Source: Candidatus Zixiibacteriota bacterium
GTDB lineage: Bacteria > Zixibacteria > MSB-5A5 > GN15 > JAAZOE01
Length of the DNA: 64,000 nt
NCBI GenBank assembly: GCA_043819555.1
Contig: JBDREQ010000073.1
Location: forward strand, 192,001-256,000
Reading direction: 5' to 3'
Shown: piece after piece, positions 1 through 64,000 of the stretch
Layout: every line of letters begins with the position of its first letter
How positions within the stretch are numbered: position 1 is the stretch's first letter
Notes under the pieces: model-generated
Database searches by the model: none
The model's input: the letters and a program-made list of their open reading frames with translations, nothing else
What the model was told of the DNA's origin: nothing
Program-made: the position numbers and the translations under genes

Positions 1-16
1 TATTTAGGGTGGTAAT

Positions 17-1348
17 ATGGAGAAGAAGAAATCAAAAAAGAAACTATTCATAATTTTGGGCGTTATCGTCGGAGTTATTCTGATCGGAGCCATGGTTTAT
101 ATCAATTTACAAAGCTCTTTCCGGTCGGGGATTTCCGTACAGACTGACATTATCGGTCATGCTGATATTGTCTCAAAAGTGTCTGGTTCAGGCAGGGTAG
201 AGCCAAAAACCAAAGTGAATATAGTTTCCGAAGTTAATGCTGAAATTATTAATCTGCCAATCAAGGAAGGCGATTATGTCAGGCGCGGTCAGGTTTTGAT
301 TCAACTGGATACAATTCAGTTAAAATCCGACATGGAATCGGCATTGTATAACGCCAATGAAACCGATGCCCGCGCGGAAGGCGCCAAAGTTCTTTTGGAC
401 CAATATAAGGATGAATTCAATCGTCAAAAGGGCCTCTTTGAAAAAAAATTGACTTCGGAACAGGCATATACTAATGCTAAATATGCATTCCAAAGGCAGG
501 AATCCGAAAATAAGGCGTGGGAGCAGCAGAAAAACGCTGCCCGATCTCGCCTTGATAAGGCTCTTGATAATTTGGGCAAGACAACAATTAAGTCGCCGAT
601 GGAAGGTATTGTGACTTTGGTTGACGCCGAGAAAGGCGAAATAGCGCAGGCTCAGACATCCTTTACTCAGGGCAAAACGCTGATGGTAGTCTCCGATTTA
701 TCGGCCTTCGAAATCGAGGTTGAAATTGATGAAACCGATATCGCCGATCTTGAATTGCATCAGAAAGCTTCAATTGAAATCGATGCTTTTCCCGATACGA
801 CTTTTGCCGGTGAGGTTGTCGAAATTGGAAATACCGCTACCCTGGTGGGATTCGGGTCCAGCGACCAGTCAACGAATTTCAAGGTTAAAGTCGCCTTGCT
901 TGATTTGCATCCTAAAATCAGACCGGGCATGTCCTCGACGGTGGATATCGTCACCAATGAGCATAATGATGTATTATCAGTTCCTATTCAAGCGGTTGTT
1001 ATGAGAAAATTCGATCCTGATTCTCTGGCTGCCGATGAAAAACCTGAAGAAGTAACCGATGAAACCGGTGTTGCCAACGCGGCCACGACCCAAGAACCGG
1101 ATTCGGCTAAGGTTAAAAAAAGCAACGGCGATAAAGAAAAAATTGACAAAAAGGGTGTTTTTGTAACTCGTGACGGTATTGCCGAATTTGTCGAAATCGA
1201 AACCGGAATCGTAGACCAGAAAAACTACGAAGTATTATCCGGTTTGGAGGAAGGCGATGAAGTTATAACCGGAAGCTTTAGAACTTTGCGAACTATCAAA
1301 GACGGACAGGCTATAAAAGTCGAAAATCCCGAAAATAAAGAGGAATAA
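17..1348 (+). CDS. Efflux periplasmic adaptor subunit (MacA/HlyD family)
   Basis: N-terminal TM, lipoyl/barrel-sandwich motifs (VSEVNAEI..IKEGDYV..GQ; TTIKSPMEGIV), coiled coil, beta-barrel IRPGMS; precedes ABC ATPase and MacB permeases. Confidence 0.92.
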   Translation: MEKKKSKKKLFIILGVIVGVILIGAMVYINLQSSFRSGISVQTDIIGHADIVSKVSGSGRVEPKTKVNIVSEVNAEIINLPIKEGDYVRRGQVLIQLDTIQLKSDMESALYNANETDARAEGAKVLLDQYKDEFNRQKGLFEKKLTSEQAYTNAKYAFQRQESENKAWEQQKNAARSRLDKALDNLGKTTIKSPMEGIVTLVDAEKGEIAQAQTSFTQGKTLMVVSDLSAFEIEVEIDETDIADLELHQKASIEIDAFPDTTFAGEVVEIGNTATLVGFGSSDQSTNFKVKVALLDLHPKIRPGMSSTVDIVTNEHNDVLSVPIQAVVMRKFDPDSLAADEKPEEVTDETGVANAATTQEPDSAKVKKSNGDKEKIDKKGVFVTRDGIAEFVEIETGIVDQKNYEVLSGLEEGDEVITGSFRTLRTIKDGQAIKVENPENKEE

Positions 1349-2044
1349 TTGAGTATGAGCCTGATACAAGTAGATGACCTGTGGAAAATATATCAAATGG
1401 GTGAAGAACAGGTCAACGCCCTTCGCGGCGTAACTTTACAAATTCGCAAAGGTGAATATGTAGCAATAATGGGACCTTCCGGCTCGGGCAAATCAACACT
1501 GATGAATTTAATCGGCTGCCTTGATACCCCCAGCCGGGGCGTATATTTACTGAACGGGCAGGCGGTAGCCGACTTAAATGATGATGAATTGGCACGTATC
1601 CGAAATAAAGAAATCGGATTCGTGTTTCAAACATTCAACCTGTTACCCCGGGCGACATCACTTCACAATGTCGAACTTCCGTTAATCTACAATGGCACAT
1701 CCCGAGGCGGCCGAACCGAGAAAGCCAAAAAGGCGCTGGAAATAGTCGGCCTTGGAGACCGCATGATGCATAAGCCGAATGAATTATCGGGCGGGCAGCG
1801 TCAAAGGGTTGCAGTTGCGCGGGCCTTGGTCAATAATCCATCAATTATTCTGGCCGATGAACCGACTGGCAATCTCGATACAACCACCGGCGACGAAATC
1901 ATGGATTTACTTTCTGATTTACACCGACAGGGCAATACTGTTATCGTAGTCACGCACGAATATTCTATTGCACAAAAAGCACAGCGCATCATTTTCCTCC
2001 GGGACGGCGCAATTGAAAAAGAAGAATACCGGGAAGCCGGTTGA
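1349..2044 (+). CDS. ABC transporter ATP-binding protein (MacB/LolD family)
   Basis: Walker A GPSGSGKS, signature LSGGQRQR, Walker [13 protein letters not shown]; start may be ATG 1355. Confidence 0.96.
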
Positions 2045-3294
2045 GTTTCAATAATTATCGAAGGATAAATAAATTGCAGTCTCTGGAATCAATAAAGCTC
2101 GCCCTCCAGGCTTTGTGGGGTAATAAACTCCGCTCTGGCTTGACCCTGTTTGCCGTCATCATTGGCGTGACATCGGTAATAACGATAATCTCCGCCGTCG
2201 AAGGATTTATGAGCAGTATTGAAGATTCTTTGAGCGTTCTTGGCCCGTCGTCTTTTATTGTAACTAAATTTGGAATGATAACCACACGGGATGAATATCT
2301 TGATGCCCTGAAGCGAAAAGACCTGACTATGGAAGACAGGGATGCTATCGAAAAAGGGTGCCAGGATTGCGAAGCGGTGGCGGCACGCGCTTATCGATTC
2401 AGAACGATAAAACGAAAAAACAATAGCCTGAATAATGTGCCTATCGCCGGAGCAACGGCCAATTTCATGCAAGTATTGGATTTTGAGGTTGGGCAGGGGC
2501 GATCTATGACTGAGATGGAATATTTGCATAAAAGACAGGTCGCTTTTATCGGCCCAACTGTGCAGGAGGAATTATTTCCGGATGAAGACCCGATTGGGAA
2601 AATTCTTAAAATAGGCGGCCGCAAATTTAAGGTTATAGGTATTGCGCTCAAGCGTGGTTCGACGATGGGCAATAATCAGGATAATTTCGTTCTGATCCCC
2701 TTATCCACTCAGGTAAAACTTTTCGGTAAGCCCCGTCACAATCTGGACCTTGTTATTAAAGCAACGTCCGTCGAAAAAACTATTGATACCCAGGATCAGG
2801 TCCGTTCGATACTGCGCGCCCGCCGAGGCGTTTCATACTATGATGATGATGACTTTGGTCTTTTAACGGCAGAAAGCATAATGGCCTTCGTGAACAATAT
2901 CACGCGCATACTTCGTTTTGTGCTGATCGGAGTTTCTTCTATTGCTTTAGTCGTCGGTGGAGTTGTGATTATGAATATCATGATGGTTTCGGTAACAGAG
3001 AGAACTCGCGAAATAGGCATTCGCAAATCCATTGGCGCTCGTCGCAAAAATATTATGATGCAGTTTCTCTACGAAGCTTTAATTCTGTCCCTTGGGGGAG
3101 GCATTATTGGAACCGCATTGGGAATTATTGTCGCAATTGTTCTGGGGAGTCAAATTTCTCTTCCGATTACGCCGTCCTTATTTGCTATCATAGCCGGAAT
3201 GCTTATCTCCACCGGCGTCGGTGTATTTTTCGGAATCTATCCGGCTATGAGAGCGGCCAAACTTGATCCAATCAAAGCCTTAAGTTACGAGTAA
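2041..3294 (+). CDS. MacB/FtsX-like ABC permease
   Basis: NKLRSGLT N-terminus, periplasmic domain, [20 protein letters not shown]-terminal [16 protein letters not shown]. Confidence 0.95.
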
Positions 3295-3298
3295 AGTT

Positions 3299-4549
3299 AT
3301 GATAAGTCTTATTGAAATAAGAGACGGTATCACTCTGGCAATGGATGCGATTAAATCTAACAAGTTCAGGGCTGGTATGACGATTTTGGGTGTCCTGATT
3401 GCGGTCGCGACTGTTTTGGGGCTTGCTTCGATTATCGCAGGGCTTGACAAAAAACTTATTAGTGAAATTGAGGGACTGGGATCGAATGTTATATTTGTAA
3501 CCCGTTTTGAGCCCGATGTAAATAGGGGAGAACTATCGGAAGAAGATAGGAATCGTAAATGGATCGATTTTGAAGCGGCTCAGGCCATACGTGAAAATTG
3601 TCCCTCGGTCTCGGCCGTAGCCCCGGAAAATTACTATTCAGCCGCTGGTGGCAATGTGATTAAGTATAAAAATAACCAGGCCAATTATCCATCTATGTTT
3701 GGAACCCTGCCCGATTATATTAAGGTTACAAATCGAATCGTAGAAAGAGGACGCTTTTTTAACGATTTTGAGGAACAGCGCCGAGCTATGGTGTGCGTCC
3801 TTGGGCAGGAGGTTGCAGAGGCATTATTTCCAAACGATGACCCAATTAATAAGAATATCAGAATTAATAATCGGGAATTTCTGGTAGTCGGCGTATTGGA
3901 AAAACTTGATAACTCGTTCGTCGACGCCGGTTCCGTCAATAATTTCGCCGCTATCCCTTATGGCACTTTTGAAAAACTCATTCCCTGGGAAAAAGCGTTG
4001 TTCCTTAGGGTTTCCGCTGATGGACCCGATAAAATTGACCAGGCTATGGAGGAGATTATCACTACCATGCGAGGGATTCGGGGTATTCCTTATGATAAAG
4101 ACAATGATTTCGCCGTCTGGACGCAGGATAAATTAAAGGATATGGCCGGCGATATCGCCAATGTTATATATATTGCTATGATTGTAATTTCTTCCGTTGG
4201 CCTGATGGTCGGAGGCGTTGGCGTTATGAATATTATGCTGGTTTCGGTCACTGAACGGACTCGCGAAATTGGGGTGCGCAAGGCGATCGGGGCCAGAAGA
4301 ATGAATATCATGATACAATTTTTAACCGAAGCTATGACTCTTTCGGCAACCGGAGGGGTATTAGGCATTATTGCAGGCATTTTACTTGCATTACTCGCAA
4401 AATTGCTCTTTTCACTGCCTTTCACCGTCTCTATATTATGGATGTGTATTGGATTTACCGTATCTATAATGGTGGGATTGGGAGCCGGGATTTATCCGGC
4501 CTACAAAGCGGCTCGAACCGATCCGATTATCTCACTGCGTTATGAATAA
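3299..4549 (+). CDS. MacB/FtsX-like ABC permease (second paralogue)
   Basis: [23 protein letters not shown] and YPAYKAARTDPIISLRYE motifs. Confidence 0.95.
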   Translation: MISLIEIRDGITLAMDAIKSNKFRAGMTILGVLIAVATVLGLASIIAGLDKKLISEIEGLGSNVIFVTRFEPDVNRGELSEEDRNRKWIDFEAAQAIRENCPSVSAVAPENYYSAAGGNVIKYKNNQANYPSMFGTLPDYIKVTNRIVERGRFFNDFEEQRRAMVCVLGQEVAEALFPNDDPINKNIRINNREFLVVGVLEKLDNSFVDAGSVNNFAAIPYGTFEKLIPWEKALFLRVSADGPDKIDQAMEEIITTMRGIRGIPYDKDNDFAVWTQDKLKDMAGDIANVIYIAMIVISSVGLMVGGVGVMNIMLVSVTERTREIGVRKAIGARRMNIMIQFLTEAMTLSATGGVLGIIAGILLALLAKLLFSLPFTVSILWMCIGFTVSIMVGLGAGIYPAYKAARTDPIISLRYE

Positions 4550-4611
4550 TTGGCTTGCCTGAAGCCCAGCCAATATTTAGATTGATTTGTATAAGAGATT
4601 GGTGGTGTAAA

Positions 4612-5934
4612 ATGAATAAGATAAAGAGATTAACCCTGCTAATCATAGCATCTTTGTTGTATCCCGGGATTTCTCTTTCGGATCAAACGGGGTATCGCGG
4701 GTCCGATGAGTATGGTGAGGCTAGATTTGCGATTGATGCCGCAGATTTTTATTCCGGTGAAGATGATAAAAATTTCCTCGAAATTTACTACAAGATATTT
4801 TATGACGCGTTCGGTTATCAAAAATTAGAAAATGGGTACGAGGCTAAATATGAAATTTCGTTTACTGTTACCGGCAATGATAATCATCCAATTGAGGGTA
4901 TTACGAAGAATGGAAAAATAAAAGTCAACAGTTATGCCGAAACCAGACGCTCGGAAGATTTTATCATCAATATGGTTTCGTTTCCATTCGAACCGCAGGA
5001 TATTAAAATTGACGCGTCTTTAACCGATGAATCCGGATCGATTCTGGCTACTATTTCAAAAAAAATACCCAAAAAGTCTTATACCCAAAAATATCCGACA
5101 ATTTCGCGAGTTGAGTTGGCCCATGACATACTCGAATCAACCGATTCATCAAAATTCAATAAAGAGAATATGAGGATTATTCCCAAAGTTATGCGGGTTT
5201 TTGGCGGCGAAGAAGATAGCCTGTTATCGTTTTATCATGAGGTTTATCCGGGAGATAAAAGCGATAAATATACCAAACTGATTATTGGTCTTTACCATCG
5301 CCATAAAGGACTTATGCGAGCTGATACGATTTCCTACGGAGAGATTATTGATGTAAAAAGGGAATTTCAAACCATAAATATCAAGGATATATATCCCGGG
5401 GACTATGAACTGGAATTAAAATTAATCGGGCGTCGAGGCAGAGAGTATGACAAAATAACCGAAGAAATCGAAATGAAATTGACGGGTGAAAGCATGTTTG
5501 TTACAGATTATGAAACGCTGATAGACATGATGAAATACCTGACCAATAATAAAGAGCACAAGAAACTAAAAGACGCCATGACACTGGAGGATCGCCGGCG
5601 CGTTTGGGATGAATTTTGGGCTATCAGGGCATCCGAGGGAAATAGCACGATTAATCCCACCAAAGCAGAGTATTTTCGCCGTGTTCGGCATTCCAATCGG
5701 TATTTCACGTTTATGAATAAAGATGGTTGGAAAACTACTCGGGGCATGGTATATATTACCTACGGTACTCCTGATGAGGTTGAGGATTATCCCTTTGAAT
5801 TGGCTACCAAACCATATCAGATCTGGCATTATTTTCGAAGAAATCCTCCTCGGAACTTTCTTTTTGTCGATGAATGGGGCGATGGGAATTATGAATTGCA
5901 ACCGCCATATGACGGTTTAGGATTTGGGAATTAG
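4612..5934 (+). CDS. GWxTD domain-containing secreted protein
   Basis: Signal-peptide-like N-terminus from ATG 4612; FW...EYFRRV..SN..F...GWKTTRGMVYITYGTPDEVE..YQIWHY..FLFVD motif. Confidence 0.88.
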   Translation: MNKIKRLTLLIIASLLYPGISLSDQTGYRGSDEYGEARFAIDAADFYSGEDDKNFLEIYYKIFYDAFGYQKLENGYEAKYEISFTVTGNDNHPIEGITKNGKIKVNSYAETRRSEDFIINMVSFPFEPQDIKIDASLTDESGSILATISKKIPKKSYTQKYPTISRVELAHDILESTDSSKFNKENMRIIPKVMRVFGGEEDSLLSFYHEVYPGDKSDKYTKLIIGLYHRHKGLMRADTISYGEIIDVKREFQTINIKDIYPGDYELELKLIGRRGREYDKITEEIEMKLTGESMFVTDYETLIDMMKYLTNNKEHKKLKDAMTLEDRRRVWDEFWAIRASEGNSTINPTKAEYFRRVRHSNRYFTFMNKDGWKTTRGMVYITYGTPDEVEDYPFELATKPYQIWHYFRRNPPRNFLFVDEWGDGNYELQPPYDGLGFGN

Positions 5935-5936
5935 TC

Positions 5937-7367
5937 ATGGTACGATTCAATATGATTCTATCCATTGCGATTTTAGCACTGGTAAATATTTCCGGAGCGA
6001 CTGGCAATTCTATGACGTTTATCACTGATTATGCTTCTTTTGCCGATGTGGCGGAAATGCGGCCCTACATTGAAATATATTGCGAGCTAAATCGCGACGA
6101 GTTAGGTTTTATCGGTTCTGATACGAGCGATTATCTATATGCCGGTGTTTATCTCTCGGCGATTGCGTATGATGAATCAGGCGATCCGCAGGATTCTGCG
6201 TCGACCTATTTTCTTAGCCGGGTAAAAAACCGCGAAGAGAGCCAAAAACGAGGGATACAGCTTTTTGATTTATTGGGTCTGCATTTGGCGCCCGGGCGCT
6301 ATCGAATTATATGTTCGGCCATTGATAATGTCTCCAAAAAATCCAGCCAGAATACAATTGTTGCCGAAATTCCGGATTATTTTTTACCGGGCCTGAGATG
6401 CAGTGATCTGCAGGTGGCATTTGAGATACACTCATTTAATGTTGATGATGATTCTCCTGTTAATAAAAGATTAATTAAACAGGACCGGTTAATTATTCCA
6501 AATCCGACCGGTCAATATCAGATCCACCTGAACAAACATATTTGGGTGTATGCCGAGCTCTACGGTCTGTCATTTGAGGGAGAATCCGTTCCTTCCGAAA
6601 ATAAAAAGTTTTTGACAAATTACTCCCTAAAAGACATGAATGGAAATTTAATTCATGATTTCGGCGGGCAGGCCAAGGATAAACCCGGAACTTCAGCTGT
6701 TGTCGTAAACTGTCTGGAACTGCCGTCAATTCCGACAGGGGATTATCATTTGGTTTTTGATGTCACCGATCCGGGCGCCGGTTCAAAAACACTGGCATCC
6801 AAAGCGATTTCAATAATTGCGTCCGAACTGGCGCAAAAGCAATATTCAATTGAAGATATTGAACTGATGAGAAATATAGCGTATTATCATCTTTCGGAGG
6901 CCGAAAAAATCCAGATTGATAAATTATCAATCGAAGGTAAAAGGAATTTTATTCAACAGTTCTGGCGGACACAGGATGATGATCCATCGGACGCGAAAAA
7001 TCCGGTATATGAAGAAGCGGTTCGGAGATTTGTCTATGCCAATGAGATGTTTTCAACGCGAACCGATATCAGGGACGGTTGGACGACCGACCGTGGCCGG
7101 ATTTATATTACTTATGGTCCTTATAATGAATCTGAAACGGTTGAAATGGAGGGCCGCAACTATCCATATCGAAAATGGACCTATTACAATCTGGACGGCC
7201 GCAGAATATTCGTATTTGTCAATGATTTTAAGGCTCAGGTCGGCGATTACCGATTGGTTCATTCGACACATCCAAGGGAAAAATATGATCCCGTTTGGGA
7301 GCAGATTCTGAATGAGAAAGACGATACCAATAGCGATTGGCGTGATACAAGAGACAGTGATTGGTAG
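5937..7367 (+). CDS. GWxTD domain-containing secreted protein
   Basis: Signal peptide; FW..DDDP..NP...RF.YAN..F..GWTTDRGRIYITYGP..W.Y..FVF..YRLVHST motif. Confidence 0.9.
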   Translation: MVRFNMILSIAILALVNISGATGNSMTFITDYASFADVAEMRPYIEIYCELNRDELGFIGSDTSDYLYAGVYLSAIAYDESGDPQDSASTYFLSRVKNREESQKRGIQLFDLLGLHLAPGRYRIICSAIDNVSKKSSQNTIVAEIPDYFLPGLRCSDLQVAFEIHSFNVDDDSPVNKRLIKQDRLIIPNPTGQYQIHLNKHIWVYAELYGLSFEGESVPSENKKFLTNYSLKDMNGNLIHDFGGQAKDKPGTSAVVVNCLELPSIPTGDYHLVFDVTDPGAGSKTLASKAISIIASELAQKQYSIEDIELMRNIAYYHLSEAEKIQIDKLSIEGKRNFIQQFWRTQDDDPSDAKNPVYEEAVRRFVYANEMFSTRTDIRDGWTTDRGRIYITYGPYNESETVEMEGRNYPYRKWTYYNLDGRRIFVFVNDFKAQVGDYRLVHSTHPREKYDPVWEQILNEKDDTNSDWRDTRDSDW

Positions 7368-7400
7368 AATACTTGCACAAAAATATGTTTATGATTTCAG

Positions 7401-7427
7401 GAACCGGCGATAGCGCCGGTTCTTTTT
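7401..7427 (+). terminator. Intrinsic terminator between convergent GWxTD and HesB-like genes
   Basis: GAACCGGCG-ATAG-CGCCGGTTC followed by TTTTT. Confidence 0.8.
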
Positions 7428-7438
7428 ATTTATTCGCT

Positions 7439-7798
7439 TTACTTTTCTGATTCAGATTCGCATCCGGAATCGGTATTACATCCTTTGCAATCATGCCCCG
7501 AGGGTTTCTCCTTAGTCGCAACAACAAATCCCCTGCGATCAGGTCCTTCATCTATGAAGTCAATGGCGACGCCACCAAATTGCTGCAACTGCTCCACTAA
7601 AGCAGGATGCATGAATACATCTATGCCGTTGGAATTGAAGTTGCTCAGACTATCTTCGGGCTCATCCAGAGCCAAACCCAAAACGGGTCCGCTTCAACCA
7701 TACCCCATAAAATTGACAAATAAACTTTTCCCCTTGGCGTTATCGGACTGCAAAACTTTATTAAGCTCCACAGATGCAAGTTCTGAGATGGTTACCAT
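7439..7798 (-). CDS. HesB/IscA-like (A-type Fe-S carrier-like) protein, probable selenoprotein (UGA at codon 35), 119 aa
   Basis: Manual translation from ATG 7798 (SD GGGAGA): MVTISELASVELNKVLQSDNAKGKSLFVNFMGYG-TGA(7696-7694)-SGPVLGLALDEPEDS... continuing in frame into ORF 7439..7681; GxGU(S/G)GPxLGLALDE is the HesB-like selenoprotein motif; Cys-rich tail CKGC..C. Confidence 0.88.
7655..7676 (-). promoter_or_regulatory. Candidate bacterial SECIS hairpin of the HesB-like gene
   Basis: mRNA UUU-GGCUC-UGGAU-GAGCC-C-GAA; core stem starts 21 nt and G-containing loop 26 nt after the UGA. Confidence 0.6.
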
Positions 7799-7869
7799 CC
7801 AATTCTCCCGGTTCTATGTTGGCCTTCCTTCGGCCAATTGCTGGTCGTCATTTATATTTTTAGAAACGC

Positions 7870-7898
7870 ATTATAGTATATTTTTGTGCCTGCGTAAA
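7870..7898 (-). promoter_or_regulatory. Sigma70-type promoter for the HesB-like gene
   Basis: Minus strand TTTACG-17 bp-TATAAT. Confidence 0.55.
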
Positions 7899-7902
7899 GA
7901 AC

Positions 7903-7930
7903 AAAAAAAAACCGCCGAAAAAATCGGCGG
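7903..7930 (-). terminator. Intrinsic terminator after the DUF1573-like gene
   Basis: Minus strand CCGCCGA-TTTTT-TCGGCGG followed by T9. Confidence 0.85.
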
Positions 7931-7954
7931 CTGTAATTTGCACTCGGAATTTAT

Positions 7955-8695
7955 TTACTGTGAACCGACACTGCCGGCTTGAGCTTTTTTGCCTCCAATT
8001 AATCGCCTGATTATAGGAACCGAAAAACGCGTCTTGGTCGGATCATTAAGCTCCAATGTGATTGATTTTTCAAAACTCTGATTGAGGTGATCCTCATTGA
8101 CCTTGATTTTGCATTCAGCCGTTTCGCCGGCTTTTACTTCATCCGGCAAATAAATTTGTAAATAACCGTAAGGTTCACTTACGATTTTCAATTCCAAATC
8201 TTCGTCTGAAACATTAGTTACCGTAAATTTGGCCTCATCAACCTCGACTTCACCGGCTCGTGAAACGTAAATCCGATATGGCTTAAACACTACCGGATAA
8301 GTTGAGTCAGGTTGCCGTACAGAATGAACGCTAATGGTAACCCGCTTGGTGGGCGGGCCTTCATTAGTAGAAATGGCGGGGCGTTTACTCGCCGGCCCAA
8401 CTTTTTGACCGGTTGAATAAATAATTTCCAATTCAGTGCTGTCGCCGACAGCAAGCTCCTTCTTTGTTAACGGAGCCTTGGTGCAGCCTCAGCCAGGCTT
8501 TACGTCTAATATCTTCAGCGAATCATCCCCAACCGATTTAATCCAGAATACATGGGATACTTTGCAATCCTGGGGCACAAACCCAAAATCAAATGAGGTT
8601 TCGGGAAGAAGCATTTTCGGCACTGCCATTGCCTGTGAAGATATGAGAGCCATTAAGAGGATTGTTAAGAAAACACTAATCAATAATTTGCGCAT
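7955..8695 (-). CDS. Secreted DUF1573-like (Ig-fold) protein with in-frame UGA at codon 69, probable selenoprotein, 246 aa
   Basis: ORF 8489..8695 (SD GGAGGA, signal peptide, FDFG..V..F.IK..GDDSLKILDVKPG) ends at TGA 8491-8489; the same frame continues GCTKAPLTKKELAVGDSTELEIIY.. into ORF 7955..8431; PG-U-GCT matches the DUF1573 xxCGCT motif. Confidence 0.8.
8438..8478 (-). promoter_or_regulatory. Candidate SECIS-like hairpins 3' of the UGA in the DUF1573-like gene
   Basis: mRNA AGGCUCC-GUUAACAAAGAA-GGAGCUU (+11..+36) followed directly by GCUGUC-GGC-GACAGC (+37..+51). Confidence 0.4.
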
Positions 8696-8788
8696 TTATC
8701 CTCCATTTTAGTATATAAGTCATCAGCCTATTATATTGTCATCGGCGCGATAAGTTTCAAATTTATCAATTCGAACCAATTTGTTAAA

Positions 8789-8816
8789 AATCTAATACTT
8801 TTCAACCGTATGTCAA
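8789..8816 (-). promoter_or_regulatory. Possible sigma70 promoter for the DUF1573-like gene
   Basis: Minus strand TTGACA-16 bp-TAGATT. Confidence 0.4.
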
Positions 8817-9059
8817 GGAATATACGAATTCATTTTGGAATTCGTTTTATACATATTCCATTATTTTATGTCTCTATATATAGACGCTTATAACTTAATC
8901 TTGGTTACGCTCAAAATTCACTCATACTCCAATATAGTTGTAATTATTCGACTCGTTTCCAGCAATAATCTAATCCCTTGAAATCGTATAATTTAAAATT
9001 CCGTATCACAAATTAATATCACATTCTGTACTTTTTTCAAATATCTTCCGATTATATGA

Positions 9060-9088
9060 TTGACAACTGCACGAATGGGCAGTATAAG
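9060..9088 (+). promoter_or_regulatory. lexA promoter with an SOS-box-like palindrome in the spacer
   Basis: TTGACA-17 bp-TATAAG; the spacer holds ACTGC-ACGAATGG-GCAGT (9066-9083). Confidence 0.75.
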
Positions 9089-9122
9089 GTAGTAGAATAA
9101 AGCCTGTTTTTCAGGAGGATAA

Positions 9123-9743
9123 ATGGCTGACAAAAACAAACTAACCAGACGGCAACAACAGATACTTGATTTTATCGAGGAAATGGTCAATATCTCCGGT
9201 TTGCCGCCAACTATCAGAGAAATTGGTCTCAAGTTCAGTATTGCCTCAACCAATGGCGTCAGATCGATCCTGAGCGCTCTTGAAAAGAAAGGATATATAC
9301 ATCGCCAAAAATTGGTCTCGCGCGGAATCGAGCTGATCAAGCGATCGCCGATTATGTTTAATCGCATCCCAATTGTCGGCTCAGTTCCGGCCGGATTGCC
9401 AATAACAGCTATTGAGAATCGCGAGGGGGAAATGGCCGTTGATACAGCATTTTTACCCAACGATAAGGTGTTTTGTCTGAGAGTTAAAGGTGAGTCAATG
9501 ATAAACGCCGGTATATTTGATGGAGATTTTGTACTGGTCGATAAAAATATCGATCCCCTGAAAGGCGATATTGTTGTGGCCGTTATCGGCGAAGAAGCAA
9601 CGGTCAAAAAGTTCTATCCGGAGAAAAGACGTGTCCGCCTTGAGCCTCAAAACGAAGCTTTTGGACCAATTATTGTCGATAGTAATACTCCGGGATTCTA
9701 TATCGCCGGCCGGGTTGTGGGATTGATGAGACGCATGAGATAA
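9123..9743 (+). CDS. lexA: SOS repressor LexA
   Basis: LT.RQ..IL..I, PPTIREIG HTH; VPAG cleavage site; GESM catalytic Ser; ATVKK catalytic Lys. Confidence 0.97.
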   Translation: MADKNKLTRRQQQILDFIEEMVNISGLPPTIREIGLKFSIASTNGVRSILSALEKKGYIHRQKLVSRGIELIKRSPIMFNRIPIVGSVPAGLPITAIENREGEMAVDTAFLPNDKVFCLRVKGESMINAGIFDGDFVLVDKNIDPLKGDIVVAVIGEEATVKKFYPEKRRVRLEPQNEAFGPIIVDSNTPGFYIAGRVVGLMRRMR

Positions 9744-9916
9744 TACAGACATTTTTAGTTCTGTAGCGTTTTTTAAGATAGTTTTTCATTTTCATATTTG
9801 CACTTTTGCAGAATTAAGGCAGTCCAGATGTATAAATATGCCGTGCTTGTAATGCTATTATTAATAATTAGTAAGAGCTTGTTATTAAACTATTACTTTA
9901 TGTGAAGCGAGGGGAT

Positions 9917-10165
9917 ATGTATCAGGATATGGACGAACCTATTGAGGTCGTTGTGTTATTTCAGAACAACAAAATGAAGCCTTCCCGGTTTCGCTGGAAC
10001 GGTACCGTGTACAAAATTGCTGAAGTAACCGGCGACTGGAAAACTGACGTAGGGGCGTATCGTATTCGCCATTTCGCGGTGGTTGATTCGTCGTCTAATT
10101 TTTATCAATTGTCGTACGACGAACGCAAAACCAGTTGGGTTATCAGTAAAATCTGGGTGGAATAG
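9917..10165 (+). CDS. Small DUF6504-like protein (resembles the ImuB C-terminal domain)
   Basis: SD GAGGGG before ATG 9917; DEPIEV...PSRFRWNG..YKI.EV...W...RHF.V..Y.L.YD...W pattern; directly abuts dinB. Confidence 0.65.
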   Translation: MYQDMDEPIEVVVLFQNNKMKPSRFRWNGTVYKIAEVTGDWKTDVGAYRIRHFAVVDSSSNFYQLSYDERKTSWVISKIWVE

Positions 10166-11377
10166 ATGATAGATTATTCTCCTGTCATAGCTCATGTTGA
10201 CATGGACGCGTTTTTCGCAGCTGTGGAAACCCGGAACAATCCCCACTTAAAGGGAAAACCGGTTATTGTCGGTGGCGGAATCGGGCCGCGGGGAGTTGTC
10301 TCAACCTGCTCTTATGAAGCCCGGAAGTATGGTGTCCATTCAGGGATGTCGGCCGTGCAGGCAAGAAAACTATGTCCGAAGGGAATTTTTATATCCGCCG
10401 GATTGAGAGGATATGTGTACGCTTCCGCATATCTCCAGAAAATATATGAATCATATTCGCCTCTGGTGCAGCCAATCAGCATTGACGAAGCTTTCCTCGA
10501 TATAACCGGAGCAGATCGTTTGTACGATGGACCGGTGGAATTGATCCAGAAAATGAAAAATGAAATCTGGGAGAAAATGAAATTGACCTGCTCGGTTGGT
10601 ATTGCCCCGACAAGATATCTGGCCAAACTATCATCGGGAATAAATAAACCGAACGGCTTGACCGTTATGAACCAGGAGAAATTTAAAGAAGTATTTTATT
10701 CCAAACCGGTGGATGCATTGTGGGGCATCGGCGAAAGCACCAAAAAAACACTGGCCCGGGAAAATATCCATACTGTTGCTGACCTGGCCGCGACTGATTC
10801 GAAAATTCTACATAGAATATTCGGTAAGAACGGAGACACCTTATCAATTATGTCCCGTGGAACAGATAACGGTCAAGTTATGCGCTATGAAGATGTGCCT
10901 CACGATAAATCAATGTCGCATGAGACGACTCTTAGAGTAGATATTTATGACCCAACAATTATCAAGGCAACGCTATTGTGGCTTTCGGATAAAGTCGCTC
11001 GAAGGATGCGACGACACGGCTATGTTGGATGTACGATCTCGGTTAAAATTCGTTCATCAGATTTTACTACGATTACAAGAGCCCACACTCTAAGAAGACC
11101 GACTGACCGGTGTGATATTATTTTTCATAATGCCGTAAAGCTGATTCCCAAAGAATACGGGATGAAATATAAAGTACGATTATTGGGGGTACGCGCATCT
11201 CAATTAAAAAAAATCAAATCTTCATCAGGAAATGATATTAATTCCGATTTGATGTCTCAATATGAACTGATTCTCGATAACCGTGAAGAAAAATACAAGA
11301 AACTGACAGGAGCGATGGATAATATCCGCGATAAATACGGTGAGCATATAATTAAGCTGGCCGGTTCGATGCGTTGA
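10166..11377 (+). CDS. dinB: DNA polymerase IV (Y family)
   Basis: HVDMDAFFA, SYEARKYGV.SGM, SIDEAFLD catalytic motif, LWGIG, little-finger domain. Confidence 0.95.
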   Translation: MIDYSPVIAHVDMDAFFAAVETRNNPHLKGKPVIVGGGIGPRGVVSTCSYEARKYGVHSGMSAVQARKLCPKGIFISAGLRGYVYASAYLQKIYESYSPLVQPISIDEAFLDITGADRLYDGPVELIQKMKNEIWEKMKLTCSVGIAPTRYLAKLSSGINKPNGLTVMNQEKFKEVFYSKPVDALWGIGESTKKTLARENIHTVADLAATDSKILHRIFGKNGDTLSIMSRGTDNGQVMRYEDVPHDKSMSHETTLRVDIYDPTIIKATLLWLSDKVARRMRRHGYVGCTISVKIRSSDFTTITRAHTLRRPTDRCDIIFHNAVKLIPKEYGMKYKVRLLGVRASQLKKIKSSSGNDINSDLMSQYELILDNREEKYKKLTGAMDNIRDKYGEHIIKLAGSMR

Positions 11378-11499
11378 CTATTTTATCTATTTTGTCCTCT
11401 TTTTTCATTTTTCCACATTCTCTCCTCTGATTCCCTTGATTTTATCACTCAAATGTTTTATAATTTTTACACAGTCAATTGCAAAACGCGGGTGTTATT

Positions 11500-12726
11500 A
11501 TGAAAACCATAACCGAAGAAAAATTGAAAGAAAATAAAATGAGTTCTATCGAAAAATGGGGTGTCACGTCCCACGTCCTCACGCTGGAAAGTTCAATTAT
11601 AAGAGAAATTCTCAAACTATCATCTCAACCCGGTGTAATTTCATTTGCCGGCGGATTACCATCCCCCGACATGTTTCCCGAAGAAGACCTTAAAGAAGCT
11701 GCCATTCGAGCCTACGACAATCATCATGACGCCGCTCTCCAATATTCTTTTTCTATGGGCGTTCCTGCCTTTAGGGAAATCATTGCCGAGTATTCCGGTC
11801 GGCAAATTCCGGAATTGATAGCTGATAACATTATCATTACCTCCGGCTCTCAGCAAGGGCTTGATCTGGTCGGACGCGTGTTCCTTGACCCTGGCGATTA
11901 TATCATTTGCGAATCTCCAACATATGTTGGAGCCCTTCAGGCATTTAATTTTTACCAGGCCCGATATGCCACGATCGATATGGATGAATATGGGATGCTT
12001 GTCGATCAACTTGAGGAAAAAATCAAGAAATATAATCCCAAGTTTATCTATGTTGTTCCGAATTTCCAGAACCCCTCCGGAATATCGATGTCTCTCAAAC
12101 GGCGAGTGCAGCTGATTGAAATTGCTAACCGCCATAATATCCCTATTATTGATGATAATCCTTACGGCGATTTGAGGTTTGAAGGTGAACCGTTGCCTTC
12201 ACTAAGAGCCCTGGGTGGAGATACGGTTATTTCCCTTTCTACATTTTCAAAAATTTGTGCCCCCGGATATAGAATAGCCTGGTTGATTGCTCCAGCTGGT
12301 ATTATGAAGATTTTTGAACGAGTGAAACAATGTTGCGATCTCCATACCAGCACTTTCGGACAGATGGTACTTCTTGAATACATGAAAATGAATAAACTCG
12401 ACAGCCATATTCAAAAGATTTGTGAATGCTATAAACACCGGAGGGATGTTATGGTGTCAGCTATTCATGAACACTTTCCCGACGAAGCAAGATTTGTTGT
12501 ACCCCAGGGTGGGTTATTCCTCTGGATGACACTTCCAAACGGGATGTCGGGTAAAGAGCTTTTGACAAAAGCCGTTGAGGCGAAAGTAGCCTATGTTTAT
12601 GGCTCGCCGTTTTTCCCCAACGGCGGGGGAGAAGATACCCTTCGTTTGAATTTTTCGAATGCGTCCGATGATATGATTTCTGAAGGTATAAAACGATTAG
12701 GGCGCATCATTAAAGAGAATATGTGA
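11500..12726 (+). CDS. PLP-dependent aminotransferase class I/II (LysN/aromatic aminotransferase-like)
   Basis: ISFAGGLP, PNFQNPSG, DDNPY, STFSKICAPGYRIAW (PLP Lys), LRLNFS; start uncertain (11500 or 11539). Confidence 0.9.
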   Translation: MKTITEEKLKENKMSSIEKWGVTSHVLTLESSIIREILKLSSQPGVISFAGGLPSPDMFPEEDLKEAAIRAYDNHHDAALQYSFSMGVPAFREIIAEYSGRQIPELIADNIIITSGSQQGLDLVGRVFLDPGDYIICESPTYVGALQAFNFYQARYATIDMDEYGMLVDQLEEKIKKYNPKFIYVVPNFQNPSGISMSLKRRVQLIEIANRHNIPIIDDNPYGDLRFEGEPLPSLRALGGDTVISLSTFSKICAPGYRIAWLIAPAGIMKIFERVKQCCDLHTSTFGQMVLLEYMKMNKLDSHIQKICECYKHRRDVMVSAIHEHFPDEARFVVPQGGLFLWMTLPNGMSGKELLTKAVEAKVAYVYGSPFFPNGGGEDTLRLNFSNASDDMISEGIKRLGRIIKENM

Positions 12727-12753
12727 TGAGCAACAGGTATATTTAAACTAAAC

Positions 12754-12782
12754 AAAAAACCCGTCTAAAGGCGGGTTTTTTT
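12754..12782 (+). terminator. Intrinsic terminator (potentially bidirectional)
   Basis: AAAAAACCCGTCT-AA-AGGCGGGTTTTTTT. Confidence 0.85.
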
Positions 12783-12820
12783 ATACCCAAATTCTGTTTT
12801 TGTCGCTATCATTGGCAAGT

Positions 12821-13660
12821 ATGAAGAAGCCATTTTCAAAATACCAGGCTCTTGGAAACAGTTTTCTAGTATTTGATGAGGTTTTTATCAAGGGCATAGA
12901 CAAAAAATACGAGTCATTGGCATTGGAAATCTGTGATAAAACGCACGGTATCGGCGCTGATGGTTTATTGATTTTATCAAAACGGCAGGGGGCCTATCGG
13001 GTTGATATTTATAACGCTGATGGAAGCTGGGCCGAAAAATCGGGCAATGGTTCGCGCATTGCGGCCATGCATTTATCTAATTCCAAATTAGTTTTAGACA
13101 CGTCGTTTGAATTAATTACAGGATCGGGAGTATCTCATATCAAACTATTTACGGGCAATAGCCAAAAGCGTATTATTTCCGCGACTTTGGGCGTACCTGA
13201 TTTTAACGCCAAAAGCATTCCTGTCGCTTCAAATAATAAATTCTTTATCAATCAAACGATTCATTGCTTTAATCGAGCATATATTGCTTCCGCGGTATCA
13301 GTGGGAAATCCTCATTTGATTTTGTTTTGCGATGATTTCGATTTTGACTGGCAAACCATTGGCTCCGAACTTGAATCTCATCCTATGTTTCCCAATCGGG
13401 TCAACATCGGCTTTGTTAAAATAATTGATGAGGCCAATATTGAAATTCGGGATTATGAACGAGGCGTTGGTCCGACCGAATCATCGGGTACCGGGGCCGC
13501 AGCAGCAGTGGCGATTTCGGTTATGCGCGGGTTTACGGATAGAAAAGCCAGCGTACATTCCCAGGCCGGCGTTTTGCAGGTTTACTGGGATAATAAGTCA
13601 GATGAATTATCGATTAAAGGATCAGTAGAATTTATTTTTTCCGGTGAGTATGAAATCTAA
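12821..13660 (+). CDS. Diaminopimelate epimerase-like protein with Ser in place of both catalytic Cys
   Basis: KYQALGN, GIGADGL, NADGS.AEKSGNG, VSVGNPH, FPNRVN, ERGVGPTESSGTGA. Confidence 0.85.
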   Translation: MKKPFSKYQALGNSFLVFDEVFIKGIDKKYESLALEICDKTHGIGADGLLILSKRQGAYRVDIYNADGSWAEKSGNGSRIAAMHLSNSKLVLDTSFELITGSGVSHIKLFTGNSQKRIISATLGVPDFNAKSIPVASNNKFFINQTIHCFNRAYIASAVSVGNPHLILFCDDFDFDWQTIGSELESHPMFPNRVNIGFVKIIDEANIEIRDYERGVGPTESSGTGAAAAVAISVMRGFTDRKASVHSQAGVLQVYWDNKSDELSIKGSVEFIFSGEYEI

Positions 13661-13680
13661 TACCGGTACTGGATTTTGGG

Positions 13681-14961
13681 ATGTTCCCGAAAATTAGGCG
13701 GGGTACAATAGACTATTTTCAGGATTTAAGGCAACTGACGCCAAATGCCCGAAAATATCTTCTTGCCTCATTTTTTATTGGCATGACGTTTTCTTCGATG
13801 ATGCTCCTGCTTAATCTTTATCTAAGGGAGAGAGGGTTTGGCGAGGCCGACATCGGATCCGTATTATCATTTGGCGCCCTGGGAATGGTATGCATCTCGA
13901 TTCCAGGAGCATTCCTCATTTCGCGAGTACGACTGAAGCCAATTTTATTGATATCGACAATCCTGTATGCAATTTTTGGGATCATTACAATTTACGCCCA
14001 ACAATTGTGGGCTATACAGGCAGCCTATTTTTTGGCCGGCATTACCATGACGTTTTATCGCATCGCAGCATCGCCGTTTTTTATGCGCAATTCAAGTTCA
14101 AGGGAGCGGCCTTATTTATTTTCGCTTTCATTTGGAATCGCGGTTATTGCCGGAGTCATTGGGTCGTTTATATTTGGAGCACTGGTCGAATATTTGGTGG
14201 GGAATATTGGATATGATACGGTACAAGCCCACCGCCTCTCATTGGCGATTGGTGTTTTTATTTCCCTTTTGGCTTTGATCCCGTTTGCGATGCTCAAAAT
14301 GCCGAAGCAAATTCCAAAAGAAGACAGGTTCGAAATTTCGTTTAAAACATTTGCGCCTTACAGGGGTTTGTTTCTCAAATTATGCGCCCCATATTTCATA
14401 GTTGGTACTGGGGCTGGGATGATTATTCCATTCTTAAATATATTTTTCCGCGATCGTTTCGGTAAGGATGCGGACGAAATTGGCCTGTTTTTCGGATTAG
14501 TTCACCTTACAATGTTCATAGGCGTCATGGCCGGACCAATAATGGTGAAAAAAATTGGAATGGTTCGGACAATTGTATTTACTCAGCTATTATCCATCCC
14601 ATTTATGTTGATTCTGGCTTTCAACTATTACTTTCCCCTGGTAATTGGCGCATTTTTATTAAGGGGCGCCCTGATGAACATGGGCGGTCCGATCGGGAAT
14701 AACTTTGCTATGGAAATGGTCCCCAAATCAATGCATGCCATTATGAATGCGCTCCTGATGTTTGCCTGGACATCCTCCTGGATGGTCTCCACTAAAATCG
14801 GGGGGATGATAATTGAATCCCACGGGTATACGCTTTCACTGGTAATTGCCGTTATACTCTATGTTATTTCCTCGGTTTTGTATTTTTTCTTTTTTAGAAG
14901 CTCCGAAAAATTTAGTCTTAATGGCATAACCGTGAAATCAGACTTCAAAACGGCAGCCTGA
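13681..14961 (+). CDS. MFS transporter
   Basis: About 12 hydrophobic segments in two repeats; LLNLYL..G..E.DIG pattern. Confidence 0.85.
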   Translation: MFPKIRRGTIDYFQDLRQLTPNARKYLLASFFIGMTFSSMMLLLNLYLRERGFGEADIGSVLSFGALGMVCISIPGAFLISRVRLKPILLISTILYAIFGIITIYAQQLWAIQAAYFLAGITMTFYRIAASPFFMRNSSSRERPYLFSLSFGIAVIAGVIGSFIFGALVEYLVGNIGYDTVQAHRLSLAIGVFISLLALIPFAMLKMPKQIPKEDRFEISFKTFAPYRGLFLKLCAPYFIVGTGAGMIIPFLNIFFRDRFGKDADEIGLFFGLVHLTMFIGVMAGPIMVKKIGMVRTIVFTQLLSIPFMLILAFNYYFPLVIGAFLLRGALMNMGGPIGNNFAMEMVPKSMHAIMNALLMFAWTSSWMVSTKIGGMIIESHGYTLSLVIAVILYVISSVLYFFFFRSSEKFSLNGITVKSDFKTAA

Positions 14962-15056
14962 ATCCCGTCGAGCCCAATAATATATATGACGAAAAATGTT
15001 GCGCCTTGATTGCGGCTTATATAGATTTGGGATCGTTGGAGAATTACTGAGAAAAT

Positions 15057-16826
15057 ATGGAAAATATTTTTAAGATAAAAGCGGCCGAGCAATTGGTGGA
15101 GGCTACTCACAAGGCATTCCCGGAAAGTATCTCTTCTATTAGAGAAAATCTGAATATCAAAGATCCTGATTTGACCGTTTTTTTCGCGTCGAAATTGGAA
15201 GTCCCAAAGGATGTCAAAATGGGCGACTTTGCGTTTCCGACTTTTATACTTTCCAAAGCCCTGAAGAAAAAACCGCCGGAAATTGCAAATCAAATTTATT
15301 TGCATCTTGATAATTCCCGATTTTCTGTGGCGGGCTCATATATTAATTTCACGCTTTATCCCGAGGAAACGGTAGGTGAAATTCTACCCGATATTTATTT
15401 AGAAGGAAAAGACTATGGGAGTCAAAAAGTAGGTACGGGCAAAACCGTTGTCATTGATTTTTCGTCTCCCAATATCGCCAAACCATTCGGTGTGGGCCAC
15501 CTGCGCTCAACTGCGATCGGAAATTCCTTATATCGAATTTATAAAAAACTCGGTTATAAGGTGGTCGGTATAAATCACCTTGGCGACTGGGGTACTCAAT
15601 TTGGCAAAATGATTACTGCCTATAAAAAATGGGGTAATTCTGATGATCTGGCTAAAAACCCGATTAATCATCTTTTTGATTTATATGTGAAATTCCATAA
15701 TGAAGTCGAGCAGAATTCAAACCTTGATGAAGAAGCCCGGGAATGGTTCAAAAAACTGGAAGATGGGGATGAAGAAGCAGTAAAGCTATGGAAATTATTT
15801 ATCGAGTTGTCGCTGGATGAATTCAATCGTATTTACGAGTTACTCGGCGTGCATTTTGACCATTATACGGGTGAGTCTTTTTATAATGACAAAATGGATG
15901 CTGTTATCAATAGGCTAACTCAAGCGGGCCTGACATCCGAATCGAAAGGCGCCTTGATAGTCGATTTATCGGAACATGATCTCAATCCTTGTCTTCTCAA
16001 AAAAGGCGATGGGGCGACATTATACGCGACTCGTGATTTGGCGGGCATTTTCTATCGACATGATACTTATAAATTCGATAAAGCGCTTTATGTCGTCGGC
16101 GCTGCGCAGCAGGAACATTTTAGGCAGGTATTCAAAGTCGTGGAAATGCTTGGTGAGAGTTTTGCCAAAAATCTTGTACATGTAGAATTCGGATGGATTC
16201 GTTTCAAAGATCAGGCAATGTCCACCCGAAAAGGTAATATTATATTTCTTGACGATGTCATTAATACGGCCGTCGGGCGCGTCAAAAATATCATGATGGA
16301 GAAAAATCCTGATCTGCCCAATCTGGAGCAAATTGCAAGGCAGGTCGGAATCGGCGCCGTGATATTCGCCGACCTGGGCGTCAAGAAACATAAAGATGTA
16401 AATTTTTCATGGGAAGAAGTTTTGAATTTTGAAGGAGAAACCGGGCCGTATCTCCAGTACACACATGCCCGGTTATGCGCTTTGAAACGTAAATATGGAG
16501 AAGAAATTACCGGTGGTGTGGATTTTTCAAAATATTTATCTCTTGAAGAAAAGGCCTTGGCCCTGCATTTGTATCGTTTTGGCGAGATAATCGAAGTGGC
16601 GGCCGATAAATACGAACCCAATTTTATTGTCGAGTATCTAATAGGATTGGCGTCGGTTTTTAATCGCCTCTACCAGCGCAAAGATGAGTCGGGGAGATTA
16701 ATAAAAATCATCGATGACTTATCGCCGGATGGAACGGCTTCCCGGATGCTTTTGGTTGATTGTGTTAGAATTGTCTTAAACGAGGGATTATACTTATTGG
16801 GCATGGAAGCGCCCGAGGAGATGTAA
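15057..16826 (+). CDS. argS: Arginine--tRNA ligase
   Basis: DFSSPNIAKPFGVGHLRST, NHLGDWGTQFG, MSTRKG, GETGPYLQYTHAR. Confidence 0.97.
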   Translation: MENIFKIKAAEQLVEATHKAFPESISSIRENLNIKDPDLTVFFASKLEVPKDVKMGDFAFPTFILSKALKKKPPEIANQIYLHLDNSRFSVAGSYINFTLYPEETVGEILPDIYLEGKDYGSQKVGTGKTVVIDFSSPNIAKPFGVGHLRSTAIGNSLYRIYKKLGYKVVGINHLGDWGTQFGKMITAYKKWGNSDDLAKNPINHLFDLYVKFHNEVEQNSNLDEEAREWFKKLEDGDEEAVKLWKLFIELSLDEFNRIYELLGVHFDHYTGESFYNDKMDAVINRLTQAGLTSESKGALIVDLSEHDLNPCLLKKGDGATLYATRDLAGIFYRHDTYKFDKALYVVGAAQQEHFRQVFKVVEMLGESFAKNLVHVEFGWIRFKDQAMSTRKGNIIFLDDVINTAVGRVKNIMMEKNPDLPNLEQIARQVGIGAVIFADLGVKKHKDVNFSWEEVLNFEGETGPYLQYTHARLCALKRKYGEEITGGVDFSKYLSLEEKALALHLYRFGEIIEVAADKYEPNFIVEYLIGLASVFNRLYQRKDESGRLIKIIDDLSPDGTASRMLLVDCVRIVLNEGLYLLGMEAPEEM

Positions 16827-16837
16827 ACGGATATTTT

Positions 16838-18196
16838 ATGAGCGAAATAGTTATAAAGAATGCGAAAAAACTGCAGGGTGCTATTAGTCTGCCCGGTGAC
16901 AAATCGATATCGCATCGTGCGGCGTTATTATCTCTTCTGTGCGAAAATCCTCTGTCAATAACTAATTATTCTGATGCCGCCGATTGTCAAAATACACTAA
17001 ACGCTGTCAAATCTCTGGGAGGACTCATTAGAAATGAGGGCGATTCCTTAATTTTGTCGCCTTCTCCGGAAGGGATTAAATCTCCCGAAGGACCTATCGA
17101 ATGTGGCAATTCAGGGACAACGATGCGTCTTCTGGCGGGATTATTAGCGGGCTCATCCGTAAGCGCGACTTTGATTGGCGATGATTCATTATCATCTCGC
17201 CCCATGAAAAGAATTTCCGAACCATTACGACTTATGAACGCTGAAATAGAAATATCTGATAACAATACCGCGCCGATTAAGATATCTCCGGGAATGATAA
17301 TTCCAATCGATTACACCCTTCCGGTAGCTTCGGCCCAGGTAAAATCGGCTATAATTCTAGCCGGTTTGGCTTCAAAAACCGATGTGATTATTCGTGAGAA
17401 ATCATTATCGCGGGACCATACCGAGCGGATGATTTCATTTTTGGGCGGCGATTTGCGCGTTGAGAATGTCAAAATGAAAACTATTGAGGATCCGGTTGAT
17501 CCCCGCAAAAAGAAAAAAGTCCTTGCAATCGGCGATTATAAACGATCCATTTTTCTGGGAAAGAATACACGTATTTCGGGCGGTGAAATCAATATCCCGG
17601 GTGACATTTCGACGGCGGCATTTTTTATTGCGGCCGCATTGCTAATTAAAGGAAGCCATCTGATTATCAGGAGCATTGGCGTTAACAGTGCGCGCATGGG
17701 TTTTGTAAGGATCCTCAAACAAATGGGAGCTCGGATTAATATAAAAAATCGCCGTGAACTATCGGGTGAACCGACAGGTGATATTGAAGTATTTTATAGT
17801 AAATTGAAACCGCGCAAGATTTCAGGAGAAAGTATACCAGGTCTAATTGATGAAATACCGGTTCTGGCAGTATTGGCGTCATATATTGAAGGAACCACTA
17901 TTATTCGCGATGCCGGGGAATTGCGCCATAAAGAATCCGATCGGATAAAAGCTGTATGCGATAATCTGACCGCGATGGGAGTTAAAGTGGGGGAGTTTCC
18001 GGATGGAATGGCGATTGAAGGAACAGGCGAGATGGAAGGAGCCGAAATCAATTCTTTCGGAGATCATCGGATCGCAATGGCGTTCGCCATAGCCGGTATA
18101 ACCGCCCACGGACAAACAGTAATCAAAAACAGCGATGTAGTATCTATCTCTTGTCCGAACTATTTTAATCTATTAGATGGATTACGGATTAAATGA
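16838..18196 (+). CDS. aroA: 3-phosphoshikimate 1-carboxyvinyltransferase
   Basis: PGDKSISHRA, GNSGTTMR, SAQVKSA, RDHTERM, IDEIP, ELRHKESDR, DHRIAM. Confidence 0.96.
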   Translation: MSEIVIKNAKKLQGAISLPGDKSISHRAALLSLLCENPLSITNYSDAADCQNTLNAVKSLGGLIRNEGDSLILSPSPEGIKSPEGPIECGNSGTTMRLLAGLLAGSSVSATLIGDDSLSSRPMKRISEPLRLMNAEIEISDNNTAPIKISPGMIIPIDYTLPVASAQVKSAIILAGLASKTDVIIREKSLSRDHTERMISFLGGDLRVENVKMKTIEDPVDPRKKKKVLAIGDYKRSIFLGKNTRISGGEINIPGDISTAAFFIAAALLIKGSHLIIRSIGVNSARMGFVRILKQMGARINIKNRRELSGEPTGDIEVFYSKLKPRKISGESIPGLIDEIPVLAVLASYIEGTTIIRDAGELRHKESDRIKAVCDNLTAMGVKVGEFPDGMAIEGTGEMEGAEINSFGDHRIAMAFAIAGITAHGQTVIKNSDVVSISCPNYFNLLDGLRIK

Positions 18197-19035
18197 CGAA
18201 ATTTAATTTCGGTATCATTGGTCAGAATATCGCGTATTCTCAATCGCCGGAAATATTTAATGCGATTTTTGGATTAAGGCAGATCGAAGGCGAATTTACT
18301 GTTTATGATTTTCCTATAAGTGAGTTTGATAAGCATTTACCGGTATTGCGCAAGTTAGATGGGTTTTCGGTGACAATTCCTTTCAAAGATAGAATAATTG
18401 ATTTCATCGCGGAAATGGGCAATTCAACTCATTCAATTCAGGCGGTCAATTCGGTCAAAGTAGAAAAATCGCGATTTTTCGGATTTAATACTGATGGCAT
18501 TGGATTTATATACGGCCTGTGTAATCCGGAAATTAAATTAAAAAATGCGCTGATAATAGGTTATGGAGGAGCCGCTCGAGCTGTAATTCATGCATTAATC
18601 GGTAATTTCAAGATAAAAAACATTACAGTATGCGGCCGCAAAATTCTCGATACATGCTTGCTAAGGCAGAAATACTTTAGTCATATAGCGTCCGATATTG
18701 GTTTTTCCTATTCGGTCGCATCCCAATTAGAATATAGTGCCGAGTATGATTTAATAGTAAACTGTACGCCGTGCGGAGATAGGAATCACAGAAATGAATC
18801 TCCACTTACTGAAAATTTTGAATTTCAGGGACGCGGAATATATTATGACTTAATATATGACCCATCCGAAACAGCATTAATGTCAAAAGCGGCAAAATCG
18901 GGCTGGTATACTAAAAATGGTTATCCGATGCTGGTCAGGCAGGCGGTTGAATCGTATAAGATATGGAGTGGAGATGATATTTCCGCTGATAGATTGACTC
19001 AGGATGTAATTCAATTTCAGGAAAAGCAGGTTTAA
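18193..19035 (+). CDS. aroE: Shikimate dehydrogenase
   Basis: YSQSP, VTIPFK, AVN, NTD..GF, GYGGAARA, NCTP, YDLIY, ML..QA. Confidence 0.93.
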   Translation: MTKFNFGIIGQNIAYSQSPEIFNAIFGLRQIEGEFTVYDFPISEFDKHLPVLRKLDGFSVTIPFKDRIIDFIAEMGNSTHSIQAVNSVKVEKSRFFGFNTDGIGFIYGLCNPEIKLKNALIIGYGGAARAVIHALIGNFKIKNITVCGRKILDTCLLRQKYFSHIASDIGFSYSVASQLEYSAEYDLIVNCTPCGDRNHRNESPLTENFEFQGRGIYYDLIYDPSETALMSKAAKSGWYTKNGYPMLVRQAVESYKIWSGDDISADRLTQDVIQFQEKQV

Positions 19036-19036
19036 T

Positions 19037-19597
19037 GTGAGTACAGCTGGTAAAAAACCGGAAATAATTTTTCTTTGCGGATTTTCAGGTTCCGGAAAAA
19101 CGGAAACGGGCGAAATTCTCGCTCAAAAACTAAATTATTCATTTACTGATACGGATTCGGTAATTGAACAACAAATGGGCAAGACAATTCCAGAGATTTT
19201 TGCTCGTTCTGGCGAGGCAAAATTCAGATTTGCGGAAAACGATGTAATTCGAATGGCGACTATGCATCGGCCCCAGGTCATTACTTTGGGCGGCGGGGCC
19301 ATTCATGATAAGTATATGCTGGCCTACCTTAAATCAAACGGTTATATAATCTATTTGCGAACAACGCCCGAGACGATTTATAACCGATTACAAAAAAGTC
19401 ACATTCGTCCGATGCTGCAAGTAATTAATCGGGATGAAAAACCGGACGAAAATAAAGTAATGGACCGCATCAGACAATTACTCAATGAACGAGAAGAAAT
19501 CTATCTTAAGGCAGATAAAGTAATTGACACTGAGGATAAATCATGCGAAGAAGTCGCCCAGGAAATTAAATATATTTGGGATTGCAATGACGCGTAA
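19037..19597 (+). CDS. aroK: Shikimate kinase
   Basis: GFSGSGKT P-loop, DTD, GE..FR..E, LGGG, RP. Confidence 0.93.
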   Translation: MSTAGKKPEIIFLCGFSGSGKTETGEILAQKLNYSFTDTDSVIEQQMGKTIPEIFARSGEAKFRFAENDVIRMATMHRPQVITLGGGAIHDKYMLAYLKSNGYIIYLRTTPETIYNRLQKSHIRPMLQVINRDEKPDENKVMDRIRQLLNEREEIYLKADKVIDTEDKSCEEVAQEIKYIWDCNDA

Positions 19598-20693
19598 AGA
19601 CGATTTTGTCGTAAGGGCTGGGGAAATCCGCTATCCGGTATTATTTTCGCCGGCGATAAAAAGGATTGCGGCTCTTGTCAAAAATTCGGCAAAAATAATT
19701 ATTATATCCAATCCAAATGTTTTTGCATTGCATGGGAAGAAATTCATCGACAGGTTTATGCAACCCACTAAAGAATGCCACAATATAATTATCGGCGACG
19801 GCGAAAAGTACAAAACTATCCAGACCGTGAACAAATTATACGATCATTTCTTCGATATTGGACTGAGCCGTAAAGATACCATTATAGCTTTGGGCGGCGG
19901 AGTTGTGGGAGATACTGCAGGATTTGCGGCGGCTACTTTTAAGAGAGGCGTCAATCTGATCCAGGCGCCGACATCGGTGTTGGCTATGGTTGATTCTTCA
20001 ATAGGCGGTAAGGTCGGAATTAATCACTCGCTGGGAAAGAATCTAATTGGCGCTTTTTTTCAGCCCGGGGCGGTTATTGTTTTTCCGGAGTGGCTTTTGA
20101 CATTGGGGCAAAGAGAGATTATAGGGGGTTTTGCGGAAATAATCAAAACGGGTTTTCTTTCCGGTCGCACGTTTCTCAAATCTCTGGCATCATTTAAGGC
20201 ATTAGATATGATTAAGCCCGATGTCAATTTAATAAAGTTAATTAAAATATCAATGCGATTTAAAGCTTCCATCGTTGCCCGTGATGCGCATGAAAGTGAT
20301 TTGCGGCGCATTCTGAATTTTGGTCATACTTTTGGACATGCTATCGAAAAAACCGAAGGATTTAAAAGATATCGTCATGGGGAAGCAGTTCTGGCTGGTA
20401 TGATTGGAGCTCTTTATCTATCACATTCGGCAGGCCATCTTAATTTGAAAAATATGAACGAAGCGCTGGATGTGATTGAGCCATATGTTCCGCACTTAAA
20501 GCCCCTGAGAAATGACATCCCCGCTTATTTATCTCCGATGCGTGTCGATAAAAAAAATGAGAATGGAAAACATATATTTGTTCTTCTAAAGGATATCGGG
20601 CGGCCTCATATTACTGAGATAAATTCAAAAAGGAAAATTTCAGAGGCCATTAAATTTATGTGTGATTTTGTCAATCACCGATTGGAAAAATGA
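19587..20693 (+). CDS. aroB: 3-dehydroquinate synthase
   Basis: GEKYK, ALGGGVVGD, PT..LAMVDSSIGGK.G.N, LNFGHTFGHA, HGEAV. Confidence 0.95.
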   Translation: MTRKDDFVVRAGEIRYPVLFSPAIKRIAALVKNSAKIIIISNPNVFALHGKKFIDRFMQPTKECHNIIIGDGEKYKTIQTVNKLYDHFFDIGLSRKDTIIALGGGVVGDTAGFAAATFKRGVNLIQAPTSVLAMVDSSIGGKVGINHSLGKNLIGAFFQPGAVIVFPEWLLTLGQREIIGGFAEIIKTGFLSGRTFLKSLASFKALDMIKPDVNLIKLIKISMRFKASIVARDAHESDLRRILNFGHTFGHAIEKTEGFKRYRHGEAVLAGMIGALYLSHSAGHLNLKNMNEALDVIEPYVPHLKPLRNDIPAYLSPMRVDKKNENGKHIFVLLKDIGRPHITEINSKRKISEAIKFMCDFVNHRLEK

Positions 20694-21118
20694 AACGAAT
20701 TCTGTTTATAAACGGACCGAACTTGAATATGCTGGGAATGAGAGAACCGGAAATTTACGGAACTAAAACATTGCCTGAAATTATTGAAATGGCCCGGATG
20801 CAAGCCGCGGGGCAGGGGTGTGAAATAGAAGCATTCCAGAGCAATCATGAGGGGGCTTTGATTGATTTTATTCAGAATAAGTACCGGGATTCTGACGGCA
20901 TAATAATAAATCCCGGCGCCCTGACGCACTATAGTTATTCTCTGCGGGATTGCCTGGCCGCGACCGGCCTCCCGATAATCGAGGTTCACGTCTCCGACAT
21001 TCAGAAGCGTGAAGATTGGCGAAAGAAATCGGTTGTATCCGAAATTTGCGCCGAAGTAATAAGTGGCCGGGGAATTGGTGGTTATTTCACAGCCCTGGAA
21101 TATTTCAAAGACAAATAA
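20690..21118 (+). CDS. aroQ: Type II 3-dehydroquinate dehydratase
   Basis: NGPNLNMLG.REPEIYG, QSNHEG, INPGALTHYS, EVHVS. Confidence 0.96.
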   Translation: MKRILFINGPNLNMLGMREPEIYGTKTLPEIIEMARMQAAGQGCEIEAFQSNHEGALIDFIQNKYRDSDGIIINPGALTHYSYSLRDCLAATGLPIIEVHVSDIQKREDWRKKSVVSEICAEVISGRGIGGYFTALEYFKDK

Positions 21119-21226
21119 GAAGGATTTATCAGGGCGGCTATTCGGCCTATAGAAAAAAACATCATTTCTTTCAGGTTAGATTGTGAATGAAATTTGACGA
21201 ATAAAAATTAAAGACATATATTGTCC

Positions 21227-21258
21227 GCGGAGGTTTATTAAATTACTTCCGCTTTTTT
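21227..21258 (+). terminator. Terminator-like hairpin just upstream of the MATE gene
   Basis: GCGGAGGT-TTATTAAATT-ACTTCCGC followed by TTTTTT. Confidence 0.5.
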
Positions 21259-21261
21259 ATT

Positions 21262-22623
21262 ATGGATAAACAGGAAGAAAAATATACGGAAGGTTCAATA
21301 ATCTCTTCAATCTGGCGTCTCGGGTGGCCGGCCGTAACTTCTATGCTTCTGCATACATTGATGACTTTAACGGACACCATCTGGGTCGGGCGCCTTGGTC
21401 CAACCGAAATGGCCGCCGTTCAATCGAGTATTTTTACTATCTGGACCGTGTTTTCCATGCTGATGATTATTTCTACCGGTGTTGTCGCGATTATATCCCG
21501 GGCGGTAGGAGCCGGTCAAACAGATGAAATCGGCAGGATTGGGCGACAGAGCATTTTATTCTCAATTTATGTAGCTATTGGATATAGTATCTTCGGATAT
21601 ATTATTGCCCCGCATGTATTCAATTTTATGGATACCGAAACCGCAGTCAGTCAACTTGGAATCTCTTACTTACGGATTTTCTTTATTGGCGTTCTGTTTT
21701 TCTTCATTAACGATTCCATCTCAGCCATTTTCAGGGCCATTGGAGATACGCGAGCGCCTCTATACGCAACAACAACCGCGGTATTAATCAATATCGTCCT
21801 TGACCCGATCCTGATCTTTGGCTGGCTTGGAATCCCAGCTCTGGGGACTAAAGGAGCAGCCATAGCTACTGTTGTATCTGCCTTCTGCGGAACATTGCTA
21901 TATCTGAATATGATTCGCCGCGGGCGTTTGAAATACTGCCTTAATTTCAGGTTGTTTGAAAAACTCGATTTTGGACTGGCTAAAGCTATCATTAAGATTG
22001 GAAGTCCTCCGGCCACCGCAGGGATGGTTTTTTCGGTTATTTATATCTTCCTGAATAAAATCGCGGCTCAATTCGGAACAATTTCGATCGCCGCTTTAAC
22101 CGTCGGCAATCGTATGGAATCGTTGTCATACTTGATTTGCTTTGGATTTTCAATAGCGGCGACGACGATGGTCGGACAAAACCTCGGCGCTGGTAAACCG
22201 TATCGTGCCGCCAAATCAGCCTGGATGTCGGTTGCCATCTGTGCCGGATGGACATTATTCATTTCGATTCTTTTTCTGATTTTCCCTGATTTGTTATCGA
22301 GGATTTTTACCAGTGATGAAAAGGTGATCGCAATTGCAATAAACTATCTCCGAATTTTGGCATTGTCGCAAATATTTATGGCCGCCGAAATAGTCCTTGA
22401 GGGGGCTTTTGCCGGGGCTGGGAATACGGTTCCTCCGATGGTAATTTCAATCCCGGGAACAGTAATCAGGCTTCCGATGGCATATTATCTCTGTTTTGAA
22501 ACAGGCCTGGGTATTGATGGCCTCTGGTGGACGCTGACTATCACGACCTGGATAAAGGCACTCATTATGATGTACTGGTTTTATCTCGGCCGATGGAAAA
22601 AAACGGGAATTATAAAAACATAG
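21262..22623 (+). CDS. MATE family efflux transporter
   Basis: DTIWVGRLG, RAIGDTR.PL, INIVLDPILIFG, GAAIAT, VGQNLGAG. Confidence 0.94.
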   Translation: MDKQEEKYTEGSIISSIWRLGWPAVTSMLLHTLMTLTDTIWVGRLGPTEMAAVQSSIFTIWTVFSMLMIISTGVVAIISRAVGAGQTDEIGRIGRQSILFSIYVAIGYSIFGYIIAPHVFNFMDTETAVSQLGISYLRIFFIGVLFFFINDSISAIFRAIGDTRAPLYATTTAVLINIVLDPILIFGWLGIPALGTKGAAIATVVSAFCGTLLYLNMIRRGRLKYCLNFRLFEKLDFGLAKAIIKIGSPPATAGMVFSVIYIFLNKIAAQFGTISIAALTVGNRMESLSYLICFGFSIAATTMVGQNLGAGKPYRAAKSAWMSVAICAGWTLFISILFLIFPDLLSRIFTSDEKVIAIAINYLRILALSQIFMAAEIVLEGAFAGAGNTVPPMVISIPGTVIRLPMAYYLCFETGLGIDGLWWTLTITTWIKALIMMYWFYLGRWKKTGIIKT

Positions 22624-22693
22624 ATGACAAACAAAGGAATTTTCTATATTTTTTGAACATTATAACTGAAGCAGGATACGAAAGGGCTCTCAA

Positions 22694-23455
22694 TTGGAAA
22701 AGTATATCAGATTTGAAAAGAATGGAAAGTCGGGGTATGGACGAATAGAGAAGGATAAAGTAATAATTCTGAGTGGCCCATATTGGCAGGGCCATATTGA
22801 AACCGAAGAATCGGTAATCCTGGATGAAATAAAACTGCTGTGCCCGGTGCAACCGACAAAAATCATGTGTGTCGGCCTTAATTATCGCAAACATGTTCAA
22901 CATTCACAGTCGGCAACGGTAGCTCCCAAGACACCGGTGCTTTTTATGAAACCACCCAGCTCGCTATTGGGACCGAGCGGCGCTATTGTTTATCCGGATA
23001 ATTGTGATCGGGTTGATTATGAGGCCGAACTCGGAGTTGTTATCGGCAGCCGTGGCCGGAAAATTCCCCCTGAAAAAGTATTTGAGCATATCTTTGGCTA
23101 TACTTGTCTAAATGACGTAACCGCTCGACACATACAAAAAGACGATGGTCAATGGACGCGGGGAAAAGGATTCGATACTTTTTGCCCGGTAGGTCCTCAT
23201 GTGGTGACGGAAATCAATCCCATGAATCTGCAGGTCGAAGCATATTTGAACGGTGAACAAAAGCAATCGGGGAACACGTCCGAAATGTTATTTCCCATCC
23301 CGGAACTAATTAGCTTTATTTCCTCGGTTATGACTCTGGAACCTGGAGATATTATCGCTACCGGAACTCCCGAGGGCATCGATCCGATGCAAATTGGGGA
23401 CGAAGTCGAGATTAGGATTGAAAAGATAGGTTCATTATTCAATAAAGTTGTATAA
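22694..23455 (+). CDS. Fumarylacetoacetate hydrolase family protein
   Basis: CVGLNY..H, LFMKP, DYEAEL, NDVTAR, KGFDTFCP, LEPGDIIATGTP. Confidence 0.93.
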   Translation: MEKYIRFEKNGKSGYGRIEKDKVIILSGPYWQGHIETEESVILDEIKLLCPVQPTKIMCVGLNYRKHVQHSQSATVAPKTPVLFMKPPSSLLGPSGAIVYPDNCDRVDYEAELGVVIGSRGRKIPPEKVFEHIFGYTCLNDVTARHIQKDDGQWTRGKGFDTFCPVGPHVVTEINPMNLQVEAYLNGEQKQSGNTSEMLFPIPELISFISSVMTLEPGDIIATGTPEGIDPMQIGDEVEIRIEKIGSLFNKVV

Positions 23456-23485
23456 TTATTGAAAGAATTCTGAAGCGGAGATTAA

Positions 23486-24676
23486 ATGACAGAAAGGTTA
23501 TATTACGCCGATAGCTATCTGAAAGAATTTACCGCGTCGGTCGAATCGGTGATTAAGGTCGATGAATATTATCATGTTCTTTTGGATCGGACGGCTTTTT
23601 ATCCTACCTCCGGCGGACAGTTATTTGATACCGGCTGTCTATCAAATGAAAAAGTCATTGATGTCATTGAATCAGCTGGTGATGTGATTCATATTCTTGA
23701 AGAAAAACCTGTCTTTCAGCCCGGAGACGAAGTCAGCGGCAAAATTGATTGGGAGCGCAGGCGGGAAAATATGCAAAAACATACCGGCCAACATATACTT
23801 TCACAATCCTTTATTCAAATATGCAATGCTGTTACCGTCAGCGCTCGTCTGGGCGAGGATGACAGCACAATTGATCTCGATGTTTCTCAATTAAATAATA
23901 ATTCCATAATTGATACAGAAAATATGGCCAATCAAATTATTTTTGAGAATAGGCCAGTTTCCACAAAATATATTCCGGCCGCTGAATTACAACAATATCC
24001 ATTACGAAAGATTCCCGACCGAGGCGATGATAATTACCGCGTCATAAATATTGGTAATTTTGATTGGTCGGCATGCGGAGGAACGCACTGTGCCGCGACC
24101 GGTTCGGTTGGATTAATTAAAATAACGGGGCAGGAAAAAATCAGGGGAAAACTTCGATTTCACTTTCTTACAGGCCTAAAAGCTCTGGAAGATTATCGCT
24201 GGCGTTTTACTCAGGTTGAAGATATTTCAAATCTCTTTTCGTGTCATGGCCGCGATTCTCTCAAAATGATTGAAAATATTCTCACCGAAAATAATGATTT
24301 GAAGCGAGAGAAAATTGAAATGAGAAGAAAAATGATGCCCTCTTTAGTGGAAGAATGGATTGCCGCTGCAAAAGATATAAACGGATTAAAAGTAATAAGC
24401 GCGGACATGGCCGGAGAAGATTTTGAATTTGTCCGCAATGCGGCCCTATCCACGACAAATAATCACAAAGCAGTAGTCCTTATCGGTGTTGGAGGCAGGC
24501 TGTTGGCCGCTGTTTCAAAAAGCCTCCCGATATCGGCTTCGGATATCATGAAAAATGCGTGTCAGAAATACGGGGGCAAGGGGGGAGGAACACCGGAATT
24601 GGCCCAGGGAGGCGGCTTCACACCAGACGATCTGAAAATTTTAATTGCTCATCCGGAAAAAGTAATCGATATATAA
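23486..24676 (+). CDS. AlaX-type tRNA editing protein with C-terminal DHHA1
   Basis: T.FYPTSGGQ..D.G, HTGQH and CGGTH Zn motifs, GGKGGG...AQGG. Confidence 0.9.
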   Translation: MTERLYYADSYLKEFTASVESVIKVDEYYHVLLDRTAFYPTSGGQLFDTGCLSNEKVIDVIESAGDVIHILEEKPVFQPGDEVSGKIDWERRRENMQKHTGQHILSQSFIQICNAVTVSARLGEDDSTIDLDVSQLNNNSIIDTENMANQIIFENRPVSTKYIPAAELQQYPLRKIPDRGDDNYRVINIGNFDWSACGGTHCAATGSVGLIKITGQEKIRGKLRFHFLTGLKALEDYRWRFTQVEDISNLFSCHGRDSLKMIENILTENNDLKREKIEMRRKMMPSLVEEWIAAAKDINGLKVISADMAGEDFEFVRNAALSTTNNHKAVVLIGVGGRLLAAVSKSLPISASDIMKNACQKYGGKGGGTPELAQGGGFTPDDLKILIAHPEKVIDI

Positions 24677-24679
24677 CCG

Positions 24680-27600
24680 ATGCGATATGTAATTTACATT
24701 TTTGCCCTAATTATCCTTGCCCTATCATTTGTCACTTCAGTCACCGCGCAGGATGAAAAGCGTACCGTACTTTTTGATGAGTTTGATTTTCTCGATATGA
24801 AAACCACGGATAGCGGTATTGTCTGGTATGGTTGGGGACGGGGATGGTTCCGCATCGATTCTACCTGGATTTATTCCGATTCGGTCGTCTGGCTCCAGGA
24901 CAAAAACATTATTCACTTTTTTGGAGGGGTTGAAGCTTATGATTCGACTCAGCATGTCTGGGCTGAGAAAATTAGTTACTACCATGCCGATTCGGTCTTA
25001 ATCGCCTATGGTAATGCGATTTTAATACATAATATCGATTCAGTTCGCGCCGAAGCGCAATATATCGAGTATGACGTAGCCAATAAAATTATCGTATTGG
25101 AAAATGATCCATGGCTCTATTTGAATTACCCTGATTATAAAAACCTTGTGACAATCAGCGCGAAATATTTGACATTTTTTAGAGATGAGCAGATCGGTAT
25201 GGCCGAGGAAAACGTCCGGATCGATCATTCGGGAACCAAGGCCATTTGCGGATGCGCCGAGTTTTACAAAGAAGCCAATTTGTTATCTTTGATGGATGAG
25301 CCGGTCGCGACCCGAGATTCATCGACCATTACCGGAAATTATATGAATATAATATTTAAATCACAGACGGTTGGCAGAATTGAAGTCAATGACAGCGCCA
25401 TTGCGTATTTTGTCGAACAGTCGGATTCAACCACCGGTGAATTTTCTGGCGAGTCAACCTTAACCGGCAAAGACATTACGTTTTTCTTCAAAGATAATGA
25501 TGTTAGGAAAATTGTTGCAAGCGGGGCAGCCCGTTCGGAGTATCTGCCTTCGCCGGAGGATACAACCGGAACGGGGAAAAATTATGTCTCAGGGGATTCA
25601 ATTTTTATTTACATAAAAGATAGAGTGATCACGAAGGCGGAGGTGAGGGGAGGCGCAGAAGGTATATATATAACCGAAAGTGAACCTGCCCCGATAGATT
25701 CGCTGAATGATTCGGTGATAGCGTTGGGCGATACGCTTTCAAAACATCCCTGCGACACCTGCTATACCTTATTGACAACTGAAGATAGCTTTATTAATCG
25801 AAATTCTGATGACACTCTGATTTTAGATGATAGCATGAAGATATCATCAGAATATTTAGTCGCCGAAGATTCAATTCATTATCAGGGCGCCTTTCTGGAG
25901 TTTTTCTCCAAAGAAAGAATCCTTGGAGTAACCACCGATGCCATGGTTAGACAGGGTTCGGTTTTATTGACAGCCGATAAGATCAATTATAATATCCCCG
26001 ATCATATTATCACGGCAAATGCATTGGTCAATTCCGATGACAGCATACCGACGATCGTACCGCTGTCATTAAAAGACGGAAGTGAAGAGATTTTTGGATC
26101 CAGACTGGTATTTAATGCTGATACTAAAAAAGGTTTAATCGAAAACTCCAATACCCGTTTTGAGAGAACTCAATATCATGGCGAAGACCTATATAAAGAA
26201 GATGAAAAGATATTTTATGTGGAAAATAGCGTACTGATTCCGTGCGAAAAGGAAAACGCTCATTTCCATTTTCACTCAAAAAAAATGAAAATAATCCAGG
26301 ATGACCGTGTAATCGCCCGGCCGGTACGATTGTACCTTTATAAACTCCCGGTAGCATATATCCCATATTATGTTTTCCCTCTAAAGCGGGGACGCCATTC
26401 CGGGATGTTACCGATACGCCTTGGAAATTTCGAGCAGGGAAATAGATTTATCGGAAATATCGGATATTACTGGGCCGCCTCGGAGTATTGGGATATTGAA
26501 AGTTCCCTTGACTTCTTTGAAAATATCGGCATTACCCTTAATGGATTATTCCGATATAATAAGCGCTACGAGTATTCCGGTTATGTGCGGGGTAACTTCT
26601 CACGTGAAAGCCGGGAATTGGCTTTCAATGAACAACGAAGCCGCCGCTGGTCGTTGAGCGGAAGCCATTCGCAAACTCTGCCGTATGAAATTAAATTTGG
26701 CGCCTCCGGTACTTTTGTTTCCGATGAAAGTTATTATAGCGATTATTCAACCAATCCCGATGAACGGCGCAATCGAAATATTCGATCGCAGGCCAATTTC
26801 AATAAGAGCTTTGGCGGTTCGTCTTTGTCCCTCTCCTTTAATCATCAGGATAATCTTGATTCCGATTCTCGTTCAAGTAATCTGCCCAGTGGAAGGTTTT
26901 CCGTTTCGTCCTTTCAACCCTTCGGCAGTGGCAGAGAAGAAGAAGGACAGACAATAAAAAATTGGTACAATTACCTGCGACTGAGCTATTCCAATAATTT
27001 TGGGTATTTTTCAAGTGCCAGAACTCTGCATAATGCCGTGATCGATACGACAATTATTGGTGTCGATAGTTTGATTCTTTCCAGTCGGGATTCGACATCC
27101 AAAACTATCAAGAAATATTCTTTTATTGACCACTCAATGTCGCTAACGGCTTCGCAGAAGTTATTTGAATATATATCTATAAGTCCGCGGGTTAGTTTTC
27201 AGGAAACGTGGTATTTTATCCCGGAAACTGATCAGGCTCATGATGCGGGAATTCCAGCTAATCGTTCGTATCGCCGTGGAGCGATTTCGGCCGGGATATC
27301 GAGCAATACCAATCTGTACGGCACTTTTCCGATTAACCTGTTCGGTCTTCAAGCTCTGCGGCATGTCATGACTCCTTCGATTGGCTTCAATTGGGCGCCA
27401 TTTATAAATAAAAACAATCCCGTGAAGAACTTTGTTGGCAGGGGAGGCGGGGGAGGGCGTCAGATGGCAATGAGTATGACTCTTACGAATTTGATTCAAG
27501 CAAAGATTAAACAGGGAGAAAAAGAGAATAAACTGGATTTATTGCGGGTCTCGTCATCGACAAGTTATAACTTTGAATCATTCGGGAAAAAATTCTCGGA

Positions 27601-28225
27601 TTTGCAAACTGGCATCTCGTCATCAATATTGCGTAAAATTAATCTCAGTGGCAACCTGACTCATGACATGTATGATAAAAACGATAAACTGATTTGGTGG
27701 CGTCCAAGACTCAAAACTTTTTCGCTGAATACGTCATTTCAGGCAAGAGGTTCTGTATCTGATGATTATACGAGAAGTGGCCTGTCTTCTGAGCAGAATT
27801 ATGACGAGGAAGAGCAATACGATACTTCTTCTGCTGTCCCCCCGCCTTATATGCCTGGAGAATCGAGAGAAACTCAAACCGGTTCGACGGTATCATGGAA
27901 TATGAATTTTTCACATAATTACACGGAATCCAGATCCGTAGCGGGAATAGTTTCAAAAACCCACTGGGCCCAGCTTACATTTAATTTGAATGTGACTAAA
28001 AACTGGAAAATAAAATATTCTCAAAGATATGATTTTGTCAAACACCAGACGATTGATAAAATAATCGATATAAATCGAGGTCTGAATTGTTGGGAAGGAC
28101 ATTTTTATTGGATACCAAACGGTTCTCGCCAGGGATTTTATTTCAAATTATTTTTACTTGCCATTCCCGACATCAAAGTTGAAAAATCAGAATCAGGGTT
28201 GCGTGGAGCCTTGTTTAATCGGTAG
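24680..28225 (+). CDS. lptD: LptD-like LPS-assembly outer-membrane protein with extended LptA/OstA-like N-terminus
   Basis: Signal peptide, repeated beta-jellyroll segments, P..YIPY..FP..GR.SG.L.P, GYYWA.S, LRHV.TP, C-terminal R.L.CWE..F.W.P. Confidence 0.75.
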   Translation: MRYVIYIFALIILALSFVTSVTAQDEKRTVLFDEFDFLDMKTTDSGIVWYGWGRGWFRIDSTWIYSDSVVWLQDKNIIHFFGGVEAYDSTQHVWAEKISYYHADSVLIAYGNAILIHNIDSVRAEAQYIEYDVANKIIVLENDPWLYLNYPDYKNLVTISAKYLTFFRDEQIGMAEENVRIDHSGTKAICGCAEFYKEANLLSLMDEPVATRDSSTITGNYMNIIFKSQTVGRIEVNDSAIAYFVEQSDSTTGEFSGESTLTGKDITFFFKDNDVRKIVASGAARSEYLPSPEDTTGTGKNYVSGDSIFIYIKDRVITKAEVRGGAEGIYITESEPAPIDSLNDSVIALGDTLSKHPCDTCYTLLTTEDSFINRNSDDTLILDDSMKISSEYLVAEDSIHYQGAFLEFFSKERILGVTTDAMVRQGSVLLTADKINYNIPDHIITANALVNSDDSIPTIVPLSLKDGSEEIFGSRLVFNADTKKGLIENSNTRFERTQYHGEDLYKEDEKIFYVENSVLIPCEKENAHFHFHSKKMKIIQDDRVIARPVRLYLYKLPVAYIPYYVFPLKRGRHSGMLPIRLGNFEQGNRFIGNIGYYWAASEYWDIESSLDFFENIGITLNGLFRYNKRYEYSGYVRGNFSRESRELAFNEQRSRRWSLSGSHSQTLPYEIKFGASGTFVSDESYYSDYSTNPDERRNRNIRSQANFNKSFGGSSLSLSFNHQDNLDSDSRSSNLPSGRFSVSSFQPFGSGREEEGQTIKNWYNYLRLSYSNNFGYFSSARTLHNAVIDTTIIGVDSLILSSRDSTSKTIKKYSFIDHSMSLTASQKLFEYISISPRVSFQETWYFIPETDQAHDAGIPANRSYRRGAISAGISSNTNLYGTFPINLFGLQALRHVMTPSIGFNWAPFINKNNPVKNFVGRGGGGGRQMAMSMTLTNLIQAKIKQGEKENKLDLLRVSSSTSYNFESFGKKFSDLQTGISSSILRKINLSGNLTHDMYDKNDKLIWWRPRLKTFSLNTSFQARGSVSDDYTRSGLSSEQNYDEEEQYDTSSAVPPPYMPGESRETQTGSTVSWNMNFSHNYTESRSVAGIVSKTHWAQLTFNLNVTKNWKIKYSQRYDFVKHQTIDKIIDINRGLNCWEGHFYWIPNGSRQGFYFKLFLLAIPDIKVEKSESGLRGALFNR

Positions 28226-28332
28226 TTCCGGATAACTATGCCATTTTAGCCAGTAATTTCAAGCGCTTTTGGACGGATATACGCTAAAAGCCCATTTTTC
28301 GGGCTTATTTTGCTATTCTATACTTTTTTTAT

Positions 28333-28362
28333 TTGACAAAGTTTTTAAAAATCAAGTAGATT
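28333..28362 (+). promoter_or_regulatory. Sigma70-type promoter for HU
   Basis: TTGACA-18 bp-TAGATT. Confidence 0.45.
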
Positions 28363-28412
28363 CTTCTCGCATAGTAGAATTGATATAACCATTAACCATG
28401 GAGGTTTTAATA

Positions 28413-28688
28413 ATGACAAGGGATGAATTAATCACAAAAATGGCGAAAGATGCCGGTATTTCAAAGCGTGCAGCAACCGATGCTTTGAAATGTCTCATTG
28501 GCTCAGTCACGACAGCTTTGAAGAAAGGCCAAAAGATGAGTTTCGTTGGATTTGGAACATTTTGCACATCCAGGAGAAAAGCTCGTACCGGCCGTAATCC
28601 TCAAACGGGTGCGTCAATTAAGATTCCGGCCGCAAGAGTACCGAAATTTAAAGCCGGAAAATCTCTCCGCGAAGCCGTTAAGAAGTAA
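28413..28688 (+). CDS. hup: HU family DNA-binding protein
   Basis: SD GGAGG; GFGTF..R.ARTGRNPQTG..I.IPA..VPKFKAGK.L. Confidence 0.96.
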   Translation: MTRDELITKMAKDAGISKRAATDALKCLIGSVTTALKKGQKMSFVGFGTFCTSRRKARTGRNPQTGASIKIPAARVPKFKAGKSLREAVKK

Positions 28689-28708
28689 CTTTAGTAATAT
28701 TTCCTGAC

Positions 28709-28738
28709 AGGCAGAGTGAATATCACTCTGCCTTTTTT
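28709..28738 (+). terminator. Intrinsic terminator after HU
   Basis: AGGCAGAGTGA-ATA-TCACTCTGCCT followed by a T tract. Confidence 0.9.
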
Positions 28739-28783
28739 GTTGACCGGCACAGGATTCTATTATTACCCTTAAACTGGATTGAA

Positions 28784-31075
28784 ATGAAAGAGAAAACCAA
28801 ATTACAGATAATCGGGATACTTTTGGCGGCCTTTACGATTATGTCGCTTATAAGCCTGGTCGGCCATAACAATCCAGATGATATGATGATTATCTCTGAT
28901 GAAGCCGTCTACGGGAATCCTTTTACGCTGGCCTACGCTAATTTGGGCGGCATGATGGGGGCATATTTTAGTTACGCTGCCTTTTTCTTTATGGGTTGGG
29001 GGGCGTATTTCGGATTGATTTTCCTCCTTGTATTATCTTTTAAGCTAATCGGATTTGATATCGCAAGACGATTTCTTAAACATGCTGGAATCTTGTGGGC
29101 CGCAATGACACTTATACTAATAATCAGTGATGTCGAAAAAGTATCTGATAAGATTTTTGCCGTGACTTACCCTGACGGAATCGGTGCTCTGGGGCATACT
29201 CTTATTGAAGGAATGATTTATATAGTTGGCATTCCCGGGGCCTATATTATTAGTTTCGCCACTCTTATCTGCGTCTTCGTTTATTATGGGTATATTTCTC
29301 ATAAATTCCGAAATCTGGTGACGATTATGAGAGCCGAATCGATCAGAAGAATCCAGCAGGGCTGGCAGATTGCTCTTGAAAAATTGGAAAAAATAAAATC
29401 AACATCCAATTTTAATAAATTGTTTATGCGGGAATCAATTAACAAAACCAGAAAAAGGAAAAAATCTCAGAAGCAACTAATTGAGGAGAAAGAAGAACAA
29501 ACGCAGGTTGTCGATCAGATTATTACTGATCATTTATCTGCGACTAATAAGCAGATAATTCATAAAAAGAAGGTCACTCTGCCGGGAAATAGCGAAGCGG
29601 TCACCGAACAGGTGGAAATGGATTCTGCAACGACTAACGATTTTATTATGCCTCCAATCGACCTGCTCAGGGAAAATCCGGATAAAGCTATTGAATTTGA
29701 TACCAAAGAATTGGAAAATACCGCTAAGGCCCTGCGGGAGACCCTGGAGACATTTGGAGTTCGATTAAGCGGCAATATTGAGATGTTTCCAGGCCCGATA
29801 ATTACCCGTTTTGAAATCAGACCGGCGGCAGGGATAAAAGTTAGCCAGATATCCAATCTATCCGAAGATTTGGCCCTGAACCTCAAGGCCAGATCAATAC
29901 GCATTGTCGCGCCAATACCAGGCAAGGGAGCCGTTGGGATTGAGATCCCGAATCGCAATCCCCAAATCGTATATCTTCGCGATATTATTGAATCCGATAA
30001 ATTTCAGGAAAATAAATATAATTTACCATTGGCATTGGGAAAGGATATTTCGGGAAATCCTTTTGTCGTTGATTTAACAACAATGCCTCATCTTTTGATT
30101 GCGGGGACAACAGGTTCCGGAAAATCTGTGTGCATCAATGTCATAATAACATCACTGATGTATTCGCTGCCTCCTGAGGATCTTAGATTTATCTTTATCG
30201 ATCCCAAAATGCTGGAATTGACGGTTTATAAGGATATCCCTTATCTTGACGAAAAAGTTGTCACCAATTCCAAACAGGCTGAAAGAGTACTAAACGATGT
30301 CGTAATGGAAATGGAGCATCGCTACCGCACGCTGGCCAATGAATCGGTGAGGAATATCGTTGATTACAACGCCAAAAGAAAGCCGGGAAATAAAAAGCTG
30401 CCCTATATCGTGATAGTCATTGATGAATTGGCCGATTTGATGATGTCGACGCATTCTTCCAGAGTCGAACTGCTTTTGACCCGCCTGGCTCAAATGGCAC
30501 GGGCAGTGGGAATTCATTTAATTCTGGCAACGCAAAGACCTTCAGTTGATGTTATTACCGGACTTATTAAAGCTAATTTTCCTTCCCGGGTAGCTTTTCA
30601 GGTAGCCACTCGTATCGATTCCCGCACAATTCTTGATGGGAATGGAGCTGAACGTCTTTTGGGAAACGGAGATATGCTTTACCTCGAAACCGGATCGCCG
30701 GAACCGGAAAGACTGCATGGCCCTTATATTACCTCGGATGAAACCGAATGCCTGGTAACATTTATAAAGCAACAGCCTTATAGTAAAGTAAAGCAAGAAG
30801 CATCGGAAACAGTTGCCGAAGAAAAAACACAAGTCCGTCAACTTAATGACCCGGTCATGATGGAGGCGGTCGAAACGGTTATCGGTCAGGGGCAGGCCTC
30901 CGTTTCTTTATTGCAGCGTAAGCTTGGAATCGGCTATCAGCGTGCCGCCCGGTTGATTGACGAGCTGGAAGAAATGAAGATTATCGGCCCATATAATGAA
31001 TCAAAAGCCAGGGATGTTCTCGTTGACAAAGCATTCCTGGAAAACATAAAGAACGGTAAATATTCCAAAACATAA
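28784..31075 (+). CDS. ftsK: DNA translocase FtsK
   Basis: N-terminal TMs, MPHLLIAGTTGSGKSV, IDELADLM, LATQRPSVDVITG, gamma domain SLLQRKL.IGY.RAAR. Confidence 0.97.
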   Translation: MKEKTKLQIIGILLAAFTIMSLISLVGHNNPDDMMIISDEAVYGNPFTLAYANLGGMMGAYFSYAAFFFMGWGAYFGLIFLLVLSFKLIGFDIARRFLKHAGILWAAMTLILIISDVEKVSDKIFAVTYPDGIGALGHTLIEGMIYIVGIPGAYIISFATLICVFVYYGYISHKFRNLVTIMRAESIRRIQQGWQIALEKLEKIKSTSNFNKLFMRESINKTRKRKKSQKQLIEEKEEQTQVVDQIITDHLSATNKQIIHKKKVTLPGNSEAVTEQVEMDSATTNDFIMPPIDLLRENPDKAIEFDTKELENTAKALRETLETFGVRLSGNIEMFPGPIITRFEIRPAAGIKVSQISNLSEDLALNLKARSIRIVAPIPGKGAVGIEIPNRNPQIVYLRDIIESDKFQENKYNLPLALGKDISGNPFVVDLTTMPHLLIAGTTGSGKSVCINVIITSLMYSLPPEDLRFIFIDPKMLELTVYKDIPYLDEKVVTNSKQAERVLNDVVMEMEHRYRTLANESVRNIVDYNAKRKPGNKKLPYIVIVIDELADLMMSTHSSRVELLLTRLAQMARAVGIHLILATQRPSVDVITGLIKANFPSRVAFQVATRIDSRTILDGNGAERLLGNGDMLYLETGSPEPERLHGPYITSDETECLVTFIKQQPYSKVKQEASETVAEEKTQVRQLNDPVMMEAVETVIGQGQASVSLLQRKLGIGYQRAARLIDELEEMKIIGPYNESKARDVLVDKAFLENIKNGKYSKT

Positions 31076-31101
31076 TTCGTATTTTTATTGTATAACATTT
31101 T

Positions 31102-31719
31102 ATGATACGGCAAATTTCAAATATAATCATATTATTGATCGTGGCGTTTAATGCTTTTGCCTTTGCCGAATGCCCCATATTTGATAAGGCTATGGATTAC
31201 TATCAATCGCACGAATATTATTCTATGGAATATTCTCAGTTAATCTATTCTGATATTTTTAAAAGTGTTGATACCCTGACCGGGACTATAAAAGCCTGTT
31301 CCGACGGCCGTTTTAGCCTGACAATGCCCAGGCAGATTTTAGTCTCCAATGGAACAATATTATGGAATTACGCGATTGACAACGAGCAGGTCATAATCGA
31401 TTCAATCTCCCGTAAAGATATCTGGAATCCGATTATGCTTTTTTTTAATCCCCGCAGTTATTATAAATGCAGTCTCGAAAACAACGATGGCAAAACTGCC
31501 CAGGTGTCAATGATTTCCCATGACAGCTTGATAGCGCCAAACGAATTTCAAATTAAATTCAGACTCGATGATTTTATCCCTCTTGAGATTTTCTATCTGG
31601 ATGAAAATGATTCACGCATTGAAATTTATATCACTGATTTTATATTTATATCAAATCTTTCTGATTCGGTTTTCAATTTCATTCCTCCGGCAGGAATCGA
31701 AGTGATCGAAATGCCATGA
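31102..31719 (+). CDS. lolA: Outer-membrane lipoprotein carrier LolA-like protein
   Basis: Signal peptide, Q.LVSNG..LW.Y..EQV, F.F.PP.G.EV; typical position after ftsK. Confidence 0.75.
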   Translation: MIRQISNIIILLIVAFNAFAFAECPIFDKAMDYYQSHEYYSMEYSQLIYSDIFKSVDTLTGTIKACSDGRFSLTMPRQILVSNGTILWNYAIDNEQVIIDSISRKDIWNPIMLFFNPRSYYKCSLENNDGKTAQVSMISHDSLIAPNEFQIKFRLDDFIPLEIFYLDENDSRIEIYITDFIFISNLSDSVFNFIPPAGIEVIEMP

Positions 31720-33041
31720 AACGCTATTATATCCATAAATTAGGATGCCCCAAAAATGACGTTGATGCCGAATATCTATCTGGCTATTTAGGAAATCTTG
31801 GTTTTCAAAAAACCGACGACGCCGATGACGCCGATTACATAATCGTCAATACTTGCGCGTTTATTCGGGATGCGAAAGAAGAATCAATTGATTCCATTTT
31901 GCATTTGATTAAAATAAAAGATCGCAAAAAGGATTCCCGCGTAATCGTTACGGGATGCCTGGCGCAAAGATATTCACATGATTTGGTCAAAGACATTCCC
32001 GAAATCGACGGCGTCTTAGGGCTTGATAATATCACCCAAATAAGAGATTTAATGGATAACAAAGATGCGAAGATTGCGATTGCTGAAAATAATTCGCGCG
32101 AATACCGGGAATTTCAAATTGATCGCGAACTGGATCCAAATCAGGTTTTTGGCTATCTGAAAATATCCGATGGCTGCAATAACAGATGTGCCTATTGCAG
32201 CATACCGGATATCAGAGGACGTTTTCGAAGCCGTAAAATGGAGAATATTCTCAATGAAGCCCGATATCTTATTAATCACGGCAAAAAAGAGATAATTCTC
32301 GTGTCCCAGGAATGTACCGCCTATGGCTTGGATTTGTATGGCAGGCAATGCCTGTCGTCCCTGCTGGATGGTTTGTCGGGGCTGGACGGCGATTTTTGGA
32401 TTAGAATTATGTATTTGCACCCCGGGCGATTGACGAGCGATCTCATCGACTATATCATTGACAATCCGAAGATATGTAACTACTTTGATTTACCTTTGCA
32501 GCATTGCAGCGATGATATACTACGGGCGATGGGTAGAAAAACGACACGAAGTTCGATAGAAAAATTGATAAGTAAGATACGCCAAAAAAAAATGAGAAGT
32601 GCCATTCGAACGAACTTTATAGTCGGTTTTCCGGGAGAAACAGAAAAGCAATTTGAGGAACTATGCTCTTTTATTGAAGAAATTGAATTTGATCGATTGG
32701 GTGCTTTTGTGTATTCTCGTGAAGAAAACACCAAAGCCGCTGATATGCCGAACCAGGTAGAGCATAAAACCAAAGATGAACGATATCATCACCTGATGGA
32801 AATTCAGCGCGAAATCGCGTTAACCCGTAATGAAAATGATATTGGCGAGCGGTTTGAGGGAATAATTGACAGAGTTAATTTTGAAGAAGGATATTCAATT
32901 GCCCGAACCAGGTTTGACGCTCCGGAAATTGACCAGGAAGTTAATTTGAAAAATATTGATTTGAGACCGGGCGAATTTATACCGATAATTATAACTGGGT
33001 ACGACGGATATGATTTACTTGGAACAAGGGAGGAACAATGA
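31716..33041 (+). CDS. rimO: Ribosomal protein S12 methylthiotransferase
   Basis: LGCPKN.VD, NTCAFI..AKEESI, radical SAM CNNRCAYC, APEID, TRAM domain. Confidence 0.95.
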   Translation: MKRYYIHKLGCPKNDVDAEYLSGYLGNLGFQKTDDADDADYIIVNTCAFIRDAKEESIDSILHLIKIKDRKKDSRVIVTGCLAQRYSHDLVKDIPEIDGVLGLDNITQIRDLMDNKDAKIAIAENNSREYREFQIDRELDPNQVFGYLKISDGCNNRCAYCSIPDIRGRFRSRKMENILNEARYLINHGKKEIILVSQECTAYGLDLYGRQCLSSLLDGLSGLDGDFWIRIMYLHPGRLTSDLIDYIIDNPKICNYFDLPLQHCSDDILRAMGRKTTRSSIEKLISKIRQKKMRSAIRTNFIVGFPGETEKQFEELCSFIEEIEFDRLGAFVYSREENTKAADMPNQVEHKTKDERYHHLMEIQREIALTRNENDIGERFEGIIDRVNFEEGYSIARTRFDAPEIDQEVNLKNIDLRPGEFIPIIITGYDGYDLLGTREEQ

Positions 33042-33691
33042 GTTCCGGAGTGAGCCTTGAAAAGACCGGTATATTTTTATCCAAACCAATCGCGCTTCTT
33101 CTGGTCTTAATTTATCTTTTGCAATCGACGCTTTTGATATTCCTCGTGAAAGATAAATACGAATTGCATAAAATTATCGACTTCCAGCGCAATCGTCTGA
33201 GCGAAATGGAAGAAAAGCTAAGGATTTTCCAAATTATTGAAGATTTTCAAATCGGCTTCAGTGATGACGAAAAAAAAGATCTGGCAAATGTCATATTCGA
33301 GGAAAGCCAGAAATACAATTATGACCCACTCCTGATAATGGCTGTAATCATGACCGAATCAACATTTAAAAAGGGGCAGGTTTCACAGGTTGGGGCGCGC
33401 GGAATAATGCAGCTTATGCCCGCCACCGGGTTCGATTTGGCCTCACGAAGCGGAATTGATTTGGAAAACCATGATCAATTTTTTGACCCGGCGTTGAATG
33501 TTCAACTGGGTACTTTGCATCTTTTTGAACAAATTTTGAAGTTTAAGGATGTCAAAAAGGGTATAATATCATATAATCTTGGGGAGACCCGAGTGCGAGG
33601 GAGGCTAAGAAATAATAAACCGCTTCCCGGGCGATATTTCCAAAAGATTTGGGAAAACTACAATATGCTGAAAGAAAAATACGATGTGTAA
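33038..33691 (+). CDS. Membrane-anchored lytic transglycosylase (SLT domain)
   Basis: N-terminal TM; AVIMTES catalytic Glu, GARGIMQLMPAT, SYNLG. Confidence 0.9.
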   Translation: MSSGVSLEKTGIFLSKPIALLLVLIYLLQSTLLIFLVKDKYELHKIIDFQRNRLSEMEEKLRIFQIIEDFQIGFSDDEKKDLANVIFEESQKYNYDPLLIMAVIMTESTFKKGQVSQVGARGIMQLMPATGFDLASRSGIDLENHDQFFDPALNVQLGTLHLFEQILKFKDVKKGIISYNLGETRVRGRLRNNKPLPGRYFQKIWENYNMLKEKYDV

Positions 33692-34478
33692 GCTCAACCG
33701 CGAAATCATTATTTATTTATTCGTCACACTGCTGATATCAGTCATTCTGGCCGGGTGCGGCGGCATTACAATGAAAAATTATACCAGTTCCGAAGAGCAG
33801 TACCGGGAAGCGTACAAAGAGTTTCAAAAGAAACACTACGTAAAGGCCATAGACGGTTTTCAAAAAGTCGTTTATAATTTTAGCGGCTCACCGATGGTTG
33901 ATTCGGCACAGTATTACCTGGCCATGTCATATTATCTCGACAAAGAATATTATTTAGCCGCGGCCGAATTCGAACGGGTTGTAAATAACTATCCCGGTTC
34001 CGATTTTGTGGATGACAGCCAATATATGGCCGGATTGTGTTATTTTAAATCGTCTCCCAAAAACGCGGGGCTGGATCAGAATGAGTTAATCCGCGCTCTG
34101 GAAGTTTTGAATGATTTCGTTACAGATTATCCTGAATCCGAGTTAGTTGACGACGCCCGGGCAACTATTAAGGTCGGAATGGATCGTCTGGCCAAAAAAC
34201 GCTATCAAAACGGGCAAATGTATTTCAAACTGGCCTATTATAAATCAGCGCAAATATATTTTCAAACAGTCATTGATGAGCATACCGATAGTGACTGGGC
34301 AGCCCAGGCGTTATATTACCTTGCAGAAATAGATTTAAATAAAAAAGACTACTCCGATGCGAAGGAAAAATTCATAAACTTCCTGGTAATTTACCCGGAA
34401 CATGACCTGACCGAAAAGGCTCAGAAAAAACTGGTTGAAGCAGAAGAGAAAATTGCCAAATCGACAGAAACTAATTAA
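33684..34478 (+). CDS. bamD: Outer membrane protein assembly factor BamD
   Basis: Lipobox LAGC, TPR repeats, YP.S motifs, LDQ. Confidence 0.88.
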   Translation: MCKLNREIIIYLFVTLLISVILAGCGGITMKNYTSSEEQYREAYKEFQKKHYVKAIDGFQKVVYNFSGSPMVDSAQYYLAMSYYLDKEYYLAAAEFERVVNNYPGSDFVDDSQYMAGLCYFKSSPKNAGLDQNELIRALEVLNDFVTDYPESELVDDARATIKVGMDRLAKKRYQNGQMYFKLAYYKSAQIYFQTVIDEHTDSDWAAQALYYLAEIDLNKKDYSDAKEKFINFLVIYPEHDLTEKAQKKLVEAEEKIAKSTETN

Positions 34479-35067
34479 TCCATCCGAAGGCGGCCTCTGG
34501 GGGATAATGGGAGGCGCCTTCAATCCTATTCATTTAGGCCACTTGGTCATGGCCAATTCCTTAATGCAGTCTCTTGAAGCCGATGGAATGATGTTTGTTC
34601 CCTCAATAAATCATCCCTTGAAAAACGATCATAATCTTTCTTCAAGCTATGAGGACCGATTCAATATGGTTTCACTGGCCATTGAAGGTAATGAGAGTTT
34701 TATAATCGAGCATCCACCGGAAAGTTCGCCATACACGTTCGATTTGGTTGATTATTTGCAGAACAAATACCGCTTGGCCCGCTTTTTCCTTCCAATTGGA
34801 TCGGATATAATTAATGAATTTCACCAATGGTACAAAAGCAGCGAGATCGAACAGCACATCCGTGTCGTAATTGCGGTTCGCCCGGGCTTTGAGGTCAAAC
34901 CGCGATTAGACGGTCTTCTTAAAGGAGCGGAAATCATTAATATCCCTCAATTGAAAATCGCATCCCGGGAATTAAGACATATGATAAAATCTAATATTTC
35001 TATTAAGTACCTGGTTCCGCCCCAGGTAGAGGATTATATTAAGAAGCGGGGCCTTTATGCCGAATGA
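34435..35067 (+). CDS. nadD: Nicotinate-nucleotide adenylyltransferase
   Basis: GGAFNPIHLGH, IGSD, W, RPG, IAS..R, YLVP..V..YI; true start probably slightly downstream. Confidence 0.9.
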   Translation: MKQKRKLPNRQKLINPSEGGLWGIMGGAFNPIHLGHLVMANSLMQSLEADGMMFVPSINHPLKNDHNLSSSYEDRFNMVSLAIEGNESFIIEHPPESSPYTFDLVDYLQNKYRLARFFLPIGSDIINEFHQWYKSSEIEQHIRVVIAVRPGFEVKPRLDGLLKGAEIINIPQLKIASRELRHMIKSNISIKYLVPPQVEDYIKKRGLYAE

Positions 35068-37786
35068 AAATTCCGGTTCTAAGTTAAAGAAATTATTCTT
35101 ATTTGACGGCTCGGCTTTGGCGTACAGGGCATACTATGCCTTTGTCAGAAATCCTTTAATCAATTCCAAAGGAGAGAACACTTCGGCAGCATTTGGCGTG
35201 GTCGGCTCAATTATTAAAGTTCTAAATAAGGAAAAACCGGATTTTTTGGCGGTCATATTTGATACCAAAGAACCGACTTTTAGACATAAATTATATGATG
35301 ACTATAAGGCCACTCGGTCAAAAATGCCCGATGACATGGTATCTCAACTTCCGAGAATCTATCAGGCCATTGATGCTCTGAATATAAAGCAAATTTCAAT
35401 GGAGGGGTATGAGGCCGATGATATCATGGCAACTCTTGCCCGTCAGGGGGCTCAGGAGGGCTTATCCATTCATCTCGTGACCAGTGATAAGGATATGTTC
35501 CAGTTAATCAATGAAAATATACACATGTATATTCCCCAGAAAGGCTCATTACCTCCAGTTAGAATGGATAGAGAGGCTGTGAAGAAAAAGATTGGCGTAT
35601 ATCCTGAAAATGTTACTGAATTAATGGCTTTGACCGGCGATAGCTCGGATAATATTCCCGGAATACCCGGAGTAGGTCCCAAAACGGCATTGAGTCTGTT
35701 AGAACAATTTGGAAACCTGCAAAATATTCTGGACAAAGCTGAAGAAATTAATGCTAAGGGAATTCGTAATAAAGTTCTCAACAATAAAGACATGGCGCTG
35801 CTTTCGTTAAAATTGGTGACTATTGATCAGAATGTCTCCCTTGATATTAAAATGGATGATCTAATCCGTTCAGAACCTGATATTGAAAAATGTAAGAAAC
35901 TATTTATTGACTTGGAGTTTTTTAATCTCTTGAAAGAGATAACGGGAGAATCCGTTAAGAAACCCGTCGAACAAAAACAATCCAAAGCTTCCTATAAACT
36001 CGTTAAAACTATATCTGAACTAAAAAATATCGTGGAGGAGCTTTCCACCAAGAAAGAGATTGCATTTGATACCGAGACCGATTCTGTCAATGCTCTTCAG
36101 GCTAACTTAGTTGGGATTTCGTTAGCCGGGAAAGCCGGAGACGCTTATTACATTCCGGTCTCTCATACCGAACAGCCCGAAAAAAATCTTAAGTTATCCG
36201 AAGTCGTTAAAATTCTCAAACCGCTGCTTACCGATAATAAAGTCCAGAAGATAGCGCATAACTTTAAATATGACTGGCAAGTAATGATACGACACGGCAT
36301 TACGGTATCTCCCGTATCTTTTGATTCTATGCTGGCATCATATATAATTAATTCTTCCGCACGCGGACATAATCTGGATAATCTTGCATTTGAGCATTTC
36401 AATTATAGGATGACTCCAATAACAGATTTAATTGGCAGCGGTAAAAACCAAAAATCATTCGCTACGGTTGATCCCCAAACAGCGGCACAATATTCAGGGG
36501 AAGACGCCGACTACACTTATCGATTAAGGGGGATTTTCGCTCACAAAATAGATGAATTGAACCTCCATCACTTGTATTATGATATTGAACTTCCGCTTGT
36601 CTCCGTTTTATCCCGCATGGAAATGAATGGAATAAAGATTGATTTGGACTTTCTAAAAACTCTTTCGAACGATATGCAGGCGGAAATCGACAGAATTGCC
36701 AGGGGTATTTTTGAAATGACCGGTTATGAATTTAACCTGAATTCTACGCAGCAGTTATCACGCATTTTGTTTGATGAATTAAAACTGCCCGCAAGAAGAA
36801 AAACGGCTAAGAAAACAGGTTTTTCAACCGATGTCCGGGTTCTTGAAGAACTATCGGCATTACATCCGCTCCCCAAAGCGATTCTTGAATATCGCCAGTA
36901 TAATAAACTTAAATCTACGTACGTTGATGCCATTCCGGAACTTGTTAATCCGGAAACGGGTAGAATCCATACTTCGTTCAATCAAACAATAACTTCGACT
37001 GGCCGACTATCATCATCTGATCCAAACCTGCAAAATATACCAATTCGGACCGAAAATGGCCGAGAAATTAGAAAAGCCTTTATTCCGGGCGATAAAAACT
37101 CATCATTAATGGTAGCCGATTATTCACAAGTTGAACTTCGTATTTTGGCTCATTATTCCGATGATAAGGGACTAATAAGAGCATTCAAAAACGGTGAAGA
37201 CATACATGCTCGTACAGCTGCCGAAGTTTACGGTATCCCAATCGAAAATGTAAATCGTGAGCAAAGACGCGCCGCAAAAACAGCCAATTTCGCCGTGGTT
37301 TACGGTGTCTCAGCTTATGGTCTTTCTCAACAAACCGAATTAAATTTAGCCGAATCCAAAGAGTTTATTGATACTTATTTCGACCGTTATCCCGGTATTA
37401 AAACCTATATGAAAAAAACTCTCGATTTTGCTCGGGAAAACGGATATGTGACAACATTACTGGATCGCCGCAGATATCTACCTGATATCAACAATAAGAA
37501 TTTTCAAATCCGTCAATTCGCTGAGAGAACTGCCATCAATACTCCAATCCAGGGTACCGCAGCTGATATAATCAAACTGGCGATGATTAAAATCGATAAA
37601 GCGATCAATTCAATGAAATCAAAAATGGTATTGCAGGTTCATGATGAACTGGTTTTTGACGCACCCGACGATGAACTTGAAGAATTGAAAAATATTGTTC
37701 AAAAACAAATGAGCGGAGCCATAAAATTAGAAGTCCCTCTCGATATTGATATTGGAGTCGGCCCCAATTGGCTGGAGGCAAAATAA
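35057..37786 (+). CDS. polA: DNA polymerase I
   Basis: 5'-3' exonuclease (DG..LAYRAY, EADD), 3'-5' exonuclease (DTET), TGRLSS.PNLQNIP, DYSQVELR, QVHDEL. Confidence 0.98.
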   Translation: MPNENSGSKLKKLFLFDGSALAYRAYYAFVRNPLINSKGENTSAAFGVVGSIIKVLNKEKPDFLAVIFDTKEPTFRHKLYDDYKATRSKMPDDMVSQLPRIYQAIDALNIKQISMEGYEADDIMATLARQGAQEGLSIHLVTSDKDMFQLINENIHMYIPQKGSLPPVRMDREAVKKKIGVYPENVTELMALTGDSSDNIPGIPGVGPKTALSLLEQFGNLQNILDKAEEINAKGIRNKVLNNKDMALLSLKLVTIDQNVSLDIKMDDLIRSEPDIEKCKKLFIDLEFFNLLKEITGESVKKPVEQKQSKASYKLVKTISELKNIVEELSTKKEIAFDTETDSVNALQANLVGISLAGKAGDAYYIPVSHTEQPEKNLKLSEVVKILKPLLTDNKVQKIAHNFKYDWQVMIRHGITVSPVSFDSMLASYIINSSARGHNLDNLAFEHFNYRMTPITDLIGSGKNQKSFATVDPQTAAQYSGEDADYTYRLRGIFAHKIDELNLHHLYYDIELPLVSVLSRMEMNGIKIDLDFLKTLSNDMQAEIDRIARGIFEMTGYEFNLNSTQQLSRILFDELKLPARRKTAKKTGFSTDVRVLEELSALHPLPKAILEYRQYNKLKSTYVDAIPELVNPETGRIHTSFNQTITSTGRLSSSDPNLQNIPIRTENGREIRKAFIPGDKNSSLMVADYSQVELRILAHYSDDKGLIRAFKNGEDIHARTAAEVYGIPIENVNREQRRAAKTANFAVVYGVSAYGLSQQTELNLAESKEFIDTYFDRYPGIKTYMKKTLDFARENGYVTTLLDRRRYLPDINNKNFQIRQFAERTAINTPIQGTAADIIKLAMIKIDKAINSMKSKMVLQVHDELVFDAPDDELEELKNIVQKQMSGAIKLEVPLDIDIGVGPNWLEAK

Positions 37787-38377
37787 ATGAACATCGGGGT
37801 CACCGGATTGATTGGCTCGGGGAAATCCGAAGTCGCAAAAACCTTTGCAAGGGAAGGGGCAATACTGCTTGATGCCGATAAAATTGCCAAAGAATTTGTT
37901 GAAAACAATCGGAGCGTTATTAATCAGTTAGTGTCAAAATTCGGCGCAGGAATTTTGGATAAGAACAATAAAATAAACCGGCGAGAACTGGGACAAATCG
38001 CATTTTCGCATCCTAAAAAAACGAAAATACTAAATTCAATTGTTCATCCCCATGTCTTTGAAAAATTGGATAGTGGGCTTAGGGACGCGAATAAGAAAAA
38101 GAAGCATGCTGTCGTTGACGCCGCTTTACTTATTAGTTCCGGATATTATAAAAAAATGGATATAATTGTACTGGTGACCGCCAGAACCAGCCTGAGAAAA
38201 GAGAGATTACTACTGAGGGGTTATTCGGAATTGGAATTTAAACAACGATCAAAATCCCAACTATCGGTTTCTCTCCTAAAATCAAGGGCAGACATTGTGA
38301 TTACCAATAATAAAAACCTCGACATTCTCCATGAAAATTCTCGTGATATATTTCACAAACTTACCGAAAAGGGTTGA
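37787..38377 (+). CDS. coaE: Dephospho-CoA kinase
   Basis: GVTGLIGSGKS, DAD.IA, R..LG..F, LNSIVHP. Confidence 0.93.
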   Translation: MNIGVTGLIGSGKSEVAKTFAREGAILLDADKIAKEFVENNRSVINQLVSKFGAGILDKNNKINRRELGQIAFSHPKKTKILNSIVHPHVFEKLDSGLRDANKKKKHAVVDAALLISSGYYKKMDIIVLVTARTSLRKERLLLRGYSELEFKQRSKSQLSVSLLKSRADIVITNNKNLDILHENSRDIFHKLTEKG

Positions 38378-38438
38378 CTTCTAACGCCGATTTTATCAGA
38401 TTGGACCGAAAGAATATTGCCAATCTTCAGGAGGTAAA

Positions 38439-40451
38439 ATGAGTGCGTCCAATACAAAACAAGTCGGTAAAGATCCGGAAATGACTATAGAACAATTGAA
38501 AGAACGCGCCAATTATATGCGCGGTTTGAATTTAATATCGCTTTGTTGCGCAGGATCAGGTCACTCCGGCGGCACCCTTTCCATGATGGATCTTTTGGCC
38601 GCATTATACTTGAAAGTCCTCAAACACGACCCTCAAAATCCGTTCTGGGAAGATCGTGATCGGGTAATTTGGTCTGCCGGCCACAAAGCCCCCGCGCTAT
38701 ATGTTTCTCTCGCAATGTCGGGTTATTTTCCTGAAGAACAACTTTCAAAATTGAGAGCCCTGGGTTCGCCATTCCAGGGACATCCTCATTGGAAGGATTT
38801 ACCTGGGGTCGAAATTTCCTCAGGTAGTTTGGGACAGGGGTTCTCCGTCGCCGTTGGCGTCGCCTTAGCCGCCAAGTTAGATAAAAAAAATTATCGAGTT
38901 TTTGTCATCTCATCCGATGGCGAACAGCAGGAAGGCTCCATGTGGGAAGCGGCTATGGCGGCTTCCAATTTCAAACTGAATAATATGATTATGATTTTGG
39001 ATCGTAATCGACTTCAGATTGATGGTCCAACTGAGGAAGTAATGGCTCTTGAACCGCTGGCCGATAAATATCGCTCCTTTGGCTGGAATGTAATTGAAAT
39101 AGACGGCCACTCAATCGAAGAAATACTACCGGCCTTGGAAAAAGCATACAATAATACTGGTGACAAACCGACTGTGATTTTGGCAAACACAATCAAGGGT
39201 AAAGGTGTCAGTTTCATGGAGAACGTAGTTGGATGGCACGGTAAACCCCCAAACCGCGATGAGCTCGATAAAGCTCTCGAAGAATTGGGATTAACAGAAA
39301 CCTTTGATAAAGATAAATTTTTCAAAATCGCCAATGATTACCAAACGGAAGTCGAATCCAGATTAACAGCGCAACTTCCCAAGTTTTCCAAAGATTTTTG
39401 GTGGAACAAAAATGACAAAATGAAAGTCGATATGGACCCCACCCGTAAGGGAATGGGGCGGGCTTTATCCGAATATGGTGACGATGAGCGAATAGTTTGT
39501 ATCGGTGCCGATATTTCCGGTTCGATAACTATCTCAGAGTTTTTCGCCAAACATCCCGAACGTCTCAATCGCTGGTTCTCAGTTGGTGTTGCCGAGCAGG
39601 GTGCGACAACAATCGCTGTTGGTTTGGCCAAGGAAGGCAAAATTCCAGTTTTTGGGACATATGGAGTCTTTTCATCTGCCCGAAATCTGGACCAGATTCG
39701 AGTATCGGTCTGTTACGGTGATTTCAATGTCCTCATCGTCGGCGCCCATGGCGGCGTATCGGTCGGACCTGATGGAGCCACGCACCAGGAACTTGAAGCC
39801 CTGTTTCAAATGTGCGGTCTGCCAAATATGCATGTCGGCGTACCGTGTGATTCGGTGGAAACTAAGCGGATGACTAAGGCGATGCTTTTTGATATTGTTG
39901 GCCCCAAATATATTCGTTTTGCGCGTGAATCTACGCCAATTATTAGTACCGAGAAAACACCATTTGAATTTGGCAAAGCCAATATTTATCGCTTCAGGGG
40001 AGAGCAGGAACGCTTCATTGACGCTTTCGATGTCTGTTTTGCTGACGAATATAAAAATGAGAATGAAGATATCGCTCTGATTGCCTGTGGGCCGGAAACG
40101 GCCGAAGCCTGCCGGGCAGCATGGATTCTTAAGAATGATTTCAATATTGAGGTGCGCGTTGTCAATTTACATACTCTTAAACCTCTTGACAAGCCCGCAA
40201 TAATCAGAGCTGCGGAGGAAACGGGCGCCATATTAACCTGTGAAGAGCACCAACGGGGAGGTATGGGCAATTGGATTGCCTCTACGGTTATGTGCGATTC
40301 AAAATTGGCCGACAAAAAAGTGCTGTTTGATATGCTGGGTGTGGCCGATCGCTTTGGCGAATCAGGTAAATCCTGGCAGTTAATCAAAGAATTTGGTTTA
40401 TCGGCCGAGCACATCGCCGAGAAGGCTAAAAAATTAGTGGATAAAAAATAA
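38439..40451 (+). CDS. tkt: Transketolase (single chain, N- and C-terminal halves)
   Basis: SGHSGG, SAGHK, QGHP, GSLGQG, SDGE..EG TPP motif; GVAEQ, GPDGATHQ, EEH. Confidence 0.92.
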   Translation: MSASNTKQVGKDPEMTIEQLKERANYMRGLNLISLCCAGSGHSGGTLSMMDLLAALYLKVLKHDPQNPFWEDRDRVIWSAGHKAPALYVSLAMSGYFPEEQLSKLRALGSPFQGHPHWKDLPGVEISSGSLGQGFSVAVGVALAAKLDKKNYRVFVISSDGEQQEGSMWEAAMAASNFKLNNMIMILDRNRLQIDGPTEEVMALEPLADKYRSFGWNVIEIDGHSIEEILPALEKAYNNTGDKPTVILANTIKGKGVSFMENVVGWHGKPPNRDELDKALEELGLTETFDKDKFFKIANDYQTEVESRLTAQLPKFSKDFWWNKNDKMKVDMDPTRKGMGRALSEYGDDERIVCIGADISGSITISEFFAKHPERLNRWFSVGVAEQGATTIAVGLAKEGKIPVFGTYGVFSSARNLDQIRVSVCYGDFNVLIVGAHGGVSVGPDGATHQELEALFQMCGLPNMHVGVPCDSVETKRMTKAMLFDIVGPKYIRFARESTPIISTEKTPFEFGKANIYRFRGEQERFIDAFDVCFADEYKNENEDIALIACGPETAEACRAAWILKNDFNIEVRVVNLHTLKPLDKPAIIRAAEETGAILTCEEHQRGGMGNWIASTVMCDSKLADKKVLFDMLGVADRFGESGKSWQLIKEFGLSAEHIAEKAKKLVDKK

Positions 40452-40468
40452 CCATATAGGGGTAAATT

Positions 40469-41641
40469 ATGGACCTGGCAAAAAGAATGTCTCGCCTGGG
40501 TACTGAATCAGCATTTGAAGTTCTTGCCCGAGCCCAAAGGCTGGAAAAAGAAAAAGGCATAGAATATGTTCATTTGCAAATAGGTGAACCGGATTTTGCA
40601 ACGCCATCAAATATTTCTGATGCCGCGATAAAAGCAATTGGCGATGAATTTACTCATTATACGCCATCTCCGGGAATGCTTGATGTTCGTGAAGCAATTT
40701 GCCAAAACTATAATAAATTGAATAACGTCCGGTATAATCCGGATCAGATTGTCGTAACTCCCGGCAGTAAACCGATAATGTTCGCGCTTATTATGATGCT
40801 TGGAGAGCCCGGGGTTGAAATTATTTATCCCGATCCGGGATACCCGATTTATAAATCAGTGATTGATTTTTCCGGGGCGACGTCAGTTCCGATTCCATTG
40901 CGAGAAGAAAATGAATTCCGCCTGGACGTTGACGAATTGGCCTCGCTGGTTACTTCCAAAACGAAACTTCTGATAATCAATACCCCACAGAATCCAACCG
41001 GAGGAGTTCTGACCAGGGATGATCTTGAAAAAATATACAAGCTTGCCTGCGATAAAGATTTCTATGTAATGAATGATGAAGTGTATTCGAGAATCATCTA
41101 TGGCATGAAATTCGAAACTATCGCTCAGTTTGATGAAAAAAAGGAAAGAGTTATTGTTTCCGATGGATTATCCAAAGTCTATGCCATGTGCGGATGGAGG
41201 CTTGGCTGGGGAATGATGCCTCTTGAGCTGGCTCCGTCAATAGCCCGAATTCAGACTAATATCACTTCCTGCGCGACATCATTTGTTCAGAAAGCCGCAA
41301 TTGAGGCCTTACTGGGAGATCAGTCGGGAGCCAATAAAATGGTTGCCGAATTTGAACGACGCCGCGATTTTTTTGTTGATGGCCTGAATGACATTGAAGG
41401 ATTTTCATGTCTCAAACCGAATGGCGCTTTTTATGTCTGGCCCAACATCAAAAAAACTGGCTGGAAATCAGCCGATTTGGCGGAATATCTTATCACCGAA
41501 CTGGGTATTGCCGGTCTTTCGGGAACTGCCTTTGGCGCGGAAGGGGAGGGGTACTTACGCTTTTCGTATGCAAATTCAATTGACAATATTGAGAAAGCTA
41601 TTACTCGTTTAAAAGAAGCAATTCCCAATCTAATCAAATAG
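40469..41641 (+). CDS. Aspartate-type PLP aminotransferase class I
   Basis: IGEPDF.TP, NTPQNPTG, DEVY, GLSKVYAMCGWRLG, YLRFSYA. Confidence 0.92.
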   Translation: MDLAKRMSRLGTESAFEVLARAQRLEKEKGIEYVHLQIGEPDFATPSNISDAAIKAIGDEFTHYTPSPGMLDVREAICQNYNKLNNVRYNPDQIVVTPGSKPIMFALIMMLGEPGVEIIYPDPGYPIYKSVIDFSGATSVPIPLREENEFRLDVDELASLVTSKTKLLIINTPQNPTGGVLTRDDLEKIYKLACDKDFYVMNDEVYSRIIYGMKFETIAQFDEKKERVIVSDGLSKVYAMCGWRLGWGMMPLELAPSIARIQTNITSCATSFVQKAAIEALLGDQSGANKMVAEFERRRDFFVDGLNDIEGFSCLKPNGAFYVWPNIKKTGWKSADLAEYLITELGIAGLSGTAFGAEGEGYLRFSYANSIDNIEKAITRLKEAIPNLIK

Positions 41642-41663
41642 AGCTTTAATAGATTTATGCAAT

Positions 41664-41696
41664 AAGCCGGGATAATTTTTATCCCGGCTTTTTTTT
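41664..41696 (+). terminator. Intrinsic terminator
   Basis: AAGCCGGGATAA-TTT-TTATCCCGGCTT followed by T6. Confidence 0.9.
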
Positions 41697-41757
41697 ACGA
41701 CTGGCCAGACATAAGTTTTTGGTTGCCTTATGCGTATAATCTTAATATGGATATAAA

Positions 41758-42552
41758 ATGTTGCACGGAATAGTAACAGCCCCGGTTATTGACCTCAGGG
41801 CCGGGCCGGAATTTAAATCTGAACGTCTTAGCCAGGCTTTGTTTGGAACTCCGATTGAAATTATCGAGCCGGGGATAGAATATTCCCATATCCAATTAAT
41901 TGAAGGATATCGAGGTTGGGGAAAAAATAGCCACATCTTGCAGCTTAACTATGAGTATTGGAAAAAATATCTTGAAGCCCGCAAGTATATCGTTAAAAAT
42001 GATTGCGTAGTTCTCAAAACTAAATCCAAAAAACGAATCATCCCGCACCGGCTCTATTTCGGTACGCGGCTAATCATTTCCGAGGTCAAAGGCAAAACCT
42101 ATTTTAATATTCCGACCTGGAGAAAAATACAAATAAGTAAAAGCTCGCTTAAAGCTATCCCATTAAAAATCTCCAAAGGTATTTCCGGTGAAACCCTGGT
42201 TAAGACTGCGGAGAAATTTCTTGGCGTTCCATACCTATGGGGAGGAATCACTCCGGCCGGTTTTGACTGCAGCGGCCTTGTGCAGTCAGTATGCCGATTT
42301 CATGGAATCGAAGTGCCTCGAGATAGCAAAGACCAGAGAGGAGTTGGGTTTGCCATCGAACGCCGTGAGTTAAGGACGGGCGATCTGCTGTTCTTTGAAG
42401 GCCATGTGGCCATATCAAGAGGCGGCCTGGAAATAATTCATGCTAATCTTGGGCGAGGAATGATTTCATATGATTCGCTTGATCCCAAATCAGCAATTTA
42501 TCGGGAGGATCTCGACAAAGGATTCCTAATCGCCCGGCGGCTGTCATTATGA
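41758..42552 (+). CDS. SH3 + NlpC/P60 (C40) peptidase, YkfC-like gamma-D-Glu-peptide endopeptidase
   Basis: SQALFG SH3-like N-terminus; GVPYLWGG, GFDCSG, PRDS..Q, GHV, IHA. Confidence 0.88.
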   Translation: MLHGIVTAPVIDLRAGPEFKSERLSQALFGTPIEIIEPGIEYSHIQLIEGYRGWGKNSHILQLNYEYWKKYLEARKYIVKNDCVVLKTKSKKRIIPHRLYFGTRLIISEVKGKTYFNIPTWRKIQISKSSLKAIPLKISKGISGETLVKTAEKFLGVPYLWGGITPAGFDCSGLVQSVCRFHGIEVPRDSKDQRGVGFAIERRELRTGDLLFFEGHVAISRGGLEIIHANLGRGMISYDSLDPKSAIYREDLDKGFLIARRLSL

Positions 42553-43547
42553 AATGCGAGATTTCCCCGATTAAGTTAAAACTCAAGAATGATTTCGTCG
42601 TTGCCGGAGGGAAAGCTTCGATTAAAAATAACTTTGTTGTAAGATTGGATGAAATCGGTTTGGGCGAAGCCGCCGGTTCGATTCATTATGGAGTTGATGA
42701 TGATGTTATTTATAAAGAGTTAATTGAAATTGCCGAAATAATAAATCGTACTCAGCCTGATTTGGATGATTTCCTTAAATCAGCATCATTATATTACTCC
42801 TTGCCTGCTATATGCGCCCTGTCAACAGCCTGGCATGATCTTCATTGTAAACAAAATCAGAGCTATTTTTCCGGGCATTTCCATTTTCCCGAGCCCTTTA
42901 AGTATACTACTTCGCTAACCGTTTCCGTCGGTGATATGGAACAATTAAAGCAATTCTGGGCATCAAATATCCAAATAATAAAACTTAAAATGAACAATGA
43001 ATTATCTGAGGCAAAGAAAATTATCTCTTATATAAATCAAAACTCAAATGTGAAATATCGCATTGATGCTAACAGCAGTTGGGATTATCCCTTGGCGGAA
43101 TACGTTATAAAAAATGTAAAACCTTATAGAATCGAAATGATTGAACAGCCCTTCGATTACGATAAACCGAATTTGTGGGAACAGCTTAGAGCCAATACCG
43201 ACATCCCGATTATTATGGACGAATCCATTAATACTCCAGCTGATATAATTAGAGCCGCCAATATTGTCGATGGAGTTAATATTAAAATTCAAAAAACCGG
43301 AATGCTTGAAACCGTTATAGAAATGATTAAAACAGCCAGGGGGAATAATCTAAAAGTTATGCTTGGCTGCATGATTGAATCATCTATTGGTATTGCCACT
43401 GCGTATTCACTATCAGGTATGGCTGATTTTATTGATCTTGACGGGGCGCTTTTAGTTGAAAATGACCCCTTTGTTGGCTTATCTTACATTAATCAATATC
43501 TGAAGATAAATGGAAAGTATGGGCATGGCATCACGATGGCTGAATAA
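42549..43547 (+). CDS. L-Ala-D/L-Glu dipeptide epimerase (enolase superfamily)
   Basis: GLGEA, KLK, RIDAN, IEQP, MDES, NIKIQK, GCMIES, DLDG. Confidence 0.88.
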   Translation: MKCEISPIKLKLKNDFVVAGGKASIKNNFVVRLDEIGLGEAAGSIHYGVDDDVIYKELIEIAEIINRTQPDLDDFLKSASLYYSLPAICALSTAWHDLHCKQNQSYFSGHFHFPEPFKYTTSLTVSVGDMEQLKQFWASNIQIIKLKMNNELSEAKKIISYINQNSNVKYRIDANSSWDYPLAEYVIKNVKPYRIEMIEQPFDYDKPNLWEQLRANTDIPIIMDESINTPADIIRAANIVDGVNIKIQKTGMLETVIEMIKTARGNNLKVMLGCMIESSIGIATAYSLSGMADFIDLDGALLVENDPFVGLSYINQYLKINGKYGHGITMAE

Positions 43548-45462
43548 AACTCTTGTTTTTATCCTGACGCTGAATATTTTTGCCGTCATTATTTCAGCCG
43601 ATTCCCTCGATCTGAACGTAGTATACCCAAGGGATAACCAGACTCTGCCGCCGGTTGATTCATGTTTTATCTTTGGCTCGGTTTCTCCAAAAGCATCTCT
43701 ATTGATAAATGGCATTGAAGTAGAAATCAACAAAAACGGGGGGTGGCTCGCCTTTCTGCCGGTCAAACCGGGAGAATTTTCGTTCAACATTCGCGCCAAG
43801 AAAAACGGCATGGTTGAGGAAAAGACTGTTTTAATAAATATGCCAGATCTGCCCCGCTATACTTTCGATAGCATGTATATACAACCTGGGTCAATGACTC
43901 CTTCCCGAGAAACGTGGGTCAAAGCCGGCGATGTAATTGTACTGACGTTTAATTCACTTCCTTTTTGTAACGCCTTTTGCGTAGTTGAACCGTTTTGCGA
44001 TACCGTCTCGATGACGGAAGCGCCTGCGAGTAATTATTACACTGGAAAAAGCGTATTTGGCAGTGATGATAATATAAATGGATTAGTTCCGGAATCTCTT
44101 CTTGTCAGAGGAAAATATATTGGGCGATACACCGTGCCCGCATTTGCCGCAGATAGTTTAATATTTATTTATCATCTGTATCCTCCTTCCGAGGAGCAGC
44201 TGGAATGGATAAATAAATATCGACTCGATCTTAAACGTCAGGAGTTACCGACAGATAGAATTCGAAACCTAACCGAAATCATCTGTGATACTGCAATCGA
44301 ATCTGCAAAAATAATACATGACGATCTCGAACCGACAATTGAATTGGCCAATAGTATCAGCATTATTCGCACCGGCCCGGGTAAAGGTTACTTATGTATT
44401 CATCAACCAGCGGGCATAAGAGCCAAATTAATCGGCAAAGACGGCCGTTGGCTCAAAATCAGGCTTTCTGATTATCTGCATGGATGGATTATCGATACTG
44501 CTGCGGTATTGCTGCCGACGACAGAAAACGTTCCCCACTCATATATCAGGAATATTCAGACCAAAAACCAGGATGAAAAAGTATCAGTCATCGTATCGAC
44601 TTCAGGAAAGCATCCTTTCAAAATTGAAGAAAATATAAAAGAAAAATCTATCACGGTCAGTCTTTATGGCGCGGATTCCGATACCGACTGGATTCGTTAT
44701 GACAACGCCGATTCTCTTATTGATCATATTATTTGGTTTCAACCTGAACCGGGAGTTTATGCCGTAAAAATATATTTGACTGCCAATCGCATCTGGGGCT
44801 ATGATGGATATTATATCGGTAATGAATTCTGCCTCGATATCAAAAAGTTCCCGCGGGATAAAATCAGATTATCGCAATTTCGCTTTGTAATTGATCCGGG
44901 ACACTCGGAGAACAAAGGTGCTGTGGGTCCAACCGGACTAACCGAAAAAGATGCCAATCTTTATCTTGCGTTACAATTAAAAAAGCAACTTGAACGGGAA
45001 GGGGCCGAAGTTATCCTCACTCGCGACGACGATTCACATCTGCCTCTTTACGACAGACCCAAAATTGCAAAACGTGAAAACACAGATATATTCATATCGA
45101 TTCATAATAACGCCCTGCCGCCCGGAACCAATCCGTTCATCAACAATGGTACCTCAACCTTTTATTATCATCCGCATTCAGCGCCACTGGCACATGCCGT
45201 ACATCAATCATTGGCACGCAATCTGGATTTGAATGACTTCGGATGGTATTACGGAAATTTTGCTGTCATACGCCCAACTCAATATCCGGCGATATTAGTC
45301 GAATGCGCCTTTATGATGATTCCCGAGCAGGAAGCCGCTTTACGTACAGAGAAATTTCAAAAGAAAATAGTTCGAGCAATCATAGAAGGTGTCAAAGACT
45401 TCCTCCGCGGCCGCGCCCAAACGGAATGGGATATTCAACAAGAAAAATCCTACGGGCGATAG
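43510..45462 (+). CDS. N-acetylmuramoyl-L-alanine amidase (Amidase_3) with long N-terminal region
   Basis: Signal peptide; C-terminal IDPGH, TEKDANL, SIHNNA, LVECAF Zn-amidase motifs; start may be 43525. Confidence 0.9.
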   Translation: MESMGMASRWLNKTLVFILTLNIFAVIISADSLDLNVVYPRDNQTLPPVDSCFIFGSVSPKASLLINGIEVEINKNGGWLAFLPVKPGEFSFNIRAKKNGMVEEKTVLINMPDLPRYTFDSMYIQPGSMTPSRETWVKAGDVIVLTFNSLPFCNAFCVVEPFCDTVSMTEAPASNYYTGKSVFGSDDNINGLVPESLLVRGKYIGRYTVPAFAADSLIFIYHLYPPSEEQLEWINKYRLDLKRQELPTDRIRNLTEIICDTAIESAKIIHDDLEPTIELANSISIIRTGPGKGYLCIHQPAGIRAKLIGKDGRWLKIRLSDYLHGWIIDTAAVLLPTTENVPHSYIRNIQTKNQDEKVSVIVSTSGKHPFKIEENIKEKSITVSLYGADSDTDWIRYDNADSLIDHIIWFQPEPGVYAVKIYLTANRIWGYDGYYIGNEFCLDIKKFPRDKIRLSQFRFVIDPGHSENKGAVGPTGLTEKDANLYLALQLKKQLEREGAEVILTRDDDSHLPLYDRPKIAKRENTDIFISIHNNALPPGTNPFINNGTSTFYYHPHSAPLAHAVHQSLARNLDLNDFGWYYGNFAVIRPTQYPAILVECAFMMIPEQEAALRTEKFQKKIVRAIIEGVKDFLRGRAQTEWDIQQEKSYGR

Positions 45463-45470
45463 TAATTTAA

Positions 45471-45499
45471 AACCGGCGAATAATATTTATCCGCCGGTT
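45471..45499. terminator. Hairpin/terminator between convergent genes
   Basis: AACCGGCG...CGCCGGTT inverted repeat. Confidence 0.6.
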
Positions 45500-45521
45500 A
45501 AATCATATCTCAATTCCCATC

Positions 45522-47528
45522 TCAACGGCATTTTTCAGCCTTTTTTGAACATCCAGAGTTATTACACCACGGCGCCGGTCCACCTTTGAACACATGATTT
45601 ATAATATACACGGCATCTCCGACGTTGACATTACAATCTCCATTGGCATCACCATCGCCCTGGCTCCGTGCCCTCTGGAACCATCTTTAAATATAAGATT
45701 AATTAGAAATACGGCATCGCCAACATTACTTTGCCCGTCTCCATTTGGATCGCCGGGATAATAACAATAATCGTTATCACAGCAGAGGCAAAACCATGTA
45801 AAAATTTTATCGCTTTATCAGCTTCAGCCAGGAAATCGGTTTCGCCAGTACGCCCGGTAATCAAAGCAAAGAATATCTCAATCGGCGTACTCTCAGAAAG
45901 ATTAAACTCCCCAAAGGTCGCCAGCATTGTCAAGTCGGTGTAAATCGAATCTTCAGATCCGGTAACCGATTCCCATGGAACATAACCTTCAGTTGTCAGC
46001 ATCAACTCATAGATTGGCCCATTAGGAAGCGGTGCATCGTTTCCGTAATGTCCTGATTTAGAAACCCAGGTAGCATTATCTAATGTCATTGCGTTTTTGG
46101 GAGATGAAACATCCGCAGAAGGAAAAAACCGAACACCGGCAAAACGGTCATCCGATTGCTGCCCAATACCGCATTCGGCCAGCGCTTCGGCTTCCCCATC
46201 ATTGTCTGCCTCTTCCCCTGATAAATAAAGAAGTTCTCGGGCGTCGTCGGCGTAAGAAATATTATCATTGCCCGAGTCAGAAGGCACATTCCAATCCTAG
46301 GCATACCCAATTAAGACGTCATTCTTTGCTCCCGATGCGCTCATAACCAATAATCTTACACCAATAAATTCACAAACTGTATCACCCTGATGTATGTAGT
46401 ATTCAACCGTTAAATTGATAGTTGAATCAAAAGTAGTAAAATCTCCGGCAGCGATAATATAATCTGGATCGCTGGTTTCATCGATTCGCAAATCACTCAG
46501 AGCTCTAAATGTCCGTGGGTCAAAGTTGCTGGTGGAAAATATATCCGTACATAACCTTACTTCACCGTCATCCCATACTATCACCGGCGAACCGTCGTAA
46601 AGATACGTTCTCGCGTCCGCATTCCCGAATGTATCGCAGTCATCAATATAATCCATCGAATAATCAGGCGTCATGGCTCCTAATCGGCCGGTATTTGAAA
46701 TCCTGATCTGTTTACAGGTCGTCGCCAGATCAGCATATTGAGGTAAATAAAACTCAGAAGCACCGTCAAACAAACCGGTATCTGCCTCGGACTGTCCGGT
46801 CCTTCGTGATTAATACTTATCATCGCCTCGATTGTCGTCGGATCGCCCACATCGGTCGAGGCCGTGAATTCAAATTCTATCTCGAGTGTATCCAATCCAC
46901 CTGCCAATATCGTTCCAGAAGATGGTGTAGCGGTAATCCAGCTATCGCCTTGTTCATAATAGATCGATATATCGAAATTATTATCCTGCGAACCAGCATT
47001 GAAAGCTCTCACAGTATCGTAAGTAACTTCCCCCGGCGCGGCCACCAAAATTTCATCCGTATAGCACAACCCGATTCCATCTCCGGCATCGTCTTCATAA
47101 TCGGTCAGATGTTTAACAAATAGACAAATCGGAAATTCGCGGGGAGAGGTATCGTCTAAATGAGTTATGGTAATATCAGCCTGAAAAGTATCCCCTTCTT
47201 GAGCCTCAGATGGAATCGTTATGGCAAATTCAACCGGATATGCCTCACCGCCTGCCGGAATTGAACTGGTTGTAACCGAAGGAGTAATCCATTCAGAGCC
47301 GTTGATATAGTTGATAAAGATCGAAAAACTATTATCAAACTGTCCCGCGTTGAACATATTGACGATTATGGTAGTATCCGTATCCGGAAACAGACCGATA
47401 ATAGTCTGTGCCGAACAAAAACCATCACCGGCATCGTCGGCATATTCAATTTGAGCGAGGGCGGTGATATTAAATAGAATAAAAATGGCGGGAATTAAAA
47501 CGAATAGTTTTCTTAGCCTCCCTGTCAT
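45522..47528 (-). pseudogene. Disrupted secreted multidomain protein (two tandem Ig-like repeats, central domain, C-terminal dockerin-like repeat)
   Basis: Signal peptide at 47528; frameshift near 46762 (..IPVCLTV|ASEFYLPQ..); in-frame TAG 46299-46297 (GYA*DWNVPSDSG); frameshifts near 45790 and 45665; dockerin-like GDPNGDGQSNVGDAVFLINLIFK and GDANGDCNVNVGDAVYIINHVFKGGPAP. Confidence 0.75.
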
Positions 47529-47662
47529 AATTACTTCCCCCTGATAAATTGCCCATCTTCCCCGGCGGTAAATAGCTGTGAGGTGGGAGACATTCCCCGT
47601 TGCTCGTATTAATAATATAAGAATGTTTAATTTTTATAAAAGCACTTTTTTAAGGGAAATAA

Positions 47663-47734
47663 TACCCCCGTCAGGAATCGAACCTGAACTTACAGCTCCG
47701 GAGGCTGTCGCGCTATCCGTTACGCTACGGGGGC
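47663..47734 (-). tRNA. tRNA-Arg(CCG)
   Basis: GCCCCCG acceptor stem pairing CGGGGGT, D arm, anticodon arm ACAGC-CTCCGGA-GCTGT, GGTTCGATTCC T arm; CCA not encoded. Confidence 0.96.
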
Positions 47735-47896
47735 AGAAACTTATGCCTATATTTGGAATCGATAAACTAAGTCGAAAAACCCGCCGTGTCAACTCTTTTG
47801 AATATCACCGTACCCGGTTGCAAATTAAAAGATTGACAAATGAAGCTCATAACTTATTTTCCCTTATTGCATGAATAAGGATGAGAGGCAATTGCT

Positions 47897-49615
47897 ATGC
47901 GCTGGAGTAAAACATACATACCAACCCTTCGGGAAATCCCCGCCGAGGCCGAATTAATTTCTCACCAACACCTTCTCAGAGCCGGGTATATGCGCCGACT
48001 GGCGGCGGGCGTATATACTTATCTTCCACTGATGCAAAGAGTTTTGAACAATATCTCAACCATTGTGCGAGAAGAAATGGATGCCTCCGGGGCGATTGAA
48101 ATTCTTATGCCGGTTTTGCATCCGGCCGAATTATGGCAAAAATCCGGCCGCTGGAATACCATCGGCAAAGAACTTATCCGTCTTAAGGATCGCCACGCCC
48201 ATGATATGGTTCTGGGCCCGACGCATGAAGAAGTCATTACTACGCTTGTTTCCGGAGAACTCAAAAGCTATCGCCAGATGCCTCTCAATATGTATCAGAT
48301 TCAGAACAAATTCCGCGACGAGATTCGTCCCCGATTCGGACTGATGCGCGGGCGTGAATTTATCATGAAAGACGCTTATACATTTGACGTTGATTTTGAG
48401 GCGCATAAAATCGCATACCAGAAGATGATCGATGCTTATTTCAAAATTTTTAATCGATGCGGTGTTGCCGCCAAAAAGGTTGAATCGGATACGGGCGCCA
48501 TGGGCGGAACCGGGGCACATGAATTCATGGTGCTGGTTGAAACTGAAGGTGGCGAAGAAGTGATTCTATCATGTGACTCTTGTGAATACGCCGCCAATAT
48601 CGAAAAAGCCGTTTTCAGAGAAATAAATCCGCCCAGGCAGGATGGCGAAATAAAGCCTGTCAAAGAAGTCGATACGCCCAATGCCGCCACTATTGAGGAA
48701 ATCACAATTTTTCTTAAGCTGCCAGCCAGCCGCTTTGCCAAAACCTTATTATATCTGGCTGATGGAAAACTGGTCGCGGCAATGATCCGGGGCGACCGGC
48801 AAATCAATGAACTTAAGCTAAAAAACCACATAGATTGCCTTGAGCTTGAAATGGCCGGACCGGAAATGGTTGAAAAAATCACTAATGCTCCGGTTGGATT
48901 CGCGGGTCCAGTCGGCCTCTCAATTCCCGTAATTGTTGATCCTGAAATTGAAACCATGACTAATTTTGTCACCGGGGCTAATAAGAAAGATACACATCTG
49001 CTCAATGTAAATTTGAACCGGGATTTCAAAGCCGAGGCAATCATCGATATCATCAATGCCGAACCGGGGGAAGGATGTCCGCGCTGTGCAGTAGGGCGGC
49101 TTGAAAAATATCGAGGTATTGAAGTTGGAAATACATTTTCGCTCGGGACCAAATATTCCGAGAGCCTGGGCGGTAAATATCTCGATTCCGAAGGTAACGA
49201 AAAGCCTTATATCATGGGTTCTTATGGCATAGGAATTACCCGGACAGCTCAAGCGGCGATTGAGAAATATCATGATGACAAAGGAATTATCTGGCCAAAA
49301 GCAATTGCGCCATATCAAGTTATTATATGCCCTCTGAATATGACTGCTCAGGATCAAGTTGAAACCGCGGATAAAATCTATAAAGAACTCACCGATGGCG
49401 GTTTTGATGTTATTTTAGACGACAGGGCCGAGCGAGCGGGGGTTAAATTTAACGATGCCGATTTAATTGGCATACCGTTAAGGATAGCTTTGGGCAGTAA
49501 ATCCCTTGCTGAAGGCAAAGTTGAACTGAAACTTAGAAATGAAACTGATGTGGAATTTGTAAAAATAGGCGAAATAGTCCAAAAAACAGCCGAATTTTTA
49601 GACTGCGCAATTTAA
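47897..49615 (+). CDS. proS: Proline--tRNA ligase (bacterial type with editing insertion)
   Basis: LGPTHEE, KFRDEIRPRFGLMRGREF.MKDAY, GIEVG, MGSYGIG, DADLIG.P. Confidence 0.98.
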   Translation: MRWSKTYIPTLREIPAEAELISHQHLLRAGYMRRLAAGVYTYLPLMQRVLNNISTIVREEMDASGAIEILMPVLHPAELWQKSGRWNTIGKELIRLKDRHAHDMVLGPTHEEVITTLVSGELKSYRQMPLNMYQIQNKFRDEIRPRFGLMRGREFIMKDAYTFDVDFEAHKIAYQKMIDAYFKIFNRCGVAAKKVESDTGAMGGTGAHEFMVLVETEGGEEVILSCDSCEYAANIEKAVFREINPPRQDGEIKPVKEVDTPNAATIEEITIFLKLPASRFAKTLLYLADGKLVAAMIRGDRQINELKLKNHIDCLELEMAGPEMVEKITNAPVGFAGPVGLSIPVIVDPEIETMTNFVTGANKKDTHLLNVNLNRDFKAEAIIDIINAEPGEGCPRCAVGRLEKYRGIEVGNTFSLGTKYSESLGGKYLDSEGNEKPYIMGSYGIGITRTAQAAIEKYHDDKGIIWPKAIAPYQVIICPLNMTAQDQVETADKIYKELTDGGFDVILDDRAERAGVKFNDADLIGIPLRIALGSKSLAEGKVELKLRNETDVEFVKIGEIVQKTAEFLDCAI

Positions 49616-49786
49616 TATTTTTCTATTGCTTTCCCGTTCTAATTTATTATACTGTTAAGCTTTAGTGCAAGCTGGGAGTTCTCCGGAGTCAACTGGGGAA
49701 AGCCCGCTTTTGTTATGCGCAAAAAGCCGACTCAATTGCCTTGGCTTATTAGGAGGAGTGTCGGCATTTGACGGTAAGGATACGGT

Positions 49787-50236
49787 TTGATAATTGACTT
49801 AAAAACGGATATCGAGAGTTTAGCGGAACCTCTGATTGCTTCGGTTGGTTGTGAATTGGTGGAAACCAAACTTTCCCGATATAAGAGCGATTTCCGTCTG
49901 CAGATATTCGTTGATTCTGATAATGGCGTGACGCTTGACAAATGCGTTGAACTATCGAAGATTATAGGAGCCGCTTTGGATGTCGAGGATATTTTGGATT
50001 CCGAGTATATTCTCGAAGTTTCTTCTCCGGGATTGGATCGGCCTCTTCGCACACAACGAGATTTTGCAAGAAAAATAGGCAGAGAAATAAAAGTAGAATA
50101 TACTGAGGGCGGCAAGAAGAAAAGAATTCGTGGCTCGCTATCCGATGTGAACGATGTGGCAATAATAATTAACGGTGAAGAAGGCGAATTTGAAATCGCC
50201 CTGTCTGACATTCAGCAGGGTAAAGCAGTAATTTAG
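49787..50236 (+). CDS. rimP: Ribosome maturation factor RimP
   Basis: L.IFVD..GVT.D.C..S, YILEVSSPGLDRPL; upstream of nusA. Confidence 0.95.
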   Translation: MIIDLKTDIESLAEPLIASVGCELVETKLSRYKSDFRLQIFVDSDNGVTLDKCVELSKIIGAALDVEDILDSEYILEVSSPGLDRPLRTQRDFARKIGREIKVEYTEGGKKKRIRGSLSDVNDVAIIINGEEGEFEIALSDIQQGKAVI

Positions 50237-50249
50237 TGGAGTTAATCTA

Positions 50250-51662
50250 ATGGGATTTGATACACTGGAAGCAATGACCCTTATCGCGCGCGATAAAAAC
50301 ATTGAAATGGATTTAGTTATTGAGACGGTCGAAGCCGGATTACTTGCGGCGGCGCGAAAGAAATACGGATTTATTGATAATCTCTCCTTTAATTTCGATC
50401 ATAAGGAGGGAGAGTTGACTATGATTTCTTTGCGGATAGTCGTGGAGAAAGTAAAAGACCCCTTTACCGAAATTTCTCTCGAGGAAGCTCTCGAATTGGA
50501 TCCGGAAGCTGAATTGGATGATTTCATGGAAATCTATATTGATCCCGTTGAGGAATTTGGAAGAAACGCCATTGCATCAGCCAAACAAATCCTGATTCAA
50601 AGAATTCGTGAAGCCGAACGCGATCGTATTTATGATGAATATATCAATCGGGTAGGACAACTTGTCTCAGGCACAGTGCAGCAAATAGATAAAGGAAATG
50701 TTATTGTTAATCTTGGGCGGGCTGAATCTATCCTTCCGGTTCGTGAACAAATATCCAGAGAAAAATACCGCCAGGGCGACCGCATCCGGGCAATAATACT
50801 TGATGTGCAAAAATCGATGAAAGGACCTCAAATAATTTTATCGCGCGTTAGCACCGATTTCATTTTACGCTTGTTTGAATTGGAAGTCCCGGAAATATTT
50901 GAAAAGATTATCGAAATTCGCGCCATCGCACGCGAACCGGGCGATCGCACTAAACTGGCCGTTTATTCGGGCGATGAACGGATTGATCCCGTTGGCGCCT
51001 GCGTCGGCATCAAGGGTGTTAGAGTGCAATCCATCGTTCGTGAACTAAATAATGAACGAATTGATATCGTTGCCCACAGTTCCAATCCGGAAGTTTTTGT
51101 CGCACGGGCATTGGCGCCGGCCAAAGTAATTACAATTGATGTCTTCGATGAAGAAGTAGGTATGACCGTAGCTGTCGAAGATGATAAATTATCTCTTGCT
51201 ATTGGGAAAAATGGCCAGAACGCTCGCCTGGCATCTCGCCTGACTGGTTGGAAAATCAATATCATGTCAGAATCCGATTATAACAGGATGAAGCATGATG
51301 AAGCGGAATTGATGGTTCCGATCGGTCGACTAAGCGGCATCGGAGATGTCCTTGAAGAACGGTTGGTAGATGCGGATATAAATACGGTTAAAGATCTGGC
51401 TGAAAGTAAACTTGAAGATATAGTAAAAATTGAAGGTATTGGAGATAAAACGGCGGAAACACTAATTGAGCGTGCAATTGAGTTTATGGCCGAGCATAAA
51501 AAATCATTAAAAGAACAAAAGGCCGAAGCTGAAGCGCTGGAAAAATCCGATTCGAATTCATCTTCTGAAGCTACCGAACTTGAGTTTATGGATGATGATG
51601 ATGAGGACGAATTAGTCGACGAAGATAAAAATGAAAATGATGCATCGGATAAGGATGAGTAA
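50250..51662 (+). CDS. nusA: Transcription termination/antitermination factor NusA
   Basis: FGR.A...AKQ, S1 and KH domains, DPVGACVG, LAIGKNGQNARLA, acidic tail. Confidence 0.97.
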   Translation: MGFDTLEAMTLIARDKNIEMDLVIETVEAGLLAAARKKYGFIDNLSFNFDHKEGELTMISLRIVVEKVKDPFTEISLEEALELDPEAELDDFMEIYIDPVEEFGRNAIASAKQILIQRIREAERDRIYDEYINRVGQLVSGTVQQIDKGNVIVNLGRAESILPVREQISREKYRQGDRIRAIILDVQKSMKGPQIILSRVSTDFILRLFELEVPEIFEKIIEIRAIAREPGDRTKLAVYSGDERIDPVGACVGIKGVRVQSIVRELNNERIDIVAHSSNPEVFVARALAPAKVITIDVFDEEVGMTVAVEDDKLSLAIGKNGQNARLASRLTGWKINIMSESDYNRMKHDEAELMVPIGRLSGIGDVLEERLVDADINTVKDLAESKLEDIVKIEGIGDKTAETLIERAIEFMAEHKKSLKEQKAEAEALEKSDSNSSSEATELEFMDDDDEDELVDEDKNENDASDKDE

Positions 51663-51722
51663 GAGATTATTCAGGGAAGAAGATAAAACCATCTGCGGGC
51701 GGTTTTAAACCGGAGGATTACC

Positions 51723-54332
51723 TTGGCAGACAATAAGTCCAGAAAACGAATTTACGATATCGCTAAGGAATATAAAATTTCAAGTGATGCTTTGCTGAAA
51801 GTATTGCGCGGCCTGGGATTTATCATAAAATCTCACATGTCGATCGCGTCAAGCGATATGCTCGACGCCATTGATGTTAAATTCAAACGCGAGATAGCAG
51901 AGGTTAAAAAAGATGATGAAGCCCGCAGGCTAAAGCTGCAAGAATTGAAGTCTATAAAACGCCGAGAAGAAGCCAAGAAACTTGCACTGCGAAAACAGGC
52001 GGCAGCCAAAGCTAAAAAGAAAAAAGTGATAGCAGAGAAAAGGGCCAAAGAGCTGGCCGCCAAGGAAATTGAAAAAGCTCAGAAGATTGCGAAAACTGAA
52101 CTGCAGAAAGTAGTTGAAACGACAACGGCGAAAGAAAACATAGATAAAATTGCAATAGTTAGGACTAAAGCTGAAAAAACCGAAAAAGAGGCTGCGAAAA
52201 TAGCCGTTCCCGAACCAAAATCAAGAAAATTAGGCAAAATGGTTCGAGAGGAAGCAAGACCTGGACATGCCATGGCCGCCGCGCCAGCTAAAACCGATAA
52301 GCCTAAAACAAAAAAGGAAAGAACTGATAAACCAGTATCTCGTCATTCAATTACTTCAACTCCCGGTACCGCAAAGAAACTGCAAAAAATGCTTGATCAA
52401 CAAACAGGAGCAGGACGACCCCCCAAGAGGCGGCGTAAACGAGACAAATCAAAGAAAAGAAATGAACATCAAGTCGATACTGCTGCCGTTAAATTGTCAT
52501 TTAAGCAGACAATTGCGACTATGGATTCTGGGAAAAAGATTAAGAAGCATAAAAAACGAAGTCAGATTATGGAAGCTGGCGAGGGATTTGACGCCATTGA
52601 AGTATCGGAATTTATGACTCTCTCGGAATTGGCCAAGGCTTTTGATAAAAAACCGGCCGAACTTGTTGCCAAATGTATGGAAATGGGCATGCTTGCTTCG
52701 ATAAATCAACGTCTTGATATGGACACCATCGAAACGCTGGCTCTTGAATTAGGAATTAATATCGTTCAGAGTGAAGAAGTCGCCACCGTTACTATTGAAG
52801 AGGAAGAGGAAACTCAACTGGAACCGCGCGCCCCCGTTGTCACGATAATGGGCCACGTCGATCACGGCAAAACCACACTTTTGGATCATATAAGAAAATC
52901 TGATATAGTTTCGGGTGAAGCAGGCAAAATCACTCAACATATCGGCGCTTATAGCGTTCAAACTCCTCGAGGCAGGATTACTTTTCTCGACACACCCGGC
53001 CATGAAGCATTCTCGGCCATGCGCGCTCGCGGCGCTCAGGTTACTGATGTTGTGATTTTGGTAGTTTCCGCTACTGAAGCAGTCATGCCGCAAACAGTTG
53101 AAGCAATTGATCATGCCAAAGCTGCTAAAGTGCCAATCATGGTCGCTATAAATAAAATGGATCTGCCAAATGCTAATCCTGATTCTGTTCGCCAGCAATT
53201 AGGGAATCATAATCTTCTTGATGAATCCTGGGGCGGGAAAACAATAATGGTAGAGGTGTCGGCAAAAAGCGGAGAAGGAATAGATAAACTTTTGGAAATG
53301 GTTCTATTGCAAGCAGAAATGATGGAATTGCGTGCCGACCCAAATATTAAGGCACAAGGGACAGTGATTGAGGCCCAATTAGAGAAGGGGAGAGGTACTG
53401 TAGCAACTGTCCTTATTCGAAAGGGTTCCTTGGAAATCGGGAAACCTTTTGTGGCCGGTAACAATTTTGGCCGAATAAGAGCCATGGTTGATGATCGGGG
53501 ACGCGATCTTAAAAAAGCGGGACCTTCAACGCCGGTTATGATTACCGGAATATCAGGCGTACCTCAGGCGGGCGATTCTTTTATTGTGACGTCTTCAGAA
53601 TCAGAAGCACGCGATGTTGCTCAAAAAAGGCAGCAAATAAAACGTGAGTATGATTTACGCCGTGTCGGTACGCCGACAACACTTGAATCTATTTATGAAA
53701 AAATCAAGGATGGTCAGATCACCGATTTGAAGATTGTTATCAAAGGCGATGTTGCCGGCTCTGTCGAAGCTTTAACGGAAACTCTAAGTGGAATTGGCAA
53801 TGAAGAAGTCAGGGTCAATATTATCCGCAGCGGTGTCGGCGCCATAACCGAATCGGATGTTTTGCTTGCTGCCGCATCTGACGCCATTGTCGTCGGTTTT
53901 CATGTGACAGCCGATCCTCGTGCCCGTGAGACGGCCAATCGGGAGAAAATTGATATCCGAACCTATTCCATCATTTATGAAGTAAAAGAGAATATTACTA
54001 AAGCGATTGAGGGACTCCTCAAGCCGGAAATGGTGGAAAAATGGAAAGGTACCGCCGAAGTGCGACAGCCTTTCAAGATTCCCAAAATTGGACTTATTTG
54101 CGGTTCCTATATTCAACAGGGCAAGATGGCCCGTGGAGATAAAATACGAATTAGTCGTGACGGAGTTTTTATTCATGAAGGAACCATCGCTTCTCTCAAG
54201 AGGTTTAAAGAAGACGTAAAAGAAGTTGCGGCGGGTTTGGAATGCGGAATTGGAATAGAGAAATTTGAGGATATCCAGGTGGGCGATCATATCGAAACTT
54301 TTGAAATGGTCGAAACATCTCGGACACTATAA
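51723..54332 (+). CDS. infB: Translation initiation factor IF-2
   Basis: TTG start with SD GGAGG; GHVDHGKTT, DTPGHEAF, NKMD, SLKRFKEDV. Confidence 0.98.
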   Translation: MADNKSRKRIYDIAKEYKISSDALLKVLRGLGFIIKSHMSIASSDMLDAIDVKFKREIAEVKKDDEARRLKLQELKSIKRREEAKKLALRKQAAAKAKKKKVIAEKRAKELAAKEIEKAQKIAKTELQKVVETTTAKENIDKIAIVRTKAEKTEKEAAKIAVPEPKSRKLGKMVREEARPGHAMAAAPAKTDKPKTKKERTDKPVSRHSITSTPGTAKKLQKMLDQQTGAGRPPKRRRKRDKSKKRNEHQVDTAAVKLSFKQTIATMDSGKKIKKHKKRSQIMEAGEGFDAIEVSEFMTLSELAKAFDKKPAELVAKCMEMGMLASINQRLDMDTIETLALELGINIVQSEEVATVTIEEEEETQLEPRAPVVTIMGHVDHGKTTLLDHIRKSDIVSGEAGKITQHIGAYSVQTPRGRITFLDTPGHEAFSAMRARGAQVTDVVILVVSATEAVMPQTVEAIDHAKAAKVPIMVAINKMDLPNANPDSVRQQLGNHNLLDESWGGKTIMVEVSAKSGEGIDKLLEMVLLQAEMMELRADPNIKAQGTVIEAQLEKGRGTVATVLIRKGSLEIGKPFVAGNNFGRIRAMVDDRGRDLKKAGPSTPVMITGISGVPQAGDSFIVTSSESEARDVAQKRQQIKREYDLRRVGTPTTLESIYEKIKDGQITDLKIVIKGDVAGSVEALTETLSGIGNEEVRVNIIRSGVGAITESDVLLAAASDAIVVGFHVTADPRARETANREKIDIRTYSIIYEVKENITKAIEGLLKPEMVEKWKGTAEVRQPFKIPKIGLICGSYIQQGKMARGDKIRISRDGVFIHEGTIASLKRFKEDVKEVAAGLECGIGIEKFEDIQVGDHIETFEMVETSRTL

Positions 54333-54333
54333 C

Positions 54334-54615
54334 GTGATTATTGGCTGCTTGAAAGTTATGTTAAATATTCCCGCCGCACATTCACTCAAGGATAAGCGGC
54401 GGGTAGTAAAATCCCTGATTACGAGGATACATAATCGGCATAATGTCTCCGCAGCCGAAGTAGGAGAAAATGAAAGGCATCAATCCTGCCTTTTGGGAGC
54501 GGCCGTAGTATCTAACGACAGCGGTCATGCCAGCCAACGTCTCTCGGCCATTATTAATATGATTGAGCGGGAGAGCGAATCGTATATTGTTGATTATGAA
54601 ATCGAGTTGCTGTAA
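54334..54615 (+). CDS. DUF503 (YlxP) family protein
   Basis: HSLKDKRRVVKS, NVSAAEV motif; conserved position between infB and rbfA; GTG start 54334. Confidence 0.88.
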   Translation: MIIGCLKVMLNIPAAHSLKDKRRVVKSLITRIHNRHNVSAAEVGENERHQSCLLGAAVVSNDSGHASQRLSAIINMIERESESYIVDYEIELL

Positions 54616-55979
54616 TGAAATCGTTTAAGCGTTCCGATCGTATCGCTGATCAAATCCAGCGTGATGTCTCGGATATCGTCAGCGCTATGCTGCGCGATAA
54701 GATTGACGTGATGGTGACTATCAGCTCCGTCGATGTTTCTGACGATTTGCGTTATGCCAAAATTTACTATACCGCTCTTGGCGGAGAGAAGAAGTTGGAT
54801 GAACTAAAAGACGCTTTTGATCGGTCAACAGGGTATATCCAGAGAGAATTGGCGCAACGTTTAAGAATCCGCCGCATGCCGGAAATAACTTTCAGGTATG
54901 ATACTTCACTGGTCGAAGGAATTCGATTGACAACAAAAATTGACCGGGTAGTAGAAGAAGATATGAAAATTGGCGGCAAACAGGAAATTCATGATCCGGA
55001 AACAATTCAGAAAATAATTGAAGCTCTGGATAATTCAGGCAGCGTTTTGATCGTTGGACATATAAACCCTGACGGCGATTCAATCGGATCACAACTTGGT
55101 CTGGCCGGATATCTAAATCAAAGAAGGATTAAATACCGGATCATTAATGAAGGTGCTATCCCATTCAACTATGACTTTTTGCCCGGAGTAGAACAACTTG
55201 AGAATATCAATGATGTCGACGGTGAGGATGAATCGTTTGACACGGTTGTATTTATTGAATGTTCTGCCATTGCCCGATGCGGTAAGACAGCATCTCTAAT
55301 AGACCCTGAAAATCAAAATATTATAAATATCGATCATCATCGCGATAATGGATCGTTTGGCAAGATCAATTTTATCGACTTTGAGGCCGCCGCCGCCGGT
55401 GAGATGATTTATGATATTTTGCTTTATGCATCTGCGGAAATCACCGGTGATATAGCGACCAATCTCTATACCGCAATTGTAACCGATACCGGTCAATTCC
55501 AATATAGCTGTACTACCTCCCGGAGTTTGAGAATTGCCGCAGCTCTAATAGACAAGGGCATAGATCACATCGAAATTGTGAATAAACTGTATCATAATTA
55601 CACTCTGGAAGCTATGCGGTTGTTGGCTACGTCAATAATGAATCAAGAGTTCTACCTGGATGGCAAAGTATGTTTTATGACTATTACTAATGAGATACTC
55701 AAACAGACCGGTTCATCCAAAAAAGACACGGAGGGATTAATAAATTATTCCATCAATCTTGCCGGAGTAGTCGCTGGAGCACTGTTTAGTGAAATTTCGC
55801 CTTCCGTTACCAAGGTATCATTTCGTTCGGATAATGGCGTCGACATAATAAAAGTTGCCGCAAGACACGGAGGTGGAGGCCATCGAATCGCCTGCGGGTG
55901 CACCATTGAGGCTCCTCTGAACGAAGCCAAAATAATAATTCTATCCGATATTGAGGAATTGCTGAATGGAACGATTTGA
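54615..55979 (+). CDS. rbfA: RbfA fused to DHH/DHHA1 phosphoesterase (NrnA-like)
   Basis: First ~115 aa RbfA (R..RIA..I, DLRYAKIY, L.IRRMPE..F.YD.S); remainder H.NPDGD..GS, IDHH, TDTG.F, SFRS, GGGGH..ACG. Confidence 0.88.
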   Translation: MKSFKRSDRIADQIQRDVSDIVSAMLRDKIDVMVTISSVDVSDDLRYAKIYYTALGGEKKLDELKDAFDRSTGYIQRELAQRLRIRRMPEITFRYDTSLVEGIRLTTKIDRVVEEDMKIGGKQEIHDPETIQKIIEALDNSGSVLIVGHINPDGDSIGSQLGLAGYLNQRRIKYRIINEGAIPFNYDFLPGVEQLENINDVDGEDESFDTVVFIECSAIARCGKTASLIDPENQNIINIDHHRDNGSFGKINFIDFEAAAAGEMIYDILLYASAEITGDIATNLYTAIVTDTGQFQYSCTTSRSLRIAAALIDKGIDHIEIVNKLYHNYTLEAMRLLATSIMNQEFYLDGKVCFMTITNEILKQTGSSKKDTEGLINYSINLAGVVAGALFSEISPSVTKVSFRSDNGVDIIKVAARHGGGGHRIACGCTIEAPLNEAKIIILSDIEELLNGTI

Positions 55980-56898
55980 CGGCTTGTTGCCTGTATATAA
56001 AATCTCAGGGCCGACAAGTCATGATGTTATCTATAGTCTTCGGCGCATTCTAAATCGTCAGAAGATAGGTCACACCGGTACACTTGATCCATTAGCATCG
56101 GGATTATTGCCGATTACTTTGGGAAGAGCTACAAAACTAACGCAATTCTTTACCGATTGGGATAAATCTTATCAGGCCAAAATAACCTTGGGGATAAAAT
56201 CCGATACACTCGATTCTGATGGTCATGTCACCGATAGACGAAATGTGCCGGATTTGGAAGAAGAATATCTCAAGAATATCTTAAACGGTTTTGTCGGAAA
56301 AATCGTACAAAAAATCCCTTCGTTTTCGGCGGTTAAAGTTAATGGCAAAGAACTATACAAATATGCTCGCCAGGGTATCAAAGTAGATTCACCGAATCGG
56401 GAAGTTGAAATATATTCTATAAAAATATTATCATATGTTCGACCCATCTTAAATATTCAAATTGATTGCGGCAAGGGTACTTACATCCGCGTTTTGGCCA
56501 ATGACATTGGTGACAAAATTGGTTGTGGCGCTTGTTTATCGGGGTTAAAAAGATTGCGTGCCGGTTCATTAAGAATTGAAACCGCCCTGACTCTGAAATC
56601 AGTAACTGAGCTTTTTGAAAAAGGGGAACTTGCCGATCATATCATTCCGATGAACGATGTTATTGATTTTCCGATTTTGAGCGTCTCATCCCAGGCTGAA
56701 AATACAATTAGACATGGTGGCATTCCAGATAAAAAAGAAATACTGAATTGGAATCGCGAGTTTTTACCCGGAAATTTAATCGCAATAGCCGGCCAAAGCG
56801 GCGATATTCTTGCAATCGGTAAATCAAAATGTAGTGCTGCATCACTTAATAATGGGTTTAATGACGATTATTTTTCTTATGTTAGGGTTTTGATTTGA
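55966..56898 (+). CDS. truB: tRNA pseudouridine(55) synthase
   Basis: TSHDV, GHTGTLDP.A.G.L, P.FSAVKV.G..LY..AR, GTYIR. Confidence 0.96.
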   Translation: MERFDGLLPVYKISGPTSHDVIYSLRRILNRQKIGHTGTLDPLASGLLPITLGRATKLTQFFTDWDKSYQAKITLGIKSDTLDSDGHVTDRRNVPDLEEEYLKNILNGFVGKIVQKIPSFSAVKVNGKELYKYARQGIKVDSPNREVEIYSIKILSYVRPILNIQIDCGKGTYIRVLANDIGDKIGCGACLSGLKRLRAGSLRIETALTLKSVTELFEKGELADHIIPMNDVIDFPILSVSSQAENTIRHGGIPDKKEILNWNREFLPGNLIAIAGQSGDILAIGKSKCSAASLNNGFNDDYFSYVRVLI

Positions 56899-57827
56899 GT
56901 TTTGAAGTGTATACATCGGCCGATGATTATGCCATGAAAAAGGCAGGCCCCTGCGTCGCTACCTTGGGAACTTTTGATGGATTTCACAAAGGGCATGCGT
57001 CTATATTCAGTCGTATGGTTAAAGTTAGTCAGGATATGAATCTTCCGGCAGTTCTTATTACATTTCATCCCCATCCGCGAGTTTTAATTACTCCGGATGA
57101 TCCGCCCCAGCTTTTATCTGTCCCTGATGAGAAAATTGAAATATTAAAAAACCGTTTTGATGGATCTCTGGTCTTTTTGACTTTTAACGATCGATTGAGG
57201 CGCATGTCGGCGGAAGAATTTGCAAAAAACGTTTTAATCAATAGATTCGGCGTAAAATCACTTGTTGTAGGCTATAACCATAGTTTCGGCCGAGATCGCT
57301 CCGGGAATATTGACAATCTTAAAGAAATAGGCCAGAGAGAGAATTTCGATATTCATGTTGTCGGGCCGGTAACTTATAAGGAGTTGCCAATATCCTCAAG
57401 CCGTATCAGGCGAGCAATGAAAAATGGCGAGTGGCCTGACGCAATGGCTATGCTGGGACACCAGTACCCCATTTATGGCACCGTAGTTAAGGGGCTGGGA
57501 AAAGGGAAACAATTGGGTTGGCCAACAATGAATATTGATTGGTCCGAAAGAAAGTTGCTCCCTCCCCAAGGGGTCTATTCATGTCTGGCAACAATGGATG
57601 ATATGACCTATAAAGGGATGATGTTTGTCGGAATTAATATGCTGAATCCCATGAAGAATATTTCGGTCGAGGCTCATCTGTTTGATTTCGATGAGGACGT
57701 TTATGGGAAACAGGTTACTTTATACCCTTCGCATTATCTGAGAACCAATAAGCGTTTTGAATCAACCGAAGCGTTATCGCATCAGATTGCAGATGATAAA
57801 GAAAAAATTGTAAGATTGTTATATTAA
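56895..57827 (+). CDS. ribF: Bifunctional riboflavin kinase/FAD synthetase
   Basis: [32 protein letters not shown]. Confidence 0.95.
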
Positions 57828-57841
57828 AGAGGAGAGTAGTT

Positions 57842-58111
57842 GTGCCAACAAGCAATGAAAAAAAGAAAAAAATTATTAGTCAACACAAACTGCACGATAA
57901 AGACACCGGTTCACCGGAAGTGCAGATTGCCTTAATGACGGAACGAATTAATCATTTGACCGGACATCTGAAAGAGCATAAAAAGGATTTTCATTCACAG
58001 CGCGGTTTGTTAAAAATGGTTGGGAAGCGCCGCCGCCTTCTCGATTATCTTAAAAAGACAGATATTGAGAGCTACCGAGCATTAATTGCGGAACTTGGCC
58101 TAAGACGTTAA
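57842..58111 (+). CDS. rpsO: 30S ribosomal protein S15
   Basis: [33 protein letters not shown]. Confidence 0.98.
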
Positions 58112-58126
58112 AGGAGAAATTTATTA

Positions 58127-60301
58127 ATGGTACACACAGTTGAGTTGGAAATTGGTGAACGAACATTGACAATTGAAACCGGTCGGATTGCTAAGCAGGC
58201 AAACGGGGCGGTAGTGGTTAGATACGGTGATACAGTAATTTTGACAACAGCAGTGGCTTCGAAGGAACCGATTGATCGCGATTTTTTACCGTTATCCGTT
58301 GAGTACAGGGAGCGGTCTTACGCCGCCGGAAAAATACCCGGTGGGTTTTTCAAAAGAGAGGGAAGACCTTCGGAAAAGGAAATATTGTCGTGTCGAATAA
58401 TAGACCGACCTATTCGCCCGCTATTCCCCGAAGGATACCTTAATGAAATTCAAATAATAAATTTGATTTTATCGCATGATCGTGAAAACGATCCCGATGT
58501 CCTCGGACTGATCGGCGCCGCGGCATCATTGGCTATATCCGATATCCCATTTGATGCGATTTTGGCAGGTGTCAGAGTCGCCCGGATTGATGGCGAATTT
58601 AAAGTATTTCCTACTGTTGCTGAAACTGAAGAAGCCGACATCAATATTACTATTGCCGGTACTGAAGATTCAATTTCTATGGTTGAAGGCGGAGCCTTTG
58701 AAGCATCTGAAGATGAAATGCTGGAAGCCTTAAAATTCGGCCATGAACATATCAAAACGATAGTCGGGAAAATAAAGGAATTTCGAACCGCGTGTGGGAA
58801 GGAAAAGAAAACCTTTACTCCTCCTGAAAAAAACGAGAAACTTATCGCAAAAGTCGATGATGTGGTTGGCGATCGCATAAAGGAAGTCAACCAGATTAAT
58901 GACAAGGCCGAACGAAGCGATGCCAAGCATGAATTGAAAAAAGAAATTGTTGGCCAGCTTGAAGAAGAATATCCCGATGAGATTGATACAATAAAGAATC
59001 GCATCCGCGATTTGGATAATGCCGAAATGCGTCGGATGATTGTCGAGGATAGCAAAAGACTTGATAATCGCGGCTTTGATGATGTTCGCGACATTAGTTG
59101 TGAGGTTTCTGTCCTTCCGCGAACTCACGGCTCCGCATTATTTACACGTGGACAAACTCAAGCATTGGTCGCGATCACGCTGGGCACAAAAATCGATGAA
59201 CAGCGCCTTGATGAACTGGAAGGCGAATCAACCAAGTCATATATGCTCCATTACAATTTCCCACCTTTCTCGGTTGGCGAAGTCAGGCCGATTCGCGGCG
59301 TCGGACGGCGTGAAGTCGGACATGGAAACTTGGCCGAGCGAGCAATCAATCCGATTATTCCGGTCGGCGACAGATTCCCATATACAATCCGAATCGTTTC
59401 CGATATTATGGAATCAAATGGATCGTCATCAATGGCTTCGGTTTGCGGAGGTTCATTGGCTTTGATGGATGCCGGCGTTCCTATTAAAGCTCCGGTCGCC
59501 GGAATCGCTATGGGGCTTATCAAAGAAGGCGATACAGTTATTGTCTTGACTGATATCCTTGGTGATGAGGATCACTTTGGAGATATGGATTTCAAAGTTA
59601 CCGGTACTGCCGAAGGAGTGACCGCCATACAAATGGATATTAAGATTAAAGGACTCGATCTTGAAACCATGCGCATGGCTCTCGAAAAAGCCAAGGCGGC
59701 GCGCTTGCATATTCTCGGTGAGATGGCCAAGGCTCTTGATAAACCTCGCGCTGATTTATCTCAATATGCGCCGCGCATTATTACAATCAAGATCAATCCT
59801 GAAAAGATCGGTGATGTTATTGGACCAGGCGGAAAAATTATCCGGGCGCTCGTTGAAGAAACAGGCGCGAAAATTGATATCGAAGATGATGGGACGGTAT
59901 TAATCGCATCAGTTGATGGTGCGGCCGGTGAAGCGGCTCGCGAGAAAATACTGATGATTGTTGAAGATGCCGAAATTGGCAAAGAATACATGGGTACGGT
60001 CAGGCGAATAGCGGATTTTGGAGCCTTCGTCGAAATTTTACCCGGCACCGACGGACTTGTTCATATATCTGAAATAGCCTATGAACGAATTGAAAGAGTT
60101 GAAGATGTTTTAAAAGTTGGTGATCAGGTAAAAGTCAAGTGTATTAATGTCGATAGCGACGGAAAGGTTCGGCTTTCTATGAAGGCGCTTTTGCCGACAC
60201 CCGAAGGTTATGTACCACCACCACCGCGACCCTCCGGACCGCGAGGAGGCAGCCGCGGAGGAAGGGATCGACAAAGTAACGGTAGAAGACAAAGGCGATA
60301 G
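58127..60301 (+). CDS. pnp: Polyribonucleotide nucleotidyltransferase
   Basis: AAGKIPGGFFKREGRP, RTHGSALFTRGQTQ, SNGSSSMAS, ED..GDMDFKV, KH and S1 domains. Confidence 0.98.
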   Translation: MVHTVELEIGERTLTIETGRIAKQANGAVVVRYGDTVILTTAVASKEPIDRDFLPLSVEYRERSYAAGKIPGGFFKREGRPSEKEILSCRIIDRPIRPLFPEGYLNEIQIINLILSHDRENDPDVLGLIGAAASLAISDIPFDAILAGVRVARIDGEFKVFPTVAETEEADINITIAGTEDSISMVEGGAFEASEDEMLEALKFGHEHIKTIVGKIKEFRTACGKEKKTFTPPEKNEKLIAKVDDVVGDRIKEVNQINDKAERSDAKHELKKEIVGQLEEEYPDEIDTIKNRIRDLDNAEMRRMIVEDSKRLDNRGFDDVRDISCEVSVLPRTHGSALFTRGQTQALVAITLGTKIDEQRLDELEGESTKSYMLHYNFPPFSVGEVRPIRGVGRREVGHGNLAERAINPIIPVGDRFPYTIRIVSDIMESNGSSSMASVCGGSLALMDAGVPIKAPVAGIAMGLIKEGDTVIVLTDILGDEDHFGDMDFKVTGTAEGVTAIQMDIKIKGLDLETMRMALEKAKAARLHILGEMAKALDKPRADLSQYAPRIITIKINPEKIGDVIGPGGKIIRALVEETGAKIDIEDDGTVLIASVDGAAGEAAREKILMIVEDAEIGKEYMGTVRRIADFGAFVEILPGTDGLVHISEIAYERIERVEDVLKVGDQVKVKCINVDSDGKVRLSMKALLPTPEGYVPPPPRPSGPRGGSRGGRDRQSNGRRQRR

Positions 60302-60304
60302 AAC

Positions 60305-61573
60305 TTGAAAAACGGTTTTTCCAAAACAACGCTTATAAACGGTATGAGGGTGATCTCAGAGAAGATCCCCTCGGTCCGCTCGGTATCGATCGGCGTCTGG
60401 ATTCATGTCGGTTCCCGAAATGAATCCGAAAATATCAATGGAATATCGCATTTCATTGAACATATGCACTTTAAGGGTACAAAAAAAAGAAGCGCCCTTC
60501 AAATAGCTCATGAGCTTGAATCTCGCGGAGGTGCTATCAACGCCTTTACGTCGCGAGAACATACATGTTATTATGCTCGCATTATGAGCGACCATTTTCC
60601 AAAGGCGATGGAAATCCTTGGCGATATATTGAATAATTCCACGTTTACTCAGGGGAATATCAAAAAGGAAAAGGCCGTTATTCTCGAGGAAATCAAAGAC
60701 GTCGCCGATTCCCCCAGCGATTATATCCATGATTTATTTACTAATCAGATGTGGATGTCACATCCTCTGGGTAAACCGATAATGGGAGACGCTAAAACGG
60801 TGGGTTGCATAAGCCGCAAACTGATTAGTGATTTCTTGAAGGAAAATTACTGCGCCTCAAATTTAGTGGTGGCCGCGGCCGGCGATATATCTCATCGAAA
60901 ATTAGTGGACTATGTTAAAAAGTATTTTAAATGGAACAAGAGTCACGCAAAAGCCAAATTATCCATCCCGAAAAAATCAGAATTCACTCTTCATGCCCAT
61001 CACAATGGAACCAAGCAGACTCATGTCAGCCTCGGCTTTCCCAGCATTAGTTTTGCGAATTCTTCCAGATATGCGATTTTGGCAGCCAACACGTTGCTAT
61101 CAGGAGGAATGTCTTCGAGGTTATTCCAAAATGTCCGTGAAAAGAAAGGGTATTGCTATTCGATCTACAGTTTCCAGGAGTTTTTTCAGGACATCGGCAT
61201 TTTTAGTATTTACTTTGGAACCGACGAAAAATATATGGTTGATGCGGCCAATTTAGTATTGAAAGAGTTAAAGCGCCTGAAAAAAAAGAAACTGGGCCGA
61301 ACTGAACTCTCCCAAATAAAGGATCAACTCAAGGGCAACCTGATGCTATCGCTGGAATCTACAACCAATCGCATGAATCGAATAGCCCGACAGGAATTAA
61401 TGCTCGGTCAGTATGTTGACCTGGATGAAACATCACGAAATATTGATCGAATAACAGCGAATCACATTTTTGATGTAGCCAATGAGATATTTGACTGTAA
61501 TAAATTAACAATGGTTGCATTGGGACCGGTTAAAAAGGATTTGTTGGAAAAAATTAACTGGTCGCTTTTATAG
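60305..61573 (+). CDS. M16 family (pitrilysin-like) zinc peptidase
   Basis: Inverted zincin HFIEH, NAFTS.E, GGMSSRLFQ.VRE. Confidence 0.93.
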   Translation: MKNGFSKTTLINGMRVISEKIPSVRSVSIGVWIHVGSRNESENINGISHFIEHMHFKGTKKRSALQIAHELESRGGAINAFTSREHTCYYARIMSDHFPKAMEILGDILNNSTFTQGNIKKEKAVILEEIKDVADSPSDYIHDLFTNQMWMSHPLGKPIMGDAKTVGCISRKLISDFLKENYCASNLVVAAAGDISHRKLVDYVKKYFKWNKSHAKAKLSIPKKSEFTLHAHHNGTKQTHVSLGFPSISFANSSRYAILAANTLLSGGMSSRLFQNVREKKGYCYSIYSFQEFFQDIGIFSIYFGTDEKYMVDAANLVLKELKRLKKKKLGRTELSQIKDQLKGNLMLSLESTTNRMNRIARQELMLGQYVDLDETSRNIDRITANHIFDVANEIFDCNKLTMVALGPVKKDLLEKINWSLL

Positions 61574-61575
61574 AG

Positions 61576-62334
61576 ATGGCGGGTCGGGCGAAGATACTTG
61601 CGTTTCATCAAACTTCGCAAAAATTCTATCCCGGGATTAACAATATCAGACCGGGATATTTTTTTTTCATTCTTGAATTATTGAAGAATTTTGGCTTTAA
61701 TTTTATAGGCGTCAGGCAGTATTTAAACGGCGAAGAAGATAATGAAAAAACTCTCGCAATATCATTTGACGACGGCTATGCCGATAATTATGATGTTATT
61801 TCCAGGTTATGTTGCGAAAATATTGCCCCTTTTGTTTTTATCCCAACCGACTATATCGGTCAATCAAATTCATGGGATTACTCCTCGAGCCTCTTCAAAA
61901 CCCGCCATTGTACGGCAAAGCAGCTAAAAGTACTGGCTCAAAAAGGAGCGGTGATTGGCTCTCATGGAAAATCGCATCGCGCTTTTACGCGGATGACAGA
62001 AAGTGAATTGGATAGCGAGTTAAAAATGTCAAAAATAGTACTCCAGAATATTACCGGCGAAGAGACCAATCTCTTAAGCTATCCATTTGGCCGAACAAAT
62101 CAAAGGGTAAACAAACTAGCCAAAGAATGTGGATACAGGTATGGATTCTGCCTCGATTCCCCAAAATCATACAATATATTACCTGAAGATTTTATTATCT
62201 ATCGCACGCCGATATATAGCTGTGATGATTATTTCTCACTCTACTCAAAAATAGCCGAAGATTCGCCATTTGAGTCCTTCAAGAATATAATTGTTAATAA
62301 CCTGTCCGGCGGGACAATTATTACGAGCAAATGA
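61576..62334 (+). CDS. Polysaccharide deacetylase (CE4/NodB-like)
   Basis: ISFDDGY, IGSHG.SH, SYPFG. Confidence 0.85.
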   Translation: MAGRAKILAFHQTSQKFYPGINNIRPGYFFFILELLKNFGFNFIGVRQYLNGEEDNEKTLAISFDDGYADNYDVISRLCCENIAPFVFIPTDYIGQSNSWDYSSSLFKTRHCTAKQLKVLAQKGAVIGSHGKSHRAFTRMTESELDSELKMSKIVLQNITGEETNLLSYPFGRTNQRVNKLAKECGYRYGFCLDSPKSYNILPEDFIIYRTPIYSCDDYFSLYSKIAEDSPFESFKNIIVNNLSGGTIITSK

Positions 62335-62428
62335 CTCAAATATCAGCCGTCACATCCGAATATTCTTGATATAGACTCAAAATTTCTCTATTATTCAGAC
62401 TTTGGTAAGTCGAATCAGGAGTCATATT

Positions 62429-63724
62429 ATGATAGATGCGACAATTGATAAATTAGGTGAATTTGTCGGCCAGGAAGTCACCGTCTCCGGTTGGCTTTAC
62501 AACAAACGTTCCAGCGGAAAAATAAAGTTCCTGCTCGTGCGAGACGGCACGGGCGTTGTCCAATCGGTACTGGTCAAATCGGAACTGCCGGAAGAAATCT
62601 TTGGCCTTTATGGCGAACTTACGCAGGAAAGTTCGCTCAAAGTTACCGGATCAATTCGAGAAGAACCTCGCTCACCCGGAGGCTATGAGCTCAATGTAAC
62701 GAATATTGAAATTGTTCAGAAGGCTGATGAATATCCGATTACTAAAAAGGAACATGGCGTTGAGTTTTTGCATAATTATCGGCATTTATGGCTTCGTTCA
62801 TCGAGGCAAATCGCCATCATGCGAATTCGTAATCAAATTATCTGGGCTATTCGAGAATTCTTCAAAAAGAACGATTTTATTCTGATGGATTCTCCGATCC
62901 TGACCGGTTCAATCGGGGAAGAGGCCGGAACTCTTTTCTCGACTGATTATTTCAAACTTGGAAAAGCCTACCTGGCCCAAACTGGACAATTGTATCTTGA
63001 AGCCGGTTGTATGGCCCACCGCAATGTTTATTGCTTCGGACCAACATTTCGCGCGGAAAAATCTCTAACCCGCAGACACCTGACCGAATTCTGGATGATT
63101 GAAGCAGAAATGGCTTACTGCGATTCCGAAGGAAATATGAAAAACCAGGAAGAGATGGTAACCTATGTTGTTAAATCAGTTCTGCAAAATTGTCAAAAGG
63201 ACCTTGAAAAACTGGAACGGGATATTTCTAAACTGGAAGTAATTGATTCGCCATTTCCTCGAGTTGATTATGGTGAAGTTGTCAAGATTTTACAGGTACA
63301 TGGTTCTGCTATTAAATGGGGTGACGACCTTGGAGCTGAAGATGAAACGATCATCTCAAACATGCATGACCGCCCTGTTTTCGTAACTAATTATCCAAAA
63401 GTTGCCAAAGCATTTTATATGAAGGAAAACCCCGATAATCCGGATACAATTCTGTGCTCTGACCTTTTGGCGCCCGAAGGATACGGTGAAATTATCGGTG
63501 GTTCGCAAAGAGAAGATGATCTTGAAAAACTCCTGGCTCGAATCAGGGAGGAAAAACTGCCGGAGGAAACCTACGAATGGTATCTCGATCTGAGAAAATA
63601 CGGTTCCGTGCCTCATTCCGGTTATGGTCTTGGAGTTGAGCGCGTGATTACATGGATTTGCGGGATTCATCACATTCGTGAGACAATACCTTTCCCGCGC
63701 TTAATAACAAGGCTTTATCCTTGA
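62429..63724 (+). CDS. asnS: Asparagine--tRNA ligase
   Basis: SD AGGAG before ATG 62429; RHLWLRS, QTGQLYLE, FRAEKS.TRRHL.EFW, GEIIGGSQRE, G.G.ER. Confidence 0.96.
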   Translation: MIDATIDKLGEFVGQEVTVSGWLYNKRSSGKIKFLLVRDGTGVVQSVLVKSELPEEIFGLYGELTQESSLKVTGSIREEPRSPGGYELNVTNIEIVQKADEYPITKKEHGVEFLHNYRHLWLRSSRQIAIMRIRNQIIWAIREFFKKNDFILMDSPILTGSIGEEAGTLFSTDYFKLGKAYLAQTGQLYLEAGCMAHRNVYCFGPTFRAEKSLTRRHLTEFWMIEAEMAYCDSEGNMKNQEEMVTYVVKSVLQNCQKDLEKLERDISKLEVIDSPFPRVDYGEVVKILQVHGSAIKWGDDLGAEDETIISNMHDRPVFVTNYPKVAKAFYMKENPDNPDTILCSDLLAPEGYGEIIGGSQREDDLEKLLARIREEKLPEETYEWYLDLRKYGSVPHSGYGLGVERVITWICGIHHIRETIPFPRLITRLYP

Positions 63725-63740
63725 GTGGAGACTATCATAG

Positions 63741-64000
63741 ATGGACAATACGGAAAATAAATATAAATATGACTTCAAAGCCATAGAGGAAAAATGGCGC
63801 AAGAAATGGGATGAAACGGAATTATTTAAAGCTTCCGATGATCCCAAAAGGAAGTTCTATCTTCTGGTCATGTTCGCCTACCCATCCGGCGATATTCATA
63901 TGGGCCATTTTCGAAATTATACCCTCGGTGATGCCGTCGCCCGCTACAAGATGATGAACGGTTATGAAATTCTTCATCCCTTCGGTTGGGATGCCTTTGG
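63741..64000 (+). CDS. leuS: Leucine--tRNA ligase, 5' part (runs off the window)
   Basis: Manual translation: [10 protein letters not shown]...[29 protein letters not shown]...HPFGWDAFG. Confidence 0.93.

Follow-up and report, generated by a model that had tools for sequence, protein, structure and literature searches.

Proteins of the DUF1573 family that carry the motif UGC were predicted to be selenoproteins, under the name OS_HP2, by Zhang and Gladyshev in 2007 (PMC1976440). In the accessible parts of later sources, OS_HP2 is tabulated as pfam07610 with the motif UxC in 2008 (PMC2398784), and reviews from 2022 (PMC9312934) and 2026 (PMC13188914) include DUF1573, with the motif UGC, among their tabulated selenoproteins and trace it to the 2007 paper. 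[quoted passage not shown] The E. coli fdhF-type stem-loop begins 11 nt from the UGA, according to the portion available of PMC8659212.

The window, i.e., the 64,000-nucleotide stretch of a Candidatus Zixiibacteriota genome analyzed here (contig JBDREQ010000073.1, positions 192,001–256,000), contains a gene that belongs with these proteins and comprises the following features, listed with their strand:

7955–8695 (−): DUF1573/OS_HP2-like selenoprotein gene, 246 aa, from translation, profiles and structure model
8624–8695 (−): putative signal peptide, codons 1–24, by inspection; helix 2–20 in the model
8489–8491 (−): in-frame TGA, assigned to Sec69 from sequence and codon alignment
8700–8704 (−): Shine–Dalgarno GGAGG in the sequence, 4 nt before the ATG
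8789–8816 (−): sigma-70-like promoter match upstream of the gene (TTGACA, 16 nt, TAGATT), a consensus match only
Product, by residue: signal peptide, ~1–24; Ig-like domain 1 with U69-G-C71, ~25–128; Ig-like domain 2, ~133–232

On translation, 8695–7955 (−) is one frame of 246 codons with a single internal stop, the TGA at 8491–8489, which is codon 69 and lies in the context V-K-P-G-(TGA)-G-C-T-K. The 68-aa and 158-aa ORFs of the ORF list are the two pieces of this frame. The TTG at 8431, from which the downstream piece would start, lies 7 nt beyond a conserved RNA hairpin and, as had been stated earlier and is confirmed in the sequence, has no evident Shine–Dalgarno. The N-terminus (MRK, a hydrophobic stretch, and A-M-A at 22–24) looks, by inspection, like a putative cleavable signal peptide. 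The preliminary description of this hidden frame, with its TGA, Shine–Dalgarno and signal peptide, is accurate in sequence and translation. Just upstream of the promoter-like match at 8816–8789, an 8-bp inverted repeat at 8845–8824 is a possible regulator site.

The read-through protein matches PF07610 (DUF1573) in two stretches with 88.9 bits (cut-off 26.1) and also matches PF22544, the HYDIN/VesB Ig-like family. On NF041425, the OS_HP2 model, it covers model positions 1–93 of 98 with 75.6 bits; as this lies below the cut-off of 100 bits, we place it on a sister branch and not in the modelled subfamily. That cut-off is reached by none of eight Zixibacteria database homologues and by none of 46 further genomes. 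The locus is a genuine Sec gene, but its family has been predicted since 2007 and is not new: the earlier label 'candidate new selenoprotein' has to be withdrawn as to novelty, the family being already present in selenoprotein tables (OS_HP2, UGC/UxC) and in NCBIfam (NF041425), whereas the accompanying statement that the family is not experimentally characterized as a selenoprotein is uncontradicted in the literature examined.

Among the 120 listed database homologues, position 69 is Cys in 83 and U in none, and 32 proteins start after it; the five that have Trp are probably gene calls made under a code with UGA as Trp. The named homologues are from Zixibacteria, with the exception of one labelled 'FCB group'. 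Elsewhere in the same genome there are three Cys-type or other DUF1573 matches, G000:C73:71399-72109 (+), C73:181593-182177 (−) and C28:1189-1434 (−), the first of which has 37% identity, the motif S-C-G-C-T and an ECF sigma and anti-sigma-like pair in its vicinity.

The genome (3.35 Mb, 97% complete) encodes the full Sec machinery by which the preliminary description proposed to check its reading: tRNA-Sec (selC; 74.3 bits, cut-off 47), SelA (401 bits, above the curated cut-off), SelB (322 bits, cut-off 242) and SelD, which is above its curated cut-off and carries an in-frame TGA of its own. Homologues of the DUF1573 protein occur in all 60 relatives searched. In 147 copies aligned over the motif, taken from 73 loci picked largely for a listed TGA and with one match missing the site dropped, codon 69 is TGA in 69, TGC or TGT in 74, AAC in three and GGT in one, which is the alternation between TGA and Cys codons that had been proposed as a check in relatives. 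All 69 TGA copies lack any other stop within the aligned stretch. Past the UGA, comparison with a same-genus copy gives a dN of 0.034 and a dS of 0.89 (dN/dS ~0.04), and in the 3′ half pS is 0.71–0.88 against eight same-family copies, so that synonymous sites are near saturation. Relaxed selection in the 3′ half, named at the outset as a possible refutation, is ruled out by this purifying selection.

These data bear directly on the alternative that the locus is a pseudogene, a sequencing error, two separate genes, or the product of a genome-wide recoding of UGA as Trp, Gly or Cys. Gene callers do treat it in this way, with 32 of the 120 listed homologues starting after position 69 and five having W there. 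However, chance or sequencing error is rejected because TGA recurs at this codon in 69 of the 147 copies, each with one stop, and is shared by 217/285 of the phylum's genomes; dN/dS past the UGA is ~0.04; and genome-wide recoding is contradicted by TGA terminating 369 of 1459 long frames of the genome and by the tRNA set, in which the sole UCA-anticodon tRNA found is tRNA-Sec (the Trp tRNA has CCA, the Cys tRNA GCA). We regard this whole group of explanations as hardly credible. The original proposal, in which UGA encodes selenocysteine in place of the first Cys in the CGC motif of a two-domain, exported DUF1573 protein, is supported by every computational check that it named, and from these comparisons UGA69 is almost certainly decoded as Sec by the SelB and Sec-tRNA of the genome. 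It overlooked the unusual SECIS layout and the neighbouring HesB-like selenoprotein, both described below.

Downstream of the UGA, the coding sequence can form two consecutive hairpins:

8453–8478 (−): hairpin 1, +11 to +36 after the UGA; variable sequence with covarying pairs; proposed spacer
8438–8452 (−): hairpin 2, +37 to +51, GCUGUC-GGC-GACAGC, loop at +43 to +45 (8446–8444); proposed SelB-binding SECIS core

Hairpin 2 has the form GCUGUC-GGU-GACAGC in TGA copies, with 6 bp, and the loop GGC in the window. All six pairs are present in 65 of the 69 TGA copies (the other four lack a perfect hairpin 2) but in only one of the 74 Cys copies, and in one of 23 when Cys copies are restricted to those with at least 40% identity; a Sec-specific RNA element is therefore present. 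Synonymous positions within it are near fixed, e.g., +39 is T in 66/67 TGA versus 4/23 Cys copies, and +45 is T in 55/69 versus 6/27. The GG of the loop is forced by an invariant Gly. Hairpin 2 agrees with the consensus SECIS in its 6-bp stem, 3-nt loop (GGC) and energy (−8.4 kcal/mol over +36 to +52), but fails it in spacing, with the loop 42 nt from the UGA in the window and in 65 matching copies, against 16–37 nt in the model. Matched exactly, the stretch running from the UGA through hairpin 2 is present in 217/285 of the phylum's genomes, and its Cys-codon version in six of 285.

Hairpin 1 has a mean energy of −10.0 kcal/mol in TGA copies versus −4.2 kcal/mol in the 23 close Cys copies. 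Under synonymous recoding, each hairpin reaches p ≤ 0.05 in 67 of the 69 TGA copies, versus 5/23 (hairpin 1) and 3/23 (hairpin 2) of the Cys copies; for the gene in the window, 22 of 3000 recodings matched hairpin 1 and one of 3000 matched hairpin 2. Over the two helices, 38 alignment cells are changed on both sides of a pair, a value reached in none of 500 shuffles and above that of slid controls, though this statistic is inflated by kinship among the copies. Hairpin 1 accounts for 36 of these cells, and covariation of hairpin 2 in the main group is nearly nil (two two-sided cells). RNAalifold, run on the 69 TGA copies, missed hairpin 1 and found only three pairs of hairpin 2; it gave no clean two-hairpin consensus, nor a clean version of the single long stem discussed below. 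In metagenomes, among at least 126 matches, 126 of 126 have the same total length although the gap was allowed to vary by 6 nt, and hairpin 1 is at or below −5 kcal/mol in 123 of the 126 among those listed; as hairpin 2 and five hairpin 1 bases were already prescribed by the search pattern, this is a partial test only. A search of Rfam over 7300–9200 gave eight matches, all below gathering scores and none on the SECIS, and no account of a bacterial SECIS with two hairpins turned up in the literature searched, which comprised few subscription journals and no supplements.

Codon preferences are also seen around the UGA itself. In the 6 nt upstream of it (8497–8492), the Pro codon is CCT in 44/68 Sec versus 0/28 Cys copies and the Gly codon is GGC in 55/69 versus 8/28, and the codon of Cys71 is TGC in 66/69 versus 17/28. 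A short hairpin may span the UGA, although no covariation is seen between −7 and +3.

Other Sec genes of the genome have loops within the 16–37 rule: selD at +21 and hesB at +26. For an AhpD-like and a thioredoxin-like gene, each a single copy from an incomplete list of the selenoproteins of the genome, the loops lie at +19 and ~+22, respectively. In most of 28 TGA copies of selD, the SECIS is a 7-bp stem at +14 to +20 with a GGU, GUU or GGC loop at +21, and hairpin 2 resembles this element shifted 22 nt downstream. The AhpD/CMD-like protein (94 aa; G000:C63:88278 (−), L123:638-920) has the motif C-Y-P-U (CxxU) and a GUC-loop hairpin at +19; it is over the cut-off for PF02627 and under the cut-offs of the seleno-family models. 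The other is an exported thioredoxin-like and TPR-like protein with the motif D-D-U-E-Y-C (UxxC; G000:C31:90246 (+), L122:588-1776), which has weak Pfam matches only and no NCBIfam family.

We propose that the insertion signal of the DUF1573 gene would be a two-hairpin, or 'spacer-hairpin', SECIS. SelB would bind hairpin 2, whose short stem and G-G/U loop resemble those of the selD SECIS of the lineage but lie ~22 nt further out, and hairpin 1 would fold away the intervening mRNA. With the gap folded out by hairpin 1, hairpin 2 would lie ~12 unpaired nt from the UGA, as in a standard SECIS. That the gene is a Sec gene and that its two-hairpin signal is functional are, taken jointly, highly likely from the comparative data; the specific assignment of hairpin 2 as the SelB site and of hairpin 1 as the spacer we consider probable.

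Two other readings of the same RNA have to be weighed against this assignment. The signal could be an ordinary SECIS in which hairpin 1 is the SelB site and hairpin 2 an accessory element for pausing or stability. Hairpin 1 starts at +11, where the upper stem of the E. coli element starts in the part of PMC8659212 available, and its loop formally passes the standard model (3–9 nt, G in the first two places) in 47 of the 69 copies, yet the window itself has a 12-nt loop, GG or GU occurs in only 21 of the 69 loops, and a G at +21/+22 is not enriched with Sec (57/69 Sec versus 25/28 Cys copies). The invariance in sequence that usually marks a site of protein binding sits instead in hairpin 2, and in the group of copies with the loop at +54, described below, it shifts along with hairpin 2. 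On these grounds SelB binding at hairpin 1 is unlikely. The remaining reading is one long stem, with +2 to +9 paired to +43 to +51 and enclosing hairpin 1, like the lower and upper stems of E. coli. It is the minimum-energy fold of several free RNAs, with a probability above 0.5 in 14 of the 69 copies, and would account for the U at +45 and the C at +6. Against it, no pair of the long stem is changed on both sides, the pairs +3/+50 and +9/+43 are broken in 33/68 and 23/68 copies, respectively, and the invariant strand +37 to +42 is left unexplained; when the first 12 nt are kept single-stranded, as under the ribosome, the long stem is excluded by construction and the mean probability of hairpin 2 is 0.87. 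As the insertion signal it is very improbable, and it may represent a pre-translation state.

The proposed spacer role of hairpin 1 predicts that the linker is structured where the core hairpin is far from the UGA and open where it is near. In a sample of 46 of the 68 genomes without the exact pattern, mostly at least 90% complete, SelA is present in 46/46, and many have TGA-bearing DUF1573 genes. The 45 TGA copies from 58 loci of such genomes fall into four layouts, in groups defined by the core motif, with three copies unclassed that by eye are like the four. In the +43 layout (11 copies), the linker hairpin has an energy of −9.4 kcal/mol, and 8/11 have a core pair with a compensated change from G-C to A-U. 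The +41 layout (six copies) uses another stem sequence, with a linker of −7.4 kcal/mol; the +54 layout (13 copies) has a longer linker hairpin of −15.1 kcal/mol; and the +29/+32 layout (12 copies) has a mostly open linker of −1.3 kcal/mol. With a stable linker hairpin counted as zero length, the mean unpaired distances from UGA to core in the +43, +41, +54 and +29/+32 layouts are 12, 13, 15 and 20.5 nt, versus linear distances of 36, 34, 47 and 23 nt, and the main group has an unpaired distance of 12 nt (range 10–19, n = 65). The layouts agree with the prediction; they come from a handful of related clades and are not independent samples. In the +54 group, which was defined by its core motif, 14 nt are invariant in 13/13 copies and the invariance moves with the core hairpin, and covariation of hairpin 1 is not above shuffles (120/500 for two-sided cells). 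Recoding is passed by the linker in 3/6 and the core in 1/6 copies of the +41 group, and in the +29 group by the core in 0/12, with a weak linker hairpin in 3/12. From these alignments we lean, by a little, towards a distinct bacterial SECIS class in which a SelB-binding hairpin would lie 41–53 nt from the UGA, the length of the spacer hairpin would track that distance, and the core would be kept ~10–19 unpaired nt from the codon.

The genes are often arranged in tandem arrays of one to four paralogues. On a tree of 140 of the 147 rows, built with a quick method and midpoint-rooted, the Sec/Cys label switches 18 times, at least eight of them forced by well-supported branches. On this tree, Cys copies often sit next to the Sec copy from their own genome, and they are without hairpin 2. 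The alignment and tree suggest repeated duplication with loss of Sec; the direction from Sec to Cys is suggested only, because the tree is midpoint-rooted and has no clade test. One copy (L338) has the TGA followed by G-V, with the second Cys missing, and another (L083), in a record titled Ignavibacteria, has the same UGA and two-hairpin layout, for which transfer or a binning error is possible.

The neighbours of the gene in the window are as follows:

4555–7367 (+): two GWxTD-domain genes
7439–7798 (−): HesB/IscA-like selenoprotein, 119 aa, G-Y-G-U35-S-G-P, TGA at 7696–7694
7659–7673 (−): SECIS for the hesB-like gene, GGCUC-UGGAU-GAGCC, with the loop at +26, within the range published
7870–7898 (−): sigma-70-like promoter match (10/12) ahead of the hesB-like gene, weak, with four such matches found versus 5.1 expected from shuffled sequence
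7910–7932 (−): intrinsic terminator-like hairpin with a U tail, between the two selenoprotein genes, a consensus match only
9123–11377 (+): lexA, DUF6504 and Y-family polymerase (dinB-like) genes, divergent from the DUF1573 gene

The HesB-like gene is a further Sec gene, with a UxGP motif, a conserved UGA (kept in 30 of 33 aligned copies) and a SECIS; the ORF calls contain only an 80-aa C-terminal piece of it, and the protein ends in a Cys-rich tail. It is under the curated cut-offs of both TIGR01911 (34.2 bits, cut-off 66.35) and NF038090 (58.5 bits, cut-off 85). In one relative (L073, G050), a HesB-like match is listed with two in-frame TGA codons. The hesB-like gene adjoins the DUF1573 gene only in the family of the window (12/13 relatives; 14 of 71 loci). 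An operon of the two selenoprotein genes was considered and is doubtful, since a terminator-like hairpin separates them and the adjacency is limited to one family.

Across 71 loci, the recurring neighbours are GWxTD proteins, an M20 peptidase, an ABC transporter, DUF3187, lexA (adjacent in 9/71) and hesB. A GWxTD gene lies downstream of the DUF1573 array in 50 of the 71 loci, in four families, and is convergent in 50/50; the recurring neighbours other than hesB and GWxTD are divergent. Besides hesB, no co-transcribed partner was found in the 71 loci, and the neighbours give no pointer to function. A search for the term GWxTD found no paper in the literature searched, which included few subscription journals.

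In the AlphaFold2 model, built with 32 sequences (pLDDT 91), the protein consists of a signal helix and two β-sandwiches, and residues 67–71 lie in the loop that follows the strand 60–66. Across the 32 aligned sequences, in which Sec is written as C, neither position 69 nor position 71 varies. The model is all-β, with two Ig-like sandwiches and no thioredoxin fold, and its best structural matches are ASH/PapD-like domains (Z 13.6, rmsd 2.0, 102 residues). A PDB sequence search with the alignment gave no matches, the ESM Atlas returned only DUF1573/ASH clusters, and domain 1 folded without an alignment has a pLDDT of 43.

After cleavage by signal peptidase, the protein would reside in the periplasm and expose Sec-Gly-Cys on a loop at the surface of an ASH/PapD-like Ig domain. 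There the motif would cycle between selenenyl-sulfide and selenol/thiol and act as a redox or folding helper for exported proteins; this is the weakest step of the proposed mechanism, and from the model we offer it tentatively. Two-ligand motifs of the CxC type suit linear binding of Cu(I) or Hg(II), and the loop could serve an exported metallochaperone as its soft-metal site instead of catalysing redox reactions. The motif fits that reading on general grounds, as does the absence of a thioredoxin fold from the model, but no copper or mercury gene is among the recurring neighbours of the 71 loci (flanks 0.5–3 kb), and we hold a metal-carrying role to be doubtful. A redox or folding helper is the more likely of the two inferred roles.

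At the protein level, the result corrects an annotation, since these genes are truncated at the UGA in databases (among the 120 listed homologues, 32 are C-terminal fragments and none has U), and an exported Sec-x-Cys protein with an Ig fold turns out to be nearly universal in an uncultured phylum (exact pattern in 217/285 genomes). The RNA finding matters more than the protein finding. If a spacer hairpin brings a distant SelB site into reach, the 16–37 nt rule for predicting bacterial selenoproteins would be incomplete; the rule would describe a physical and not a linear distance, and standard SECIS searches would miss such genes. The hairpin, whose sequence is constrained, could then be moved a dozen or more codons from the Sec, which bears on Sec engineering, in which the choice of residues just behind the codon is normally limited by the SECIS. 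The +29, +41/+43 and +54 layouts form a ready-made natural series of three that bears on spacing.

In comparison with known systems, the protein has the fold of the ASH/PapD-like Ig domains of HYDIN, CEP192, the VesB C-terminal domain and MSP (Z 10–13.6, rmsd ~2 over ~100 residues). P. gingivalis 2qsv, a two-domain bacterial protein of unknown function, aligns over 194 residues (Z 10.2, rmsd 12). Identity to these domains and to 2qsv is 7–19%, and the shared fold gives no function. The neighbouring HesB-like protein shares U-S-G-P and a SECIS at standard distance with IscA_HesB_Se (TIGR01911, NF038090; UxGP), but differs in falling under both cut-offs and in its Cys-rich C-terminal tail. With the OS_HP2/DUF1573 family, the gene shares the Pfam domain, U-G-C with Sec at the first Cys, and common Cys homologues. 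Unlike the OS_HP2 entries, it encodes two Ig domains after a signal peptide, occurs in tandem arrays of Sec and Cys paralogues, is near-core in Zixibacteria and lies below the NF041425 cut-off; the published tables, in their accessible parts, carry no detail of lineage, location or SECIS. Finally, like the consensus bacterial SECIS, hairpin 2 belongs to the coding region 3′ of the UGA and has a 6-bp stem and a 3-nt loop of G-G followed by U or C, whereas its loop lies 42 nt away (53 nt in another clade), with a covarying hairpin in the gap.
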